UHGV virus genome: UHGV-0797466 | Source of the DNA: a virus | Strand: one strand, 5' to 3' | Length of the DNA: 9,708 nucleotides | In this document: positions 1 through 9,708 of the stretch, one piece after another | Layout of the letters: each line of letters starts with the position of its first letter | How positions within the stretch are numbered: position 1 is the first letter of the stretch | Made by a program: the position numbers and the translations under genes | The notes under the pieces: generated by a model | Database searches by the model: none | Seen by the model: only the letters and a program-made list of their open reading frames with translations | What the model was told of the DNA's origin: nothing

Positions 1-13
1 GCCAGGAGGACCC

Positions 14-38
14 GTAAAAAAGCCGGATTGCTCCGGCT
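14..38 (-). terminator. Rho-independent terminator downstream of the SSB gene
   Basis: Hairpin AGCCGGA (21-27) / TCCGGCT (32-38) with a 4-nt loop; the A-run at 16-21 is a U-run on the minus-strand transcript. It lies 16 nt past the SSB stop at 54-56. The same block (about 85% identical) recurs at 8751-8775. Confidence 0.6.
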
Positions 39-53
39 TCTGTCACTCGTCGC

Positions 54-476
54 TTAAAACGGTATGTTATCCCCGTACGGATCATCATTCCCCGCCTGTT
101 GTTTTGCCCTGTTCAGCGCGTCAGTAGCCTGGCCCTGTTGACCTTTTTTGCCGCCCAGTCGCGCCGTTCGCGCACTGATTACACTGTCTGCGATAACCTG
201 CCAGCCCTGCCGCGTTTCTCCGTTCTGCCCAGTCCACTGGCTGATCTGCATGTTACCCGCCACGCTCAGGAGTTCACCCTTGCGGTGCCTTTCCAGTGCT
301 TCGGCCTGTCTGCCAAATGCCAGGACGGATAACCACATCGTCGCCGTTCCGTCATCTGCCTGGCTGCACGGAAGGGGGACCGCCATACGCGCCAGCGTCA
401 TCGGTGTGCCCTTGCTGGTCTGTTTTACCTGCGGGTCGTCCACCAGCCGCCCGTAAGCGGCTATCTGTGCTGTCAT
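54..476 (-). CDS. ssb: Single-stranded DNA-binding protein (SSB, OB-fold) of phage/plasmid type
   Basis: 140-aa ORF. The core resembles E. coli SSB as remembered (TMWLSVLAFGRQAEALERHRKGELLSVAGNMQISQWTGQNGETRQ vs [42 protein letters not shown]). It has a Gly/Gln-rich linker and an acidic tail ending DNIPF (E. coli SSB ends DDDIPF). ATG at 474-476 overlaps the upstream stop (ATGA); SD-like GGAGAGGTGG lies upstream. Confidence 0.85.
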   Translation of the reverse strand: MTAQIAAYGRLVDDPQVKQTSKGTPMTLARMAVPLPCSQADDGTATMWLSVLAFGRQAEALERHRKGELLSVAGNMQISQWTGQNGETRQGWQVIADSVISARTARLGGKKGQQGQATDALNRAKQQAGNDDPYGDNIPF

Positions 477-751
477 GATTCCACCTCTCCGGTTTTAACG
501 TTGATGGTTGTTACCTGTTCCGCTTCGGCAATCTCCCGTTCTGTCAGCGTGGCAAAGTTTGCCGCCGTCGTGGTCATGAATGCGCTTATCAGTTCGGGAT
601 GTGCTTTCGCGTATCCTTCCCCCGCGTGGCGGTCTATCGTTCTGATTGCCACCTTTAAAGCGTGCTCTGTCATGTCTAACGCGCGATATTTCGGTTCTGT
701 TCTGTCTCTGCGTTTTTTGAGTGATTTATTAAATTTCCCTGAAGTGTGCAT
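473..751 (-). CDS. Hypothetical small basic protein (92 aa) between the origin and ssb
   Basis: ATG at 749-751 preceded by SD-like GAGGGGG (762-768, about 10-nt spacer). Stop overlaps the ssb start. Lysine/arginine-rich N-terminus. No family recognised. Confidence 0.5.
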   Translation of the reverse strand: MHTSGKFNKSLKKRRDRTEPKYRALDMTEHALKVAIRTIDRHAGEGYAKAHPELISAFMTTTAANFATLTEREIAEAEQVTTINVKTGEVES

Positions 752-801
752 ATTTATTTTTACCCCCTCGTTTAAAAAGTTTTGAGTTGTGCCTCCCCTT
801 G

Positions 802-1026
802 TCTACCTTATCTACCTTAGTGGCCCTCATGCCAGTAATGGCGCGGCTTTCAGCGGGGTAGAGTGCTTTTATCCACTATCTACCCCGTGTCTACCTCCCT
901 GTCTGACTCAGGTAAAATCAGGTAGAGAGGGTAGATAGTGGGTAGACAGTAAAAAAAAGCTATCTACCTAACTTAATGCACTGAATTAAATGTATTTTTC
1001 TTTACTCAGGTAGACAGGGTAGACAG
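802..1026. repeat. Iteron field, putative replication origin
   Basis: At least 11 copies of the hexamer core TCTACC / GGTAGA in about 225 bp: TCTACC at 802, 811, 879, 890, 963; GGTAGA at 857, 921, 930, 941, 1009, 1018. Extended form GGTAGACAG appears three times. An A8 tract (951-958) and an AT-rich stretch (971-1003) are embedded. It sits directly downstream of the primase/helicase gene, as P4 ori/crr iterons sit near alpha. Confidence 0.7.
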
Positions 1027-1039
1027 CAATTACAAAAAA

Positions 1040-2794
1040 TTATAAAAACGCGTCGCACTCGTCTGTTGTTATTGCGTTAGTCTGCGTTACTCCCTTAACT
1101 TTCCGCGTAATATATTCATGTCCGTAAACTTTCGCGGCTGGCTTCATAGCCTTGCCAAAGTCATTTACGTTTAGCGGTTTGCTCCTGCCTGCGTACGCCA
1201 TAAACGCCAGATAGACGCGGTAAAGGCTGTTTCTGGTCGTGTACTTCACTGAATCGCCACCGCCGCCCATCATCAGGCCGCGTGCTTCCTCCAGAAAATT
1301 CAGGAACTGGCAAAACTCAATAACCGGATCCGTCTGTTGCTTTATTGCCAGTGCTTCATCACCGTCACGCTGTTCCAGTAGTAAAGCCCGTGCTTTCTCA
1401 GAGTCGGTAAAGTTCGCCAGCAATCGGCGGATAATGACAGGGATTTCAGCCGCAATCTTTTCCGGTAGCTCCCTGTCTTTTTCGGCCTCACTGACGATAT
1501 TGTCGAAACGGAAAATCACGCGACGACGTGCCACACCTCCGGCCCGTTCGGTGAATATCATCGGGTTGTTGTTGGTCGCCAGCACCACCGCCCTGATTAC
1601 CGCCGTAAAACGCTTTTCATATTTCGGGTTAATTTCCACGGGGTCACCGCCCGTGATTTTCTTGATGCCCGTTCCTTCGCCTGTATATTTCGGCTGGTCA
1701 GCCAGGACGATAAGACGACTCCCGACAACCTGCGCACGTCCACCAGCATCATCAAGCGATGTCATTTCAGCGCTTACCGTGTTCTGTTTCCCTGCCAGAA
1801 GGCTGGCTATGTGCGTGAATGTACTTTTACCGCTCCCGCCGTCTCCGGTGGCCTCAATAAACATCTGCCAGTCGTACCGGTTCGCCATAATCATGTACAG
1901 CGCGGCACATATACGCATCATCTTGCGCGGGTCTTTTCCGGCTGCGTGCTTAAGCCATTTATGAAAGTTTGGCGCGTTATCGCGGATGTTCTCCCCTGGT
2001 GCTGGTGGCGTGTACTCAATGCCGTTGTTCGTGGTGATCCAGTTCTCCGGCGTGTGCGGGGAAAATTCCCCCGTTTTCAGGTCAAGCGCACCATTGGCGA
2101 ACGGCAGCAAATCGCCGGACGGCTCGCCCATTGGTTCGGCAATAACTTTTAACGCTTCCACGGCGTTATTGATTACGCGCTTGCTGAAAGTGGCCCTGTG
2201 CTCTGAATAGATCGCCACCATTTCGCGGCTAAGTTCCATTGTGCTGACCGGACACCATACCCCGCCGCGCCATACGTGAACGATTTCACTTTCAGGATGT
2301 ACGCAAACGCCATCAAAGCGATCGGCAAGCAGCTGCGCGCGCTCACTGTCCGCCATCTGCGAAAGTTGCGCCTTTTGCTTTACCGGAAGCTCAATGACCA
2401 GACCATCAGAAAGATTCTGGCGCTCACGGGCCAGATATTCGCGCCAGTTCTCCACCTTCTGACCGTGCATACCATCAGGGTAAAAATTTGCATCCTGAAT
2501 ATCTGCCGCCGCCAGCTTCTGACCAATCTTTTTGGTCTCCACTAAATCCAGTTCTCCGGCCTGGTACAGCCTTACGCGCTTTTTCCCATCCGGAACAATT
2601 TTCAGCGCATCAAGTTCGGCAAGCTGATTTGGCCCAAGCCACACAGGCGGCACATTATCGCCGGATGCGGGGCCGTCCTGCTCCTGCCACTGTTTTGCAT
2701 GTGACCACGCATCACTACCCGCGAAAATAATTACCTCTGTGTCTTTGTGTTTTATTCCGCGTGGTTGTTTTTTTACGTTCGGTGCCAGTTTCAT
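1040..2794 (-). CDS. P4 alpha-like primase/helicase (phage/plasmid primase with P-loop NTPase domain)
   Basis: 584-aa ORF with Walker A motif GDGGSGKST. General resemblance to P4-family primase C-terminal / D5-type NTPase proteins. ATG at 2792-2794 overlaps the upstream stop (ATGA); SD-like CAGGGGT lies 5 nt upstream. An iteron field lies immediately downstream. Confidence 0.85.
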   Translation of the reverse strand: MKLAPNVKKQPRGIKHKDTEVIIFAGSDAWSHAKQWQEQDGPASGDNVPPVWLGPNQLAELDALKIVPDGKKRVRLYQAGELDLVETKKIGQKLAAADIQDANFYPDGMHGQKVENWREYLARERQNLSDGLVIELPVKQKAQLSQMADSERAQLLADRFDGVCVHPESEIVHVWRGGVWCPVSTMELSREMVAIYSEHRATFSKRVINNAVEALKVIAEPMGEPSGDLLPFANGALDLKTGEFSPHTPENWITTNNGIEYTPPAPGENIRDNAPNFHKWLKHAAGKDPRKMMRICAALYMIMANRYDWQMFIEATGDGGSGKSTFTHIASLLAGKQNTVSAEMTSLDDAGGRAQVVGSRLIVLADQPKYTGEGTGIKKITGGDPVEINPKYEKRFTAVIRAVVLATNNNPMIFTERAGGVARRRVIFRFDNIVSEAEKDRELPEKIAAEIPVIIRRLLANFTDSEKARALLLEQRDGDEALAIKQQTDPVIEFCQFLNFLEEARGLMMGGGGDSVKYTTRNSLYRVYLAFMAYAGRSKPLNVNDFGKAMKPAAKVYGHEYITRKVKGVTQTNAITTDECDAFL

Positions 2795-3090
2795 TTCTTA
2801 CCCCTGAATACGTTAAGCATCTTTTTTATTTCCTGAATATTGGCGCGTGCTTTCTCCCTGCTGGTGGGCACGTTACGCGGTACGGCCTGCACCAGAGAAA
2901 AATCACGATCGAACTGATAAACAGGCATCACGCAATCATATTCGTAGCCTTCACGACGGTAGGTTACGCGCCGTTCCTCCACGCCCTTAATCATTACCGT
3001 GCCGCCGTACTGGTCGCGGTAAATATCACCGCGCATGAATTTAGTGCGAGTTTTGCCACTGGCAGTTAAGCCAGAATATTTAAGTTTCAT
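2791..3090 (-). CDS. Hypothetical protein (99 aa), translationally coupled to the primase gene
   Basis: ATG at 3088-3090 with GGAGAA 8 nt upstream. Stop overlaps the primase start. No family recognised. Confidence 0.6.
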   Translation of the reverse strand: MKLKYSGLTASGKTRTKFMRGDIYRDQYGGTVMIKGVEERRVTYRREGYEYDCVMPVYQFDRDFSLVQAVPRNVPTSREKARANIQEIKKMLNVFRGKK

Positions 3091-3095
3091 TATTT

Positions 3096-3326
3096 TTATT
3101 CTCCGGTGTGGAGCGCTTTATTATTCTCGTGAATTGCCATAGCCTTATTGAGTTCATCAATAACAGGTGTCAATAATGTCTGAACAGCGGCAAACATTAA
3201 TGATGAATGATCTTCGCCACCTTCCGGCACTTCAATTAATTTAATTAACAACGCATTCATTTCGCGTGCTTTAATTAATGCGTTTTCAGAGTGGATTAAT
3301 ACTTCAAAAGGGATTTTATGCATCAC
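3096..3326 (-). CDS. Hypothetical small protein (76 aa) in the AT-rich island
   Basis: Starts ATGATG at 3321-3326 with AGGGAGA 7 nt upstream. Overlaps the upstream gene by 11 nt. Sequence is visibly AT-rich. Confidence 0.5.
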   Translation of the reverse strand: MMHKIPFEVLIHSENALIKAREMNALLIKLIEVPEGGEDHSSLMFAAVQTLLTPVIDELNKAMAIHENNKALHTGE

Positions 3327-3546
3327 AAATTTTCTCCCTTATTCTTTTAATGTCCTCATTAAGGATGTCTGTAACTTTTATCAGCGAGTTTTTGGCAATT
3401 ATTTTTATTGTTTTAAGTTTTCTTTTGTCGTGCTCCGACTGTGATTTTCTCTCCATAATCTCCACCATGTGGGTAACATCAACGAGCGCACGTATCAGTA
3501 TTTGCATTGCTTCTTCTGCTGCGTCCGGTGTGGTTTTATTGCACAT
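3316..3546 (-). CDS. Hypothetical small protein (76 aa) in the AT-rich island
   Basis: ATG at 3544-3546 with strong SD GGAGGGG 3-5 nt upstream. Overlaps the 3' end of the 89-aa ORF in another frame. Charged, probably helical. Confidence 0.5.
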   Translation of the reverse strand: MCNKTTPDAAEEAMQILIRALVDVTHMVEIMERKSQSEHDKRKLKTIKIIAKNSLIKVTDILNEDIKRIREKICDA

Positions 3547-3764
3547 GTACCCCTCCGCATTTTTTCGTTAGAAATAAGCGTTCTTCTTTCCTGTTCATCG
3601 CTCAGGAATACGCAGACCTCACCGCTAAGGCGTTTAAGTAAGCCGATGATTGCCCCTGATTCGCTGTCGGTCATCATGCCAGGGTAATCCTCTGCCAGTG
3701 CGCAAATAACTTCGATTTGGTGGGCGCGTTCTGCTGCCTGTTGTAGTGTGATTTCCTGACTCAT
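3495..3764 (-). CDS. Hypothetical protein (89 aa)
   Basis: ATG at 3762-3764 overlaps the stop of the upstream Icd-like gene (ATGA). The C-terminal about 17 aa overlap the next ORF, so the true 3' end is uncertain. Confidence 0.45.
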   Translation of the reverse strand: MSQEITLQQAAERAHQIEVICALAEDYPGMMTDSESGAIIGLLKRLSGEVCVFLSDEQERRTLISNEKMRRGTCAIKPHRTQQKKQCKY

Positions 3765-4222
3765 AAGCCTACCCCCTGACGAATACGGGCGACAAAAATC
3801 AGATGTGCGTGCGGCAGCTGTGCACGTGCTTCGCGCTCAGTGGCAGCGGTAACGGTGAATATTGCAATGCTGTCTGTCAGGCACTGCATAAAGCGCCAGA
3901 CAAAATAAGGGCGTGCGGATACAGCCATGTGAAAGGCTCCCAGATGAATTTTAAGGAGTCTCGCTACTACGCTGTCAAACATGGTGGCGAGACGTAACAG
4001 GGTTGACAGACTGGTCATCTGGAAACCAGCGAGCACAAAGGCTCCCCCGTTACGCCCCGCCATAATGCGGGTATGGGTAGGTTTACGGACACAAAAAAAC
4101 CGCTTATCGGATGTGGGCGGCTGTCCGCCAGATGTATTCAGGCTGTCAAACCCGGTCGCCATGTGGGCGACGGGGGAAGCATACAGCCCCGTGATAATTT
4201 TTTGCAAGCGGTTTTTACGCAT
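3761..4222 (-). CDS. Ash/Icd-like protein (153 aa) with C-terminal Icd-like motif
   Basis: C-terminus TEREARAQLPHAHLIFVARIRQG matches the remembered Icd-like motif (SE.EAR ... LSFAAR). ATG at 4220-4222 overlaps the upstream stop (cATGcgTAA); SD-like AGGGG lies 7 nt upstream. An internal start at 3928 (GGGAG SD) is an alternative. Confidence 0.6.
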   Translation of the reverse strand: MRKNRLQKIITGLYASPVAHMATGFDSLNTSGGQPPTSDKRFFCVRKPTHTRIMAGRNGGAFVLAGFQMTSLSTLLRLATMFDSVVARLLKIHLGAFHMAVSARPYFVWRFMQCLTDSIAIFTVTAATEREARAQLPHAHLIFVARIRQGVGL

Positions 4223-4418
4223 GATATGACCCCTGGCGAATACGGGCAGCGAATACCATCACGCAGCCAGCCGGAGATTGCTGACGCGCTTCCTGTTCGC
4301 TGGTGGCCTCGATGGTAATCACGCGCGGTTGTGCCGTGCTCAGGGCGATAAAACGCCAGATGTATTTATTCAGGTTGTACGAGTCCCGCCCTTGCGGGTG
4401 TCTGGTATAATTTCTCAT
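4215..4418 (-). CDS. Host cell division inhibitor Icd-like small protein (67 aa)
   Basis: This is the C-terminal 67 codons of the 382-aa ORF in the track; the rest is judged spurious. ATG at 4416-4418 with GAGG 5 nt upstream. C-terminus SEQEARQQSPAGCVMVFAARIRQG is paralogous to the next gene and fits the Icd-like motif. Confidence 0.6.
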   Translation of the reverse strand: MRNYTRHPQGRDSYNLNKYIWRFIALSTAQPRVITIEATSEQEARQQSPAGCVMVFAARIRQGSYHA

Positions 4419-4439
4419 AGCTACCTCGATACTTTCGCT

Positions 4440-4614
4440 ATCGTTGGTGGTTAGAAGCCCTGCATGTGTTCCAGCACTGCGGGGCTTTGCTGTACATACA
4501 CCACAATCATTAGTGTGTGTACAGATTAAATTTAAGTGCGCTACAGTGTCAAGTGTTTTATTTACACACCTTTTGGTGTAATGTATGCACACCTCAAAAT
4601 AACCGGACATTCTG
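4440..4614. promoter_or_regulatory. Divergent promoter/operator region between the leftward operon and the RHH gene
   Basis: Lies between divergent starts at 4418 (-) and 4615 (+). Imperfect 9-bp-stem hairpin AAGCCCTGC (4453-4461) / GCGGGGCTT (4478-4486). Palindromic motif TTACAC...GTGTAA / ACACC-TTTT-GGTGT at 4561-4580 and related TACATACACC at 4492-4501. Decamer AACCGGACAT at 4600-4609. Confidence 0.5.
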
Positions 4615-4920
4615 ATGGCAACAGGAAATATCAACAGCAGATCGCAAATGAAAAATATCCGCTTCCCCCATGATGTAATCGAGGAAATGGAAAATTCGAA
4701 AACGGAAGGGGAAACAATAGCCGCTTTCGTGATTACAGCCGTTCGCGGTGAGATCGCCCGCCGCCAGGCAGAAGGAAGCGGAGAAAATCCCCTGGTTTCT
4801 TCGCTCGATGCACTGGCGCAGGTGGAAAAAATCGGAGTCAAAGCAGCCGAGGAGATCGGGCAACTCATCACCGTCGCGCGTGAAGAACTCCAGCGTCGCA
4901 AGGCCAAAGAGCAGGAGTGA
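4615..4920 (+). CDS. Arc/Mnt-like ribbon-helix-helix DNA-binding protein, candidate satellite repressor
   Basis: Segment KNIRFPHDVIEEMEN aligns with the P22 Arc N-terminus as remembered (FNLRWPREVLDLVRK), followed by a helical, charged C-terminal extension. It is the only convincing plus-strand gene, divergent from the main operon, and followed by a strong terminator. Start could be M1 (4615) or M12 (4648); neither has a strong SD. Confidence 0.65.
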   Translation: MATGNINSRSQMKNIRFPHDVIEEMENSKTEGETIAAFVITAVRGEIARRQAEGSGENPLVSSLDALAQVEKIGVKAAEEIGQLITVAREELQRRKAKEQE

Positions 4921-4962
4921 CCATCACCAGCGCCGTGGTGTAAGGTATTACGGCGCATTGCT

Positions 4963-5151
4963 ATGCAGGACAACACAATGACCGATAAAGAATTGACCAA
5001 AACATTATCACCGGCACGGAAAAGACGGCGCAGAAAGATAGAGCATGAATCAGAAAGATTCGCGCCATGTGCTTTTGCCCTTGAGCAATTCCTTAAAGAG
5101 TACAGGGAAAAGCGCTCATTGCAGGTATGGCAACGAACTGAACCAGACTGA
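4963..5151 (+). CDS. Possible small basic protein (62 aa) downstream of the RHH gene
   Basis: ORF in the same frame as the RHH gene, separated from it by a single TGA (4918-4920). No convincing SD. It fills most of the gap before the terminator. Weak call. Confidence 0.3.
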   Translation: MQDNTMTDKELTKTLSPARKRRRRKIEHESERFAPCAFALEQFLKEYREKRSLQVWQRTEPD

Positions 5152-5246
5152 TTGCATTGCCCACCAGCCTGATAACGGCTATCATCCCCGTGCTTATGTT
5201 TGGGATCACACACACAAACGGCGCAGCGGGTTATCTGTTCAGAAAG

Positions 5247-5274
5247 GCGGCTCCATTTCGGGGCCGCTTTTTTT
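5247..5274 (+). terminator. Rho-independent terminator ending the rightward (RHH) transcription unit
   Basis: 8-bp stem GCGGCTCC (5247-5254) / GGGGCCGC (5260-5267) with one G-U pair, loop ATTTC, followed by T7 (5268-5274). Confidence 0.75.
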
Positions 5275-5396
5275 ATACCTGAAAAACCCCAATTTTGTTG
5301 TTTTTCAGTTTCACCAGGGCGAACGAATCCCCGCCCACGTTCTGGCGTATATTCAATCTTCATGGTTATAGCTCTGTGTTCAGATGATTGATGTGT

Positions 5397-5413
5397 GGCG
5401 GCTGCGTGCCGCC
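5397..5413 (-). other. GC-rich hairpin just 3' of alpA
   Basis: Perfect 6-bp stem GGCGGC / GCCGCC with loop TGCGT, 8 nt past the alpA stop. No U-run follows on the minus strand, so it is not a canonical terminator. Confidence 0.3.
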
Positions 5414-5420
5414 AGCGTGA

Positions 5421-5609
5421 TTAATGAACTGCCTTGCAGCTATCCTTCCAGGCCAGAACCTCGGATAAAGACCAGCCAACGGAACGACCGCCAAGTTTAC
5501 GACGTGATGGGAATTGTCCGGCCTTTTCCAGGCGGTAGCGACACGTACGGCTAAGGCCGGTTAGTTTTTCGCATTCTTTTTCACGTATAAACCGATCAGT
5601 GCTTAACAC
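5421..5609 (-). CDS. alpA: AlpA-family HTH regulator (excisionase-like)
   Basis: C-terminal part LTGLSRTCRYRLEKAGQFPSRRKLGGRSVGWSLSEVLAWK resembles the AlpA family (ITGLS...YRL...G.FP....LG.R.VGW...E...W). The track ORF (5421-5690) starts at TTG. I prefer the GTG at 5607-5609, which has a strong SD (GGGGGG, 5-nt spacer) and gives 62 aa, the usual AlpA size. Confidence 0.75.
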   Translation of the reverse strand: MLSTDRFIREKECEKLTGLSRTCRYRLEKAGQFPSRRKLGGRSVGWSLSEVLAWKDSCKAVH

Positions 5610-5760
5610 TATTGCCCCCCTTTCGTTTCTTAAAGAGTCATCAGGTGTCTTATTGTGTCGTATTGTTCCCGCTAGAGTGATGAATGGCAAATACTGAGGA
5701 TATATGATTTACAGAAAATGAAACAGTAAGAATAAAATCTTTTAAATTCATGTTAATACA

Positions 5761-5791
5761 AAGGCATAAAATATTGTTCCATGCCTTTTTT
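5761..5791. terminator. Hairpin with flanking T-run in the int-alpA intergenic region
   Basis: Stem AAGGCAT (5761-5767) / ATGCCTT (5781-5787), 13-nt loop, T6 at 5786-5791 on the plus strand. The minus-strand side is moderately U-rich. Could terminate int read-through; modest confidence. Confidence 0.35.
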
Positions 5792-5880
5792 CTCGCTCTT
5801 TAAAGAGTGATTCGCTAGTGTACAAAAAACCAGTAACACATTAAAAATCAGCTACTTATAAATCCGTACGCTTTTTCGCC

Positions 5881-5930
5881 TCTTGTTCGTAGTTGTTCCA
5901 CATTGTTGCTCATTGTTGCACGTTGTATCT
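5881..5930. repeat. Five 10-bp-phased TTGTT repeats just 3' of int
   Basis: Decamers tcTTGTTcgt, agTTGTTcca, caTTGTTgct, caTTGTTgca, cgTTGTatct begin at 5881, 5891, 5901, 5911, 5921, in exact 10-bp register. Confidence 0.5.
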
Positions 5931-5974
5931 GTTCGCATATCCAGTATGCGCATACTGAAAAAACACGAAAAAAA

Positions 5975-7204
5975 TTATTTTCTTCTGGCTACGGGTAGCG
6001 TGGTTACGTTTTCATGTGTTCCCGCCAGTATCCCTAACCGCTCCGTCCACATATCCAGCGCATTGCGTTTCGCATCCAGATAACGGGAATGATTATAAAC
6101 TCGCTGCATTCCTGGCATCTGGTGGCCTGTAAGCTGCTCCACGACATGCGGATCAACGCCTAAATCGTTCAGCATGGTTGTAAAGGTGCGCCGGATGTCA
6201 TGCAGTGACCAGTGAGGGTGATTAAGCCTCCTGTGCGCTAATCTTCCATACTGCGATACGCTGGCCTCCTGTTTCACTTCCCCCAGCAATAAGCCCGTGT
6301 GCCTGTTCTGCTCCACCAGCTGCGTGACGAACGGCAGGATCGCTTCCGGTATGGGCCGGAATATTGCGACCTTCGTTTTGCTGTGCTCCTTCGGAACGGT
6401 CCATAGCATTTCCGTAAAATCCCACTCCCCGATCTCCGATAACCTCAGTTCTACCGTTCTGGCTCCGAAGACAATCAGGAGGCGGATTAACGCGACGTAG
6501 TAAGGGGAGAATATTTTTTTGTCCAGTGCCTGCAATAATTCGCCAAGTTCTTTGTTACTTAAGACACGTTCGCTTATATCCGGTTTTTTCCCAACGTCCG
6601 CCACGTTCAGATCGTCCAGAACGTTGCTGATTGCATAGCGCCGCCTACGGCAGAACTTAAGCGCCTGTTTGCACGCCTGTAGCACGAATCCGGCAGTAAC
6701 AGGCGTTCGCTTTGCCACCTGGTCAAAACAGGCCAGCCAGTGCCGTAGCTCGCATTTATCCAGCGGCATAGCACCAATCTGCTGTATTACGTGATTATTA
6801 AGTCGCCTTTTCAGGGCGATATAATCCACGCGGTTTTCCTTTACGTAATACTCAAGCCAGTAGGTGAGCGCATCGCCAACCGTTACGGGCTTTAACGCTT
6901 CCTGTACGGTGTAATTCATCTCATGACGTGGATTTTTCCCCTCAGCCAGCCATGTGCGACACTGTGCGGCTTTTTCCCTGGCTGCTTTCAGGCTCAGATC
7001 AGGATAACTTCCCAGCTTAATGCGTTCGGGTCGTGTCTCCCTTCCCGTTCCGGCCCTGTATGTGAAATACCAGGTCAATTTCCCTGATGTTAAATATTTC
7101 ACGCTCAGGTTTCCGCCATCACTATAAAACGTGTTTTTCTCCGCTGGCTTACCATGAAGTTTCCTTAGCAAGGTATCGCTCAGTTTGTTCATTGCTCTGC
7201 TCAC
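5975..7204 (-). CDS. int: Tyrosine recombinase, P4-like integrase
   Basis: 409-aa ORF. N-terminal arm-binding-like region (SDGGNLSVKYLTSGKLTWYFTYR ... KLGSYPDLSLKAAREKAAQ) resembles P4-family integrases. C-terminal catalytic region contains HDIRRT and a Tyr near the end (RVYNHSRYL). GTG at 7202-7204 with SD GAGGGGG 6 nt upstream; an in-frame ATG at 7192 is an alternative. Confidence 0.9.
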   Translation of the reverse strand: MSRAMNKLSDTLLRKLHGKPAEKNTFYSDGGNLSVKYLTSGKLTWYFTYRAGTGRETRPERIKLGSYPDLSLKAAREKAAQCRTWLAEGKNPRHEMNYTVQEALKPVTVGDALTYWLEYYVKENRVDYIALKRRLNNHVIQQIGAMPLDKCELRHWLACFDQVAKRTPVTAGFVLQACKQALKFCRRRRYAISNVLDDLNVADVGKKPDISERVLSNKELGELLQALDKKIFSPYYVALIRLLIVFGARTVELRLSEIGEWDFTEMLWTVPKEHSKTKVAIFRPIPEAILPFVTQLVEQNRHTGLLLGEVKQEASVSQYGRLAHRRLNHPHWSLHDIRRTFTTMLNDLGVDPHVVEQLTGHQMPGMQRVYNHSRYLDAKRNALDMWTERLGILAGTHENVTTLPVARRK

Positions 7205-7228
7205 GTTTTACCCCCTCTTTACGAAAAA

Positions 7229-7620
7229 GTGACTACACCAGTGACTACACCGTTCGGTGCACTGTATAGAAACAACGTGGAACAAATAGACACAAGAAAT
7301 ATACAGGCGGGTCATCTTTCCAGGGGGAAGCGCGCTAATTCATGAGGGGCGTTAATGTTGATATGGGGATCCCCATAACGGGGCTACCGGATTTTTTTCC
7401 GGTTTAACTGTTAATCAGGCTGGTGGGCTTTACCTGTTTTGTAGGAGTGGTCATTATGACCATTCAGACAATGACCTTAATCAGAACTTTTCGCTAAAAA
7501 ATGACGTTGGTCACGTCGTCCGGAAAGCACAAAATCCCGTCAATTTTTAATTAACGGTTAAACCGTCTTTTGTCACGGCGTGTCACTGGTTGTCACTCTC
7601 CGTCACGGTATGTCGCTACT
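7229..7620. other. attP-like region: arm-type repeats on both sides of a palindrome-rich central segment
   Basis: Tandem 12-bp repeat GTGACTACACC(A/G) at 7229-7240 and 7241-7252, 25 bp upstream of int. Five 10-bp-phased repeats at 7571-7620 (TGTCACggcg, TGTCACtggt, TGTCACtctc, cGTCACggta, TGTCgCtact). GTCAC is the reverse complement of GTGAC, and GTCACT resembles the lambda Int arm-site core (AGTCACTAT) as remembered. Between them: perfect palindromes TATGGGGATCCCCATA (7362-7377) and GGTCATTATGACC (7449-7461), and a hairpin at 7386-7403. Confidence 0.5.
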
Positions 7621-7622
7621 CG

Positions 7623-7904
7623 TTAACGCCGTAACCGCTCCGGCTTCTTCCAGTGGTACGTAATTTTCTCCGTTTCCCGATACAGTGCCACGCGGCGATT
7701 GTAGGCCAGCATTTCAAGAACGCGGATCCGTATGTTGCGCATATCCACATCATTAAGCTGGATACCATCACGGCGCATCACCTCAGCAACCACACGCGCG
7801 TAATTTTCGGCGGTCACGCTGTCCGGCTGCGTGGCCTGTTCGTCATGCTGCTGGCTGATTCCGGTAACGCGGCGGATTAATCCCAGTAGTTCGGCTTCTG
7901 TCAT
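7623..7904 (-). CDS. Hypothetical protein (93 aa) between cos and the att region
   Basis: The track ORF (7623-8102) would run across the cos site. The internal ATG at 7902-7904 (MTEAELLGLIRR...) has an SD-like GGGGG upstream and leaves cos intact. No family recognised. Confidence 0.5.
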   Translation of the reverse strand: MTEAELLGLIRRVTGISQQHDEQATQPDSVTAENYARVVAEVMRRDGIQLNDVDMRNIRIRVLEMLAYNRRVALYRETEKITYHWKKPERLRR

Positions 7905-7938
7905 TGTGCCCCCATCGCTCTGATAGTCTGGTGTCGTC

Positions 7939-8116
7939 GGGTCCTTCCTGGAATTATGGCCCGTTACGGGGCGGCGACCTCGCGCGTTTTCACTATTTAT
8001 GAAAATTTTTCGGGATCCATGTCCGGTTTCTCTGCAAGTTAACCATATGAAAAATATAAAAACATGCTTTCCATGAACCGGACATGCGCAAAAAACAGAC
8101 ACTAAAACCGGACATC
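7939..8116 (+). other. Lambda-type cos site (cosQ-like flank, cosN, cosB-like repeats), plus-strand orientation
   Basis: 7969-7980 is GGGCGGCGACCT, the lambda 12-nt cohesive end as remembered. The flanks resemble the lambda left end (CGCGcGTTTTCaCTATTTATGAAAATTTTtCGG) and right end (GGGTCCTTcC..GG..CGTTACG). cosB-like repeats follow: ATGTCCGGTT (8019-8028, inverted), AACCGGACAT (8076-8085), AACCGGACAT (8106-8115), with an AT-rich spacer that could be an IHF site. Confidence 0.75.
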
Positions 8117-8183
8117 GAACCAGTTAACCGAAAGTGTGCACAAATCACATGCATTGCTGCGAGTGATTAACAAGTTATCGGCT

Positions 8184-8618
8184 TTACTGTTCTGTATCGG
8201 CTGATTGCTCCATGCTGGCACGGCGAACGCTTATGGCATGACGCCACCCAGCCAGAAAGCCAGCCATTTTATTTCGTGCCTTGCTCACATCTTCCGGTGA
8301 ATAGCCGTAAATCTGCAAACCTTCATCAAATCGATGTTCTGTTTCTTCACTGGAGTACTCGTCACGCTCAGATGAAAGCAGCCTGGCAAACATAATTTTT
8401 TCCAGCGCACTGGTTTCTACGTGATATCTGATGGTCTCAAGACGGCTTTTACCTGAAGACCAAAGCAATGTATGCCCGATGTGATAACCGCCAGACTTTC
8501 CGCGATCCGCATTAAGATACGGCATCCCCTGTTTGGTCCATGCGCGAATAGTGGTTCTGTTAACCTTGAAATGTTCAGCTATTTCCTGCTGACTTACAAA
8601 ACAAGCTTTATCAATCAT
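8184..8618 (-). CDS. Nu1-like terminase small subunit homolog (winged-HTH); candidate Rpp-type packaging redirector
   Basis: N-terminus VSQQEIAEHFKVNRTTIRAWTKQGMPY aligns with lambda gpNu1 (VNKKQLADIFGASIRTIQNWQEQGMPV) as remembered. 144 aa. ATG at 8616-8618 with AAGGT SD. No terminase large subunit follows, which fits a satellite TerS-like protein rather than a phage terminase operon. Confidence 0.8.
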   Translation of the reverse strand: MIDKACFVSQQEIAEHFKVNRTTIRAWTKQGMPYLNADRGKSGGYHIGHTLLWSSGKSRLETIRYHVETSALEKIMFARLLSSERDEYSSEETEHRFDEGLQIYGYSPEDVSKARNKMAGFLAGWRHAISVRRASMEQSADTEQ

Positions 8619-8685
8619 AATGTTACCTTAACTGCATGGTTAAATATTAATCAAGTGGTGGTGGTGTCACCTTCACGGAAAAACG

Positions 8686-8750
8686 TCATAAATAGCGAAA
8701 ACCCGCGAGGTCGCCGCCCCGTAACGGGTCCATAATTCCAGGAAGGACCC
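8686..8750 (-). other. Second lambda-type cosQ-cosN module, inverted relative to 7939-8003, upstream of the Nu1-like gene
   Basis: The reverse complement of 8686-8750 reads GGGTCCTTCCTGGAATTATGGACCCGTTACGGGGCGGCGACCTCGCGGGTTTTCGCTATTTATGA. cosN is at 8708-8719 on the minus strand. The 22 nt after cosN match lambda exactly as remembered. No AACCGGACAT repeats lie between this cosN and the gene start. Confidence 0.7.
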
Positions 8751-8775
8751 GTAAAAAAGCCGGATTTCTCCGGCC
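8751..8775 (-). terminator. Rho-independent terminator downstream of the 137-aa gene, abutting the cosQ-like flank
   Basis: Hairpin GCCGGA (8759-8764) / TCCGGC (8769-8774) with loop TTTC; the A-run at 8753-8758 is a U-run on the minus-strand RNA. It lies 7 nt past the stop at 8781-8783 and is paralogous to the terminator at 14-38. Confidence 0.6.
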
Positions 8776-8780
8776 TTGTC

Positions 8781-9194
8781 TCAGATGGTTTTCAGTATGC
8801 GATCGATGTCGCCGTCATCGCCCTGGTTTCTGCCATCGTATGCCATGCCAGCTGATACGGCTTGCGGGCTGTGCATGTCCATAAAGTTTTCAAAGGCTGC
8901 GGTAAGTTCCGGCGCAACCTTCGGACGTTCCTGCTCTATGGTCATGCTAAGGATGCTTTTAGCCGTACCAACATCGATACAAGGCACGTTTGCCATTGCA
9001 CGCAACAGCGGCTGATAGTCTTTATGCTCATGAAGCGCCATAATCGCATCAGCGCGCGGCTTGTCCTGCTCTTCCAGTTTGTTTAGTTGATATACGGCCT
9101 CATAGGTTGATAAACCTCTGTCAGCCATTGCCCGCGCTTCGGCTTTAAATTTACTCGCCAGCGGTAGCGTCATGATGCTTTCATTCGTTGCCAT
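8781..9194 (-). CDS. Hypothetical protein (137 aa) between the gpD-like gene and cos
   Basis: ATG at 9192-9194 with AGGGGGA SD. Acidic C-terminal region. No family recognised. A capsid-related role is suggested by position only. Confidence 0.55.
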   Translation of the reverse strand: MATNESIMTLPLASKFKAEARAMADRGLSTYEAVYQLNKLEEQDKPRADAIMALHEHKDYQPLLRAMANVPCIDVGTAKSILSMTIEQERPKVAPELTAAFENFMDMHSPQAVSAGMAYDGRNQGDDGDIDRILKTI

Positions 9195-9206
9195 CGTTCC
9201 CCCTGC

Positions 9207-9542
9207 TTATCGGGCCAGCGGCTGAACGGATACGCCGGAACCCGCAAAGGCGGCGCATTTTTTCGCATCGGTGTCGACGCTCTCAGGCCAGTTAACGGCG
9301 GCAATATTGAATATCCCCGTCTTGTAACACTGTGCTGATTTCTGCTTTGACGTGTCCACAGGGTACGAGGTCAGATAAACAGCCTTGCCAGATTCCTTAC
9401 CATCCCACGGCTTAAACTCGCCATTGTCCGCCAGCATCAGCGGGGTAAATTCCTGAATAACGCCAGCATCAGCGGCAAAATGTACCAGCGTCGTGGCGAC
9501 CTGCTGACTGCCTGCAAATAACTCAATGTATGGAGTGTCCAT
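9207..9542 (-). CDS. Head decoration protein, lambda gpD-like
   Basis: 111 aa. TPLMLADNGEFKPWDG ... YKTGIFNIAAVNWPESVDTDAKKCAAFAGSGVSV matches lambda gpD as remembered (TPLMLDTSSRKLVAWDG ... [35 protein letters not shown]). ATG at 9540-9542. Confidence 0.8.
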   Translation of the reverse strand: MDTPYIELFAGSQQVATTLVHFAADAGVIQEFTPLMLADNGEFKPWDGKESGKAVYLTSYPVDTSKQKSAQCYKTGIFNIAAVNWPESVDTDAKKCAAFAGSGVSVQPLAR

Positions 9543-9553
9543 AGAATCCCCCG

Positions 9554-9708
9554 TTAACCAATTTTGACGGTAACAAATTTGCGAATATCTGCCGGAACCG
9601 GCTGCGGTGCGCTGTGCGTCTGCACGTACTCAATCGCCGGATCGCCGTCCTCAATCCAGTTTTTCGGGTAAAAAATGGTCCGAGCAGGATAAAGACATGC
9701 ACGACCCA
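9554..9708 (-). CDS. 3' end of an upstream ORF running off the window (possibly scaffold/protease-like by synteny with lambda Nu3/C before D)
   Basis: Open minus-strand frame ending at TAA (9554-9556). Hand-translated C-terminus: ...WIEDGDPAIEYVQTHSAPQPVPADIRKFVTVKIG. Function is inferred from position only. Confidence 0.35.
   Translation of the reverse strand, partial: GRACLYPARTIFYPKNWIEDGDPAIEYVQTHSAPQPVPADIRKFVTVKIG

What the first reader, a model, noticed from the sequence alone, without database searches (positions are those of the whole stretch)
1..8790. Conserved terminator plus cosQ-like junction reused with different upstream cargo; a third cos probably lies just off the left edge
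Positions 1-45 are about 85% identical to 8737-8780: ccagga(a)ggacccgtaaaaaagccggatt(g/t)ctccggc, containing the same terminator hairpin. At 8737 this block is immediately followed (minus-strand sense) by cosQ-cosN, so the window start is probably about 20-30 bp from another minus-oriented cosN. The gene upstream of the block differs (ssb at the left end, the 137-aa gene at 8781-9194). That suggests a modular cargo slot next to cos, with related but non-identical elements present. If a cos exists just left of position 1, the two minus-strand cos sites are about 8.7 kb apart, a plausible satellite unit length.
Basis: partly seen in the sequence, partly recalled or inferred. Interest (0 to 1): 0.5.

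Follow-up and report, generated by a model that had tools for sequence, protein, structure and literature searches.

The report
Third, foreign-type cos site in a PICI
The repeated block is a transcription terminator fused to the packaging-termination motif cosQ in a known E. coli phage satellite, and just off the window's left edge it leads into a third packaging site copied from a different group of lambda-like phages, which may let the satellite be packaged by a second class of helper phage.

Summary
Window 1-45 and 8737-8780 share a block (31 nt at 97%) made of a terminator hairpin, a T-run and the cosQ heptamer GGGTCCT.

The window is the excised, attP-joined form of one 11.2-kb EcCICFT073-family cos PICI. 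It is not two related elements. That family is already known to carry Rpp and two lambda-type cos sites, both present here: cos1 at 8708-8719(-) and cos2 at 7969-7980(+).

The two block copies flank the island's conserved capsid-like gene module. They lie 2.44 kb apart one way round and 8.74 kb the other.

In a 99.9%-identical genome and an about 99.9%-identical IMG/VR contig, the bases left of position 1 contain no lambda-type cosN and no Nu1-like ORF. They do contain a cos-like site with lambda geometry: cosQ, 24 nt, then GGGCGGGAGGCG, 19-30 nt left of position 1. About 170 bp there is 87-90% identical to the Rz-terS intergenic region of Stx-converting lambdoid phages. Those phages have a DUF1441 TerS unrelated to Nu1 or Rpp.

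The prototype EcCICFT073 lacks this site. 160 of 5,426 complete E. coli genomes have it.

Likely role: an Rpp-independent packaging signal for a second helper class. Homology is shown; function is inferred. I found no published description.

The parts
1..45 (-). Block copy 1: ssb terminator (hairpin 22-37, T-run 14-21 as read on the minus strand) plus cosQ heptamer GGGTCCT (7-13). This is the upstream edge of the third, Stx-phage-type cos cassette. Its 12-mer and cosB lie off-window to the left (L001 11780-11951).
54..476 (-). ssb gene (140 aa). Its stop codon lies 43 nt before cosQ of site 3 in all ssb-proximal sites recovered.
800..1025 (.). Replication origin iterons, GGTAGA(C/T/G)A, 10 copies on both strands, next to the primase gene.
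   Evidence: position after pri-rep as described for Gram-negative PICIs in PMC6092414
1040..2794 (-). PICI primase/replicase (D5_N, DUF5906, Pox_D5 domains).
5421..5690 (-). AlpA-family regulator/excisionase. This is the mechanical ORF; RefSeq annotates a shorter 189-nt helix-turn-helix CDS here.
5975..7204 (-). Tyrosine integrase.
7230..7252 (.). att core TGACTACACCAGTGACTACACCG (attP junction). The same core flanks the island in tqsA of E. coli 300033, which shows the window is the excised or concatemeric form.
7623..7904 (-). Conserved 93-aa gene (phrog_1561, function unknown), the last gene before att in both PICI lineages.
7939..8015 (+). cos2: inverted lambda-type cos (cosQ 7939-7945, cosN 7969-7980, then a lambda-like stretch). 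It forms an inverted repeat with cos1 around rpp.
   Evidence: (I1, I3); two cos sites reported for EcCICFT073 in PMC6092414. Calling this one cos2 is my inference from position.
8184..8618 (-). rpp (redirecting phage packaging) homolog, 144 aa.
   Evidence: PDB 6hlk RppC, E=4.5e-31, residues 2-125; PMC6739421
8619..8750 (-). cos1: cosQ 8744-8750, 24-nt spacer, cosN 8708-8719, PICI-type cosB. The stretch 8655-8670 (GTGACACCACCACCAC) is cosN positions 50-65, within the bp 48-65 segment proposed as R3-PICI.
   Evidence: PMC9026076 sections 2.1 and 2.3
8737..8780 (-). Block copy 2: terminator of the capsid-like operon (hairpin 8759-8774, T-run) plus cosQ of cos1.
8781..9677 (-). 3' part of the capsid-like module: 137-aa gene (8781-9194; C-terminal similarity to head maturation protease/scaffold phrog_53), gpD-like head decoration gene (9207-9542, PF02924) and the 3' end of the lambda-E-like major capsid gene.
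9678..9708 (.). Inverted fragment of the capsid gene. A fold-back or chimeric contig end, not part of the biology.

Best explanation
Shown:
- The window is the excised (attP-joined) form of an 11.2-kb EcCICFT073-family cos PICI.
- The repeated block is a Rho-independent terminator fused to the cosQ heptamer. It occurs twice in the same orientation because the island carries two co-oriented cos-type sites, one each side of its capsid-like gene module.
- One is the known lambda-type cos1 in front of rpp.
- The other lies directly after ssb, with only its terminator and cosQ edge inside the window. It is a roughly 170-bp cassette with lambda geometry: cosQ, 24 nt, the 12-mer GGGCGGGAGGCG, then a cosB-like stretch.
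- That cassette is 87-90% identical to the Rz-to-terS intergenic region, where cos sits in lambda, of Stx-converting lambdoid phages. More distant matches extend to mEp460, mEp213 and Fels-1. The TerS genes checked here (Stx2d_112808 and mEp460_4F5) are DUF1441 proteins; the Stx2d one, which was compared directly, has no detectable similarity to lambda Nu1 or to Rpp.

Inferred:
- Rpp works by mimicking the Nu1 DNA-binding domain, so it probably cannot redirect a DUF1441 TerS.
- Carrying that phage group's own cosQ-cosN-cosB would instead let their unmodified terminase recognise, cut and package island concatemers.
- The island would then have two packaging routes: Rpp-dependent through cos1 for Nu1-type helpers, and Rpp-independent through the ssb-proximal cos for DUF1441-type helpers.
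- Four island units total 44.7 kb, close to the 45.9-kb Stx2d_112808 genome and 92% of lambda.
For: Identity of the element:
- Rpp homolog.
- int, AlpA, primase and ssb domains, and ori iterons.
- Two exact lambda cosN sites.
- 92% DNA identity to the CFT073 island. The published description is in PMC6092414 and PMC6739421.

Circular permutation and unit size.

Site 3:
- Sequence left of position 1.
- In the cosQ-anchored alignment, site 3 and the Stx2d and VT1-Sakai cos regions share lambda's 24-nt cosQ-to-12-mer spacing, and mEp460 and mEp213 are within 1-2 nt. The aligned mEp213 12-mer is GGGCGGCGCGCT, which PMC12315714 quotes as that phage's putative cohesive end.
- 87-90% identity over query positions 30-199 to nine Stx-phage records. 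The match lies between Rz and terS/terL in the two records whose annotation I read, Stx2d_112808 and VT1-Sakai.
- In IMG/VR, 40 phage contexts have Rz, then the site, then a DUF1441 terS 189-233 nt downstream (one at 400). Five more show the same terS with no Rz detected within 1.5 kb upstream.
- The TerS is DUF1441, with no BLASTP similarity to Nu1 or Rpp.

Use by satellites:
- 18 elements of a sister PICI lineage (17 IMG/VR contigs plus strain F3398) place this cos type in front of the same 93-aa gene. They have a Gifsy-2-like protease-capsid fusion gene. F3398 has no rpp annotated and no lambda-type cosN.
- 14 rpp-lineage elements carry the ssb-proximal copy at an identical position.
- The right boundary of homology (GTTCGACATCTTT) is the same in the window's island, the two Stx phages and the F3398 island. 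This argues for transfer as a unit.
- CATCATC/GATGATG inverted motifs flank an A/T-rich stretch with an IHF-like match, resembling lambda's R3-I1-R2 layout.

Frequency: 160 of 5,426 complete E. coli genomes carry ssb plus site 3, including ATCC 25922.
Against: - There are no functional data, and I found no experimentally mapped cohesive ends for this phage group.
- The PICI 12-mer differs from the common phage form at position 8 (A, not C). mEp460 also reads GGGCGGGAG.
- The studied prototype EcCICFT073 transfers well without the site (PMC6092414).
- Site 3 (98.8% mean identity among 15 islands) is no more conserved than the non-coding stretch next to it (97.8%). The conservation may only reflect recent spread of one module.
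- Single islands carry changes in cosQ (L015) or in the 12-mer (L037). F3398's ssb-proximal copy has a degenerate cosQ.
- All 7 type-A carrier genomes listed show a single place for the query, so none has a resident prophage with this cos type.
- No terS follows the site in the island.
Confidence: 0.55

Rival explanations
1. Recombination scar. The ssb-proximal cassette is an inactive leftover of exchange between this PICI lineage and either the sister lineage or an Stx-type phage. It is carried along as part of a recently spread non-coding module, and only the terminator in the block still works.
For: - Only 7 of the 24 Rpp-selected relatives that include ssb carry it, and CFT073 does not.
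- It is no more conserved than the adjacent intergenic DNA.
- There are scattered singleton changes, including in cosQ and the 12-mer.
- A G9 homopolymer variant lies in the spacer of the window's own element.
- The listed carriers have no matching prophage.
Against: - All three subsites and the exact 24-nt cosQ-cosN spacing are intact.
- The cassette's left edge is cosQ and its right edge is the same in phage, sister PICI and this island. That is what transfer of a functional unit predicts.
- It sits at exactly the same place, 43 nt after ssb, in two PICI lineages with different cosB variants. This suggests repeated acquisition or retention.
- The same cos type is the only cos site found in the sister-lineage island that was read in full, F3398.
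Confidence: 0.3
2. Two related satellites sit side by side, each ending in a terminator, cosQ, lambda cosN and a Nu1-like gene, with a swappable cargo gene upstream. The unit length is 8.7 kb.
For: - The block is repeated 8,737 bp apart within the window.
- The slot after ssb does vary among relatives.
Against: - Both halves of the window map to one island in E. coli 300033, joined at the att core.
- No lambda cosN at up to 2 mismatches and no Nu1-like ORF lie left of position 1.
- The island is 11,177 bp.
- The capsid-like module is constant in the 25 relatives.
- No genome joins ssb directly to cos1.
Confidence: 0.02
3. The similarity is only two related Rho-independent terminators, and the cosQ match at position 7-13 is incidental.
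For: Relatives that lack site 3 still have a similar hairpin after ssb (GAAGCCGGAGAAGTTCGGCTTTTTTATGCCCC in L011 and L017). The hairpin is therefore older than the cassette.
Against: In type-A islands the identity continues through ACGGGTCCT and (T)CCTGG, and is followed at lambda spacing by a cos-like 12-mer and 130 bp of phage cosB homology. Terminator-only variants diverge right after the T-run.
Confidence: 0.05
4. The direct repeats serve as recombination substrates that let the capsid-like module be lost or gained.
For: 31-45 bp direct repeats flank a 2.4-kb module.
Against: 0 of 5,426 complete genomes contain the predicted deletion junction, ssb-block-cos1-rpp. All 25 relatives keep the module.
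Confidence: 0.03

Closest known systems
EcCICFT073 and related Gram-negative cos PICIs (Fillol-Salom 2018, PMC6092414; 2019, PMC6739421; Murialdo and Feiss 2022, PMC9026076)
   Same: - Same gene order: int, alpA, pri with ori, ssb, capsid-like genes, cos1, rpp, cos2.
- 92% DNA identity to the CFT073 island.
- An Rpp homolog.
- Two lambda-type cosQ/cosN sites with a non-lambda cosB.
   Different: - The prototype has a PerC-family gene after ssb and no third site.
- The window's island and about 160 E. coli genomes carry an extra cos cassette of a different phage type there.
- I found no mention of this in the papers searched.
cos region of Stx-converting lambdoid phages (VT1-Sakai, Stx2_112808), with more distant relatives in mEp460, mEp213 and Fels-1; the TerS genes checked are DUF1441
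   Same: - 87-90% identity over about 170 bp to the Stx-phage records.
- Same cosQ, spacer length, G-rich 12-mer and cosB-like repeats.
- Same right-hand boundary of homology in the Stx phages compared.
   Different: - In the island it is preceded by the ssb terminator rather than the phage's A/T hairpin.
- It is followed by the island's capsid-like operon rather than terS-terL.
- The 12-mer has A rather than C at position 8.
cos-type SaPIs (SaPIbov5, SaPIbov4) and P4
   Same: These satellites carry a copy of the helper's own cos and are packaged by unmodified helper terminase. PMC6092414 notes that SaPIbov4 has two putative cos sites.
   Different: They have no sequence relationship to this island. 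As far as I know, none combines a TerS-redirecting protein with a second cos of another specificity.

Membership tests
EcCICFT073-type cos PICI | Integrase and AlpA-type regulator at one end, bounded by att repeats | tested here: met
   PF00589 with an Arm-DNA-binding domain, and PF05930. A 23-bp att core flanks the island in tqsA and forms attP in the window.
EcCICFT073-type cos PICI | Own primase/replicase followed by an iteron-type origin | tested here: met
   D5_N, DUF5906 and Pox_D5 domains. Ten GGTAGANA iterons at 800-1025.
EcCICFT073-type cos PICI | Rpp protein encoded just downstream of a cos site | tested here: met
   The 144-aa ORF matches RppC (PDB 6hlk) at E=4.5e-31. cosN lies 90 nt upstream of its start codon.
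EcCICFT073-type cos PICI | Lambda-like cosQ and cosN with a cosB unlike the helper's, plus a second cos site | tested here: met
   Two exact GGGCGGCGACCT sites, each with GGGTCCT 23-24 nt upstream. The sequence beyond about +35 differs from lambda.
EcCICFT073-type cos PICI | Induction, replication and packaging by a helper phage | not testable with these tools
   The window carrying the attP junction indicates the excised or concatemeric form. That is not proof of helper-driven transfer.
Lambda-like cos site (applied to the off-window site 3) | cosQ heptamer GGGTCCT about 24 bp upstream of the nicking site | tested here: met
   GGGTCCT at window 7-13(-), with a 24-nt spacer to the 12-mer, the same spacing as in lambda and cos1.
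Lambda-like cos site (applied to the off-window site 3) | 12-bp cosN that terminase nicks to give cohesive ends | tested here: inconclusive
   The positional homolog is GGGCGGGAGGCG. It is not the lambda sequence. It aligns with the putative mEp213 end GGGCGGCGCGCT (PMC12315714). Nicking cannot be tested here.
Lambda-like cos site (applied to the off-window site 3) | cosB with TerS-binding repeats and an IHF site downstream of cosN | tested here: inconclusive
   About 130 bp after the 12-mer is 87-90% identical to the phage Rz-terS intergenic region. CATCATC/GATGATG inverted motifs and one IHF-like match with 1 mismatch are present. No binding data exist.
Lambda-like cos site (applied to the off-window site 3) | Lies immediately upstream of the small-terminase gene | tested here: not met
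   In the island the next genes are a 68-aa gene and a capsid-like gene. In the phages a DUF1441 terS follows 189-233 nt downstream in nearly all contexts recovered.
Rho-independent terminator (the hairpin in the block) | GC-rich stem-loop followed by a U-run just after a stop codon | tested here: met
   9-10 bp stems followed by U6. Each hairpin starts within about 20 nt of the stop codon of ssb or of the 137-aa gene. The consensus terminator scan did not report them.

The most novel reading that the evidence does not exclude
Enterobacterial PICIs keep a small repertoire of interchangeable cos cassettes. The slot right after the ssb terminator would be a landing pad for whole cosQ-cosN-cosB units taken from different lambdoid phage groups. 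One island could then be packaged by helpers with unrelated small terminases: Nu1-type through Rpp and cos1, and DUF1441-type directly through the ssb-proximal cos. The sister lineage carrying two Stx-type sites with different cosB variants would be another case of the same strategy.
Probability: 0.4. Interest if true: 0.6.

Novelty: new variant of a known kind. Interest (0 to 1): 0.45.

Why it matters
Helper range decides which phages can spread these virulence-associated islands. So far the only described route for E. coli cos PICIs is Rpp hijacking of Nu1-type TerS at lambda-type cos sites.

A second, heterologous cos would imply an Rpp-independent route. It would use the lambdoid phage group that includes Stx-converting phages of pathogenic E. 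coli.

The site is present in the common laboratory strain ATCC 25922. The idea can therefore be tested directly with the plasmid-transfer assays already used for cos1 and cos2.

If the site proves inactive, it still records recombination at cosQ between satellites and phages.

Tried and rejected
- **Decayed lambda cos.** I first read the left flank as a decayed lambda cos relic. I dropped this when the flank proved 87-90% identical to a living phage group's Rz-terS region.
- **P2/186 cohesive end.** I considered a resemblance of the G-rich 12-mer to the P2/186 end from memory. It was not pursued once the lambdoid homology was found.
- **Capsid-module deletion.** A chimeric ssb-block-cos1-rpp query found no genome covering the junction, so the repeats do not appear to mediate deletion.
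- **Selection on site 3.** It is no more conserved than its non-coding neighbour, so this test was uninformative.
- **Literature.** Searches for a third or heterologous cos in PICIs, and for the 12-mers as text, found nothing relevant. Vahanian et al. 2017 on cosN natural history is not in the library.
- **Terminator scan.** The consensus scan missed both hairpins, so I relied on folding.
- **Contig ends.** Two IMG/VR contigs end inside the Stx-type 12-mer. These could be physical ends or assembly breaks, so I did not use them as evidence.
Full report
**1. The observation**

Window 7-37 and 8744-8774 form a 31-nt direct repeat at 97% identity (D4). A 23-mer from the block occurs twice in a 27-kb genomic locus, against 0.00 expected from shuffles.

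Read on the minus strand, each copy is a 9-10 bp GC-rich hairpin (GCCGGAG-NAAT-CCGGC), then T6, then ACGGGTCCT. GGGTCCT is the lambda cosQ heptamer. This rests on my knowledge of lambda and on the lambda right end fetched.

The copy at 8737-8780 is followed in minus sense, after 24 nt, by an exact lambda cosN GGGCGGCGACCT at 8708-8719. The upstream genes are ssb (54-476) and a 137-aa gene (8781-9194).

**2. What the window is**

The best genomic match is E. coli 300033. Two collinear pieces cover the window up to 9677, at 99.9% and 99.8% identity:
- Window 1-7262 equals L001 11952-19215.
- Window 7222-9677 equals L001 7998-10451.

The pieces overlap at an att core, TGACTACACCAGTGACTACACCG (7230-7252), which flanks the island in tqsA. 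The window is therefore the excised or concatemeric form of a single 11,177-bp island, read across attP. It is not two elements. The last 31 nt (9678-9708) are an inverted piece of the capsid gene, which is a contig-end artefact.

Gene order in the genome is: attL, 93-aa gene, cos(+), rpp, cos(-), terminator, 137-aa gene, gpD-like, lambda-E-like capsid gene, 68-aa gene, about 360 bp of intergenic DNA, block, ssb, 92-aa gene, ori iterons, primase, several small genes, alpA, int, attR.

ORF 8184-8618 matches RppC (PDB 6hlk) at E=4.5e-31. CFT073 itself matches at 92%. This is the EcCICFT073 family. That family is already described as carrying Rpp, two lambda-type cos sites (cos1 essential, cos2 dispensable), a capsid-protein homolog (c1499) and a head-decoration homolog (c1500) (PMC6092414, PMC6739421, PMC9026076).

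By position, cos1 is the site in front of rpp (8708-8719, minus) and cos2 is the inverted one (7969-7980, plus). That assignment is my inference.

**3. Where the two blocks sit**

In the island the two block copies are 2,440 bp apart and flank the capsid-like module. The 8,737-bp spacing seen in the window is the long way round through attP.

The module is not variable cargo. All 25 IMG/VR relatives recovered with Rpp have the same order. No complete E. coli genome joins ssb through the block directly to cos1 and rpp (0 of 5,426).

**4. What lies left of position 1**

In L001 (99.9% identical to the window) and in IMG/VR contig 3300029508_000084 (held as L004 and L105; about 99.9% identical), the sequence in minus sense reads:

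...GCCGGAGCAATCCGGC TTTTTT AC GGGTCCT CCTGGCGGGGGGGGGCTGAACACG GGGCGGGAGGCG CGGAAAAAAGCGCATTTTTGTGATTTTATCGTCATCATCATCATGAGCG...

- No lambda cosN occurs there at up to 2 mismatches, and no Nu1-like ORF follows.
- The stretch is not a decayed relic either. Query positions 30-199 are 87-90% identical to nine Stx-converting phage records. In the two records whose annotation I read, Stx2d_112808 and VT1-Sakai, the match lies between the Rz endopeptidase gene and terS/terL, where cos sits in lambda. It is about 72-76% identical to sequence near the record ends of mEp460, mEp213 and mEp043.

Anchoring on cosQ aligns lambda, cos1, cos2, site 3, the Stx phages, mEp460 and mEp213 with a 22-24 nt spacer before a G-rich 12-mer. 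The mEp213 12-mer, GGGCGGCGCGCT, is the one quoted as its putative cohesive end (PMC12315714, citing Vahanian 2017 and M. Feiss).

**5. Which phages own this cos type**

Their TerS is a DUF1441 protein (PF07278, E=8e-49). It has no BLASTP similarity to lambda Nu1 or to Rpp.

An exact-pattern scan of IMG/VR gave 86 occurrences: 84 in the 79 IMG/VR stretches, plus L001 and L035, which I added to the analysis.

| Context | Count |
|---|---|
| Phage: Rz, site, DUF1441 terS 189-233 nt downstream (one at 400) | 40 |
| Phage: site and DUF1441 terS, no Rz detected within 1.5 kb upstream | 5 |
| Sister PICI lineage: protease-capsid fusion gene, site, then the 93-aa gene (17) or terL (1) | 18 |
| ssb-proximal site in the sister lineage, with the other cosB variant | 6 |
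| ssb-proximal site in rpp-lineage islands, 43 nt after ssb and 376 nt before the 68-aa gene | 14 |
| Incomplete or mixed context (Rz upstream, no DUF1441 terS downstream) | 3 |

- The phages show two cosB variants.
- In the sister lineage a Gifsy-2-like protease-capsid fusion gene replaces the lambda-type module. The one such island read in full (strain F3398) has no rpp annotated and no lambda-type cosN, and this cos type is its only intact cos site.
- In the rpp-lineage islands the 12-mer is GGGCGGGAGGCG in 13 of 14. Several contigs in that group are the same ones already recovered with Rpp.
- Homology ends at the same right boundary (GTTCGACATCTTT) in the window's island, the two Stx phages and the F3398 island.
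- Inside the cassette, CATCATC and GATGATG inverted motifs flank an A/T-rich stretch with one IHF-like match, loosely like lambda R3-I1-R2.

**6. Distribution**

- The slot after ssb has at least four states among relatives: the cos cassette (7 of the 24 Rpp-selected loci that include ssb), an extra gene (a PerC-family gene in CFT073), a short terminator-only form, and a form seen in more divergent islands.
- 160 of 5,426 complete E. coli genomes have ssb plus site 3 at 80% coverage or more, including ATCC 25922.
- All 7 such carriers listed showed one place only, so none has a resident prophage with this cos.

**7. Mechanism**

Shown:
- The block is a terminator plus cosQ.
- The island has two co-oriented cos-type sites of different sequence families flanking its capsid-like module, plus the inverted cos2.
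- The ssb-proximal one is homologous to the cos region of DUF1441-TerS phages.

Inferred:
- Rpp acts by mimicking the Nu1 DNA-binding domain and heterodimerising with Nu1-type TerS (PMC6739421). It is therefore unlikely to capture a DUF1441 TerS.
- Carrying that group's own cosQ-cosN-cosB would let their terminase package island concatemers directly, as cos SaPIs and P4 do with their helpers' cos.
- Four units (44.7 kb) fit a 46-48 kb head. This is consistent with the phage-sized packaging reported for EcCICFT073 (PMC6092414).

I put about 0.9 on the structural and homology statement and about 0.45-0.5 on function. The combined confidence is 0.55.

**8. Evidence against function**

- There are no packaging data, and the cohesive ends of this phage group are unmapped in the literature I could reach.
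- Position 8 of the 12-mer differs from the common phage form.
- The studied prototype lacks the site.
- Site 3 (98.8% mean identity among 15 islands) is no better conserved than the adjacent non-coding DNA (97.8%), while the flanking genes are mosaic (ssb 3' part 93%, 68-aa gene 84%). This pattern fits recent spread of one module as well as it fits selection.
- Singleton changes occur in cosQ (L015) and in the 12-mer (L037). F3398's ssb-proximal copy has a degenerate cosQ.

The main rival is therefore an inactive recombination scar (0.3).

**9. Novelty and verdict**

The element, Rpp, cos1, cos2 and the capsid-like genes are known. The repeated block is explained by them and by a third site.

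I did not find that third site, a heterologous cos cassette from another lambdoid group, in the PICI literature searched. It is absent from the prototype. I rate it a new variant of a known kind.

Interest is moderate (0.45). It is not surprising in principle, since satellites often carry helper cos sites. It does suggest a concrete, easily tested second packaging route that links these islands to the phage group that includes Stx-converting phages.

Noticed in passing
window 9666-9708: The last 31-43 nt are the reverse complement of capsid-gene sequence about 370 nt further along (L001 10859-10817). This is a fold-back or chimeric contig end. The window start abuts a C9/G9 homopolymer (L001 11943-11951), a likely assembly break.
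   Followed up: yes
window 7204-7622 (core 7230-7252): An attP junction. The window reads from int across the att core into the far end of the island. The source DNA was therefore the excised circle, a concatemer or a tandem copy, not the integrated island.
   Followed up: yes
L035 (E. coli F3398) 4090-7600; 17 IMG/VR contigs: A sister PICI lineage has a Gifsy-2-like ClpP-protease/capsid fusion gene in place of the lambda E/D-like module. F3398 has no rpp annotated and no lambda cosN. An Stx-type cos sits before the same 93-aa gene. Six IMG/VR members also have an ssb-proximal cos with a different cosB variant. In F3398 the island abuts a truncated prophage terminase gpA gene, so it may be a helper-embedded PICI.
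   Followed up: partly
L115 (E. coli ATCC 25922) 11040-11794: This island has site 3 and a lambda-type cosQ/cosN. Where the window has rpp, it encodes a 180-aa Nu1-family protein (PF07471, E=2.3e-23), with a different sequence after cosN. It also has a different integrase and integration site next to tRNA-Pro.
   Followed up: partly
L067 and L098 contig ends: Two IMG/VR contigs end 10-11 nt into the putative 12-mer of the Stx-type cos. This could reflect physical DNA ends, or assembly breaks at a G-rich repeat. I cannot tell which.
   Followed up: no
window 3761-4420 (repeat 3773-3801 / 4230-4258): Two adjacent Icd-like (host cell division inhibitor) genes share a 29-nt repeat at their 3' ends. 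A third Icd-like pseudogene overlaps a YlcI/YnfO-family gene on the other strand (4615-4920).
   Followed up: no
window 22-37 and 8759-8774: The consensus terminator scan listed neither hairpin, although both have 9-10 bp GC-rich stems followed by U6.
   Followed up: partly
lambda, Stx-phage and mEp213 sequence just upstream of cosQ: These three phage cos regions have a conserved A/T-rich hairpin plus T-run (TGATAA-N-TTATCA TTTT) directly before cosQ; mEp460 does not show it. The PICIs have a GC-rich terminator hairpin plus T-run in the same position. A hairpin and T-run before cosQ looks like a shared architectural feature.
   Followed up: no

What the first reader, a model, noticed from the sequence alone, without database searches (positions are those of the whole stretch)
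802..1026. Dense iteron field with core GGTAGA in both orientations next to the primase/helicase
Eleven or more copies of TCTACC / GGTAGA with extended GGTAGACAG, plus an A-tract and an AT-rich patch, sit immediately 3' of the alpha-like gene. The motif differs from the P4 type I iteron I remember (TGTTCACC), which would imply a distinct origin specificity for this primase/helicase.
Basis: partly seen in the sequence, partly recalled or inferred. Interest (0 to 1): 0.4.

Follow-up and report, generated by a model that had tools for sequence, protein, structure and literature searches.

The report
Known replication origin of a phage satellite
The repeat cluster is real and is the replication origin of an E. 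coli phage-inducible chromosomal island, 97% identical to the EcCICFT073 origin that was described and tested in 2018, so it is correct but not new.

Summary
Eleven exact GGTAGA/TCTACC cores lie in 802-1023, against one elsewhere in 9.7 kb. They sit in the 288-nt gap just 3' of a 584-aa helicase/initiator gene, next to an A8 tract and a 40-nt AT-rich patch.

The window is the excised, circular-junction form of an EcCICFT073-type Gram-negative PICI. It carries int, an AlpA-like gene, pri-rep, SSB, capsid and decoration genes, rppA and two lambda-like cos sites. The gap is 97% identical to the EcCICFT073 pri-rep/ssb gap, with all 11 cores kept. Fillol-Salom et al. [quoted passage not shown] Deleting it, or pri-rep, impaired plasmid maintenance. 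Their deleted segment maps to window ~729-1035.

The initiator's C-terminal domain is homologous to the P4 alpha origin-binding domain. Across about 90 related loci the same architecture sits 3' of the gene, and the iteron changes with the C-terminal domain: TRTCTACC, TGTTCAC(C), TGTTCAT, GGTATACA.

Direct protein-iteron binding is still inferred. Novelty: already known. Interest is low.

The parts
752..1039 (-). Whole ori region: the intergenic gap between pri-rep and the 92-aa gene. It equals the segment deleted in the published EcCICFT073 pri-delta-ori construct (window ~729-1035).
1009..1025 (-). Iteron pair 1: two TGTCTACC copies in the gene direction, 9 nt apart (GGTAGACA on + at 1009-1016 and 1018-1025). 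This is the set proximal to the pri-rep stop codon.
   Evidence: invariant in 8 diverged E. coli versions
969..1008 (.). AT-rich patch (about 78% A+T). Candidate DNA-unwinding site, flanked by iterons that point towards each other.
   Evidence: the same layout occurs in relatives with other iterons
961..968 (+). Single inverted iteron TATCTACC on the far side of the AT-rich patch.
951..958 (+). A8 tract (T8 on the gene strand).
921..948 (-). Iteron triplet in the gene direction: GGTAGAGA 921-928, GGTAGATA 930-937, GGTAGACA 941-948, spaced 9 and 11 nt.
901..916 (.). Two degenerate iteron-like copies (GTCTGAC, GGTAAA) at the centre of the large imperfect palindrome 846-895 / 930-979.
877..895 (+). 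Inverted iteron pair: TATCTACC 877-884 and TGTCTACC 888-895, 11 nt apart.
857..864 (-). Single iteron in the gene direction (GGTAGAGT on +).
823..850 (-). Conserved non-iteron block (GCTGAAAGCCGCGCCATTACTGGCATGA on the gene strand). It is kept in all TCTACC-type relatives and also in L075, a relative with TGTTCAC iterons. Function unknown.
800..816 (+). Distal inverted iteron pair: TGTCTACC 800-807 and TATCTACC 809-816, 9 nt apart. Mirror image of pair 1 (inverted repeat 800-821 / 1004-1025, 86% complementary).
752..790 (-). Conserved AAAACTTTTTAAAC motif (770-783), followed by the GAGGGGG ribosome-binding site of the downstream 92-aa gene.
1040..2794 (-). pri-rep: 584-aa initiator. It has D5_N, an SF3 helicase (DUF5906) and a C-terminal Pox_D5 / P4-alpha-type origin-binding winged-helix domain (residues ~488-579). 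It is 94% identical to EcCICFT073 Pri-Rep.
54..751 (-). Downstream genes of the replication module: a 92-aa protein (473-751, phrog_1231, unknown function) and SSB (54-476).

Best explanation
The field is the replication origin of an EcCICFT073-type Gram-negative phage-inducible chromosomal island (PICI).

Proposed mechanism: after helper-phage induction the island excises and expresses Pri-Rep. The C-terminal winged-helix domain of Pri-Rep binds the 8-bp iterons (TRTCTACC). These are phased about one helical turn apart and arranged in opposed sets. Oligomerisation on the opposed sets distorts and opens the intervening 40-nt AT-rich patch, so that the SF3 helicase ring loads itself and replication starts.

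Shown in the literature for a 97%-identical sequence: both the segment and pri-rep are needed for plasmid maintenance.

Shown here: identity with that ori, homology of the C-terminal domain to the P4 alpha origin-binding domain, conservation of the cores, and co-variation of the iteron with the C-terminal domain.

Inferred: direct binding, melting at the AT-rich patch, self-loading of the helicase, and the source of primers.
For: Statistics: 11 of the window's 12 GGTAGA copies lie in 222 nt, and 0 of 200 shuffles reach 12.

Identity of the element: it is an about 11.5-kb island in E. coli tqsA. It has int, an AlpA-like HTH, an Icd-like gene, pri-rep, SSB, capsid and decoration genes, and a 144-aa RppA flanked by two lambda-like cos sites, the gene set of EcCICFT073.

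Similarity to the validated origin: the intergenic region is 97% identical to EcCICFT073's, with all 11 cores kept, and Pri-Rep is 94% identical.

[quoted passage not shown] Deleting ori or pri in pK03Blue clones reduced colony formation at the restrictive temperature.

Primer mapping: the deleted ori is L003 12001-~12307, which corresponds to window ~729-1035.

Initiator homology: the C-terminal domain matches 1KA8, the P4 alpha origin-binding domain, at E = 7e-7, and alpha 324-762 is 40% identical. The helicase core matches SaPI5 PriRep, 7OLA, at E = 9e-15.

Footprinting by comparison: in 8 versions down to 76% identity, 48 of 66 core columns are invariant against 65 of 222 other columns (Fisher p = 4e-10).

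Co-variation: across 82 scored loci grouped by C-terminal domain, each group has 8-11 copies of its own iteron in the 330 nt 3' of the gene and about 0 of the others'.

Single field: there is only one iteron field per island.
Against: No experiment was done on this exact sequence. Pri-Rep binding to these iterons has not been shown for any Gram-negative PICI in the literature I could search.

In the published test, ori deletion reduced but did not abolish colonies. The constructs supplied pri-rep in cis.

The AT-rich patch is only the fifth least stable 40-mer in the window.

The initiation point has never been mapped.

The co-variation rests on a handful of independent lineages, not on 82 independent events.
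Confidence: 0.9

Rival explanations
1. The field is a P4 crr-like cis-acting enhancer of replication rather than the initiation site, and the true origin lies elsewhere in the island.
For: It occupies the same position as P4 crr, directly 3' of the alpha-type gene. It also has a similar unit layout: two direct iterons 9 nt apart, a T-rich stretch, then inverted iterons.
Against: Both this island and EcCICFT073 have a single iteron field. The only other TCTACC copy is a lone one inside int. P4 has two fields 4.5 kb apart. The published pri-ori clone contained only pri-rep plus this region and was maintained.
Confidence: 0.05
2. The repeats are operator sites that control transcription of the downstream 92-aa/SSB/capsid genes. 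This could be their only role, or a role in addition to origin function, for example Pri-Rep binding that blocks or gates read-through.
For: The field lies between co-oriented genes with no terminator-like site. The distal iteron pair sits about 45 nt upstream of the next start codon. The non-iteron blocks at 823-850 and 770-783 are conserved and unexplained.
Against: No sigma-70-like promoter was found on the gene strand. The iteron sequence tracks the initiator's C-terminal domain. Deleting the segment impairs Pri-Rep-dependent plasmid maintenance. A purely regulatory role would not explain the AT-rich patch being kept between opposed iterons across groups.
Confidence: 0.04
3. The repeats are a packaging (cos/pac) site or an integrase/excisionase arm site.
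For: Small-terminase and integrase arm sites are also short phased repeats.
Against: The lambda-like cos sites are at 7937-8115 and 8676-8755, flanking rppA. The att overlap and its GTGACTACACC repeats are at 7222-7262, next to int. None of these contains TCTACC.
Confidence: 0.01

Closest known systems
EcCICFT073 ori (Gram-negative PICI replication origin; Fillol-Salom et al. 2018, ISME J, PMC6092414)
   Same: Same position, the same 288-nt length, 97% identity and all 11 iteron cores. Pri-Rep is 94% identical and the island has the same gene order.
   Different: There are 9 substitutions in the 288 nt, none in a 6-bp core. The island sits in tqsA rather than between roxA and phoQ. Its integrase is 92% identical, and it lacks the PerC gene.
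Satellite phage P4 crr / ori and alpha protein
   Same: The initiator has a homologous helicase and a homologous C-terminal origin-binding domain (40% identity; 1KA8 at E = 7e-7). An iteron field lies directly 3' of the gene. The iterons are 8 bp, share the TGT..ACC frame, occur as pairs 9 nt apart in both orientations, and have an adjacent A/T tract.
   Different: The iteron is TRTCTACC, not TGTTCACC. There is one field instead of ori plus crr 4.5 kb apart. There is no 120-bp duplication. The protein lacks alpha's N-terminal Zn-finger/TOPRIM primase region (about 190 residues shorter). The rest of the element is a PICI, not P4.
SaPI origins and Rep / PriRep self-loading helicases (Staphylococcus aureus)
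   Same: The ori lies immediately 3' of rep. It has 6-12 short iterons in two opposed sets around a central AT-rich region. The initiator is an SF3 helicase with a C-terminal winged-helix domain (PMC9371898). The helicase core matches 7OLA at E = 9e-15.
   Different: The iteron sequences are unrelated. The host lineage and the transcriptional layout differ: here the genes are unidirectional.
Iteron plasmids (pSC101, F, P1, R6K type)
   Same: Repeated initiator-binding sites next to an AT-rich region.
   Different: Those iterons are 17-22 bp. They are bound by RepA-family dimer/monomer initiators that recruit host DnaA and DnaB. Here the repeats are 6-8 bp, the initiator is itself a helicase, and the single DnaA-box-like site (869-877) is at chance level and not conserved.

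Membership tests
Gram-negative PICI ori (EcCICFT073 type) | Lies immediately 3' of the pri-rep (initiator) gene | tested here: met
   The first iteron ends 14 nt after the stop codon at 1040-1042. The field fills the 752-1039 gap.
Gram-negative PICI ori (EcCICFT073 type) | [quoted passage not shown] | tested here: met
   Pair 1009-1025, then AT-rich 969-1008, then the inverted copy 961-968 and the triplet 921-948. Further opposed pairs lie at 877-895 and 800-816.
Gram-negative PICI ori (EcCICFT073 type) | Sequence homology to the experimentally tested ori | tested here: met
   97% identity over 311 aligned columns, with all cores conserved. The published delta-ori deletion maps to window ~729-1035.
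Gram-negative PICI ori (EcCICFT073 type) | The host element is a PICI: int, alpA and pri-rep transcribed in one direction, small size, helper cos site, and its own att site | tested here: met
   an about 11.5-kb island in tqsA with int, an AlpA-like HTH, pri-rep, SSB, capsid and decoration genes, RppA and two lambda-like cos sites.
Gram-negative PICI ori (EcCICFT073 type) | Supports Pri-Rep-dependent replication | not testable with these tools
   Shown only for EcCICFT073 in PMC6092414 Fig. 2b.
Gram-negative PICI ori (EcCICFT073 type) | Iterons are bound by the initiator's C-terminal domain | not testable with these tools
   Indirect support only: homology to 1KA8 and iteron/C-terminal-domain co-variation. 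No EMSA or footprint was found in the literature.
P4 ori/crr system | Alpha-type initiator with a homologous origin-binding domain | tested here: met
   40% identity to alpha 324-762, and 1KA8 at E = 7e-7.
P4 ori/crr system | Type I iteron TGTTCACC | tested here: not met
   No exact copy in the window. One-mismatch copies are at chance level and none lies in the field. The motif here is TRTCTACC.
P4 ori/crr system | Bipartite ori plus crr several kb apart, with crr built of two 120-bp direct repeats | tested here: not met
   One field per island. The longest direct repeat in the field is 21 nt.
P4 ori/crr system | N-terminal primase domain on the initiator | tested here: inconclusive
   [not shown]
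Iteron-plasmid origin (RepA/DnaA type) | 17-22-bp iterons plus conserved DnaA boxes | tested here: not met
   The repeats have a 6-8-bp core. The single 8/9 DnaA-box match at 869-877 is at chance level and is lost in diverged relatives.

The most novel reading that the evidence does not exclude
The origin may hold more than iterons. Two non-iteron blocks, 823-850 and the AAAACTTTTTAAAC motif at 770-783, are conserved. Block 823-850 is also kept in L075, the one TGTTCAC-iteron relative where I found it, and similar A/T motifs follow the last iteron pair in relatives with other iterons. Pri-Rep lacks a recognisable primase domain. These blocks could therefore be a host-factor or priming/loading signal that no study has described.

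Separately, the data hint at a readable recognition code. NVNDFG versus NVA(E/D)FS at the start of the predicted recognition helix tracks TR- versus CN- at iteron positions 1-2. K(T)RGV versus K(A/N)RGM tracks GGTGTTCAT versus GGTATACAY. Such a code would define compatibility groups among PICIs that share a cell.
Probability: 0.2. Interest if true: 0.4.

Novelty: already known. Interest (0 to 1): 0.12.

Why it matters
It matters little as a discovery. The PICI ori downstream of pri-rep has been a defining, published feature of these satellites since 2018, and this copy is nearly identical to the tested one.

The practical value is in annotation. The 288-nt gap can be labelled rep_origin in several hundred E. 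coli genomes: 509 of 5426 complete genomes carry it.

The comparative table of iteron versus C-terminal domain gives a ready-made set of specificity variants. These could be used by anyone who wants to study origin recognition by P4-alpha/PICI-type self-loading helicases, or to design compatible PICI-based delivery vectors.

Tried and rejected
- Rfam scan of 600-1200: only sub-threshold miRNA-hairpin matches (21-26 bits against gathering scores of 59-150), caused by the large imperfect palindrome. No RNA family.
- Promoter/terminator scan of 450-1250: one promoter-like site on the non-coding strand, at the level expected from shuffles, and no terminator. This gives no support for a strong promoter in the field.
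- DnaA box: one 8/9 match at 869-877, at chance level and not conserved in diverged relatives.
- P4 iteron TGTTCACC: absent.
- Genome-contig scan with the single protein: only 3 loci. Two of them, from Serratia and Morganella, were informative.
- The search for homologous proteins: the listed hits were all at least 95% identical, so no useful alignment could be built for structure prediction.
- A hairpin at the conserved block 823-850: one relative (L070) has a perfect 13-bp hairpin there, but by eye I found no comparable pairing in the window sequence, so I dropped a conserved-hairpin reading.

Full report
**Observation.** The hexamer GGTAGA/TCTACC occurs 12 times in the 9708-nt window. Eleven of these lie between 802 and 1023. 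Dinucleotide-preserving shuffles give a mean of 2.4 and a maximum of 9 per window, and 0 of 200 reach 12. With flanks, the unit on the gene strand is yTRTCTACCy. Neighbouring copies are 9 or 11 nt apart.

Read in the direction of the genes (the minus strand), the order is:
- two direct copies (1025-1009);
- a 40-nt AT-rich patch (1008-969);
- one inverted copy (968-961);
- a T8 tract;
- three direct copies (948-921);
- two degenerate copies;
- two inverted copies (895-877);
- one direct copy (864-857);
- a 40-nt G+C-rich spacer;
- two inverted copies (816-800).

The outer pairs form an 86%-complementary inverted repeat. The AT-rich patch is the fifth least stable 40-mer of the window. The field fills the 288-nt gap between the stop codon of a 584-aa ORF (1040-2794, minus strand) and the next gene (473-751, minus strand).

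**What the element is.** All genes run on the minus strand:
- an integrase (5975-7204);
- an AlpA/excisionase-like HTH;
- a DUF4222 protein;
- the 584-aa protein, with D5_N, DUF5906 (SF3 helicase) and Pox_D5 domains;
- a 92-aa protein;
- SSB.

The 700-1100 region is found in 509 of 5426 complete E. coli genomes, always on the chromosome. In the identical copy (strain 300033, L001) it belongs to an about 11.5-kb island inserted in tqsA. That island also carries a major capsid gene and a head-decoration gene.

The window itself is the circular-junction form of that island. Window 1-7262 matches L001 13302-20565, and 7222-9677 matches L001 9348-11801, with a 41-nt att overlap. Two lambda-like cos sites flank a 144-aa TerS-like gene. 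These features match EcCICFT073, the model Gram-negative PICI. EcCICFT073 encodes a capsid homologue (c1499), a decoration protein (c1500), the 144-residue RppA (c1503) and two cos sites.

**Identity with a characterised origin.** I fetched EcCICFT073 from the CFT073 chromosome (L003). Its Pri-Rep is also 584 aa and is 94% identical. Its pri-rep/next-gene gap is also 288 nt and is 97% identical, with every one of the 11 cores conserved.

Fillol-Salom et al. 2018 (PMC6092414) state that the region immediately 3' of the initiator gene is the ori in PICIs. [quoted passage not shown] They also report that pK03Blue clones carrying pri-ori formed colonies at the restrictive temperature, while the delta-pri clone did not and the delta-ori clone gave significantly fewer.

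I mapped their primers from the supplement. The pri-ori insert runs from L003 10198 to about 12307. The pri-delta-ori insert stops at L003 12000, 10 nt before the first iteron. The reverse primer for the pri-ori insert did not match L003 exactly. I placed its end by eye, on the assumption that the printed primer lacks one G. The 'ori' they removed is therefore the equivalent of window ~729-1035, which encloses the finding. [quoted passage not shown]

**Relation to P4.** The type I iteron is TGTTCACC. The crr, with ten copies, lies directly 3' of alpha, and six more copies lie in ori, 4.5 kb away.

The 584-aa protein aligns to alpha residues 324-762 at 40% identity. Its residues 488-579 match the solved alpha origin-binding domain, 1KA8, at E = 7e-7. 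Its helicase core matches SaPI5 PriRep, 7OLA.

The motif here shares the TGT..ACC frame with P4 but differs in the central dinucleotide. No TGTTCACC occurs in the field. Unlike P4, this island and EcCICFT073 each have only one iteron field. So the field works like P4 crr/ori and like SaPI origins, but it is a member of the PICI ori class, not of the P4 system.

**New comparative support for the inferred binding step.** In eight E. coli versions whose gaps are down to about 76% identical, 9-11 cores persist while the spacers drift. Forty-eight of 66 core columns are invariant, against 65 of 222 other columns (Fisher p = 4e-10).

I then examined 80 IMG/VR loci and three loci from the species-genome collection (Shigella, Serratia and Morganella), which encode relatives 50-100% identical. 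One locus was too short to use, and 82 were scored in the group table. An iteron field of the same architecture always follows the gene, but the repeat changes with the C-terminal domain:
- TCTACC in 59 loci, including 3 whose proteins are only about 69-71% identical;
- ACTGTTCAC(C) in two other C-terminal groups;
- TGTTCAT in Morganella;
- GGTGTTCAT or GGTATACAY in a sixth group.

Each group has 8-11 copies of its own motif in the 330 nt 3' of the gene and about none of the others'.

There is also a finer correlation within the TCTACC group. Variants with NVNDFG have TR-TCTACC, and variants with NVA(E/D)FS have CN-TCTACC, with one exception. These lineages are few, so this is suggestive rather than statistical proof. 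It is nonetheless what is expected if the C-terminal domain reads the iterons.

**Mechanism and its status.**
- Shown in the literature, on a near-identical sequence: the segment and pri-rep are both needed for plasmid maintenance.
- Shown here: identity with that sequence, domain homology, core conservation and co-variation.
- Inferred from P4 alpha and SaPI Rep biochemistry (for SaPI): the C-terminal winged helix binds the iterons without ATP; opposed sets bracket the AT-rich patch, which melts; and the SF3 helicase loads itself.
- Unknown: the start site, any role of the conserved non-iteron blocks (823-850 and 770-783), and the primer source.

On the primer source, residues 1-140 of 'Pri-Rep' match neither alpha's primase region nor any Pfam family. 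A moderate-confidence model gave only non-specific beta-alpha fold matches.

**Rivals.**
- A crr-like enhancer with the true origin elsewhere is unlikely, because there is no second field and the published minimal clone held only pri-rep plus this region.
- A purely regulatory operator array does not explain the replication phenotype or the conserved AT-rich core. A secondary regulatory role is not excluded.
- Packaging and recombination sites are accounted for elsewhere in the window.

**Verdict.** The feature is already known: it is a near-identical copy of the EcCICFT073 PICI origin. Interest is low. The residual novelty lies in the unexplained conserved blocks, the iteron/C-terminal-domain specificity table and the doubtful primase domain.

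Noticed in passing
window 7222-7262, and the whole-window layout: The window is the excised, circular-junction form of the island. Window 1-7262 equals L001 13302-20565 and 7222-9677 equals L001 9348-11801, joined through a 41-nt att identity block. That block contains two GTGACTACACC repeats (7229-7251) next to the int start codon.
   Followed up: partly
window 9666-9708: The last 43 nt are an inverted copy of a capsid-gene segment that lies about 400 nt further on in the chromosomal copy (L001 12167-12209). This looks like a contig-end assembly artefact.
   Followed up: no
window 7937-8115 (+), 8676-8755 (inverted), 8184-8618 (-): Two lambda-like cos sites in inverted orientation flank a 144-aa TerS-like gene. 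These correspond to cos1/cos2 and RppA of EcCICFT073 (PMC6092414, PMC6739421), so they are known biology.
   Followed up: partly
window 7572-7616: There are five GTCAC units (the last is GTCGC) at an exact 10-nt period, between the att region and the 93-aa gene. None is expected by chance (0 in 200 shuffles). The array is absent from the equivalent EcCICFT073 region. Its function is unknown; it may be a binding array for a recombination-directionality or regulatory protein.
   Followed up: partly
[not shown]
   Followed up: partly
window 823-850 and 770-783: Non-iteron blocks inside the ori are conserved across diverged relatives: GCTGAAAGCCGCGCCATTACTGGCATGA and AAAACTTTTTAAAC on the gene strand. 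The first is also present in L075, a relative whose iterons are TGTTCAC. Their function is unknown.
   Followed up: partly
L081-L095 (IMG/VR loci), 3' of the initiator gene: Two sub-groups have nearly identical C-terminal domains (KERKTRGVVTN versus KERRARGMVTN / KERKNRGMVTN) but different iterons (GGTGTTCAT versus GGTATACAY). This is a natural specificity switch worth testing.
   Followed up: partly
L070 and L075, 3' of the initiator gene: In these relatives the two halves of the ori are in the opposite order. The half with inverted pairs and the conserved block comes first, and the half with the direct pair, AT-rich patch and triplet comes second. This suggests a two-module origin.
   Followed up: no
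window 4215-5363 (-): An intact 382-aa ORF has no Pfam hit. In the 99.9%-identical chromosomal copy, the same stretch is annotated as separate Icd-like fragments plus an opposite-strand YlcI/YnfO gene.
   Followed up: no
E. coli genomes: Some genomes carry up to 4 copies of this ori type (for example strain S19-651). Several co-resident PICIs may therefore share one iteron specificity and could cross-activate or compete.
   Followed up: no

What the first reader, a model, noticed from the sequence alone, without database searches (positions are those of the whole stretch)
3096..3560. AT-rich island of small ORFs embedded in the replication operon
About 450 bp covering the two 76-aa ORFs is visibly AT-rich (roughly one-third GC by eye, not computed) against roughly half GC in the neighbouring genes. 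The ORFs are tightly coupled, with SD sequences and overlapping stops and starts. They occupy the position where P4 encodes epsilon (helper derepression) and orf151 between the immunity region and alpha. This looks like an exchangeable cargo slot; the proteins are candidates for helper manipulation or anti-defence functions. No family is recognisable by eye.
Basis: partly seen in the sequence, partly recalled or inferred. Interest (0 to 1): 0.5.

Follow-up and report, generated by a model that had tools for sequence, protein, structure and literature searches.

The report
AT-rich small-gene cassette in E. coli PICI
The AT-rich stretch is real: it holds two small, selected, two-helix protein genes of unknown function that form a swapped-in allelic block in the early operon of a well-known E. 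coli phage satellite, just upstream of the virulence regulator gene rgdR. This is an ordinary mosaic feature of the element.

Summary
Window 3096-3560 has GC 0.383 against a window mean of 0.496. Both 76-aa ORFs have low GC3 (0.34 and 0.40), Shine-Dalgarno sites and overlapping stops and starts.

The element is not P4. It is an EcCICFT073-type phage-inducible chromosomal island (PICI), 91-98% identical to EcCICFT073. It carries an Rpp packaging protein, lambda-like capsid genes, origin repeats after the primase, and a C4 antisense RNA plus icd module upstream.

Window 3122-3517 is the only part of the operon with no DNA match to EcCICFT073, so the island is an allelic replacement block.

- orf76a belongs to a family found in all 70 related loci examined, always 5 nt upstream of the DUF4222 gene (the RgdR homologue). 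It is a core gene, not cargo, and is AT-rich in every allele. dN/dS is 0.24.
- orf76b is one AT-rich allele of an accessory, highly variable family. dN/dS is 0.35.

Both are predicted two-helix hairpins with no informative sequence or fold match. Neither was found in 50,697 phage records, and nearly all named homologues are from Escherichia or Shigella.

The function is untested. My best guess is that they are protein-binding modulators, with orf76a possibly tied to RgdR. A role like P4 epsilon is unsupported. Interest is modest.

The parts
3096..3326 (-). orf76a (family F1, allele s4). 75 aa from the ATG at 3323, or 76 aa from the GTG at 3326. An acidic predicted two-helix hairpin protein. 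It is the core gene of the slot and lies 5 nt upstream of the RgdR-like gene.
   Evidence: - ORF listed.
- 123 homologous clusters, nearly all named ones Escherichia/Shigella.
- phrog_2196, E 4.6e-10.
- AlphaFold2 pLDDT 81.6, helices at residues 6-31 and 38-71.
- dN/dS 0.24 at pS 0.36 and 0.19-0.24 against diverged alleles.
- Present in 70 of 70 slots.
- GC 0.372, GC3 0.34.
3316..3546 (-). orf76b (family F2, allele s10). 76 aa, a basic predicted two-helix hairpin protein. It is an accessory gene and is linked to orf76a allele s4.
   Evidence: - ORF listed.
- 24 close clusters; 281 clusters with a profile search.
- phrog_5146, E 4.5e-8.
- AlphaFold2 pLDDT 87.3, helices at residues 9-34 and 38-75.
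- dN/dS 0.35 against the strain C5 allele at pS 0.26.
- Allele s10 is found only together with F1 allele s4, in 10 of 10 cases.
- pI 8.9, while the other F2 alleles average 4.8-6.4.
- GC 0.377, while the other F2 alleles have 0.49-0.51.
3122..3517 (.). The segment with no blastn match to EcCICFT073: the replaced allelic block. Its edges fall inside the 3' end of orf76a and the 5' end of orf76b.
   Evidence: blastn of the window against EcCICFT073: 148-3121 at 90.9% identity, 3518-3796 at 98.2%, and nothing in between.
3495..3764 (-). orf c (family F6; phrog_1478). The first gene after icd. In this window it is frameshifted to 89 aa; the common form is 76 aa. It is an optional member of the slot.
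   Evidence: A6 against A8 in the A-run. The family is present in about 18 of 70 slots.
2791..3090 (-). RgdR-like DUF4222 protein. 99 aa, RGD at residues 20-22, pI 10.0. It is coupled to orf76a upstream and overlaps the primase start (ATGA).
   Evidence: - PF13973, E 5.3e-24.
- pI and sequence.
- RgdR is described as a 99-aa DUF4222/RGD regulator of the LEE island and motility, and as present in all analysed E. coli PICIs (PMC3378721, PMC10877973, PMC6092414).
1040..2794 (-). Primase/replication initiator with D5_N, DUF5906 and Pox_D5 domains. It is the last gene of the coupled chain.
   Evidence: Pfam hits; phrog_864; 40% identity to P4 alpha residues 324-762.
3761..3928 (-). Probable true icd-like gene, about 55 aa. 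The listed 153-aa ORF 3761-4222 over-extends across the C4 RNA gene.
   Evidence: The NCBIfam phage_ICD_like domain covers residues 107-149 of the 153-aa ORF. GGAG followed by ATG at 3928 is read from the sequence. The C4 RNA lies at 3980-4067.
3980..4067 (-). C4 antisense RNA gene, a P1/P7-type immunity RNA, at the head of the operon that contains the island.
   Evidence: Rfam RF01695, 72.6 bits against a gathering score of 45.
4135..4184 (-). a1/b1 target element of the C4 RNA.
   Evidence: Rfam RF03163, 46.8 bits against a gathering score of 46.7.
795..1030 (.). Replication origin: at least 10 copies of TRTCTACC in both orientations around an A-rich centre, 3' of the primase. This shows that the AT-rich island is not the origin.
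   Evidence: Repeat families D1-D6 and inverted repeats I1-I25. An origin 3' of the replication gene is described for PICIs in PMC6092414.

Best explanation
The island is a recombined allelic block inside the early operon of an EcCICFT073-type E. coli PICI. The operon order is promoter, C4 RNA, icd, small genes, rgdR, primase. The block carries two real, translationally coupled genes for roughly 75-aa two-helix hairpin proteins that occur only in satellites.

**orf76a.** This is the AT-rich s4 allele of a core family that always occupies the last slot position, directly before rgdR.

**orf76b.** This is an unusually AT-rich, basic allele of an accessory family. That family has a conserved N-terminal helix and a highly variable second helix.

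**Origin of the block.** Exchange happens by homologous recombination at conserved gene ends, not by cargo insertion.

**How I think they work (inferred, not shown).**
- Both proteins are made only when C4-RNA-mediated repression of the operon is lifted.
- They fold into hairpins that probably pair into four-helix bundles.
- They act by binding other proteins in fixed proportion, not as enzymes or DNA binders.
- orf76a is acidic (pI about 5) and has a conserved polar patch (HSENAL and PVIDEL) at the open end of the hairpin. I think it most likely binds a conserved satellite or host partner, and basic RgdR (pI 10) is the leading candidate.
- orf76b is an optional factor that adds specificity.

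**What is shown.** Composition, coding status, coupling, selection, mosaic boundaries, core versus accessory distribution, and predicted fold.

**What is inferred.** C4-RNA control, oligomerisation, and the binding partners.
For: **Identity of the element**
- An RppC homologue, E 4.5e-31.
- The same gene order as EcCICFT073 and 91-98% DNA identity outside 3122-3517.
- Origin repeats 3' of the primase.
- C4 RNA and its a1/b1 target above the Rfam gathering scores.

**The ORFs are real genes**
- dN/dS is 0.24 for orf76a alleles and 0.35 for orf76b. Reading frames stay intact at 82.6% DNA identity.
- Shine-Dalgarno sites and overlapping junctions are present.
- Both ORFs match PHROG families.
- RefSeq annotates both in many genomes.

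**Core versus accessory**
- Family F1 is in 70 of 70 slots, always last. Ten slots contain F1 alone (228-232 bp).
- Family F2 is in at least 42 of 70 slots.
- There are 17 gene arrangements.
- F1 relatives at 51-62% identity also sit 5 nt before DUF4222, in elements with DUF927 or AAA_25 initiators and with either HK97-type or lambda-type capsid genes.

**Link to RgdR**
- Pairwise F1 and RgdR distances correlate (Mantel r 0.49, p 0.0005). The equally adjacent RgdR-initiator pair gives r 0.13.
- The charges are opposite: pI 4.7-5.9 against 10.0.
- No match to either of the two F1 alleles tested (window s4; CFT073 s1) in 50,697 phage records, and RgdR has one weak hit.

**Fold and conservation**
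- Both models are confident two-helix hairpins.
- Conserved residues cluster at the open end of the hairpin. For orf76a, dN/dS is 0.14 there and 0.34 in the loop-proximal half.
Against: - No experiment or complex prediction links orf76a to RgdR or to any other partner.
- The pairing breaks down at greater divergence. A distant F1 relative is followed by an 89-aa gene with no DUF4222 hit. An E. albertii DUF4222 gene is preceded by an unrelated 61-aa ORF.
- The Mantel correlation is confounded by linkage and by the way the loci were sampled.
- Fold searches return only generic hairpins, best E 0.13-0.29, so the fold says nothing about function.
- Low GC3 persists across diverged alleles. This hints at a constraint on the DNA or RNA that the protein-only model does not explain.
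- Control by the C4 RNA is assumed by analogy with P1, P7 and P4.
Confidence: 0.5

Rival explanations
1. Helper-derepression role. The small proteins would be anti-repressors like P4 epsilon or P1 Ant. They would be made from the gene positions just after the immunity RNA and icd, and would bind a helper prophage repressor to induce the helper.
For: - The positions match. P1 has c4-icd-ant (from my own knowledge). P4 has cI/icd, epsilon, orf151, orf106, alpha. This window has C4 RNA, icd, small genes, primase.
- Allelic diversity would fit diverse helper repressors.
Against: - No Ash family hit and no similarity to epsilon.
- A distant orf76a relative lies immediately after a genuine Ash gene, so the two coexist instead of substituting for each other.
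- orf76a is conserved across satellites whose capsid modules differ, which suggests different helper types.
- GN PICIs are described as activated by their helper phage, by a still-unidentified phage factor (PMC6092414); nothing in the passages read says a PICI induces its helper.
Confidence: 0.12
2. Interference or counter-defence role. The variable small proteins would inhibit helper or competitor phage functions, or host defence systems, and their alleles would diversify in an arms race.
For: - The F2 family has a highly variable second helix and many alleles.
- The slot is mosaic.
- Both families are specific to satellites.
Against: - No sign of positive selection: dN/dS is 0.14-0.39.
- No PADLOC hit. 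That library covers defence systems, not counter-defence.
- In EcCICFT073, deleting rppA alone restored lambda plaquing almost fully, and only genes after the origin were screened for interference (PMC6739421). The slot alleles of EcCICFT073 are therefore not major blockers of lambda.
- orf76a is invariably present, which does not fit optional cargo.
Confidence: 0.13
3. The AT-richness itself is the functional feature. The tract would act at the DNA or RNA level, for example as an H-NS-bound silencer, as an internal promoter giving basal rgdR expression, or as poorly structured mRNA that keeps translation coupled. The ORFs would be secondary.
For: - GC3 stays at 0.34-0.44 in every F1 allele although synonymous divergence reaches 0.5, next to a gene with GC3 0.54.
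- A chromosomal rgdR deletion has a phenotype without PICI induction, and lineage-specific divergence immediately upstream of rgdR was noted as possibly affecting its expression (PMC3378721).
Against: - Purifying selection on the protein sequences and intact frames.
- No promoter-like site on the gene strand within the island, and no excess of such sites in the region.
- No origin-type repeats; the origin lies elsewhere.
- Other F2 alleles have normal GC.
- This role could coexist with protein functions instead of replacing them.
Confidence: 0.15
4. Replication-control role. orf76a would act like P4 Cnr, modulating the initiator or recruiting a host replication factor.
For: - It is always in the coupled chain that ends in the initiator.
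- In P4 the gene just before alpha (orf106; from my own knowledge this is cnr) regulates replication.
Against: - orf76a goes with three unrelated initiator types: D5_N primase, DUF927 and AAA_25.
- Its divergence tracks the initiator poorly (Mantel r 0.14).
- No similarity to orf106/DUF5375.
Confidence: 0.1

Closest known systems
EcCICFT073, the model Gram-negative PICI of E. coli CFT073, and its hypothetical genes between icd and c1493 (rgdR)
   Same: - The same element type and gene order, and 91-98% DNA identity in the flanks.
- The same slot, ending in an F1-family gene directly before the DUF4222/RgdR gene.
- An identical orf c protein in its common 76-aa form.
   Different: - CFT073 carries F2, F3 and F1 allele s1 (617 bp) where the window has F2 allele s10 and F1 allele s4 (396 bp), with no DNA-level similarity.
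- The window alleles are more AT-rich, and orf76b is basic.
- In the papers read here, none of these genes has a published function.
P4 epsilon / orf151 / orf106 (cnr) segment between the cI-icd immunity region and alpha
   Same: - The position in the operon.
- Small, translationally coupled genes.
- An immunity RNA upstream and an alpha-related primase downstream.
   Different: - No sequence similarity and no Ash or DUF5375 domain.
- The element is a PICI with lambda-like capsid genes and Rpp, not a P2-dependent satellite with sid, delta and psu.
- An F1 relative coexists with a true Ash gene.
P1/P7 immI operon (c4 RNA - icd - ant)
   Same: C4 RNA, its a1/b1 target and an Icd-like gene stand at the head of a coupled operon.
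   Different: The downstream genes are unrelated to Ant. Control of this operon by the RNA is inferred, not shown.
RgdR (ECs1581/C1493), the PICI-encoded DUF4222 regulator of LEE type III secretion and motility
   Same: It is the immediate downstream neighbour, coupled to orf76a. It is satellite-specific and co-varies with orf76a.
   Different: RgdR is a basic protein with no sequence similarity to the island proteins. The island proteins are helical hairpins. No interaction has been tested.

Membership tests
Ash / P4 epsilon family (PF10554) | Sequence match to the Ash profile or to P4 epsilon | tested here: not met
   No Pfam hit at E up to 0.1. blastp against P4 epsilon found nothing at E up to 10.
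Ash / P4 epsilon family (PF10554) | Position directly after the immunity RNA and icd, and before the primase | tested here: met
   However, a distant orf76a relative lies after a real Ash gene.
Ash / P4 epsilon family (PF10554) | Binds and inactivates the helper repressor | not testable with these tools
   Needs a prophage induction or binding assay.
P4 Cnr (orf106, DUF5375) | Sequence similarity to orf106 | tested here: not met
   For orf76a and orf76b: no Pfam hit and no blastp hit to orf106.
EcCICFT073-type Gram-negative PICI (the element that holds the island) | int, alpA, a primase with origin repeats 3' of it, Rpp, and capsid and decoration genes | tested here: met
P1/P7-type C4-icd immunity operon (context) | C4 RNA, its a1/b1 target and an Icd-like gene in that order on one strand | tested here: met
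   RF01695 at 72.6 bits, RF03163 at 46.8 bits (only just above its gathering score of 46.7), and NF033153 at 49.9 bits.
P1/P7-type C4-icd immunity operon (context) | Downstream genes repressed by the RNA through translational coupling and polarity | not testable with these tools
   Coupled junctions are seen. The regulation itself needs expression data.
PHROG families phrog_2196 (orf76a) and phrog_5146 (orf76b) | Profile match over the full length | tested here: met
   E 4.6e-10 over residues 2-70, and E 4.5e-8 over residues 1-70. Both families have no known function.
Known anti-phage defence systems (PADLOC-DB) | Match to any component model | tested here: not met
   No hit at E up to 1.
Replication origin or iteron region | Clustered direct or inverted short repeats in the AT-rich tract | tested here: not met
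   Only chance-level two-copy repeats. The real repeat cluster is at 795-1030.

The most novel reading that the evidence does not exclude
orf76a-family proteins are dedicated partners (anti-activator, chaperone or specificity subunit) of RgdR. If so, swapping this AT-rich allele block between PICIs would tune RgdR-dependent control of type III secretion and motility in pathogenic E. coli. Alternatively, the conserved AT-rich tract is an H-NS-sensitive gate that sets basal rgdR and primase expression from the integrated island.
Probability: 0.2. Interest if true: 0.6.

Novelty: new member of a known kind. Interest (0 to 1): 0.3.

Why it matters
If orf76a is a working partner of RgdR, two things would follow. 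A satellite gene now annotated as hypothetical in E. coli genomes would become part of the circuit by which PICIs influence LEE expression, adherence and motility. It would also explain the lineage-specific divergence upstream of rgdR that was noted in O157 strains.

More generally, the analysis corrects the picture of this region. It is not a free cargo slot but one fixed core gene plus optional neighbours, exchanged as allele blocks at conserved gene ends. It also places the whole early operon of EcCICFT073-type PICIs behind a P1/P4-type C4 RNA-icd module, which none of the PICI passages I read mentioned.

As things stand the island is an ordinary mosaic feature with no known function.

Tried and rejected
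- **Family scans.** Pfam, NCBIfam and PADLOC gave nothing for either ORF.
- **Solved structures by sequence.** Profile searches against the PDB gave nothing below E 0.08.
- **Relationship between the two families.** A profile-profile comparison gave probability 1.3%, so they are not paralogues detectable by sequence.
- **Fold searches.** orf76a against the PDB and BFVD, and orf76b against the PDB, returned only generic helical hairpins with best E 0.13-0.29. The afdb50 library was not available.
- **P4 proteins.** No similarity to epsilon, orf151 or orf106.
- **Phage records.** tblastn of orf76a, of orf76b and of the CFT073 F1 allele found no match.
- **Species-representative genomes.** No orf76a relative was found. 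This scan works from short patterns, so absence is not strict.
- **All-protein profile search.** Only 16 clusters at 50% identity among 1.84 billion proteins.
- **Origin or regulatory-repeat reading.** Rejected: no iterons and no excess of promoter-like sites.
- **Antisense 97-aa ORF at 3278-3571 (+).** Rejected: it is interrupted by a stop in the diverged strain C5 allele, and it is the expected mirror of a Lys/Glu/Ile-rich frame.
- **Literature.** Searches for DUF4222 with satellites, EcCICFT073, and PICI small proteins found no study of these ORFs. A search on icd in a PICI paper returned only the isocitrate dehydrogenase gene.

Full report

Yes. Window 3096-3560 has GC 0.383. The two ORFs have 0.372 and 0.377, against a window mean of 0.496 and 0.48-0.54 in the flanking genes. 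Third-position GC is 0.34 and 0.40, against 0.50-0.66 in the neighbouring genes except alpA (0.42). The stretch ranks in the lowest 3.5% of all 465-bp windows. The lowest such window in the sequence (0.359, starting at 3018) overlaps it.

Reading the minus strand confirms Shine-Dalgarno-like sequences and overlapping or abutting stops and starts from icd through to the primase.

Two small corrections apply. orf76a most likely starts at the ATG at 3323, giving 75 aa. The '89-aa' ORF is a frameshifted copy of a common 76-aa protein: its A-run is A6 here, A8 in 13 related loci and A7 in one.

**2. What is the element?**

It is not a P4-like satellite in the strict sense. The following points identify it:
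- The 144-aa ORF at 8184-8618 is a homologue of RppC, PDB 6HLK, E 4.5e-31.
- The element carries a lambda gpE-type capsid gene and a decoration gene.
- TRTCTACC repeats cluster at 795-1030, just 3' of the primase, which is where PICI origins lie (PMC6092414).
- The gene order equals that of EcCICFT073, the model Gram-negative PICI.
- blastn against EcCICFT073 gives 90.9% identity over window 148-3121 and 98.2% over 3518-3796.

The DUF4222 gene at 2791-3090 is a homologue of RgdR. It is 99 aa, has RGD at residues 20-22 and a pI of 10.0. RgdR is a regulator of LEE type III secretion and motility, reported to be encoded by all analysed E. coli PICIs.

Upstream of the island, Rfam finds a C4 antisense RNA at 3980-4067 and its a1/b1 target at 4135-4184, followed by an Icd-like gene. 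The island therefore sits in an operon of this order: promoter, a1/b1, C4 RNA, icd, orf c, orf76b, orf76a, rgdR, primase.

This does parallel the P4 order (cI/icd, epsilon, orf151, orf106, alpha) and the P1 order (c4, icd, ant; from my own knowledge).

**3. What is the island?**

Window 3122-3517 is the one part of the operon with no DNA match to EcCICFT073. The edges of this gap lie inside the 3' end of orf76a and the 5' end of orf76b. CFT073 has 617 bp there, holding three genes. The island is therefore an allelic replacement with conserved junctions.

In complete E. coli genomes:
- the flanks (window 2700-4300) match 1,285 of 5,426 genomes;
- only 174 genomes carry any part of the island;
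- only 40 carry both genes.

I compared 70 loci: 69 found through the RgdR-like protein, plus the window itself. The space between icd and rgdR ranges from 228 to 1863 bp and shows 17 family-level gene arrangements.

The orf76a family (F1):
- It is present in all 70 loci and is always the last gene, 5 nt before rgdR.
- Ten loci contain nothing else in the slot.
- Relatives at 51-62% identity hold the same position in islands with DUF927 or AAA_25 initiators and with HK97-type or lambda-type capsid genes.
- orf76a is therefore a core gene with alleles: s4 here in 21 loci, s1 in 44, and two rarer ones.

The orf76b family (F2):
- It is optional, present in at least 42 of 70 loci.
- It has a conserved N-terminal helix and a highly variable second half.
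- Its s10 allele, the one in this window, occurs only together with F1 allele s4, in 10 of 10 cases.

Composition across alleles:
- Every F1 allele is AT-rich, with GC 0.38-0.41 and GC3 0.34-0.44.
- F2 allele s10 has GC 0.383, while the other F2 alleles have 0.49-0.51.

**4. Are these real genes?**

Yes.
- orf76a alleles give dN/dS 0.24 at synonymous divergence 0.36.
- Against a copy only 82.6% identical in DNA (strain C5), orf76a gives 0.19 and orf76b gives 0.35, with no indels.
- Both match PHROG families of unknown function.
- RefSeq annotates both.
- A 97-aa antisense ORF is broken in the diverged allele, and I dismiss it.
- The tract holds no origin-type repeats and no promoter-like site on the gene strand.

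**5. What are the proteins?**

AlphaFold2 predicts a two-helix hairpin for each, with pLDDT 81.6 and 87.3. There is no significant match by sequence or by fold in the PDB or BFVD. The two families are unrelated by profile comparison.

Neither family is found in 50,697 phage records. orf76a has only 16 clusters at 50% identity among 1.84 billion proteins. Nearly all named homologues are from Escherichia or Shigella.

Conserved residues of orf76a (HSENAL in helix 1, TLLxPVIDEL in helix 2) should face each other at the open end of the hairpin. dN/dS is 0.14 there, against 0.34 in the loop-proximal half. All F1 alleles are acidic. orf76b allele s10 is basic.

**6. How does it most likely work?**

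Nothing here shows function. My preferred reading is that both are small proteins that act by binding other proteins, made when the C4-controlled operon is switched on.

orf76a would serve a partner common to all these islands. RgdR is the leading candidate, for these reasons:
- strict adjacency and coupling within this group of islands;
- opposite charge;
- both are restricted to satellites;
- the divergence of F1 and RgdR correlates (Mantel r 0.49), far better than that of the equally adjacent RgdR-initiator pair (r 0.13).

Against this reading:
- The pairing dissolves in more distant elements.
- The correlation is confounded by linkage.
- Persistent low GC3 suggests an extra constraint at the DNA or RNA level.

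The epsilon-like reading rests on position only. It is weakened by the lack of any Ash signature and by a distant orf76a relative that sits right after a true Ash gene.

The interference reading is weakened by purifying selection. It is also weakened by the published finding that deleting rppA alone restores lambda plaquing on EcCICFT073 (PMC6739421).

**7. Novelty and verdict**

The element, its neighbour RgdR and the general mosaicism of satellites are known. The two ORFs are annotated hypotheticals, and I found no study of them.

What this analysis adds:
- the exact boundaries of the replaced block;
- the distinction between the core gene and the accessory gene;
- evidence that both are under purifying selection;
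- the predicted fold of each;
- the C4-icd context.

I rate the finding as a new member of a known kind, with modest interest (0.3). The most novel reading still open is a functional orf76a-RgdR pair, or an H-NS-sensitive AT-rich gate, that affects virulence regulation. I put its probability at about 0.2.

Noticed in passing
window 3980-4067 (-) and 4135-4184 (-): A C4 antisense RNA (RF01695, 72.6 bits) and its a1/b1 target (RF03163) stand at the head of the early operon of this EcCICFT073-type PICI. The annotated 153-aa 'Icd-like' ORF at 3761-4222 runs across the RNA gene, so the true icd is probably 3761-3928. None of the PICI passages I read mentioned this RNA.
   Followed up: partly
window 2791-3090 (-): The DUF4222 protein is an RgdR homologue: 99 aa, an intact RGD motif at residues 20-22, pI 10.0. 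RgdR is a published regulator of LEE type III secretion and motility (PMC3378721).
   Followed up: partly
window 795-1030: A dense cluster of at least 10 TRTCTACC repeats in both orientations around an A8 tract, just 3' of the primase. This is the likely replication origin.
   Followed up: partly
window 8184-8618 (-): The 144-aa ORF is a homologue of the Rpp (redirecting phage packaging) proteins, with E 4.5e-31 to RppC (PDB 6HLK). This points to lambda/phi80-type cos helpers.
   Followed up: partly
window 3555-3560 (A-run in orf c, 3495-3764 -): The homopolymer run is A6 here, A8 in 13 related loci and A7 in one. The 2-nt loss shifts the frame, changes the last residues, lengthens the protein from 76 to 89 aa, and makes it overlap orf76b by 52 nt. 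It could be a sequencing error or slippage.
   Followed up: partly
window 7205-7640: The sequence next to int (7226-7433) matches the far end of integrated EcCICFT073, and the packaging genes follow. The window is therefore circularly permuted relative to the integrated island, as expected for an excised, concatemeric or tandem form. A perfect tandem repeat, AGTGACTACACC twice at 7228-7251, lies beside int and may be an integrase arm site.
   Followed up: partly
window 4215-5363 (-) and 4615-4920 (+): The 382-aa ORF is an artefact that spans Icd-like pseudogene fragments annotated in RefSeq relatives. A YlcI/YnfO-family gene lies on the opposite strand, beside an AT-rich tract at about 4400-4700 that may hold divergent promoters.
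   Followed up: no
L096 3645-4899 (Logan SRR18516942 contig): A more distant satellite has this order: AlpA, AntA, several small genes, a true Ash (epsilon-like) gene, an orf76a relative, an 89-aa gene and a 125-aa gene with no Pfam match, then a D5_N primase. This shows that the orf76a family extends beyond islands carrying rgdR.
   Followed up: partly
L016 slot (IMG/VR UViG_2534681697_000028), 1863 bp: One related island has a much larger slot with GC 0.54 and several unique ORFs of 109-123 aa before the orf76a-family gene. This looks like a true cargo insertion at the same place.
   Followed up: no

What the first reader, a model, noticed from the sequence alone, without database searches (positions are those of the whole stretch)
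3761..4418. Tandem paralogous Icd-like genes with ATG/stop overlap
Both proteins end with the same motif (SEQEARQQ...VMVFAARIRQG and TEREARAQL...LIFVARIRQG), and the DNA encoding it is itself a recognisable repeat (4227-4246 vs 3769-3790). The second gene has an about 100-aa N-terminal extension. Duplicated host-division inhibitors at the head of the operon may target different host or helper factors.
Basis: partly seen in the sequence, partly recalled or inferred. Interest (0 to 1): 0.35.

Follow-up and report, generated by a model that had tools for sequence, protein, structure and literature searches.

The report
Antisense-RNA immunity cassette between two Icd genes
The two Icd-like genes are real, but the "100-aa extension" of the second one is really a P1/P4-type antisense-RNA (C4) immunity switch, so this is a new example of a known phage control system that genome databases annotate as protein.

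Summary
The sequence facts hold. On the minus strand, ORF 4418-4215 (67 aa) and ORF 4222-3761 (153 aa) both carry an Icd-like domain (NCBIfam 69.8 and 49.9 bits). They share an 18-29 nt DNA repeat, and their stop and start overlap (ATGCGTAA). RefSeq already annotates both as Icd-like proteins.

The "extension" is not a protein domain. It holds a candidate internal promoter, the a1/b1 target sites, a C4 antisense RNA gene (Rfam 72.6 bits, 78% identical to phage P1 c4) and the a2/b2 targets. The b2 site sits on the Shine-Dalgarno sequence of an ATG at 3928. That ATG starts the conserved 55-aa Icd2, which is homologous to P1 Icd and P4 Kil.

In 29 related loci, mostly from isolate genomes, the a and b sites covary perfectly with the C4 loops. 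Those 29 show seven b specificities; metagenome contigs add two, and P1, P7 and D6 one each.

The extension evolves without protein constraint (pN/pS 1.08, against 0.12 for Icd2). Even so, its frame stays open in every satellite lineage I examined, but not in P1, P7 or D6. This mirrors the nested eta/kil genes of P4.

The duplication reflects cassette shuffling at the conserved ARIRQG-coding repeat. I rate this a new member of a known kind.

The parts
4525..4552 (-). Candidate upstream (regulated) promoter for Icd1: -35 TTGACA (4552-4547), 16 nt spacer, -10 TTTAAT (4530-4525)
   Evidence: Read from the sequence. The consensus scanner reported nothing because it requires A at -10 position 2. 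This is an inference only.
4490..4524 (.). Operator-like inverted repeat just downstream of the candidate -10 (arms 4490-4501 and 4513-4524)
   Evidence: the repeat finder: 12-nt arms, 92% complementary, 11 nt apart. The function is inferred.
4455..4487 (-). Leader hairpin upstream of the Icd1 Shine-Dalgarno (GAGG, 5 nt before ATG 4418)
   Evidence: Inverted repeat of 10 nt, 90% complementary. The stem differs but is kept in the Nissle-type leader.
4215..4418 (-). Icd1: 67-aa Icd-like protein and first ORF of the operon. No C4 target lies at its ribosome-binding site.
   Evidence: NF033153 69.8 bits. RefSeq WP_032346745.1. pN/pS 0.11 among 7 unique relatives. PHROG 6196 144 bits.
4230..4258 (.). 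Direct repeat copy 1 (codes ...AARIRQG of Icd1 and supplies the GGGG Shine-Dalgarno for the next ATG)
   Evidence: (family D1). This is the junction of the cassette indel relative to Nissle 1917.
3761..4222 (-). Long ORF2 (153 aa). Its ATG overlaps the Icd1 stop, and it runs through the whole RNA cassette into Icd2. It is the analogue of P4 eta.
   Evidence: Open in 28 of 29 related loci. There are 0 in-frame stops against 4 and 6 in the other two frames. pN/pS 1.08 over codons 1-98.
4178..4207 (-). Candidate internal c4 promoter: -35 TTGCAA (4207-4202), 18 nt spacer, -10 TATGCT (4183-4178). The predicted start is near 4171.
   Evidence: The -10 aligns with that of the annotated P1 promoter P1c4 (former P51b); the -35 is read by eye. 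Conserved in all 26 unique relatives. Below the scanner threshold at 8/12, so this is inferred.
4135..4184 (-). a1/b1 target region: a1 TTGACAG at 4149-4143, b1 CATCTGG at 4134-4128
   Evidence: Rfam RF03163, 46.8 bits against gathering 46.7. Perfect complementarity to the C4 loops and covariation in relatives.
4093..4129 (-). Hairpin GGCGGACAGCCGCC (4129-4116), then a weak stem and a U7 run (4099-4093). This is the terminator-like 3' end of an IsrK/SeqA-like short RNA (4171-4093).
   Evidence: Rfam isrK, 35.2 bits, below gathering 50. One stem pair changes G:C to A:T in type II relatives.
3980..4067 (-). C4/CI-type antisense RNA gene: b' loop CCAGATG at 4022-4016, a' CTGTCAA at 4009-4003
   Evidence: Rfam RF01695, 72.6 bits against gathering 45. 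MFE -47 kcal/mol, z -6.5. 78% nucleotide identity to P1 c4.
3937..3978 (-). a2 (TTGACAG, 3978-3972) and b2 (CATCTGG, 3946-3940). b2 overlaps the Shine-Dalgarno GGAG (3940-3937) of Icd2.
   Evidence: Positional homology with the annotated P1 a2/b2 sites. Perfect b2:b' pairing in all 12 b haplotypes; 0 of 5000 shuffles reach it.
3761..3928 (-). Icd2 short form: the conserved 55-aa Icd-like protein (ATG 3928-3926). Its stop TGA overlaps the ATG of the next gene (ATGA at 3764-3761).
   Evidence: The start lies within 3 codons of the P1 icd start in the alignment. NF033153 53.8 bits. 22/44 identities to P1 Icd. pN/pS 0.12 outside an 8-codon variable patch, with third-position-biased variation. The alternative ATG at 3982 is lost in a-type-2 relatives.
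3773..3801 (.). Direct repeat copy 2 (codes ...VARIRQG of Icd2)
   Evidence: (family D1)
3534..3764 (-). Downstream gene translationally coupled to Icd2 (unknown function, PHROG 1478)
   Evidence: The same protein, WP_000076671.1, follows the single Icd in Nissle 1917. PHROG hit 98.5 bits.

Best explanation
The locus is the immunity and early-control region of a PICI/P4-like phage satellite. It consists of two small Icd-like leader genes with a P1 c4 / P4 cI-type antisense-RNA cassette inserted between them.

Shown:
- Icd1 (67 aa) and Icd2 (55 aa, ATG 3928) are the conserved proteins.
- The stretch 4184-3937 encodes the a1/b1 targets, the C4 RNA and the a2/b2 targets.
- The two single-stranded C4 elements (a' CTGTCAA, b' CCAGATG) are perfectly complementary to a1/b1 and to a2/b2. 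The b2 site overlaps the Icd2 Shine-Dalgarno.
- All three copies of each site covary across relatives.

Inferred from P1, P4 and Gifsy-1:
- In the quiescent element, a constitutive promoter inside ORF2 makes a transcript that is processed to C4.
- C4 pairs with a2/b2 and blocks Icd2 translation. Through loss of translational coupling and transcriptional polarity or termination, this keeps the downstream replication genes silent.
- The b loop sets the immunity specificity.

Inferred with about 0.6 probability:
- The 153-aa ORF2 is kept open so that ribosomes can transit, not for its amino-acid sequence.
- Transcripts from the upstream regulated promoter translate Icd1 and re-initiate at the overlapping ATG 4222. 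They then read through the a1/b1-C4-a2/b2 region into Icd2 and the next gene.
- Such transcripts would be insensitive to C4, as P4 eta does for kil.

The tandem Icd arrangement arose by cassette recombination at the conserved ARIRQG-coding repeat.
For: RNA cassette:
- Rfam C4 72.6 bits and c4-a1b1 46.8 bits lie inside ORF2.
- The region shares 78% nucleotide identity and colinearity with the annotated P1 a1-b1-c4-a2-b2-icd locus, and the icd start is homologous to ATG 3928.
- The C4 fold has MFE -47 kcal/mol, z -6.5.

Covariation:
- There are 2 a types and 12 b haplotypes. Each has at least 7 nt of perfect b1:b' and b2:b' pairing, and 0 of 5000 shuffles reach this.
- Two further consistent b types appear in metagenome contigs.

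Protein constraint:
- pN/pS is 0.12 for Icd2 and 0.11 for Icd1, against 1.08 for the extension.
- Variable sites by codon position are 21/28/21 in the extension and 10/7/21 in Icd2 outside the variable patch.

Open frame:
- The Icd frame has 0 stops across the C4 region in 19 satellite modules from about 4 lineages. In P4, eta (197 aa) and kil (65 aa) share one frame that runs through the CI RNA gene.
- Phages P1, P7 and D6 have 2-4 in-frame stops at similar divergence.
- The extension is exactly 294 nt in 29 of 30 loci despite compensating -1/+1 indels.
- ATG 4222 and its Shine-Dalgarno are conserved in all 26 unique variants.

P4 precedent:
- The old P4 'cI 137 aa' ORF contains both a C4 hit and an Icd domain.
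- PMC10111431 summarises the eta/kil mechanism. PMC4825925 describes a translated orf45 lying next to a C4-like RNA and coupled to anrP.

Cassette indel:
- Nissle 1917 has a single Icd1-body/Icd2-tail chimera followed by the same downstream gene.
Against: - No expression data exist for this element.
- Both promoters are read by eye and fall below the scanner threshold.
- The c4-a1b1 hit is only 0.1 bit above gathering, and the isrK hit is below gathering.
- The evidence that the long ORF is selected rests on few independent lineages. There are only two compensating indel events, and the 33-codon alternative frame would lack a stop about 20% of the time by chance.
- L153 has a broken frame (T7 to T6), and in L151 the upstream ORF does not stop at the ATG.
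- Nine metagenome contigs show mismatched a/b combinations. These are probably assembly chimeras, but they could be real.
- What Icd1 and Icd2 do to the cell is not tested here.
Confidence: 0.8

Rival explanations
1. C4 cassette as above, but the long ORF2 is never meaningfully translated. It would be an accident of ancestry and gene calling. Only the 55-aa Icd2 is made, and the bypass of immunity, if any, works another way.
For: - pN/pS is 1.08 with no codon bias in the extension.
- PGAP-style longest-ORF calling explains the annotation.
- All window-type modules are at least 86% identical, so openness is largely inherited.
- Only two compensating indel events are seen.
- L153 is broken.
- P1 works without such an ORF.
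Against: - There are zero in-frame stops in 19 modules of about 4 diverged satellite lineages, including P4 eta. P1, P7 and D6 have 2-4 stops at comparable divergence.
- The 294-nt length is exactly conserved.
- The ATG, its Shine-Dalgarno and the stop overlap are conserved even where flanking sequence diverges, as in L125.
- Translation of P4 eta is reported to prevent termination (PMC10111431).
Confidence: 0.3
2. One reading: two paralogous division-inhibitor proteins, the second with a genuine ~100-aa N-terminal protein domain, diverged to hit different host or helper targets.
For: - Both carry Icd domains.
- RefSeq annotates a 153-aa protein.
- Icd2 has a hypervariable 8-residue patch.
Against: - The extension is filled by Rfam-detected RNA elements with three-way covariation.
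- It shows no protein-level constraint.
- In type III relatives, 33 codons are read in another frame.
- The extension has no Pfam, PHROG or PDB match; PHROG hits cover only residues 101-151.
- Icd1 and Icd2 belong to different Icd lineages joined by recombination.
Confidence: 0.05
3. The cassette is a decaying remnant (pseudogenised immunity region) with no current function.
For: - PGAP flags some relatives as 'frameshifted'.
- Many related elements, such as the Nissle type, lack the cassette altogether.
Against: - a/b complementarity is perfect in every one of the 29 related loci, which come mostly from isolate genomes.
- Many co-evolved specificities exist.
- The C4 structure is intact.
- Icd2 is under purifying selection.
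- The 'frameshifted' ORFs are in fact open.
Confidence: 0.03

Closest known systems
Phage P1/P7 immI operon (c4 antisense RNA - icd - ant1/2)
   Same: - The order a1-b1-c4-a2-b2-icd is the same, with 78% nucleotide identity over b1 to a2.
- The a site (TTGACAG) is identical.
- b2 overlaps the icd Shine-Dalgarno.
- The Icd stop overlaps the next ATG (ATGA).
- Icd2 is 50% identical to P1 Icd.
   Different: - The b specificity differs: CATCTGG against GTTAGTG in P1 and GATTGTG in P7.
- The downstream genes are satellite replication genes, not ant.
- P1, P7 and D6 have no open frame across c4, with 2-4 in-frame stops.
- They also have no upstream Icd paralogue.
Satellite phage P4 immunity region (seqA - CI RNA - seqC, with kil nested in eta)
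   Same: - A long ORF (eta, 197 aa) runs through the RNA gene in frame with a short Icd-like ORF (kil, 65 aa). The kil Shine-Dalgarno is covered by seqC/b2.
- The eta start overlaps the stop of the upstream gene.
- There is an internal constitutive promoter and an upstream regulated one (PMC10111431).
   Different: - The RNA sequence type is P1-like rather than P4-like; blastn finds no match to P4.
- ORF2 gives no Pfam Phage_ASH hit, whereas eta does.
- The coupling partner is an Icd paralogue (Icd1) rather than the alpA/vis homologue.
- The element carries capsid genes.
Gifsy-1 isrK - orf45 (STnc1160) - anrP locus of Salmonella
   Same: - An IsrK/SeqA-like short RNA ending at a U-run terminator lies upstream of a C4-like processed RNA.
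- A small ORF is conserved in nucleotide sequence but variable in amino-acid sequence. It is translated and coupled (AUGA) to the next gene (PMC4825925).
   Different: - The isrK hit in the window is weak: 35.2 bits against gathering 50.
- The downstream protein is Icd-like, not AnrP.
- IsrK is described as an activator in trans, which has not been examined here.
RefSeq 'host cell division inhibitor Icd-like protein' (NF033153) entries of E. coli satellites
   Same: The two CDS are annotated identically in E. coli 300033, FORC_069, IAI39 and others.
   Different: - The database entries treat the 153-aa ORF as one protein and annotate no ncRNA.
- Relatives with an open but frame-shifted extension are flagged as 'frameshifted' pseudogenes.

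Membership tests
Icd-like protein domain (NCBIfam NF033153) | HMM score above the curated cut-off (25 bits) | tested here: met
   Icd1 69.8 bits, ORF2 49.9 bits (residues 107-149), Icd2 short form 53.8 bits
Icd-like protein domain (NCBIfam NF033153) | Pairwise homology to the founding member, P1 Icd | tested here: met
   Icd2 22/44 identities, E 2e-12; Icd1 16/47 identities, E 1e-6
Icd-like protein domain (NCBIfam NF033153) | Inhibits host cell division or is toxic when expressed | not testable with these tools
   Known only from record notes for P1/P7 Icd and from the summary of P4 Kil in PMC10111431
C4 antisense RNA (Rfam RF01695) | Covariance-model score above gathering (45 bits) | tested here: met
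   72.6 bits, full-length match to model positions 1-87 at 4067-3980
C4 antisense RNA (Rfam RF01695) | Long closing stem enclosing two hairpins, with single-stranded a' and b' elements | tested here: met
   The MFE structure matches the model: -47 kcal/mol, z -6.5
C4 antisense RNA (Rfam RF01695) | Two target pairs (a1/b1 upstream, a2/b2 downstream) complementary to a'/b', with b2 at the ribosome-binding site of the next ORF | tested here: met
   7-8 nt of perfect pairing at all four sites. Three-way covariation in 12 b haplotypes and 2 a types; 0 of 5000 shuffles reach it
C4 antisense RNA (Rfam RF01695) | Processed from a precursor and represses in trans | not testable with these tools
   Needs a Northern blot or genetics
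c4-a1b1 motif (Rfam RF03163) | Score above gathering (46.7 bits) | tested here: met
   46.8 bits at 4184-4135, only marginally above threshold
IsrK/SeqA-like sRNA (Rfam RF01394) | Score above gathering (50 bits) | tested here: not met
   35.2 bits at 4171-4093. The upstream modules of relatives reach 61-65 bits
P4 eta/kil nested-gene arrangement | A short Icd/Kil ORF and a long in-frame ORF that starts upstream of the RNA gene and reads through it | tested here: met
   ORF2 153 aa with Icd2 55 aa. There are 0 in-frame stops against 4 and 6 in the other frames. P4 has the same pattern
P4 eta/kil nested-gene arrangement | Long-ORF start overlapping the stop of the upstream gene (translational coupling) | tested here: met
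   ATGCGTAA overlap with Icd1; the overlap is seen in nearly all of the 26 unique relatives, with L151 an exception. The partner is Icd1, not an alpA homologue
P4 eta/kil nested-gene arrangement | Constitutive promoter internal to the long ORF, so that only upstream transcripts can encode it | tested here: inconclusive
   TTGCAA-18-TATGCT; its -10 aligns with that of the annotated P1 promoter P1c4. It matches only 8/12 of consensus and the scanner reports nothing
P4 eta/kil nested-gene arrangement | Translation of the long ORF prevents immunity-dependent termination | not testable with these tools
   Supported only indirectly, by conservation of the open frame in satellites but not in P1, P7 or D6
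Ash protein family (Pfam PF10554) | HMM score above gathering (26 bits) | tested here: not met
   No hit for ORF2 or Icd1. P4 eta scores 82.4 bits over residues 20-144, which is the translated seqA-CI region

The most novel reading that the evidence does not exclude
ORF2 would be a 'translation-only' reading frame. Selection keeps about 98 codons open across an RNA gene and its targets, through compensating frameshifts and with pN/pS near 1, purely so that ribosomes arriving from Icd1 can override C4 immunity. Satellites would then stack 0, 1 or 2 such RNA-plus-Icd cassettes of different specificity as a combinatorial immunity lock.

A further untested twist concerns the C4 b' loop of this element. 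It is also complementary to Icd1 codons 19-21, within a 13-nt perfect copy of the b1 region. C4 might therefore also act on the upstream paralogue.
Probability: 0.35. Interest if true: 0.55.

Novelty: new member of a known kind. Interest (0 to 1): 0.35.

Why it matters
- **Annotation.** In the E. coli records I inspected, these CDS are called 'Icd-like protein', some with long N-terminal extensions and some as 'frameshifted' pseudogenes. PHROGs call the family 'transcriptional repressor', and the Pfam Ash family matches P4 eta over its translated seqA-CI region. Much of that sequence is a C4/CI antisense RNA gene with its targets and a likely promoter. Experiments that delete or disrupt the 'extended Icd-like protein' (for example the ECOR61 cell-death effector in bioRxiv 10.1101/2023.04.06.535777) would also remove an immunity RNA if the architecture is the same.
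- **Biology.** A P1-type c4 switch has been built into PICI/P4-like satellites in the P4 eta/kil configuration. A large natural set of co-evolved a/b specificities gives a ready-made panel of orthogonal RNA-RNA regulators.
- **Limit.** The mechanism itself is not new.

Tried and rejected
- **tblastn against phages:** Icd2 (73-aa form) gave no match. The query is too short for the database size. P1 homology was shown instead by DNA search and pairwise BLASTP.
- **The search for related loci on genome contigs:** the 153-aa ORF gave no confirmed relative.
- **15-mer scan of genome contigs (CCAGTCTGTCAACCC):** most hits were chance matches. About 32 were real C4-like modules, mostly in Acinetobacter. 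None has a recognisable Icd ORF or an open frame, so they served only as a loose negative control.
- **Profile and structure searches:** Pfam gave nothing significant for either ORF. PDB sequence search and PADLOC gave nothing for the Icd ORFs.
- **Literature:** Forti et al. 1999 (PMC94026) is not held, so P4 eta/kil facts come from the summary in PMC10111431 and from the P4 sequence itself.
- **Alternative Icd2 start at ATG 3982 (73 aa, the same length as P1 Icd):** rejected. It has no Shine-Dalgarno, it lies in the 3' end of C4, and it is replaced by CCG in a-type-2 relatives.
- **Indel evidence:** I considered whether concerted length changes in b1, b' and b2 could trivially preserve the frame. 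The alignment shows the indels are not of that kind (-1 at b1; +1 either 8 nt later or in the b' loop). There are only two such events, so this line of evidence is weak on its own.
- **Extra scans:** an IMG/VR pattern scan returned the same 29 contigs.
- **Structure prediction:** not attempted, because it would not bear on the question.
Full report
**1. What is in the sequence**

All relevant features are on the minus strand. ORF 4418-4215 encodes a 67-aa protein, Icd1. The mechanical ORF list extends it to 4215-5363, which is an over-call. ORF 4222-3761 encodes 153 aa, ORF2.

The C-terminal 45 residues of the two align at 19/45 identities, E 8e-11. The DNA encoding the shared ...ARIRQG ending is a direct repeat: 3773-3801 versus 4230-4258, with an 18-nt core at 17/18 identity. 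The ORF2 ATG (4222-4220) overlaps the Icd1 stop (4217-4215).

It is also already in the databases. RefSeq annotates exactly these two CDS as 'host cell division inhibitor Icd-like protein' in E. coli 300033 (99.9% identical over window 1-7262) and in many other strains.

**2. Icd relationship**

- NCBIfam NF033153 (cut-off 25 bits) scores 69.8 bits on Icd1 and 49.9 bits on ORF2 residues 107-149.
- Phage P1 Icd aligns to the ORF2 C-terminus at 22/44 identities (E 2e-12) and to Icd1 at 16/47 (E 1e-6).
- Pfam gives nothing, including no Ash hit.
- There is no PDB or PADLOC match.

**3. The 'N-terminal extension' is an RNA control cassette**

Rfam places three elements inside ORF2 codons 13-81:

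| Element | Coordinates | Score | Gathering |
|---|---|---|---|
| C4 antisense RNA (RF01695) | 4067-3980 | 72.6 bits | 45 |
| c4-a1b1 targets (RF03163) | 4184-4135 | 46.8 bits | 46.7 |
| isrK, weak (RF01394) | 4171-4093 | 35.2 bits | 50 |

Window 4159-3970 is 78% identical to the c4 locus of phage P1. The P1 record carries curated features for this locus.

Aligning the two gives a one-to-one map:
- a1 TTGACAG (4149-4143)
- b1 CATCTGG (4134-4128)
- C4, with b' CCAGATG (4022-4016) and a' CTGTCAA (4009-4003)
- a2 TTGACAG (3978-3972)
- b2 CATCTGG (3946-3940)

The b2 site overlaps a GGAG Shine-Dalgarno (3940-3937), followed 8 nt later by ATG 3928. This ATG lies within three codons of the P1 icd start in the alignment.

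The -10 of P1's annotated c4 promoter P1c4 (former P51b) aligns with TATGCT (4183-4178). With TTGCAA (4207-4202) 18 nt upstream, this reads as a candidate promoter that lies downstream of the ORF2 ATG. This promoter is read by eye; the consensus scanner reports none. The C4 segment folds as the Rfam model predicts (-47 kcal/mol, z -6.5).

**4. Comparative evidence that the RNA pairing is functional**

I collected 31 IMG/VR loci and several E. coli loci. In the 26 unique sequences, the three copies of each site change together.
- The a1/a'/a2 set is either TTGACAG/CTGTCAA/TTGACAG or TTAGCAG/CTGCTAA/TTAGCAG.
- The b1/b'/b2 set occurs in seven types.

With P1, P7 and D6 added, there are 12 b haplotypes. 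Each has at least 7 nt of perfect pairing at both b1:b' and b2:b'. None of 5000 shuffles of b' among haplotypes reaches the observed value. Metagenome contigs add two further self-consistent types, CAGATAG and ACCAAAG. The a and b types assort independently. In every case b2 abuts GGAG-N8-ATG.

**5. Which parts are protein**

| Region | pN/pS | Variable sites by codon position (1/2/3) |
|---|---|---|
| 55-aa Icd2, outside the 8-codon variable patch | 0.12 | 10/7/21 |
| 55-aa Icd2, overall | 0.34 | 16/14/29 |
| Icd1 domain | 0.11 | not computed |
| The 98 extension codons | 1.08 | 21/28/21 |

In 'type III' relatives (L125, L154-158, L161), a -1 indel at b1 and a +1 indel in the b' loop put 33 codons across C4 into a different frame. 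PGAP calls two of these 'frameshifted', although the ORF is in fact open. The extension is therefore not a conserved polypeptide.

The alternative start at ATG 3982 is not conserved. The conserved protein products are Icd1 (67 aa) and Icd2 (55 aa).

**6. The long frame is nevertheless kept open**

- The extension is exactly 294 nt in 29 of 30 loci.
- ATG 4222, a GGGG/GGAGG Shine-Dalgarno and the overlap with the upstream stop are present in all 26 unique variants, even where the flanks diverge.
- The Icd frame has 0 stops across the C4 region in all 19 satellite modules examined. The other two frames have 1-10 stops.
- These modules fall into about four diverged lineages: the window type, an upstream 'Ash-type' module, the L126/L127 type, and P4.
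- In P4 the same analysis recovers eta (197 aa, ATG 8761, overlapping the stop of ORF88/vis) and kil (65 aa, ATG 8365) in one frame running through the CI RNA. The kil part is an Icd-like domain (73.9 bits).
- The phage-plasmids P1, P7 and D6 have similar nucleotide divergence from the window but carry 2-4 in-frame stops and no long ORF.

PMC10111431 summarises the P4 experiments. A promoter internal to eta makes the transcript that is processed to CI. Kil is a truncated Eta. Full-length eta is translated only from an upstream promoter, coupled to the alpA homologue, and its translation prevents termination. In Gifsy-1, orf45, which is conserved in nucleotide sequence but not in amino-acid sequence and lies next to a C4-like processed RNA, must be translated for the coupled downstream gene to be expressed (PMC4825925).

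I therefore favour, at about 0.6, the view that ORF2 is an eta-like read-through frame that is translated from upstream transcripts. The caveats are few independent lineages, only two compensating indel events, and one broken example (L153).

**7. Origin of the tandem arrangement**

Most E. coli relatives match only window 4430-4230. E. coli Nissle 1917 has a single Icd made of the Icd1 body and the Icd2 tail (...ARIRQGVGL). It is followed by the same downstream gene, WP_000076671.1.

The 457-bp a1b1-C4-a2b2-Icd2 cassette is therefore an insertion or deletion bounded by the ARIRQG-coding repeat. Other relatives carry two complete isrK/a1b1-C4-Icd modules in tandem. In those, the first long ORF starts with the same leader, Shine-Dalgarno and N-terminal peptide as Icd1.

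Icd2 is nearer to P1 Icd than to Icd1. The 'duplication' is best explained by modular recombination of regulatory cassettes. Functional divergence of the two proteins is possible but untested.

**8. Proposed mechanism**

Shown:
- the anatomy of the cassette
- complementarity and covariation of the a and b sites
- coverage of the Icd2 Shine-Dalgarno by b2
- stop/start overlaps at Icd1/ORF2 and at Icd2/next gene

Inferred:
- The internal promoter produces a short IsrK/SeqA-like RNA (about 4171-4093) and, by read-through and processing, C4.
- C4 pairs with a2/b2 and blocks Icd2 translation.
- Loss of coupling plus polarity or termination then silences the downstream small genes, the DUF4222 gene and the primase gene.
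- On induction, the upstream promoter fires. It is a candidate TTGACA-16-TTTAAT with an operator-like inverted repeat at 4490-4524.
- Icd1 is translated, ribosomes re-initiate at 4222, traverse the cassette and deliver translation to Icd2 and beyond, escaping C4.
- Icd-type peptides are reported to inhibit division (P1/P7 record notes) or to kill (P4 Kil).

**9. Verdict**

The locus is a new member of the c4/cI antisense-RNA immunity family, in the P4 eta/kil configuration with a P1-type RNA, in a PICI/P4-like satellite.

CI and seqA homologues in PICI 'Bro zone' genes have already been noted (PMC10111431). The main value lies in correcting annotation and in the rich natural covariation set.

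Noticed in passing
window 4215-5363 (-), overlapping 4615-4920 (+): The Icd1 frame stays open for 382 codons upstream. It runs through the promoter region and antisense to the YlcI/YnfO-family gene. PGAP annotates the distal part as an 'Icd-like, incomplete' pseudogene. In relatives the same frame is open for 428-472 codons, and another relative (L129) carries a BRO-N pseudogene at the corresponding position. In others it closes within 69-109 codons. It is probably a relic or a chance event.
   Followed up: partly
window 4126-4138 and 4354-4366: A 13-nt perfect direct repeat (CGCCAGATGTATT on the + strand), with an adjacent 15-nt repeat at 87%. The b1 target region is therefore nearly identical to Icd1 codons N-K-Y-I-W-R, and the C4 b' loop is also complementary to Icd1 mRNA. 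The Icd1 sequence is also present in elements that have no C4, so this may be coincidence or the source of this b specificity.
   Followed up: partly
L125, L132, L140, L143, L151, L157, L158: These relatives carry two complete isrK/a1b1-C4-Icd modules in tandem: a P4/Ash-type module followed by the window type. Each module has its own long open frame.
   Followed up: partly
L004 (P4) 8171-8761 (-); L157 upstream ORF: Pfam Phage_ASH (PF10554) matches residues 20-144 of P4 eta, which is the translated seqA-CI RNA region (82.4 bits). PHROGs label the Icd families 'transcriptional repressor', echoing the old protein annotation of P4 cI. Both look like legacies of translating an RNA gene.
   Followed up: partly
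L196, L197, L200, L201, L205, L206, L215, L217, L221 (metagenome contigs): Nine of 23 analysable metagenome contigs combine a1/b1, C4 and a2/b2 of different specificity types. Three of these have a 295-nt extension and a broken frame. All 29 related loci, which come mostly from isolate genomes, are self-consistent, so these contigs are probably assembly chimeras. Real recombinants are not excluded.
   Followed up: partly
window 3857-3880 (Icd2 codons 17-24): An eight-residue hypervariable patch (LTDSIAIF / HHSSIDIY / QEKQTSLF / HGKNIRLH) sits inside an otherwise strongly conserved Icd2. pN/pS is 0.69 in the patch against 0.12 elsewhere.
   Followed up: partly
window 7253-7262 and 9577-9677: The window is colinear with the E. 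coli 300033 chromosome only for 1-7262, which ends just past the integrase. Positions 9577-9677 match the far (capsid-gene) end of the same element. The window therefore appears to come from a circular or excised form, or from a permuted viral contig, with the attachment site near 7260.
   Followed up: partly
window 3559: A homopolymer run is 2 nt shorter than in E. coli 300033 (T6 against T8 on the + strand). This changes the C-terminus of the gene after Icd2: 89 aa here against 76 aa in WP_000076671.1. It could be a sequencing artefact or a real variant.
   Followed up: partly
L006, L017, L019, L024, L034 and about 27 more (Acinetobacter, Cardiobacterium, Stenoxybacter and others): About 32 loci outside the Enterobacteriaceae carry C4-like RNAs with the identical a' core and an upstream TTGACAG. 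None has a recognisable Icd ORF downstream or an open frame across the RNA.
   Followed up: partly
window 4116-4129: The hairpin GGCGGACAGCCGCC lies directly after b1. Its outer pair changes from G:C to A:T in type II relatives, which is a compensatory change. It competes with the weaker stem before the U7 run, which suggests alternative structures.
   Followed up: no

What the first reader, a model, noticed from the sequence alone, without database searches (positions are those of the whole stretch)
4600..8115. Decamer AACCGGACAT: cosB-like triad plus a fourth copy at the start of the repressor-like gene
The exact 10-mer AACCGGACAT occurs at 8076-8085 and 8106-8115 and inverted at 8019-8028. 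These sit 38 to 135 bp past cosN with an AT-rich spacer, a geometry that mirrors lambda cosB (R3, I1, R2, R1) as remembered, but with a different motif. A fourth exact copy lies at 4600-4609, 5 bp before the ATG of the Arc-like gene. A given 10-mer is expected about 0.02 times by chance on both strands of 9.7 kb, so four copies are not chance. If the Nu1-like protein binds this motif, it may also control the repressor gene and couple packaging to the regulatory switch. Alternatively another factor such as the RHH protein or AlpA binds both loci.
Basis: partly seen in the sequence, partly recalled or inferred. Interest (0 to 1): 0.65.

Follow-up and report, generated by a model that had tools for sequence, protein, structure and literature searches.

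The report
Helper-phage cosB copied into a satellite
The three clustered decamers are the terminase-docking repeats of a common E. coli prophage packaging site that this phage satellite has copied as its second cos site, while the fourth copy in front of the regulator gene looks like a coincidence.

Summary

The window is an EcCICFT073-type cos PICI in its excised, attP-joined form. The 'Nu1-like' 144-aa protein is RppA (142/144 identical). The triad lies in the published 'cos2' site.

The triad is a real cosB, but a helper phage's. From cosQ to the last base of the third decamer, cos2 is about 98% identical to the cos of PhiR12 phages. The same cosB class occurs in lambdoid prophages of about 21% of complete E. 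coli genomes. There it sits about 49 bp upstream of one conserved small terminase (WP_000235436.1).

Related satellites carry other phage cosB classes in the same slot (phage-21 type, or a GGTTGTTGT type).

The fourth copy occurs only in one shallow allele of the YlcI/YnfO gene. It sits where homologues have their Shine-Dalgarno sequence, and it does not co-occur with the triad. The proposed coupling of packaging to regulation is unsupported.

The new points are modest: the cos2 repeats now have an identity, and cos2 behaves as a helper-matched cassette.

The parts
7938..7968 (+). cosQ-side arm of cos2 (GGGTCCTTCC...GTTACG).
   Evidence: Part of the inverted repeat with 8727-8751. Aligns with phage cos left arms. 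Equals the published EcCICFT073 cos2.
7969..7980 (+). cosN of cos2: the lambda-type 12-nt cohesive end GGGCGGCGACCT.
   Evidence: Read directly. Invariant in the alignment with phage and prophage cos sites.
8019..8028 (-). R3-equivalent decamer (ATGTCCGGTT on the + strand), bp 51-60 from cosN.
   Evidence: Exact match. Invariant in 30 distinct ungapped phage cosB variants and in all indel variants. Same position as lambda R3 (bp 49-64).
8029..8075 (.). AT-rich spacer (70% A+T) in the position of lambda I1.
   Evidence: No IHF consensus at up to 1 mismatch. The substitutions among phages sit in its right-hand end, next to R2.
8076..8085 (+). R2-equivalent decamer, inverted relative to R3.
   Evidence: Conserved apart from single-base variants in a few phages.
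8106..8115 (+). R1-equivalent decamer. Homology between the satellite and the phage cos ends exactly at 8115.
   Evidence: Alignment A1. In phages it is the left half of the near-palindrome AAACCGGACATGACCGGTTT. Phage variants L022 and L026 also diverge right after it.
   Evidence: 142/144 identical to CFT073 RppA. E 4.5e-31 to RppC structure 6hlk. R21, T22, T23 and W27 are present.
8673..8751 (-). cos1: a second, inverted cos site (cosN 8708-8719 on the minus strand). Its cosB runs into the rppA start. The R3-PICI proposed by Murialdo and Feiss maps to about 8655-8672.
   Evidence: Inverted repeats I1 and I2. Equals the published EcCICFT073 cos1. This is the RppA-responsive site. R3-PICI proposal.
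4601..4610 (+). Fourth exact decamer, 4 nt upstream of the ATG of the YlcI/YnfO-family gene. It occupies the ribosome-binding-site position.
   Evidence: Homologues carry GAGGAG, AGAGGA, GGAGGT or TAGGAG at the same place. Restricted to one allele.
4615..4920 (+). YlcI/YnfO-family (RHH-like) regulator gene, 101 aa.
   Evidence: NCBIfam NF041551, E 8e-18. RefSeq annotation in L002.
7222..7262 (.). 41-bp att core. The window joins the integrase end to the cos2 end, which is the attP (excised) form.
   Evidence: BLAST of the window against the integrated copy L002.

Best explanation
The window is an EcCICFT073-family cos PICI, a phage satellite. It carries two inverted lambda-type cos sites on either side of rppA.

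The decamer triad is the cosB of the site published as cos2. It is a nearly exact copy, from cosQ through cosN to the last base of the third repeat, of the cos of a widespread class of lambdoid E. coli prophages. These prophages encode one conserved small terminase, WP_000235436.1, here called TerS-X.

By analogy with lambda gpNu1 at R3/R2/R1, the decamers are inferred to be the sites where TerS-X dimers dock, across an AT-rich bendable spacer. Docking would position the large terminase to nick cosN 38 nt away.

In the satellite this would make cos2 a helper-matched packaging site, usable directly by TerS-X helpers without Rpp. Cos1, with its satellite-specific cosB, is used through the RppA-TerS heterocomplex with lambda-, phi80- and 21-type helpers.

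The fourth decamer at 4601 is not part of this system. It is a chance match that falls on the ribosome-binding region of one allele of the YlcI/YnfO regulator gene.

Shown here or in published work: sequence identity with the phage cosB, linkage of that cosB to TerS-X, the cassette variation, the identity of RppA, the RppA preference for cos1, and the lack of conservation or co-occurrence of the fourth copy.

Inferred only: TerS-X binding to the decamers, and Rpp-independent packaging from cos2.
For: (1) Window 7990-8115 is 98.4% identical to the Rz-Nu1 intergenic region of phages PhiR12_1, _2, _2_star, _4 and _5. There the third decamer ends 48 nt (about 49 bp) before the terS start.

(2) The same cosB class is present in 1185 of 5426 complete E. 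coli genomes. In four prophages sampled at 84-91% cosB identity it lies 49 bp upstream of the identical terminase small subunit WP_000235436.1.

(3) All 77 IMG/VR TerS-X loci with enough upstream sequence carry a cosB of this class. R3 is invariant. R2 and R1 show only single-base variants, and one contig (L087) has them fused by a 30-bp deletion. Substitutions cluster around R2 and between R2 and R1.

(4) Homology between satellite and phage stops exactly after the third decamer. Phage variants L022 and L026 also diverge at that point.

(5) Related satellites keep the same left flank and cosN but carry a phage-21-type cosB (L135, L136, L139) or a GGTTGTTGT-repeat cosB (L108, L138, L146). The latter matches prophage cos sites upstream of a different TerS, with the repeats as the most conserved islands at 76% identity.

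(6) The published cos2 sequence of EcCICFT073 contains the three decamers. RppA boosts transfer only through the cos1 cosB (PMC6739421). RppA and TerS-X show no significant similarity.

(7) About 45 of 64 genomes with this PICI-type cos2 also hold a TerS-X prophage, against about 21% of other genomes. The naive Fisher p is 8e-18.

(8) Fourth copy: only 9 of 80 RHH-gene relatives have it, and all nine belong to the 98-100% identity clade. The triad is present in 1 of those 9 loci and about 7 of the other 71; at least two of those seven triads (L137, L153) sit next to a full-length TerS-X gene, so they belong to a neighbouring prophage rather than to a satellite cos2. The 042 and CFT073 PICIs have the triad without the fourth copy. 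The 55989 and 4314 satellites have the fourth copy but no triad in the 18 kb examined.
Against: No binding or packaging data exist for TerS-X.

The repeat orientation (R3 one way, R2 and R1 both the other way) differs from lambda and 21.

No IHF consensus was found in the spacer.

The satellite copy lacks the right half of the phage's palindromic R1.

With lambda and phi80, deleting cos2 increased transfer (PMC6092414). Cos2 can therefore be a cost rather than a benefit with those helpers.

The co-occurrence statistic is not corrected for clonal relatedness.

An exact 10-mer 4 nt before a regulator's ATG is only a 2% chance event. A second 11-mer (ATGAAAAATAT) is shared between the cos2 spacer (8047) and the RHH gene (4648).
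Confidence: 0.72

Rival explanations
1. The island's own Nu1-like protein (RppA) binds the decamer at cos2 and again at 4601. This would couple packaging to control of the RHH regulator gene.
For: RppA has a TerS-like winged-HTH DNA-binding domain (PMC6739421). The decamer recurs exactly in front of the regulator gene.
Against: CosB-swap and plasmid-transfer experiments show that RppA acts through the cosB of cos1, not cos2. The triad co-varies with a different protein, TerS-X, in more than 1000 prophages that have no rpp. The fourth copy and the triad are not associated among relatives.
Confidence: 0.03
2. The helper's small terminase (TerS-X) also binds the single decamer at 4601. It would repress or modulate the YlcI/YnfO gene, so the satellite senses late gene expression of a cognate helper.
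For: Exact 10-mer, about a 2% chance event. It lies 4 nt from the start codon of a switch-region gene. Seventy percent of genomes with this cos2 hold a TerS-X prophage.
Against: The copy is confined to one shallow allele clade. It occupies the position that is a Shine-Dalgarno sequence in 71 homologues. Most carriers of this allele have no triad in the sequence held. In lambda, single R sites bind gpNu1 weakly (established knowledge). The box conserved across alleles is the ACAC(A)CC motif just upstream, not the decamer.
Confidence: 0.05
3. Cos2 is a functionless or mildly harmful scar of recombination between the satellite and TerS-X phages at their shared cosQ-cosN sequence. It is not an adaptive second packaging site.
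For: Natural recombinants exist: L108 has a TerS-X cos and the first 9 TerS-X codons fused to Rpp residues 78-144. Deleting cos2 raises transfer by lambda and phi80. The satellite copy lacks the right half of the phage R1 palindrome.
Against: A complete R3-spacer-R2-R1 set is kept in each of three different cassette classes. This cos2 is 89-100% identical across the 60 of 64 genomes listed. It is enriched in genomes with the cognate prophage.
Confidence: 0.2

Closest known systems
cos2 of the E. coli PICI EcCICFT073 (Fillol-Salom et al. 2018 ISME J, PMC6092414; 2019 Mol Cell, PMC6739421)
   Same: Same element family and architecture: a 93-aa ORF, cos2, rppA, cos1, a 137-aa ORF, decoration and capsid genes, primase, YlcI/YnfO, AlpA and integrase. 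RppA is 142/144 identical. The published cos2 sequence contains the same three decamers.
   Different: A different integration site (tqsA rather than the phoQ-roxA interval) and a different YlcI/YnfO allele. Only this allele carries the fourth decamer. The papers called the PICI cosB regions 'completely divergent' from phage cosB and did not identify the repeats or a matching phage.
Lambda cosB (R3-I1-R2-R1 bound by gpNu1 and IHF)
   Same: Three copies of one motif start about 50 bp from cosN, with an AT-rich spacer after the first. In phages they lie directly upstream of the small-terminase gene.
   Different: The motif differs (ATGTCCGGTT against CGTTTCCNTTCT). R2 and R1 share one orientation, whereas in lambda R3 and R1 do. 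R2-R1 spacing is 30 bp. No IHF consensus was found. The TerS-X N-terminus does not match the Pfam Nu1 profile (only residues 49-150 match).
Phage 21 / CFT073 phi4 cosB (R consensus about CATGTCGGNCCT)
   Same: Both share the CATGTC core and the overall layout. A 21-type cosB occupies the cos2 slot in sister satellites.
   Different: The 3' half of the motif differs, and so does the TerS (MKVNKKRLAEIF... against VATQTEVARHLS...).
Rpp-specific cosB of cos1 (R3-PICI proposed by Murialdo and Feiss 2022, PMC9026076)
   Same: It also lies next to a lambda-type cosN in the same island.
   Different: It has a single proposed site with a GGTGACACCACC-type sequence. It is recognised by the RppA-TerS heterocomplex and contains no decamers.

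Membership tests
Lambdoid cosB (R-element array) | Lies next to cosN, with the first repeat about 50 bp from the nick site. | tested here: met
   cosN is at 7969-7980 and the first decamer at bp 51-60. The register is the same in the phages.
Lambdoid cosB (R-element array) | Three copies of one motif, conserved among phages that share a TerS. | tested here: met
   All 77 TerS-X loci with enough upstream sequence carry the array, with single-base variants at R2 or R1 in several and one R2/R1 deletion variant (L087). R3 is invariant. Prophages at 84-91% cosB identity keep the decamers.
Lambdoid cosB (R-element array) | R2 inverted relative to both R3 and R1. | tested here: not met
   R3 is in one orientation and both R2 and R1 are in the other. 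In most phages R1 is a near-palindrome that also offers the R3 orientation, but the satellite copy lacks that half.
Lambdoid cosB (R-element array) | An IHF site (I1) between R3 and R2. | tested here: inconclusive
   No WATCAANNNNTTR match at up to 1 mismatch in 8029-8075. The spacer is 70% A+T with A-tracts.
Lambdoid cosB (R-element array) | Immediately upstream of the cognate small-terminase gene. | tested here: met
   Met in phages and prophages, about 49 bp before TerS-X. In the satellite the array is instead followed by the 3' end of convergent rppA.
Lambdoid cosB (R-element array) | Specific binding by the small terminase. | not testable with these tools
   Needs an EMSA or footprint with TerS-X.
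EcCICFT073-type cos PICI, site cos2 | RppA-type gene flanked by two inverted lambda-type cos sites, with sequence identity to the published cos2. | tested here: met
Rpp-responsive PICI cosB (cos1 type) | The cosB through which RppA-TerS stimulates packaging. | tested here: not met
   The triad maps to cos2. The published swap shows that only the cos1 cosB responds to RppA.
Operator of the YlcI/YnfO (RHH) switch (fourth copy) | Conserved in front of homologous regulator genes. | tested here: not met
   Present in 9 of 80 loci, all from the 98-100% identity allele. The other alleles have a Shine-Dalgarno sequence there.

The most novel reading that the evidence does not exclude
The single decamer at 4601 is a working docking site for the helper's small terminase (TerS-X). 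The site overlaps the ribosome-binding and leader region of the satellite's YlcI/YnfO switch gene. This allele of the satellite would then read out late gene expression of a cognate helper and couple its regulatory switch to packaging. That would be a phage terminase subunit acting as a transcription or translation regulator of a satellite.
Probability: 0.04. Interest if true: 0.75.

Novelty: new member of a known kind. Interest (0 to 1): 0.38.

Why it matters
Fillol-Salom et al. (2019) asked why some PICIs carry two different cos sites, and described both PICI cosB regions as unrelated to phage cosB.

The evidence here gives a concrete, testable answer for cos2. It is an authentic helper-phage cosB, swapped as a cassette among at least three specificity classes. 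Cos1 remains the Rpp-dependent site. If that is right, these satellites hedge between two routes. One redirects lambda-, phi80- and 21-type terminases with Rpp. The other presents a native cos to TerS-X-type helpers, which reside in about a fifth of E. coli genomes.

The analysis also defines a further lambdoid packaging-specificity motif, ATGTCCGGTT, alongside the lambda, 21 and N15/Monarch classes.

It removes an attractive but unsupported idea, that packaging and the regulatory switch are coupled through this motif.

Tried and rejected
- Searched the literature for the decamer strings and 'PhiR12'. No relevant paper was found. A search for cosB plus PICI from 2020 onward found no follow-up on cos2.
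- Scanned 4150-4700 for sigma-70 promoters. No consensus promoter was found, so the position of the fourth copy relative to a transcription start could not be set.
- Scanned for an IHF consensus. None lies in the R3-R2 spacer.
- Searched the phage collection with the third cassette class. There was no hit, but it was found in prophages of the E. coli genomes.
- Looked for the second triad site of CFT073 in the icd-adjacent prophage. That prophage is phi4, with a 21-type cosB and no decamers. The TerS-X prophage of CFT073 was not located.
- Considered that the RHH protein or AlpA binds both loci. Rejected because the triad travels with TerS-X in prophages, and because the fourth copy is not conserved in homologous switch regions.
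- Considered that the fourth copy arose by recombination with a cosB. There is no flanking homology beyond the 10-mer, and the shared 11-mer at 4648 is not colinear with cos2.
Full report
**Observation.** The exact 10-mer AACCGGACAT occurs four times in the window. The sites are 4601-4610 (+), 8019-8028 (-), 8076-8085 (+) and 8106-8115 (+). None of 200 dinucleotide-preserving shuffles reached four copies. The lambda cohesive-end sequence GGGCGGCGACCT is at 7969-7980. The spacer after the first copy is 70% A+T.

**What the window is.** The ORFs and family searches give the following genes:
- SSB
- a D5/P4-type primase
- a YlcI/YnfO-family RHH-like gene (4615-4920)
- AlpA
- a tyrosine integrase
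- a 144-aa HTH protein (8184-8618, minus strand)
- a gpD-like decoration protein

The same element is integrated in tqsA in E. coli 042 and in strain 300033, where the 7900-8760 query is 100% identical.

Relative to the integrated copy, the window is the attP-joined form:
- Bases 1-7262 map to the SSB-to-integrase side.
- Bases 7222-9677 map to the opposite end.
- The two parts overlap in a 41-bp att core.

The 144-aa protein matches the solved RppC structure (6hlk, E 4.5e-31). It is 142/144 identical to RppA of the model island EcCICFT073, which has the same gene order.

**Two cos sites.** A second lambda-type cos lies inverted at 8673-8751, so rppA is bracketed by two cos sites. Figure S1A of Fillol-Salom et al. 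2019 prints both sites for EcCICFT073.
- 'cos1' is the copy that runs into the rppA start. In the window this is the minus-strand site.
- 'cos2' is the copy that contains ATGTCCGGTT...AACCGGACAT...AACCGGACAT.

The published experiments therefore apply directly to the triad.
- RppA raises transfer of cos1 plasmids.
- In cosB swaps, only the cos1 cosB confers the RppA response.
- The RppA R21A/T22A mutant loses that stimulation.
- Deleting cos1 reduces island transfer by lambda and phi80, whereas deleting cos2 increases it.

**What the triad is.** Window 7990-8115 is 98.4% identical to five Escherichia phages, PhiR12_1, _2, _2_star, _4 and _5. In these phages the block lies between Rz and the Nu1/terS gene. 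The layout there is:
- cosQ, then cosN
- 38 nt
- ATGTCCGGTT
- a 47-nt AT-rich spacer
- AACCGGACAT
- 20 nt
- AACCGGACAT, overlapping ATGACCGGTT
- about 49 bp
- the terS start

The same cosB class is found in 1185 of 5426 complete E. coli genomes. Four prophages were sampled at 84-91% cosB identity, including one from O157:H7 EDL933. In each, the cosB is followed at the same distance by an identical small terminase, WP_000235436.1 (169 aa). Only its C-terminal part matches Pfam Phage_Nu1. I call this protein TerS-X.

Of 80 IMG/VR loci encoding TerS-X, 77 had at least 240 nt of upstream sequence, and all 77 carry a cosB of this class.
- R3 is invariant.
- Substitutions cluster around R2 and between R2 and R1.
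- Several contigs have a single-base change in R2 or R1.
- One contig has R2 and R1 fused by a 30-bp deletion.
- Two contigs diverge immediately after the third decamer.

Homology between the satellite and the phages also ends exactly after the third decamer.

**The cos2 slot is a cassette.** Sister satellites were recovered through the RHH protein. They keep the same left flank and cosN but carry different cosB modules:
- the decamer class (window, L097, L116, L148);
- a phage-21-type cosB (L135, L136, L139), compared with CFT073 phi4;
- a third class with three GGTTGTTGT repeats (L108, L138, L146).

The third class matches prophage cos sites upstream of a different small terminase. At 76% identity, the repeats there are the most conserved islands. 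This pattern, together with the TerS-X linkage, is why I read the decamers as R elements of one lambdoid packaging-specificity class. I read cos2 as a helper-type cos site.

**Co-occurrence with TerS-X prophages.** The triad occupies 1910 places in 1185 genomes. The phage-specific R1-terS junction occupies 1845 places in 1166 genomes. About 65 sites in 64 genomes are therefore satellite cos2 sites. About 45 of those 64 genomes also hold a TerS-X prophage, and 44 of the 60 listed have at least two places. Among the other genomes the figure is about 21%. The naive Fisher p is 8e-18, with no correction for clonal relatedness.

**The fourth copy.** I examined 80 loci encoding relatives of the RHH protein at 71-100% identity.
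- The decamer precedes the ATG only in the nine loci with 98-100% identity.
- The other 71 have GAGGAG, AGAGGA, GGAGGT or TAGGAG at that position. The decamer therefore sits where the Shine-Dalgarno sequence normally is.
- The feature conserved across alleles is an ACAC(A)CC box just upstream.

The triad is present in 1 of the 9 loci with the fourth copy and in about 7 of the 71 without it. At least two of those seven triads (L137, L153) lie next to a full-length TerS-X gene, so they belong to a neighbouring prophage rather than to a satellite cos2.
- The 042 and CFT073 islands have the triad but no fourth copy.
- The 55989 and 4314 satellites have the fourth copy but no triad in the 18 kb examined.

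Taken alone, the fourth copy is about a 2% chance event (0.018 expected by base composition). Other 10- and 11-mers of the cosB region also recur elsewhere in the window. I conclude it is most likely coincidental. A role as a single TerS-X site is not excluded, but nothing supports it.

**Mechanism.**
- Shown, here or in published work: the identity and arrangement of the sites, linkage of the triad to TerS-X, the cassette variation, the RppA preference for cos1, and the independence of the fourth copy.
- Inferred by analogy with lambda gpNu1/cosB: TerS-X dimers bind the decamers across a bendable AT-rich spacer and position TerL at cosN. Cos2 would then let TerS-X helpers package the island without Rpp.

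**Departures from the lambda paradigm.**
- R2 and R1 share one orientation.
- No IHF consensus lies in the spacer.
- The satellite copy lacks the right half of the phage's palindromic R1.

**Novelty.** The cos2 sequence and its weak function with lambda and phi80 are published. Three points were not found in the papers held:
- recognition of its repeats;
- its match to an abundant prophage cosB/TerS class;
- the cassette nature of the slot.

This is a new member of a known kind, a further lambdoid cosB specificity. It also offers a plausible answer to an open question about PICIs with two cos sites.

Noticed in passing
window 7938-8015 and 8673-8751: Two lambda-type cos sites in inverted orientation bracket rppA (56 nt at 88% plus 25 nt at 96% complementarity). 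They correspond to the published cos2 and cos1 of EcCICFT073. The finding mentioned only one cosN.
   Followed up: yes
window 7222-7262; 9666-9708: The window is the excised, attP-joined form of an island that sits in tqsA in E. coli genomes, with a 41-bp att core overlap. Its last 43 nt are an inverted fragment of the major capsid gene (L002 18186-18144). That suggests a fold-back or an assembly artefact at the contig end.
   Followed up: partly
L108 1380-1860 (IMGVR_UViG_2718217885_000003): A natural phage-satellite recombinant. A complete decamer-class phage cos and the first 9 codons of TerS-X are fused in frame to Rpp residues 78-144, replacing cos1 and the Rpp DNA-binding domain. The cos2 slot of this island holds the GGTTGTTGT class.
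   Followed up: partly
L087 (IMGVR_UViG_2675903621_000013), upstream of terS: A phage cosB variant in which R2 and R1 are fused by a 30-bp deletion between the two direct decamers. This resembles the unequal-crossover route proposed for the simple cosB of N15.
   Followed up: no
window 8047-8057 and 4648-4658: The 11-mer ATGAAAAATAT is shared between the cos2 spacer and the 5' part of the YlcI/YnfO gene, where it encodes M-K-N-I. It lies 38 nt downstream of the fourth decamer. It is not colinear with cos2 and is probably a coincidence, but it is a second match between the same two short regions.
   Followed up: partly
L007 1034-1258, L010 1058-1258, L171 1079-1264: Lambdoid prophages of two cosB classes carry a YlcI/YnfO-family gene on the opposite strand about 200-250 bp upstream of cosN. 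The same family supplies the switch-region gene of the satellites. The role of this family next to cos is unknown.
   Followed up: no
window 4495-4596: Repeated ACAC(A)CC boxes, including the inverted pair ACACC-TTTT-GGTGT at 4566-4579, lie just upstream of the fourth decamer. Similar boxes precede homologous RHH genes in other alleles. They are a likelier operator than the decamer.
   Followed up: partly
window 7-37 and 8744-8774: A 31-nt direct repeat (97%) made of AGGACCCG plus a GC-rich hairpin (AAAAAGCCGGA...TCCGGC). One copy abuts the cosQ side of cos1 and the other lies downstream of the SSB gene. It may be a terminator or a remnant of a third cos arm.
   Followed up: no
window 9207-9542 and beyond; L172 13196-14598: This island family, including EcCICFT073 itself in RefSeq, encodes a gpD-like head decoration protein and an HK97-type major capsid protein. 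The 2018 paper describes EcCICFT073 as lacking capsid morphogenesis genes.
   Followed up: no
L091, L102, L106, L135, L139 and others: Many sister satellites encode a protein 40-52% identical to the C-terminal two thirds of TerS-X next to a cosN. In some of them two inverted cos sites flank that gene. They may be further Rpp-like or true TerS proteins.
   Followed up: no

What the first reader, a model, noticed from the sequence alone, without database searches (positions are those of the whole stretch)
5881..7620. Integrase flanked by two distinct, exactly 10-bp-phased five-copy repeat arrays
Five decamers with a TTGTT core start at 5881, 5891, 5901, 5911 and 5921, 45-95 bp past the int stop. 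Five decamers with a TGTCAC core start at 7571, 7581, 7591, 7601 and 7611, upstream of int. Exact helical phasing suggests cooperative one-face binding by a small DNA-bending protein, as lambda Xis does at its phased sites. AlpA is an excisionase-like winged-helix protein. The two arrays may be recombination-directionality or regulatory filaments for different proteins.
Basis: seen in the sequence. Interest (0 to 1): 0.5.

Follow-up and report, generated by a model that had tools for sequence, protein, structure and literature searches.

The report
Phased protein-binding arrays in an E. coli phage satellite
Both repeat arrays are real, but only the TTGTT one belongs to the cut-and-paste machinery of this E. 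coli phage satellite (probably landing sites for its small AlpA regulator), while the TGTCAC one is an optional add-on that resembles phage replication-origin repeats.

Summary
The window is a circularly permuted E. coli PICI: int, alpA, C4/Icd, primase, capsid, Rpp and lambda cos. It matches an element integrated in tqsA. Both arrays are real and non-random.

TTGTT array (5881-5940). It is one of four clusters of 10-bp-phased TTGT(T)C sites. Two of the others sit in the attP arms beside tandem 12-mers, and one overlaps the predicted alpA promoter. Across 20 or so related elements the 12-mers change with the Int N-terminal arm-binding domain. One flank base of the TTGT sites changes with the AlpA variant. 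I read the 12-mers as Int arm-type sites and the TTGT sites as AlpA (Xis-like) sites. This fits published AlpA autoactivation and AlpA-induced, int-dependent excision in EcCICFT073, which carries the same arrays. Binding itself is inferred, not shown.

TGTCAC array (7571-7620). It is independent of Int type, AlpA type and packaging type. It is absent from the functional EcCICFT073 and EcCIEDL933. In the prophage it lies 11 kb from int. Phased GTCAC arrays in viral contigs mostly lie inside replication-initiator genes upstream of DnaB, so it looks like an iteron-type array. Its role is unresolved.

This is a new member of a known kind.

The parts
5881..5940 (-). Array A. Five to six helically phased sites, AACAA on the coding (minus) strand and TTGTT on the plus strand. 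It lies between the int stop and a terminator-like hairpin, about 215-265 bp upstream of the predicted alpA transcription start. Proposed distal AlpA-binding array.
   Evidence: 0 of 2000 simulations. All 14 fetched relatives with the 62-aa AlpA keep 5-6 phased ACAA-type units in this stretch, one or two of them variant in some (AGCAA in EcCIEDL933, ACACC in L014 and L017). Core columns have lower entropy than spacer columns (0.38 versus 0.91 bits, p=0.0006).
5640..5670 (-). Promoter-proximal phased sites (GGAACAATAC GACACAATAA GACACC on the coding strand). They overlap the predicted -10 and the start of the alpA promoter.
   Evidence: Period-10 repeat at 5645-5666. Promoter-like match TTGCCA-17-AACAAT at 5690-5662. 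Relatives differ here by 10-bp indels and have up to four phased (A/C)CAA units.
5763..5790 (.). GC-stem hairpin flanked by A and T runs (GGCAT...ATGCC). It looks like a terminator on both strands and separates int and array A from the alpA promoter.
   Evidence: Read from the sequence. Conserved in the alignment.
5421..5609 (-). alpA. A 62-aa AlpA/Xis-family winged-helix protein, and the proposed binder of the TTGT sites.
   Evidence: Pfam PF05930 at E=5e-17. PHROG 'excisionase and transcriptional regulator'. PDB 8c3t, an AlpA family protein, at E=2e-6.
5975..7204 (-). int. A P4-type tyrosine recombinase with an N-terminal arm-binding domain.
   Evidence: Pfam PF13356 (Arm-DNA-bind_3) at 1.4e-18 and PF00589.
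7228..7251 (+). Tandem 12-mers AGTGACTACACC x2 (GGTGTAGTCACT on the coding strand). Proposed Int arm-type sites. Here they lie in a fused copy of the two arm modules.
   Evidence: 100% tandem repeat. The two prophage copies are identified. The 12-mer type covaries with the Int N-domain type.
7267..7296 (-). Three phased TTGT(T/G) sites adjacent to the 12-mers (arm module). Proposed AlpA (RDF) sites of the att arm.
   Evidence: minus-strand TTGTT at 7271 and 7281, TTGTG at 7291. Conserved in all relatives, including genera with only 50-56% Int identity.
7222..7262 (.). Window junction. This 41-bp stretch is identical in the two arm modules of the prophage. The window passes from the int-side module directly into the far-end module, skipping about 195 bp that include the true core TGCTGTTAT.
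   Evidence: The core and its flanks are absent from the window.
7571..7620 (+). Array C. Five phased units with a GTCAC core (GTGAC on the coding strand), starting 3 bp after the stop of the last gene. An accessory, iteron-like array.
   Evidence: Conserved with 4-5 copies at the ends of cf-PICIs at the clpS, phoQ, thiM and yifB sites. Absent from L002, L005, EcCIEDL933 and EcCICFT073. Found in 282 of 5426 E. coli genomes. It resembles the ori arrays of phage replisome-organiser genes.
7503..7566 (.). AT-rich stretch with hairpins next to array C: ACGGTTAAACCGT followed by a T run on the plus strand, and two terminator-like hairpins on the minus strand.
   Evidence: The RNA fold z-score of -3.0 is carried by these hairpins.
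7623..7904 (-). Last gene of the element. A 93-aa protein of unknown function (phrog_1561), conserved in Rpp-type PICIs and cf-PICIs.
   Evidence: No homology to the initiator N-domain (hhalign probability 0.1%).

Best explanation
What the window is (shown). It is a Gram-negative phage-inducible chromosomal island of the Rpp/lambda-cos type, captured in circularly permuted form.

Recombination and regulatory code (inferred). The element uses two kinds of short site.
1. Tandem 12-mers (GGTGTAGTCACT x2) occur once in each attP arm. I read them as the arm-type sites of the P4-type integrase N-terminal domain.
2. TTGT(T)C sites are repeated three to six times at exactly one helical turn. I read them as sites for the 62-aa Xis-like protein AlpA, bound head to tail on one face of the DNA.

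Where the AlpA-type arrays lie.
- Next to the Int arm sites in both att arms. There AlpA would bend the DNA and turn Int toward excision.
- Over the alpA promoter.
There it would serve AlpA autoregulation, for example as an upstream activating or loading array or as a titration buffer that sharpens the switch.

The TGTCAC array. It is not part of this machinery. It is an optional module in the hypervariable far end of PICIs and cf-PICIs. Its form matches the iteron arrays inside phage replisome-organiser (O-like) genes. Most likely it binds such a phage-encoded initiator in trans, or it is an inert remnant of such an origin.

Status of each step.
- Shown: the anatomy, the conservation, the covariation and the distribution.
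- Taken from published work on EcCICFT073: AlpA autoactivation and AlpA-driven, int-dependent excision.
- Inferred: physical binding of AlpA or Int to these sites, and any role for the TGTCAC array.
For: Identity of the element.
- 99.9% match to an 11.4-kb element in tqsA, in two pieces that show the permutation.
- Gene content. C4 antisense RNA. Two lambda cosN copies.

The att site.
- The true att core is TGCTGTTAT, by comparison with K-12 tqsA.
- Each arm carries the module [3-4 phased TTGT] - [tandem 12-mers].

Int assignment.
- The 12-mer GTAGTCAC goes with Int N-domain 'SVKYLTSGKL' at tqsA and yifB.
- GTAGTTAA goes with 'S(V/I)RHSTSGLL' at roxA, yifB and abgR.
- GTGTGGTCAG goes with the thiM type, GTGTAGTCAG with other genera, and GGTGTATCAA with Erwinia.
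- Both 12-mer types occur at the same chromosomal site (yifB). The 12-mer therefore follows the protein domain, not the target.

AlpA assignment.
- The TTGT arrays are identical across the two Int N-domain types.
- Site position 7 follows the AlpA variant: C in 24 of 25 sites with the 62-aa type, G in 12 of 13 with the 69/74-aa type, and A or G with the distant type.
- L002 and L010 have differing AlpA variants but nearly the same Int N-domain (two substitutions in the arm-binding stretch) and closely similar 12-mers (one base apart in one L010 copy); their TTGT sites differ at this position.
- AlpA homologues are present in every element that has these arrays.

Array A is under selection.
- Core versus spacer entropy is 0.38 versus 0.91 bits, p=0.0006.
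- All 14 fetched relatives with the 62-aa AlpA keep five to six phased units, a few of them variant.

Experimental anchor.
- EcCICFT073 carries array A, the proximal array and both arm modules.
- In that element AlpA activates PalpA, and its overexpression causes int-dependent excision and replication (PMC6092414).
- EcCIEDL933 also carries them and needs alpA for induction.

Precedent. RDF sites are typically direct repeats one helical turn apart, and 186 Apl binds both att and promoters (abstract of PMC7498355).

Array C.
- Distribution.
- The viral-contig scan gave at least 120 loci in 64 sequence contexts. In about 30 contexts the array lies inside a 270-400 aa initiator ORF, and in 17 a DnaB helicase gene follows.
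- E. coli phage genes of this kind are annotated as replication protein O, replisome organiser or primosomal protein I.
- One such E. coli-type array shares TGTCACGGCGTGTCACT with array C.
Against: - No binding experiment exists for AlpA or Int on any of these sites.
- The covariation rests on only three or four independent lineages. Site drift could be lineage-linked rather than AlpA-linked.
- RDF sites on both att arms are unusual. Lambda has them on one arm only.
- Array A is 1.3 kb from the core and about 240 bp from the predicted promoter, so its precise role is a guess. Elements with the 69/74-aa AlpA lack it altogether.
- In EcCICFT073 AlpA did not change Pint activity.
- For array C, no cognate initiator is encoded in the element.
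- Array C is not inside an initiator gene or next to a DnaB gene, and the AT-rich stretch lies on the opposite side from the phage origins.
- The known helpers lambda, phi80, HK106 and HK446 were not among the 60 of 75 phage records listed as carrying this initiator N-domain.
- Six GTCAC-array contexts lie beside integrase genes, so an arm-type reading is not excluded.
Confidence: 0.6

Rival explanations
1. The TTGT arrays, including the array downstream of int, are arm-type sites of the integrase N-terminal domain. The tandem 12-mers would then bind something else.
For: Arm-type sites are expected on both arms, and the TTGT arrays are on both arms. Int has an arm-binding domain. Integrases can autoregulate.
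Against: The 12-mers switch with the Int N-domain type, even at the same chromosomal site. The TTGT arrays stay identical across those types. The one variable position of the TTGT site follows the AlpA type. A 5-bp core with free spacers is atypical of arm-type sites. Array A is 1.3 kb from the core.
Confidence: 0.12
2. The TTGT arrays work without a dedicated element protein. They would be intrinsically bent DNA or sites for a host nucleoid protein that shapes the intasome and the alpA promoter.
For: The phasing is exactly helical. The motif is conserved down to 50% Int identity in other genera, as a host factor would allow.
Against: AACAA is not a classical A-tract. Site position 7 differs between AlpA types within the same host species. 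Specific GT and AC core positions are conserved rather than base composition.
Confidence: 0.1
3. The TGTCAC array is a functionless, hitch-hiking remnant of a phage replication origin. It would have been picked up by recombination into the hypervariable far end of the island.
For: It is optional: 282 genomes against 872 to 1018 for neighbouring island segments. It is absent from functional islands. It sits in a mosaic region. It shares a 17-bp string with a phage initiator-gene array.
Against: It is kept with 4-5 in-phase cores in islands at five insertion sites. Of about eight substitutions between copies, seven fall in the spacers. There is no flanking homology to the phage gene.
Confidence: 0.25
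4. The TGTCAC array is a set of arm-type sites, or a decoy, for a lambda-family integrase of a co-resident or helper prophage.
For: From my own knowledge, the lambda arm-type consensus C/AAGTCACTAT contains GTCAC, and lambda P'1-P'3 are tandem. Six of the 64 GTCAC-array contexts in viral contigs lie beside integrase genes.
Against: Only the 5-bp core matches. There is no partner core or second arm nearby. Far more contexts are replication initiator genes.
Confidence: 0.08
5. The TGTCAC array is a recombination-directionality or int-regulatory filament site for a second small protein of the island.
For: It has exact helical phasing, and in the circular form it lies about 370-420 bp upstream of int.
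Against: It is independent of Int and AlpA type. It is absent from EcCICFT073 and EcCIEDL933, which excise and integrate. In the prophage it is 11 kb from int.
Confidence: 0.03

Closest known systems
Phased excisionase (RDF) sites: lambda Xis X1-X1.5-X2, coliphage 186 Apl, P2 Cox, P4 Vis
   Same: A small winged-helix protein of the Xis/AlpA kind. Its sites are direct repeats one helical turn apart and lie next to an Int arm-type site. As with Apl, Cox and Vis, the same protein is also a transcription regulator with a second set of sites at a promoter (abstract of PMC7498355; the Vis and Cox details are from my own knowledge).
   Different: Arrays are present on both att arms. There is an extra five- to six-copy array 1.3 kb from the core, just downstream of int. 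AlpA of PICIs is described as an activator and master inducer, not only as an RDF. Binding is not yet demonstrated.
Arm-type sites of heterobivalent tyrosine recombinases (lambda Int, P4 Int)
   Same: The Int has an N-terminal arm-binding domain. Repeated sites flank the core on both arms, about 80-155 bp from the crossover. The sites covary with the N-domain.
   Different: This description fits the tandem 12-mers at 7228-7251, not either array in the finding.
EcCICFT073 (Rpp-type PICI) and EcCIEDL933 (cf-PICI)
   Same: Same int/alpA family, same arm modules and same array A. The window shares the capsid, decoration, Rpp and cos module with EcCICFT073.
   Different: Both prototypes lack the TGTCAC array. 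The window's element is inserted in tqsA rather than between phoQ and roxA, and has the GTAGTCAC type of 12-mer.
Iteron arrays inside phage replication-initiator genes (lambda O/ori arrangement; replisome-organiser plus DnaB modules)
   Same: Four or more GTCAC cores at 10-bp spacing, often as (T/A)GTCAC(G/A). An E. coli phage example is near-identical over 17 bp.
   Different: The island's array is intergenic. It has no initiator or DnaB gene beside it and no downstream purine-rich or AT-rich tract. No cognate initiator is encoded in the island.

Membership tests
RDF (Xis/AlpA-type) binding-site array | Three or more direct repeats spaced about one helical turn apart | tested here: met
   TTGT cores lie at exact 10-bp spacing: 5-6 in array A, 3-4 in each att arm, and 2-4 at the alpA promoter.
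RDF (Xis/AlpA-type) binding-site array | Located in an att arm adjacent to an Int arm-type site | tested here: met
   Met for the arm copies, which lie 12-18 bp from the tandem 12-mers in both arms and at 7267-7296 in the window. Array A itself (5881-5940) is 1.3 kb from the core, so it fits the 'second, regulatory site set' pattern rather than the arm pattern.
RDF (Xis/AlpA-type) binding-site array | The element encodes a Xis/AlpA-family winged-helix protein | tested here: met
   PF05930 at E=5e-17, the PHROG excisionase/regulator family, and PDB 8c3t.
RDF (Xis/AlpA-type) binding-site array | Sites covary with the RDF and not with the integrase | tested here: met
   Site position 7 is C, G or A/G according to AlpA type, while the Int N-domain and the 12-mers stay essentially unchanged. 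Only three or four independent lineages support this.
RDF (Xis/AlpA-type) binding-site array | Physical, cooperative binding and DNA bending by the RDF, and a requirement for excision | not testable with these tools
   Needs EMSA or footprinting and excision assays. Only indirect support exists: AlpA-induced, int-dependent excision in EcCICFT073.
Integrase arm-type sites | Repeated sites on both arms that covary with the Int N-terminal domain | tested here: not met
   Not met for either array in the finding. It is met instead by the tandem 12-mers at 7228-7251.
Gram-negative PICI (Rpp/cos type) | int and alpA, a primase with a downstream repeat-rich ori, an Rpp-like TerS homologue preceded by lambda-type cosN, a size of about 11 kb, and a specific att site | tested here: met
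   The cos-rpp layout matches that described in PMC9026076. The window is syntenic with EcCICFT073.
Iteron-type phage replication origin (replisome-organiser/O-like) | Four or more phased iterons | tested here: met
   GTCAC x4 plus GTCGC at 10 bp. The cores have the same form as in about 30 initiator-gene contexts.
Iteron-type phage replication origin (replisome-organiser/O-like) | Array embedded in or beside the cognate initiator gene, with an adjacent helicase or loader gene and an unwinding tract | tested here: not met
   The array is intergenic after a 93-aa gene. hmmsearch finds no initiator N-domain in the island. hhalign probability is 0.1%. There is no DnaB gene nearby. The AT-rich stretch is on the other side.
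lambda-type cosB (TerS/Rpp sites) | Sites lie within about 50-170 bp of cosN on the terS/rpp side | tested here: not met
   cosN copies are at 7969-7980 and 8708-8719. Array C is 350 bp or more away, and it also occurs in cf-PICIs that lack Rpp and lambda cos.

The most novel reading that the evidence does not exclude
The far end of PICIs and cf-PICIs is a swap-in slot for binding-site arrays aimed at helper-phage proteins. The TGTCAC array would be a copy of a helper-type replication-origin iteron set. The satellite would use it to capture the phage initiator, either to fire an extra helper-dependent origin or to titrate the initiator and slow helper replication.
Probability: 0.2. Interest if true: 0.65.

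Novelty: new member of a known kind. Interest (0 to 1): 0.4.

Why it matters
AlpA is the master switch of Gram-negative PICIs, but I found no description of its DNA targets or of the attP anatomy of these islands in the papers I could search. The comparative analysis gives a concrete, testable site map:
- Int arm sites are tandem 12-mers that follow the Int N-domain type.
- AlpA sites are phased TTGT(T)C arrays in both att arms, at the alpA promoter and in a large array downstream of int.

This map would explain how one 62-aa protein could couple autoactivation to excision. It also supplies the mutations needed to test that in EcCICFT073.

The TGTCAC result is mainly a correction, because the array is not part of recombination. 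It also points to an optional module of unknown role that looks like a phage origin.

Tried and rejected
1. Array C as cosB or Rpp sites. I was led there by a GTGACAC string in the proposed R3-PICI position and by a lambda-like TTTTCCGGTTTAA at about 7397. I rejected it because cosN lies at 7969 and 8708, and array C also occurs in cf-PICIs without Rpp and is missing from Rpp-type L002, L005 and EcCICFT073.

2. Window 7222-7262 as the att core. Rejected. It is a fusion of two arm modules. The true core is TGCTGTTAT at the element ends.

3. Array C as Int arm sites, because GTCAC also occurs in the tqsA-type 12-mer. Rejected. Array C is unchanged in islands whose 12-mers are GTTAA or GGTCAG.

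4. The 93-aa last protein as a relative of the GTCAC-binding initiator N-domain. hhalign probability is 0.1%, and hmmsearch of all six-frame ORFs found nothing.

5. Far-end hairpins as lambda O iterons. The best matches have 4-5 mismatches in 18, close to background. Kept only as a weak lead.

6. RNA roles. Rfam finds only C4 and its targets. For array A the fold z-score is -1.0. For array C it is -3.0, but that comes from the flanking hairpins.

7. Literature searches for AlpA sites in PICIs or for GTCAC iterons found nothing specific.

8. tRNA scan. None found. The island targets a protein-coding gene.
Full report
**Observation**

Both arrays are in the sequence exactly as described.
- On the plus strand, 5881-5930 reads CTCTTGTTCG TAGTTGTTCC ACATTGTTGC TCATTGTTGC ACGTTGTATC.
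- 7571-7620 reads TTGTCACGGC GTGTCACTGG TTGTCACTCT CCGTCACGGT ATGTCGCTAC.
- Exact 5-mers at 10-bp spacing occur four times in each: TTGTT from 5883 and GTCAC from 7572.
- None of 2000 first-order Markov simulations of the window reached a run of four.
- Tandem Repeats Finder reports both with period 10.

**What the window is**

All genes lie on the minus strand:

| Feature | Coordinates |
|---|---|
| SSB | 54-476 |
| D5_N primase | 1040-2794 |
| Short repeats downstream of the primase (likely ori) | 797-1026 |
| Icd-like genes with a C4 antisense RNA | 3980-4184 |
| alpA | 5421-5609 |
| P4-type integrase with an Arm-DNA-bind_3 N-domain | 5975-7204 |
| 93-aa unknown protein | 7623-7904 |
| Nu1-like HTH protein, Rpp-like | 8184-8618 |
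| Scaffold-like protein | 8781-9194 |
| gpD-like decoration protein | 9207-9542 |
| Start of a capsid gene | beyond 9542 |

The window matches an 11.4-kb island in E. coli tqsA at 99.9%. The match is in two pieces: window 1-7262 equals L001 15952-23215, and window 7222-9677 equals L001 11998-14451. The window is therefore a circular permutation, from an excised, concatemeric or packaged form. In the prophage the TGTCAC array lies at the end opposite int. The island is syntenic with EcCICFT073, the prototype Rpp-type PICI. Its cos-rpp layout is the one described for such PICIs (PMC9026076).

**The real att site**

I compared the prophage ends with intact K-12 tqsA. The duplicated core is TGCTGTTAT (L001 11922-11930 and 23334-23342). 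The 41 bp shared by the two window pieces (7222-7262) are not the core. They belong to a roughly 75-bp module that occurs once in each att arm in direct orientation. Each module holds three or four phased TTGT sites, about 12-18 bp of spacer, and two tandem 12-mers (GGTGTAGTCACT x2). The window jumps from one module copy to the other and lacks about 195 bp, including the core. This is either an assembly shortcut across a 41-bp repeat or a genuine deletion. I cannot tell which.

**The TTGTT array in context**

The same motif with the same 10-bp phasing occurs in four places:
- array A (5881-5940);
- the alpA promoter region (about 5640-5670), overlapping a TTGCCA-17-AACAAT promoter-like match;
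- the two att arms, which are fused at 7267-7296 in the window.

All 14 fetched elements with the 62-aa AlpA keep five or six phased ACAA-type units in array A, one or two of them variant in some (AGCAA in EcCIEDL933, ACACC in L014 and L017). These elements are inserted at tqsA, roxA/phoQ, yifB and abgR. Core columns are much more conserved than spacer columns (0.38 versus 0.91 bits, permutation p=0.0006, or 0.006 after correcting for phase). The promoter-proximal array varies by 10-bp indels. The arm arrays persist in islands of other genera with only 50-56% Int identity.

**Which protein binds which site**

A double dissociation separates the two site types.

First, the tandem 12-mers follow the Int N-terminal domain:

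| 12-mer type | Int N-domain | Insertion sites or taxa |
|---|---|---|
| GTAGTCAC | SVKYLTSGKL | tqsA, and yifB L012/L015 |
| GTAGTTAA | S(V/I)RHSTSGLL | roxA, yifB L014, abgR |
| GTGTGGTCAG | thiM-type Int | thiM |
| GTGTAGTCAG | Ints of other genera | L020, L021, L023-L025 (L022 has the variant GTGCAGTCAG) |
| GGTGTATCAA | Erwinia Int | Erwinia |

Both of the first two types occur at the same chromosomal site (yifB). The 12-mer therefore tracks the arm-binding domain, not the target. The TTGT arrays are identical across these Int types.

Second, position 7 of the TTGT site follows the AlpA variant:
- C in 24 of 25 sites with the 62-aa AlpA (R[T/S]CRYRLEK);
- G in 12 of 13 sites with the 69/74-aa AlpA (RTTRYELEKK);
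- A or G with the more distant RTTRY[ML]MEK type.

L002 and L010 differ in AlpA, while their Int N-domains are nearly the same (two substitutions in the arm-binding stretch) and their 12-mers are closely similar (one base apart in one L010 copy). Their TTGT sites differ at this position.

I therefore assign the 12-mers to Int and the TTGT sites to AlpA. The number of independent lineages is small, three or four, and no binding has been measured.

**Fit with experiments on relatives**

EcCICFT073 carries array A in its six-copy form, the promoter-proximal array and both arm modules. In that island:
- AlpA activates its own promoter;
- AlpA overexpression triggers int- and pri-dependent excision and replication;
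- alpA deletion significantly diminishes induction and transfer;
- AlpA did not alter Pint (PMC6092414).

EcCIEDL933 also has these arrays and needs alpA. A small Xis-like protein that binds phased direct repeats both at att and at a promoter has a direct precedent in coliphage 186 Apl (PMC7498355, abstract).

**Likely mechanism for array A**

AlpA would load cooperatively on one face of the DNA. At the arms it would bend DNA next to Int bound at the 12-mers and favour the excisive complex. At the alpA region the promoter-proximal sites and the large upstream array would mediate autoregulation. The specific role of the large array is the least certain step. It could act as an upstream activator, a loop partner or a buffer. 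Islands with the 69/74-aa AlpA lack it. Instead they have two phased GTTCG sites in or near a terminator hairpin just before alpA.

**The TGTCAC array**

It starts 3 bp after the stop of the last gene and is followed on the coding strand by terminator-like hairpins.

Distribution:
- A closely related segment with four or five in-phase cores ends cf-PICIs inserted at clpS, phoQ, thiM and yifB. These have different Int N-domains, both AlpA types, three kinds of replicase and HNH/TerS/TerL packaging instead of Rpp.
- It is absent from Rpp-type L002 and L005, from EcCIEDL933 and from EcCICFT073.
- It occurs in 282 of 5426 complete E. coli genomes. The array A region occurs in 872 and the adjacent arm region in 1018.

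It is thus an optional module, and functional islands do not need it for excision, integration, replication or transfer.

A scan of viral contigs for four GTCAC cores at 10-bp spacing gave at least 120 loci in 64 unrelated sequence contexts.
- In about 30 contexts the array lies inside a 270-400 aa ORF on the same strand, roughly 400 nt from its start. In 17, a DnaB-family helicase gene follows.
- E. coli phage versions of that ORF are annotated as replication protein O, replisome organiser or primosomal protein I.
- One of them contains TGTCACGGCGTGTCACT, which is also present in array C.

This is the lambda-O style of an origin embedded in its initiator gene. The array therefore has the form of an initiator iteron set. 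However, the island encodes no such initiator, and the local layout is not that of an origin. My leading reading is an iteron-type array that a phage initiator could bind in trans, either in use or vestigial. I give this low confidence, about 0.3 for actual initiator binding.

**Comparison with what is known, and novelty**

Array A and its sister arrays behave like RDF site arrays. The 12-mers behave like arm-type sites. The island is a member of the EcCICFT073 family. I found no published AlpA or Int site map for PICIs, so the site assignments are new detail within a well-known kind of system. The TGTCAC array is not a member of the recombination system. Its membership in 'replication origin' fails on context.

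**Verdict**
- Interest is moderate.

Noticed in passing
window 7222-7262 (compare L001 11931-11997 and 23216-23342): The window joins the two att-arm modules through a 41-bp identical stretch. It lacks about 195 bp, including the true core TGCTGTTAT. This is either an assembly shortcut across a short repeat or a deletion derivative that could no longer integrate.
   Followed up: partly
window 9666-9708: The last 43 bases are the exact reverse complement of a capsid-gene segment about 400 bp further on in the prophage (L001 14817-14859). This looks like a fold-back artefact at a contig end.
   Followed up: no
window 7940-8005 (+) and 8685-8750 (-): Two perfect lambda cosN sequences (GGGCGGCGACCT at 7969-7980 on the plus strand and 8708-8719 on the minus strand) lie in a 66-bp inverted repeat of 95% identity that brackets the rpp-like gene. 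L001 and L005 have both copies and L002 has one. Beyond the shared 66 bp, where cosB lies, the copy downstream of rpp is the more lambda-like.
   Followed up: partly
L011 6190-6237; L020-L025 just upstream of alpA; L010 about 6815-6840: In islands with the 69/74-aa or more distant AlpA types, alpA is preceded directly by an intrinsic-terminator-like hairpin plus T run that contains two GTTCG/CGAAC units 10 bp apart. This hints at control of alpA by terminator read-through.
   Followed up: no
L149 17280-17745 (EcCIEDL933); also L002 2900-3340, L006 and L151 far ends: The stretch between the last gene and the att arm is hypervariable. It holds several roughly 100-bp units, each with a short AT-loop hairpin (for example CCTCAAATTGAGG) and a GAAAATATCA(G/A)CGGGTTAG box. 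The resemblance to lambda O iterons is weak, with 4-5 mismatches in 18.
   Followed up: partly
viral contig loci L029-L148: Arrays of (T/A)GTCAC(G/A) at 10-bp spacing, often followed by short purine-rich tandem repeats, are widespread inside replisome-organiser or O-like genes upstream of DnaB helicase genes, in phages of very different GC content. I found no paper that describes this iteron type.
   Followed up: partly
window 797-1026: Clusters of 9-12-bp repeats (CCTTATCTA, TCTACCTCCCTG, GGGTAGACAGT) lie just downstream of the primase gene. This is the expected position of the island's own replication origin.
   Followed up: no
window 3980-4184: A C4 antisense RNA (72.6 bits) and its a1/b1 target lie upstream of Icd-like ORFs, in a P1/P7-type immunity-like cassette inside the satellite. 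The 382-aa ORF at 4215-5363 overlaps annotated pseudogenes in L001 and is probably not a real gene.
   Followed up: no
L001 11794-11937 and 23334-24239: Insertion of the island splits tqsA, the AI-2 exporter gene, at codon 46 or so without restoring it. Carriers should therefore be tqsA-null.
   Followed up: no

What the first reader, a model, noticed from the sequence alone, without database searches (positions are those of the whole stretch)
7229..7620. Complete attP-like site beside int: tandem satellites or a non-integrated form
Arm-type-like repeats lie on both sides of a palindrome-rich centre: a tandem 12-mer GTGACTACACC x2 at 7229-7252 next to the int start, and five 10-bp-phased GTCAC repeats at 7571-7620 in the opposite orientation. 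An integrated element should keep only one arm at each end. Both arms together indicate either a POP'-type junction between two tandemly integrated elements (as in lambda dilysogens) or a window from an episomal, concatemeric or circular form. Under the tandem reading, 7623-9708 is the cos-proximal end of a second satellite abutting the integrase end of the first.
Basis: inference. Interest (0 to 1): 0.6.

Follow-up and report, generated by a model that had tools for sequence, protein, structure and literature searches.

The report
Collapsed, core-less PICI attachment site
This stretch is the attachment-site region of a known E. coli phage satellite (an EcCICFT073/EcCIO42-type PICI), but the 233 bases holding the real crossover point are missing, so it is a collapsed or deleted junction, not a complete working attP.

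Summary
The repeats are real. AGTGACTACACC occurs twice in tandem at 7228-7251. GTCAC occurs four times at 10-bp spacing at 7572-7606, followed by a degenerate fifth copy. The window does join the int end of an ~11.4-kb satellite to its cos/rpp end, the reverse of the order in integrated copies.

It is not a complete attP. In integrated copies, which sit in tqsA, the 12-mer pair occurs at both ends. The same is true of a circular IMG/VR contig and of a tandem dimer in strain EC444. In the real attP the pairs lie at -151/-139 and +82/+94 around a 9-bp core, TGCTGTTAT. The window has one hybrid pair. Exactly 233 bp between the two 23-nt repeats, including the core, are gone.

The hybrid junction occurs in none of 5,426 complete E. 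coli genomes and in none of 27 arm-repeat occurrences in IMG/VR. It occurs once in a 1.55x-coverage metagenome contig. The window also carries private indels clustered beside the junction and an inverted chimera at its 3' end. I lean towards a sequencing or assembly collapse. A real deletion in an episomal form is not excluded.

The GTCAC array is not the second arm: elements with the same Int arms lack it.

The case is ordinary and of low interest.

The parts
5975..7204 (-). Tyrosine integrase, 409 aa, of the P4/CP4-57 type, with an N-terminal arm-binding domain.
   Evidence: Pfam Arm-DNA-bind_3 (1.4e-18) plus Phage_integrase (2.9e-16). The N-terminal domain matches the PDB CP4-like integrase 3jtz. 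The exact protein sits next to pntB/tqsA in all 10 places read.
7228..7251 (+). Single hybrid copy of the tandem 12-mer AGTGACTACACC x2, a putative Int arm-type site with conserved sub-motif ACTACACC.
   Evidence: In the real attP there are two such pairs, at -151/-139 and +82/+94 from the core. ACTACACC is invariant in the paralogous attP L043, while the 4-nt linker changes. That Int binds here is an inference.
7230..7252 (+). The collapse point: the 23-nt repeat TGACTACACCAGTGACTACACCG. Sequence to its left is of the int-side (P arm) type. Sequence to its right is of the P' arm type. In the real attP the two copies of this repeat start 233 bp apart; the window keeps one copy and lacks that 233 bp, which includes the core TGCTGTTAT.
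   Evidence: Four-way alignment. Repeat positions. It is one of only two exact direct repeats of 21 nt or more in the element.
7253..7457 (+). Distal P' arm, shared by every element that uses this Int type. It holds a phased AACAA pair at 7271/7281 and conserved hairpins and palindromes, including 7362-7377.
   Evidence: Conserved between the Rpp-type PICI, the cf-PICI type (L014) and the phoQ/roxA paralog (L043) up to about 7457, after which they diverge.
7458..7622 (+). Mosaic 3'-end module that is not part of the Int att site. It holds four conserved 10-bp-phased GTCAC copies (7572-7606) plus a non-conserved GTCGC at 7612. On the minus strand it has terminator-like hairpins at 7557-7537 and 7517-7503.
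   Evidence: The module is nearly invariant in satellites at the clpS-side and yejO-side sites. It is absent from 13 loci that carry the same arm repeats. The terminator scan is. Its function is unknown.
7623..7904 (-). Conserved 93-aa gene of unknown function (phrog_1561), the last gene before the P' arm.
5421..5609 (-). AlpA-family protein, the candidate recombination directionality factor and PICI activator.
   Evidence: Pfam Phage_AlpA 5.4e-17. PHROG annotation 'excisionase and transcriptional regulator'. The role of AlpA in EcCICFT073 is described in PMC6092414.
5883..5926 (+). Array of four 10-bp-phased TTGTT copies between int and alpA. The same pentamer, as AACAA, is paired at 10-bp spacing in both att arms. 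It is a candidate AlpA binding array.
   Evidence: This is inference only.

Best explanation
Interval 7205-7622 is a truncated attachment-site region of an EcCICFT073/EcCIO42-type cos PICI that integrates into tqsA.

The real attP, seen in relatives, runs as follows:
- int start codon
- ACTACACC-containing 12-mer pair at -151/-139
- a roughly 50-bp module with phased AACAA
- 9-bp core TGCTGTTAT, identical to a stretch of tqsA
- second 12-mer pair at +82/+94
- the same AACAA module
- about 200 bp of conserved P' arm

By analogy with P4 and lambda, the inferred mechanism is this. The N-terminal arm-binding domain of Int holds the two 12-mer pairs. Its catalytic domain exchanges strands at the core. 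AlpA acts as directionality factor, and the P arm also carries the int promoter.

In the window the two 23-nt arm repeats have been merged into one. The 233 bp between them, core included, are missing. What remains is the int-proximal stub of P fused to the outer part of P'. This cannot recombine with tqsA.

The join of the int end to the rpp/cos end reflects either a circular, concatemeric or tandem template, or a false join of attR to attL. The 233-bp loss most likely arose during sequencing or assembly, for example by template switching or repeat collapse in a poorly supported stretch. It is less likely to be a stable biological form.

The GTCAC array belongs to a separate mosaic module at the end of the late operon.
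For: Structure (shown):
- attL, attR and the tqsA split give the core TGCTGTTAT.
- The reconstructed empty site is present at 100% identity in genomes with an intact tqsA.
- The reconstructed attP junction was found exactly in a circular IMG/VR contig, L002, which has a 119-bp terminal overlap. It also occurs inside the EC444 tandem dimer.
- The alignment shows a clean 233-bp gap bounded by the 23-nt repeat.
- The core is absent from the window.

Rarity of the hybrid junction:
- No complete genome has it in one piece.
- None of 27 arm-pair occurrences in IMG/VR is hybrid.
- It is absent from the GTDB representative genomes.
- The single other instance is L003, at 1.55x k-mer coverage.

Signs of poor sequence in the window:
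- Against the otherwise identical L001 it differs by zero substitutions and four indel events.
- Three of the four indels lie within 150 bp of the junction, and their combination matches none of 768 genomes.
- Bases 9666-9708 are an inverted chimera joined at 8-12 nt of microhomology.

Protein and family evidence:
- The Rpp homolog matches 6hlk at 4.5e-31.
- E. coli 042 carries the element in tqsA.
- Family biology is described in PMC6092414 and PMC6739421.
- P4 Int and Vis autoregulation at the att/int promoter is described in PMC7286903.
Against: - The identical junction, in the same register, occurs in an independent contig, L003. L003 is only 96% identical and carries different cargo resembling L017. 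The event is therefore recurrent, as a real hotspot deletion would be.
- If the window came from long or HiFi-type reads, which its indel-only error profile would fit, a 233-bp loss would more likely be a property of the molecule.
- I could not find the source reads or the source contig.
- Binding of Int to the 12-mers and of AlpA to the AACAA sites is inferred, not shown.
Confidence: 0.55

Rival explanations
1. The 233-bp loss is real. In an excised circle, a replicating concatemer or a tandem dimer, slipped-strand or short-homology recombination between the two 23-nt direct arm repeats deleted the core. The result is an integration-dead PICI that persists only as an episome or by repeated helper-mediated transfer. 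The ~75-bp arm modules that hold these repeats are roughly 80% alike.
For: - The same junction occurs in two diverged elements, the window and L003.
- The substrate exists in nature: two direct repeats 233 bp apart in one molecule, both in circular L002 and in the tandem dimers.
- Family members form covalently closed circles and replicate autonomously when AlpA is expressed (PMC6092414).
- Sp7 of O157 Sakai is spontaneously induced and accumulates circular DNA (PMC2669165). It is described as encoding a P4-like Int and a Vis homologue; I did not check whether it is the tqsA element.
Against: - The junction is found in none of 5,426 complete genomes and none of 27 IMG/VR arm pairs.
- The only other instance has 1.55x coverage.
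- The window's private indels cluster at the junction, and it has a chimeric end.
- PICIs are reported to have no plasmid state (PMC6092414), so a core-less variant should be lost.
Confidence: 0.3
2. 7229-7620 is a complete attP (POP') whose arms are the 12-mer pair and the GTCAC array, with the crossover core somewhere in the palindrome-rich middle. It marks a dilysogen-type junction or a circle.
For: - The int end abuts the cos end.
- The repeats exceed chance.
- Tandem dimers exist in the family.
Against: - The mapped core TGCTGTTAT and 224 further bases are absent.
- In integrated copies 7229-7620 is contiguous on one side of the core.
- The GTCAC array is absent from elements that use the same arms and core (L014, L044) and from the paralog L043.
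Confidence: 0.03
3. The GTCAC array is an accessory set of Int arm-type sites or of recombination-directionality-factor sites. On this reading it modulates recombination only in Rpp-type elements.
For: - Spacing of 10 bp is typical of directionality-factor arrays (abstract of PMC7498355).
- AGTGACT in the 12-mer resembles TGTCACT in the array.
Against: - The array lies about 420-460 bp from the core.
- The GTGA part of the 12-mer is not conserved in the paralog.
- The array travels with a mosaic module found at the yejO site without ACTACACC pairs.
- Thirteen loci with the same arm repeats lack it.
Confidence: 0.08

Closest known systems
EcCICFT073 / EcCIO42-type Gram-negative cos PICIs (Fillol-Salom et al. 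2018, PMC6092414; 2019, PMC6739421)
   Same: - Unidirectional order: int, alpA, primase-replication gene with iterons just downstream, then gpE-like capsid and gpD-like decoration genes.
- An Rpp homolog flanked by two lambda-like cos sites.
- E. coli 042 carries the same kind of element in tqsA, with the same Rpp (144-aa) and 93-aa protein accessions as L001.
- Circular and concatemeric forms are documented for the family.
   Different: Nothing essential differs in the element itself. The window's att junction lacks 233 bp relative to every integrated or circular relative examined. I did not find the arm-site layout described in the papers I read.
P4 / CP4-57-type heterobivalent tyrosine integrase systems (P4 Int, Vis and attP)
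   Same: - Int has an Arm-DNA-bind_3 N-domain and a tyrosine recombinase catalytic domain.
- An AlpA/Vis-family gene lies next to int.
- attP lies immediately upstream of int, so arm sites overlap the int 5' region. This fits the reported autorepression of P4 int by Int and Vis (PMC7286903).
   Different: - The target is inside a protein-coding gene (tqsA), which is disrupted, not a tRNA gene. No tRNA gene was found in the window.
- The rest of the element is a PICI, not P4-like.
- No binding data exist for this Int.
Lambda dilysogen POP' junction and tandem arrays of integrative elements (PMC7192596)
   Same: Real tandem dimers with an intact internal attP occur for this integrase family: EC444, a cf-PICI dimer, and NCCP 13894, a dimer at phoQ|roxA.
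   Different: - The window's junction has no core, so it is not POP'.
- The window contains less than one unit length and no second int.
Capsid-forming PICIs (cf-PICI; bioRxiv 10.1101/2022.09.08.507074)
   Same: The integrase type, the tqsA core and both arm repeats are shared with cf-PICI-type elements that carry an HK97 capsid, protease, portal and terminase (L005-L007, L014, L044).
   Different: - The window's element has the lambda-type capsid and decoration genes and rpp instead of a full head module.
- cf-PICI-type copies lack the GTCAC array.

Membership tests
Functional attP of a heterobivalent (arm + core) tyrosine integrase | The integrase carries a separate arm-binding N-terminal domain. 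| tested here: met
   Pfam PF13356 Arm-DNA-bind_3, 1.4e-18. PDB 3jtz, a CP4-like integrase N-domain.
Functional attP of a heterobivalent (arm + core) tyrosine integrase | A core (overlap) sequence identical to the bacterial target is present between the arms. | tested here: not met
   The core TGCTGTTAT was mapped from attL, attR and the empty tqsA site. It is absent from 7205-7622 even with one mismatch. It lies within the 233 bp missing from the window.
Functional attP of a heterobivalent (arm + core) tyrosine integrase | Arm-type repeats lie on both sides of the core. | tested here: not met
   The real attP has ACTACACC pairs at -151/-139 and +82/+94. The window has one merged pair. The GTCAC array is not an arm of this system.
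Functional attP of a heterobivalent (arm + core) tyrosine integrase | Int, and the directionality factor, bind the repeats. | not testable with these tools
   Needs a gel-shift or footprinting experiment. Only positional and conservation arguments are available.
POP' junction of tandemly integrated elements | An intact attP lies between the int end of copy 1 and the far end of copy 2. | tested here: not met
   The order int end then far end is present, but the junction lacks the core. True examples for comparison are L014 and L043.
POP' junction of tandemly integrated elements | A second copy (second int and replication module) and host attL/attR lie on the same molecule. | not testable with these tools
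   The window spans 9.7 kb of an ~11.4-kb unit and repeats nothing. The source contig was not found.
EcCICFT073-type cos PICI | int plus alpA, a primase-replication gene with adjacent iterons, and unidirectional transcription. | tested here: met
   The iteron-like repeats lie at 797-1026, just downstream of the primase gene at 1040-2794 on the minus strand.
EcCICFT073-type cos PICI | Rpp, two lambda-like cos sites, and gpE/gpD homologs. | tested here: met
   The Rpp homolog matches PDB 6hlk at 4.5e-31. Inverted cosN-like copies lie at 7938-8015 and 8673-8751. HDPD was found. The capsid gene lies mostly outside the window but is present in L001.
EcCICFT073-type cos PICI | Helper-phage-dependent induction and packaging. 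| not testable with these tools
   An experimental property. It has been shown for EcCICFT073 (PMC6092414) but not for this element.

The most novel reading that the evidence does not exclude
The 233-bp loss is a genuine, recurrent in-vivo deletion between the two Int arm-site repeats. It would produce core-less, integration-dead PICIs that circulate only as episomes or packaged DNA. On this reading the duplicated arm sites of this attP form a built-in deletion hotspot that converts an integrative satellite into a non-integrative one.
Probability: 0.3. Interest if true: 0.4.

Novelty: already known. Interest (0 to 1): 0.15.

Why it matters
Mostly it matters as a caution. A sequence that places 'both arms beside int' looked like an excised or tandem satellite. 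The decisive part of the site, the crossover core, is missing, and the second 'arm' belongs to another module.

The useful by-products are these:
- A precise map of the attP/attB of a very common E. coli PICI integrase: core TGCTGTTAT in tqsA, with ACTACACC tandem pairs on both arms.
- Two natural tandem dimers.
- A paralogous attP with the same arms but a swapped core.

If the deletion were real, it would show that duplicated arm sites make this attP prone to self-inactivation.

Tried and rejected
- tRNA-type att site. No tRNA or tmRNA gene is in the window. The target is tqsA.
- STEC hits covering window 7080-7305 in one piece. I considered that they might show a lineage with the window's junction. 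Alignment showed they are ordinary attR P arms. The hit extended only because the P and P' modules are about 80% alike.
- A 'plasmid' carrying the region (CP088587.1). It is a chromosomal fragment with pntAB and mdtIJ flanks and an integrated cf-PICI.
- Search for the window's source. Exact look-ups of the frameshift-specific ORF (3495-3764) and the junction-spanning ORF (7087-7269) found nothing. The junction 36-40-mer is absent from the viral and GTDB collections.
- De Bruijn graph collapse at k of 23 or less, as a full explanation for the window. The start of the window lies beside the only other 23-nt exact repeat. However, the window passes correctly through that repeat's other copy and also starts right after a C9 run, so this is inconclusive.
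- Rfam. Nothing was found in 7205-7622.
- The promoter scan gave no convincing int promoter.

Full report
**1. What is in the sequence**

The tandem 12-mer AGTGACTACACC x2 lies at 7228-7251. It starts 24 nt upstream of the start codon of a 409-aa integrase gene (5975-7204, minus strand). GTCAC occurs at 7572, 7582, 7592 and 7602, exactly 10 bp apart. A degenerate GTCGC follows at 7612.

Both features exceed chance. Four or more phased identical pentamers appeared in 1 of 300 dinucleotide shuffles. An exact tandem duplication of a 10-14-nt unit appeared in 6 of 300. The palindromes between the two features are real. The window has no tRNA gene.

**2. What the element is**

Int has an Arm-DNA-bind_3 domain and a Phage_integrase domain. 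The next gene (5421-5609) is AlpA-family. A D5/DUF5906 primase lies at 1040-2794, and a gpD-like decoration protein at 9207-9542. The 144-aa protein at 8184-8618 is an Rpp homolog (PDB 6hlk, 4.5e-31). It is flanked by two inverted lambda-like cosN copies.

This is the EcCICFT073/EcCIO42 kind of Gram-negative cos PICI described in PMC6092414 and PMC6739421. E. coli 042 carries such an element at the same chromosomal site.

**3. Comparison with integrated copies**

The window is essentially identical to an element in E. coli 300033 (L001), which is integrated in tqsA. The mapping is permuted. Window 1-7285 matches L001 9952-17237, ending at int. Window 7226-9677 matches L001 6001-8451, the opposite, rpp/cos end.

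The host junctions in L001 place the crossover elsewhere:
- tqsA is split at ...TTATTGCTGTTAT|ATATAAC... (attL).
- It resumes at ...GATAAAATGCTGTTAT|TCTTAACC... (attR).
- This gives a 9-bp common core, TGCTGTTAT.

The reconstructed empty site occurs at 100% identity in genomes with an intact tqsA. tqsA is a published target of integrative elements (PMC7192596).

**4. The real attP**

Joining attR-left to attL-right predicts an attP. I found its core junction exactly in a circular IMG/VR contig, L002 (10,979-bp unit with a 119-bp terminal overlap). It also lies inside a head-to-tail dimer of a cf-PICI-type satellite in the EC444 chromosome.

In this attP the tandem 12-mer occurs twice, in direct orientation. 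The copies are at -151/-139 (P arm, next to int) and at +82/+94 (P' arm), 233 bp apart. Each pair heads a module of about 75 bp. The two modules are roughly 80% alike and contain an AACAA pair at 10-bp spacing.

Every integrated copy examined has one pair at each end. A paralogous integrase inserts between phoQ and roxA. It is seen as another tandem dimer, in NCCP 13894. It has nearly the same arms but a different core, roughly ATATGTCC or a few bases longer. Its 12-mers read TTAACTACACC, so ACTACACC is the constrained part.

**5. What the window has instead**

The window has a single hybrid pair. To the left of the 23-nt repeat TGACTACACCAGTGACTACACCG the sequence is of the int-side type. To the right it is of the P' type. 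Exactly 233 bp, including the core, are missing. No TGCTGTTAT, even with one mismatch, lies in 7205-7622.

The finding interval 7229-7620 is therefore the outer P' arm plus a further module. It is contiguous in ordinary integrated copies on the attL side. It is not a complete attP and not a POP' junction.

**6. How common the hybrid junction is**

- No complete E. coli genome among 5,426 contains it in one piece. The only full-coverage hit is the EC444 dimer, with the extra ~225 bp.
- Of 27 occurrences of the arm repeat in 24 IMG/VR loci, 7 are int-side to P and 20 are core-side to P'. None is hybrid.
- The GTDB representative genomes have none.
- One metagenome contig, L003 (ERZ772893 NODE_20432, 2,181 bp, k-mer coverage 1.55), has the same junction in the same register. 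It is 96% identical and carries different cargo resembling L017.

The event is therefore recurrent but very rare.

**7. Artefact or biology**

For an artefact:
- Against L001 the window shows no substitutions and four indel events. Three of them (+A at 7268, T8 to T7 at 7392-7399, TT to TTT at 7403) lie within 150 bp of the junction. Their combination matches none of 768 genomes carrying this arm.
- The last 43 bases are an inverted copy of sequence about 400 bp further on, joined at 8-12 nt of microhomology.
- L003 has such low coverage that a small-k join across a 23-nt repeat is plausible. This last point is my reasoning, not a tool result.

For biology:
- There are two independent occurrences.
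- A circle or dimer offers two direct repeats 233 bp apart in one molecule.
- Family members excise and replicate as circles (PMC6092414).

I put an artefact at about 0.55 and a real deletion at about 0.3. Only the reads can decide. Either way the site as it stands cannot recombine with tqsA.

Tandem versus circular cannot be told from the window. It spans less than one unit (9.7 of ~11.4 kb) and duplicates nothing.

**8. The GTCAC array**

The array lies about 420-460 bp from the core. It sits between the stop codon of a conserved 93-aa gene (7623-7904) and terminator-like hairpins on the minus strand.

The four exact copies and their spacers are almost invariant in satellites at the clpS-side site (L017) and the yejO-side site (L018). 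The surrounding DNA diverges there, and the fifth copy is not conserved. The array is absent from cf-PICI-type copies and from the phoQ/roxA paralog, which use the same arms. It is absent from 13 loci that carry ACTACACC pairs.

It is therefore a mosaic module of unknown function, probably a protein-binding array on one face of the helix. It is not the second Int arm.

**9. Mechanism (inferred from the P4 and lambda paradigms)**

- The Int N-domain binds the ACTACACC pairs on both arms.
- The catalytic domain exchanges strands at TGCTGTTAT.
- AlpA may act as the directionality factor at the phased AACAA sites. A matching array of four TTGTT copies lies upstream of alpA at 5883-5913.
- The P arm overlaps the int 5' region, as in P4, where Int and Vis repress the int promoter (PMC7286903).

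None of these binding steps was tested.

**10. Verdict**

The repeats and the permuted topology are real. The 'complete attP' interpretation is not supported. The element, its integrase type, its target gene, and its circular and tandem forms are all known. Interest is low.

Noticed in passing
window 7938-8015 and 8673-8751: Two inverted lambda-like cosN/cosQ copies flank the rpp homolog (arms of 56 nt at 88% and 25 nt at 96%). Three ACCGGACAT copies at 8019-8115 lie next to the first one (0.06 expected by chance). They are candidate cosB R-elements for the Rpp-TerS complex. This corresponds to cos1/cos2 of EcCICFT073.
   Followed up: partly
window 3980-4067 (-) and 4135-4184 (-): Rfam finds a C4 antisense RNA (72.6 bits) and its a1/b1 target (46.8 bits) beside Icd-like genes. 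This is a P1/P7-type c4-icd immunity module inside the PICI.
   Followed up: no
window 5883-5926; also 7271/7281: Four TTGTT copies at exact 10-bp spacing lie between int and alpA. The reverse-complement pentamer AACAA is paired at 10-bp spacing in both att arms (-100/-90 and +123/+133 in the real attP). These are possible AlpA sites shared by a promoter and the att site.
   Followed up: partly
window 9666-9708, window 1-37, window 3559: The window shows signs of error-prone data. Its 3' end is an inverted chimera of sequence ~400 bp away in the capsid gene. Its start lies right after a C9 run and beside a 23-nt repeat also found at 8744-8766. A T8 run is shortened to T6 at 3559, which shifts an ORF.
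   Followed up: yes
L014 (NZ_CM128674.1, EC444) 900-31550; L043 (NZ_CM167691.1, NCCP 13894) 3060-25560: These are two natural head-to-tail satellite dimers in finished chromosomes, each with an intact internal attP. One is a cf-PICI pair in tqsA. The other is a pair with gpE/gpD-type capsid genes between phoQ and roxA.
   Followed up: partly
L043 14040-14400 compared with L001 attL/attR: The paralogous attP has nearly identical arms but a swapped core region. There GATAAAA and TTTTATC form perfect inverted repeats around TATGTCC. Target specificity seems to have changed by replacing about 30 bp around the core.
   Followed up: partly
L004-L013, L014, L044: The same or nearly identical integrase, core and arms serve two different satellite types. 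One is the Rpp-type with gpE/gpD-like genes. The other is the capsid-forming type with an HK97 capsid, protease, portal and terminase. The int-att module is exchanged between satellite families.
   Followed up: partly
window 797-1026: Short iteron-like tandem repeats (CCTTATCTA, GGTAGACAG and others) lie immediately downstream of the primase gene. This is the position of the PICI replication origin reported in PMC6092414.
   Followed up: no
L018 5150-5560 and L014 16590-17017: Repeated units of the form TCCTCAAATTGAGGTTTCCGAAAATATCAGC.GGTTA lie between the P' arm and the 93-aa gene. They occur in elements that lack the GTCAC array, and L018 has both. Their function is unknown.
   Followed up: no

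What the first reader, a model, noticed from the sequence alone, without database searches (positions are those of the whole stretch)
7939..8750. Nu1-like gene bracketed by two inverted lambda-type cosQ-cosN modules
The lambda cohesive-end 12-mer GGGCGGCGACCT occurs at 7969-7980 (+) and as its reverse complement at 8708-8719. It sits inside about 65-bp arms (7939-8003 vs 8686-8750) that are near-identical in inverted orientation; I see one 1-bp indel and two substitutions. The canonical lambda order cosQ-cosN-cosB-nu1 is split. The minus-strand copy sits in the lambda position upstream of the Nu1-like gene but has no cosB-like repeats. The plus-strand copy carries the cosB-like triad but points into the 3' end of that gene. 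Possible meanings are packaging initiation in both directions (which could mobilise flanking DNA either way), an invertible segment via recombination between the arms, or a decoy cos that titrates helper terminase. I do not recall an inverted cos pair like this being described for PICI or P4-type elements, but I cannot check that here.
Basis: partly seen in the sequence, partly recalled or inferred. Interest (0 to 1): 0.78.

Follow-up and report, generated by a model that had tools for sequence, protein, structure and literature searches.

The report
Known PICI double cos site (cos1/cos2)
The two inverted lambda-type cos sites around a Nu1-like gene are real, but they are the already published cos1, cos2 and rppA of an EcCICFT073/EcCIO42-type satellite island of E. 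coli, which uses them to steal the DNA-packaging machinery of helper phages.

Summary
GGGCGGCGACCT occurs at 7969-7980 (+) and 8708-8719 (-), inside about 78-nt inverted arms.

It is not new. The window is an EcCIO42/EcCICFT073-family PICI. The bracketed gene is rppA, whose product is 142/144 identical to the CFT073 protein. The arms are the published cos2 (+) and cos1 (-) (Fillol-Salom 2018, 2019).

In those papers the minus copy upstream of rppA (cos1) is essential and is recognised by RppA-TerS. Deleting the triad-bearing plus copy (cos2) raises transfer.

I did not find four points in those two papers, which are the only PICI papers in the searchable library that mention cos1 and cos2:
- cos2 is 93% identical, from cosQ through the third R repeat, to the own cos of PhiR12-type lambdoid phages. 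The N-terminal half of their TerS is unrelated to lambda Nu1.
- The cosB of cos2 is swapped among sister islands, while cos1 keeps an invariant ACACCACCACCAC-TTGATTAA element.
- Fifteen complete genomes, all one clone, carry the segment exactly inverted. Inversion therefore happens but is rare.
- Klebsiella and Salmonella relatives have cos1 only.

Likely reading: two helper-specific packaging starts, held inverted because that arrangement is stable.

The parts
7938..8015 (+). cos2 arm. cosQ-like part 7938-7968, cosN cohesive-end 12-mer 7969-7980, lambda-like stretch after cosN 7981-8015.
   Evidence: Inverted repeat found. 12-mer. Aligned to lambda cos. The CCGGACAT-triad cosB flank beside this arm (window 8044-8233) matches the published 'CFT073 cos.2' sequence at 99%.
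8016..8117 (+). cosB of cos2. Three AACCGGACAT repeats (8019-8028 on the minus strand, 8076-8085 and 8106-8115 on the plus strand), with an A+T-rich spacer between the first two.
   Evidence: Repeats. 99 of 102 identical to the cosB that sits just upstream of the terminase genes of phage PhiR12_1. The same sequence lies between the lysis genes and terS in a resident prophage.
8184..8618 (-). rppA (redirecting phage packaging protein A), 144 aa. This is the 'Nu1-like' gene.
   Evidence: 142/144 identical to the CFT073 protein at the corresponding locus, which the paper names c1503/RppA. Matches the solved RppC structures 6hlk/6hn7 at E=4.5e-31.
8619..8672 (-). cosB region of cos1 and the rppA leader. 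It holds the conserved element ACACCACCACCAC-TTGATTAA at 8647-8667 (read on the minus strand).
   Evidence: Homology to phage cos stops about 40 nt after cosN. The element is invariant in E. coli RppA-type and RppB-type, Klebsiella and Salmonella islands. Published cosB swaps show that this side of cos1 is what RppA-TerS needs (PMC6739421). A promoter-like site at 8670-8643 overlaps it.
8673..8751 (-). cos1 arm. cosN 12-mer 8708-8719, cosQ-like part 8720-8751.
   Evidence: The published 'CFT073 cos.1' sequence maps to 8755-8454 on the minus strand at 95%; the published text is a machine-read copy with errors.
8753..8777 (-). Hairpin followed by a T-run, terminator-like. It ends the upstream capsid/decoration operon immediately before cosQ of cos1.
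   Evidence: Folds at -18.3 kcal/mol, z = -3.0. An equivalent hairpin sits in the same place in the RppB-type island L013. The consensus scanner did not list it.
7623..7904 (-). 93-aa ORF forming the left flank of the cassette. It does not move in the inverted isoform.
   Evidence: RefSeq CDS in the 100%-identical genome. The identical protein stays on the same strand in WP4-S17-ESBL-08 while rppA flips.
8781..9194 (-). 137-aa ORF forming the right flank of the cassette. It is followed upstream by gpD-like decoration and gpE-like capsid genes.
7222..7262 (.). att core where the integrase end and the cos end of the island are joined. The window is the circular, attP-like form.
   Evidence: Window 1-7262 matches L002 15579-22842, and window 7222-9677 matches L002 11625-14078. 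The two matches share a 41-bp overlap.

Best explanation
The region is the packaging module of an EcCIO42/EcCICFT073-family phage-inducible chromosomal island. It consists of rppA flanked by two convergent lambda-type cos sites.

Shown for the prototype, which is about 98% identical over this region (published): cos1 is the minus-strand copy upstream of rppA. It is the site used when lambda or phi80 is the helper. RppA pairs with the N-terminal part of the phage small terminase. The mixed complex no longer reads the phage cosB but reads the island's own cosB next to cos1. Phage packaging is thereby blocked and island packaging promoted.

Shown here:
- cos2, the plus-strand copy, is a complete phage-type cos. 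Its cosQ, cosN and R triad match the own cos of PhiR12-type lambdoid phages.
- The N-terminal half of the small terminase of those phages is unrelated to lambda Nu1.
- Sister islands keep the cos1 element but carry other cosB cassettes at cos2.

Inferred:
- cos2 is a helper-mimic start site. It would let the island be packaged directly by helpers that Rpp cannot bind.
- With lambda or phi80 it is only a weak competing cut site 740 bp in front of cos1. That would explain why its deletion raises transfer.
- The inverted orientation is the stable way to carry two cos sites, because termination needs the same orientation as initiation. Direct repeats would let terminase excise rppA.

The arms occasionally recombine. 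This gives gene conversion between them and, in one clone, an exact inversion of the cassette.
For: Identity of the element:
- The region is 97.8% identical to CFT073 and 99.8-100% identical to E. coli 042 and 300033.
- The protein is 142/144 identical to the CFT073 protein at the corresponding locus, named c1503/RppA in the paper, and matches the RppC structures.
- The published cos.1 and cos.2 sequences map to the two copies.
- The published genetics are in PMC6092414 and PMC6739421.

cos2 matches a phage cos:
- 93.3% identity over window 7937-8115 to PhiR12_1 to PhiR12_5, immediately upstream of their Nu1 and A genes.
- By block: cosN 12/12, cosB 99/102, and background level beyond the third repeat.
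- The same cosB lies between lysis genes and terS in a resident prophage. This cosB type occurs in 226 of 5426 genomes.

PhiR12 small terminase:
- Only its C-terminal half is homologous to lambda Nu1.
- The published Rpp escape mutations lie in the N-terminal part.

Modularity:
- Other cosB triads sit at cos2 in L025, L026 and L013. The ACACCACCACCAC-TTGATTAA element at cos1 is invariant.
- A natural island has phage cosB plus the first 9 terS codons fused to rppA. This shows exchange with that phage type.

Inversion:
- 15 genomes match a synthetic inverted query end to end.
- The 813-bp block is 100% identical but reversed between HM670 and WP4-S17-ESBL-08. HM670 has 47-nt perfect arms.
Against: - No experiment links cos2 to a PhiR12-type helper. 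The role of cos2 is inferred from sequence only.
- With the tested helpers, cos2 is dispensable and mildly harmful (PMC6092414).
- CFT073 shows no PhiR12-type cosB outside the island (one place in the record). Its natural helper, phage 4, has another cosB.
- Two of the alternative cosB cassettes have no match in the phage collection.
- Klebsiella and Salmonella Rpp islands do without a second cos.
- The stability argument for the inverted orientation rests on what is known of lambda cos-duplication phages, recalled from general knowledge and not tested here.
Confidence: 0.75

Rival explanations
1. cos2 is a functionless leftover of recombination between the island and helper phages at cos. It is tolerated rather than selected.
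For: - Deleting cos2 increases transfer by lambda and phi80 (PMC6092414).
- It is absent from Klebsiella and Salmonella Rpp islands.
- Phage-island recombination at cos demonstrably occurs (GB089 hybrid).
Against: - The second, convergent cos is kept in every E. coli sublineage examined: RppA-type, RppB-type and even the rppA-truncated GB089.
- cosQ, cosN and complete triads are intact in all of them. At least three different cosB cassettes are each preserved whole.
- The cosB of cos2 is 97% identical to a live phage cosB.
Confidence: 0.2
2. The arms form a programmed invertible switch that toggles the direction of packaging or the expression of rppA.
For: Both orientations exist in nature. 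The break lies inside the arms.
Against: - All 15 inverted genomes carry one 100%-identical island at one site, so they represent one event.
- 27 of 27 contigs, 4 of 4 CFT073 assemblies and 68 genomes are fixed in the other orientation.
- No invertase gene lies in or next to the segment.
- The inversion arose in the lineage with the longest perfect repeat, 47 nt. That fits ordinary homology-dependent recombination.
Confidence: 0.04
3. cos2 is a decoy that titrates helper terminase and so contributes to interference with the phage.
For: It carries a phage-type cosB. Terminase does act on it, since cloned cos2 confers transfer (PMC6092414).
Against: - Interference with lambda is fully accounted for by RppA. 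Deleting c1503 restores plaquing (PMC6739421).
- Lambda and phi80 small terminases recognise a different R sequence.
- One extra site per island copy is a weak sink.
Confidence: 0.05
4. The convergent pair serves packaging in both directions from the integrated island, mobilising flanking chromosomal genes either way.
For: The pair lies about 0.7 kb from one island end, and one site points outward. The inversion swaps which cosB points outward.
Against: By established knowledge of lambda packaging, a cos terminase needs a second cos in the same orientation to finish a particle. A single integrated copy offers none. No data bear on this here.
Confidence: 0.05
5. The second copy is an assembly artefact.
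For: The window itself has an odd fold-back at its last 43 bases.
Against: The same pair is present in dozens of independently finished genomes and was deleted and cloned experimentally (PMC6092414).
Confidence: 0.01

Closest known systems
EcCICFT073 cos1 / cos2 / RppA (Fillol-Salom et al. 2018 ISME J, PMC6092414; 2019 Mol Cell, PMC6739421)
   Same: It is the same module. The region is 97.8% identical in DNA. The protein is 142/144 identical to the CFT073 protein at the corresponding locus. Both published cos sequences map onto the two copies. The window's island is the EcCIO42 type named in the 2018 paper.
   Different: The window's cos1 has a cosQ part converted towards that of cos2, so its arms are more alike than in CFT073 (71 against 66 of 81 columns). 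The papers do not discuss the inverted orientation. They report that no phage cosB could be identified in the island.
Own cos of PhiR12-type lambdoid phages (PV340549 and relatives) and matching resident prophages
   Same: cosQ-cosN-cosB is contiguous and 93% identical to cos2. The three R repeats and their spacing are the same.
   Different: In the phage the site is followed by its own terS and terL. In the island it points into the 3' end of rppA, and no matching terS is present.
Phage lambda cos (cosQ, cosN, I2, R3-I1-R2-R1)
   Same: The 12-nt cohesive end is identical. The cosQ is similar, and about 35 nt after cosN are nearly identical in both copies.
   Different: Neither copy has the lambda R sequence CGTTTCC. 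cos1 has no repeat triad at all. There are two copies, in inverted orientation.
SaPIbov5 / SaPIbov4 (cos SaPIs) and P4: satellites that carry the helper's cos
   Same: A satellite is packaged because it carries the helper's cos. SaPIbov4 is cited as also having two putative cos sites (PMC6092414).
   Different: Those use only mimicry of the helper site. This island adds a redirecting protein with a private cosB.
Helper-embedded PICI 11capE, which shares 258 bp at 90% with its helper prophage's cos (PMC10111431)
   Same: An island and a lambdoid prophage share a long stretch that covers the whole cos, cosB included.
   Different: That case concerns one site and a co-resident helper. Here the match is to a phage type that is not resident in the CFT073 record.

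Membership tests
EcCICFT073-type (Rpp, cos) PICI | Encodes an Rpp protein | tested here: met
   142/144 identical to the CFT073 protein at the corresponding locus, which the paper names c1503/RppA. Matches the RppC structures 6hlk/6hn7 at E=4.5e-31.
EcCICFT073-type (Rpp, cos) PICI | cos1 and cos2 with lambda-type cosQ and cosN flanking rpp | tested here: met
   The published sequences map to 8755-8454 (-) and 8044-8233 (+). The 12-mer occurs twice.
EcCICFT073-type (Rpp, cos) PICI | Island gene set (integrase, AlpA-type regulator, primase) and site-specific integration with a repeated core | tested here: met
   RefSeq annotation of the 99.9%-identical island in strain 300033. The ends share a 41-bp core, which is joined in the window. 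I did not run domain searches on these genes.
EcCICFT073-type (Rpp, cos) PICI | Induction and transfer by a helper phage; cos1-dependent, RppA-dependent packaging | not testable with these tools
   Published for EcCICFT073. The 2018 paper saw no transfer of the marked O42 island after mitomycin C induction of its own strain.
Lambda-type cos site | cosN with the cohesive end GGGCGGCGACCT, preceded by cosQ | tested here: met
   for both copies.
Lambda-type cos site | cosB with R3/R2/R1 elements of the lambda Nu1 type (CGTTTCC) | tested here: not met
   Alignment to lambda loses all similarity after about 40 nt past cosN. cos2 has AACCGGACAT repeats instead. cos1 has none.
PhiR12-type lambdoid cos | Contiguous cosQ-cosN-three R repeats homologous to the phage site | tested here: met
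   cos2 only: 93.3% over 179 nt, cosB 99/102.
PhiR12-type lambdoid cos | Followed by the cognate small and large terminase genes | tested here: not met
   In the window the site is followed by the 3' end of rppA.
Programmed DNA inversion switch | Inverted repeats bounding the segment | tested here: met
Programmed DNA inversion switch | Dedicated recombinase in or beside the segment | tested here: not met
   The only ORF inside is rppA. The neighbours are small ORFs of unknown function with no Pfam match. The island integrase has its own att core elsewhere.
Programmed DNA inversion switch | Both orientations within one clone | tested here: not met
   15 of 15 genomes of the inverted clone, 4 of 4 CFT073 assemblies and 27 of 27 contigs with the identical RppA are each uniform. 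Finished assemblies cannot reveal minority forms.

The most novel reading that the evidence does not exclude
The island carries two packaging starts for two classes of helper. One is a private, invariant cosB read by RppA-TerS, for lambda-like small terminases. The other is an exchangeable phage-copied cosB cassette at an inverted second cos, for helpers whose small terminase Rpp cannot bind. Recombination at these cos arms would be how the island retunes its helper range. That covers recombination between the two arms and recombination with helper phages. Inversion of the rppA cassette would be a by-product.
Probability: 0.4. Interest if true: 0.5.

Novelty: already known. Interest (0 to 1): 0.3.

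Why it matters
The finding as stated adds nothing to the literature. The double cos site and its Nu1-like gene are a textbook example of satellite piracy, solved genetically and structurally in 2018-2019.

The follow-up matters modestly to people who work on satellites. It gives a concrete, testable reason for the puzzling second cos site, whose deletion improves transfer in the laboratory. It names the phage type to test (PhiR12-like). It points to a short conserved sequence as the likely RppA-TerS binding site. It also shows that the cos region is a place where islands and helper phages exchange DNA.

Tried and rejected
- A scan of one genome per species with an Rpp alignment found no confirmed relative. 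I used look-ups of individual homologues instead.
- A literature search for the PhiR12 phages or their accession numbers returned only unrelated papers. A search for later work on the island's capsid genes returned only the 2018 paper.
- The cos2 of the RppB-type island L013 and the GGTTGTTGT-type cosB have no counterpart in the phage collection beyond the cosQ/cosN core. The helper-mimic idea is therefore documented for one cosB type only.
- RppA and the PhiR12 small terminase show no significant similarity. I therefore dropped the idea that rppA derives from that phage's terS.
- The PhiR12 small terminase has no solved relative.
- The consensus terminator scan missed the hairpin at 8753-8777. 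I folded it separately.
- I considered inversion by terminase cutting both cosN sites and re-ligating the fragment, which would have identical overhangs at both ends. The inverted clone's arms are identical over the 47 nt that include cosN. The crossover therefore cannot be placed, and this route can neither be excluded nor preferred over ordinary homologous recombination.
- I did not test for an IHF site between the first two repeats beyond reading the sequence.

Full report
**1. The observation**

The sequence is as described. GGGCGGCGACCT occurs at 7969-7980 on the plus strand and at 8708-8719 on the minus strand, and nowhere else. Shuffled sequence gives 0.04 matches.

The 12-mers sit in inverted arms, 7938-8015 against 8673-8751. 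The repeat finder splits these at a 1-nt indel into a 25-nt and a 56-nt pair. A global alignment gives 71 of 81 identical columns, with a 25-nt perfect run across cosN.

Between the arms lies ORF 8184-8618 on the minus strand. On the plus-copy side there are three AACCGGACAT repeats, at 8019-8028 (-), 8076-8085 (+) and 8106-8115 (+).

**2. What the window is**

The region is 100% identical to E. coli 300033, 99.8% to E. coli 042 and 97.8% to CFT073. In those genomes it lies in an island of about 11 kb with integrase, primase, SSB, a lambda gpE-like capsid gene and a gpD-like decoration gene.

The window is a circular permutation of that island. Window 1-7262 equals the integrase half. Window 7222-9677 equals the other end. 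The two share a 41-bp att core. The window therefore shows the excised or tandem form.

The 2018 paper that defined Gram-negative PICIs names both EcCICFT073 and EcCIO42.

**3. The bracketed gene and the two copies are published objects**

The 144-aa product is 142/144 identical to the CFT073 protein at the corresponding locus, which the 2019 paper names c1503/RppA. It also matches the solved RppC structures 6hlk and 6hn7 at E=4.5e-31.

Fillol-Salom et al. 2018 (PMC6092414) report the following:
- EcCICFT073 'carries two cosN sequences'.
- Each site, when cloned, makes a plasmid transferable by lambda and phi80.
- Deleting cos1 lowers transfer.
- Deleting cos2 raises it.
- Deleting both abolishes it.

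Fillol-Salom et al. 2019 (PMC6739421) show the mechanism:
- RppA binds the phage small terminase.
- The complex no longer recognises the phage cosB.
- It recognises the cosB of cos1. This was shown by cosB swaps and by a phi80 chimera.

Their supplementary figures print the sequences. By BLAST, 'cos.1' maps to window 8755-8454 on the minus strand, running into the rppA start. The cosB flank of 'cos.2' maps to 8044-8233 on the plus strand.

The core of the finding is therefore already known. The copy without repeats is the essential, Rpp-read site. The copy with the triad is the dispensable one.

Neither paper uses the words 'inverted' or 'orientation' for the sites. No other PICI paper in the library mentions cos1 and cos2.

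**4. What cos2 is**

The papers state that no phage cosB could be identified in the island. Against the phage collection, window 7937-8115 is 93.3% identical to phages PhiR12_1 to PhiR12_5. That stretch runs from the first base of cosQ to the end of the third repeat. In the phages it lies directly upstream of their Nu1 and A genes.

Identity by block:

| Block | Identical |
|---|---|
| cosQ part | 23/31 |
| cosN | 12/12 |
| next 35 nt | 32/35 |
| cosB | 99/102 |
| beyond the third repeat | 25/87 (background) |

The same cosB type occurs in 226 of 5426 complete E. coli genomes. In at least one resident prophage it lies between the lysis genes and terS. So cos2 is a whole phage cos of a defined type.

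The small terminase of that phage type matches the Phage_Nu1 family only in its C-terminal part. It aligns to lambda Nu1 only over lambda residues 86-177. The crystallised Rpp partner is TerS 1-98. The escape mutations lie at V3, A55, E65 and D68-R70. HK97, whose small terminase is unrelated, is insensitive. I therefore infer that PhiR12-type helpers escape Rpp, and that cos2 lets the island be packaged by them directly. This is not tested.

**5. Comparison across relatives**

cos1 shares with phage cos only cosQ, cosN and about 40 nt beyond. After that comes ACACCACCACCAC-TTGATTAA (window 8647-8667, minus strand). This element is invariant in the following islands:
- the window;
- CFT073;
- an RppB-type E. 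coli island with a different cohesive end;
- a Klebsiella island;
- a Salmonella island.

This fits the 2019 prediction that all Rpp proteins read a similar sequence.

The cos2 side varies:
- Islands with the same rppA carry a GGTTGTTGT / ACAACAACC / GGTTGTTGT triad instead (L025).
- The same triad is combined with a non-lambda cohesive end in an RppB-type island (L026). It occurs in 35 genomes.
- A further RppB-type island has CCGGAA(A/G)T repeats.
- In strain GB089 the operon-proximal cos has the PhiR12-type cosB plus the first nine codons of that phage's terS, fused in frame to the second half of rppA. This is direct evidence of island-phage recombination at cos.
- The Klebsiella and Salmonella islands have one cos only and no inverted repeat.

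**6. Inversion**

I built a synthetic query in which 7938-8751 is reversed between unchanged flanks. It matches 15 complete genomes over its full length in one piece. The native orientation matches 68.

In WP4-S17-ESBL-08, rppA is on the opposite strand while both flanking genes are unchanged. Compared with HM670, which has the normal orientation, the 813-bp block is 100% identical but reversed.

HM670 has 47-nt perfect arms, against 25 nt in CFT073 and 22+25 in the window. The cosQ part of cos1 differs between CFT073 and the window in a way that makes it equal to cos2 in the window. That is the signature of gene conversion.

All 15 inverted genomes carry one 100%-identical island at one site. 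All 27 contigs read that carry the window's exact RppA have the normal orientation. The arms do recombine, but rarely. There is no sign of a fast switch and no invertase gene. Whether RecA, phage Red or terminase does the recombining cannot be told from these data.

**7. How it most likely works**

With a lambda-like helper, RppA-TerS starts packaging at cos1 towards lower coordinates. This is published for the prototype.

The two sites face each other 740 bp apart. A cut at cos2 would sever DNA that is being packaged from cos1. This gives a simple reason why deleting cos2 helps with lambda. It is an inference.

With a helper whose small terminase reads AACCGGACAT repeats, cos2 would start packaging towards higher coordinates. 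This is also an inference.

The inverted orientation fits what is known of lambda, from general knowledge and not tested here. Termination needs cosQ-cosN in the direction of travel, and direct cos duplications let terminase delete the DNA between them.

A hairpin with a T-run at 8753-8777 ends the upstream operon just before cos1. A promoter-like site overlaps the conserved element. rppA may therefore carry its own promoter inside the cassette and stay expressed after inversion. This is weakly supported.

**8. Verdict**

The feature is real and functional, and it is already described. I score it low for novelty.

The phage identity of cos2, the exchangeable cosB cassettes, the conserved cos1 element and the natural inversion were not found in the two papers that describe the system. 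They give testable predictions.

Noticed in passing
window 7222-7262 (and 1-7262 against 7222-9677): The window joins the integrase end of the island to its cos end across a 41-bp att core. It therefore represents the excised circle, or a tandem copy, not the integrated form. The core contains a tandem AGTGACTACACC x2 at 7228-7251.
   Followed up: partly
window 9666-9708: The last 43 bases are a 100% match to the reverse complement of a piece of the capsid gene about 0.4 kb further on (L002 14444-14486). A 12-nt overlap marks the switch point. It looks like a fold-back chimera at the contig end.
   Followed up: no
L027 3040-3490 (E. coli GB089): This island's cos next to the operon carries the PhiR12-type cosB and the first 9 codons of that phage's terS. 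These are fused in frame to the C-terminal half of rppA, giving a 69-aa ORF. Its second, inverted cos has the GGTTGTTGT-type cosB.
   Followed up: partly
L013 2862-2933 and 3591-3662; L026 about 1267 and 2074: RppB-type islands keep the inverted pair, but with a non-lambda cohesive-end region. That region differs between their own two copies: GGGTACGTGTAC at cos1 against GGGTAGCCATAC or GGGTCATGGGAC at cos2. The two sites there may serve different terminases.
   Followed up: partly
L025 1300-1490 and 34 other genomes: A cosB cassette with GGTTGTTGT / ACAACAACC / GGTTGTTGT repeats sits at cos2. It has no match in 50,697 phage records, so its helper is unknown.
   Followed up: partly
L009 2576-3429 (Salmonella enterica): Two tandem 142-aa rpp paralogues (36% identical) follow a single cos with cohesive end GGGCGACGCGCT. 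The island is followed by lambda-like FI, FII, Z and U genes, so it appears to sit inside a prophage's late region.
   Followed up: no
window 8643-8670 (minus strand): A sigma-70-like match (GTGACA, 16 nt, AATATT) overlaps the conserved ACACCACCACCAC-TTGATTAA element. The same sequence may thus serve as both the packaging recognition site and the rppA promoter or operator.
   Followed up: no
window 9207-9542 and the capsid gene beyond the window end: The island encodes lambda gpD-like decoration and gpE-like major capsid proteins (Pfam HDPD; Phage_cap_E in sister loci). [quoted passage not shown] The role of these genes seems unsettled.
   Followed up: no
window 4601-4610: A fourth exact AACCGGACAT lies far from cos, in the regulatory region of the island. 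It may well be chance.
   Followed up: no
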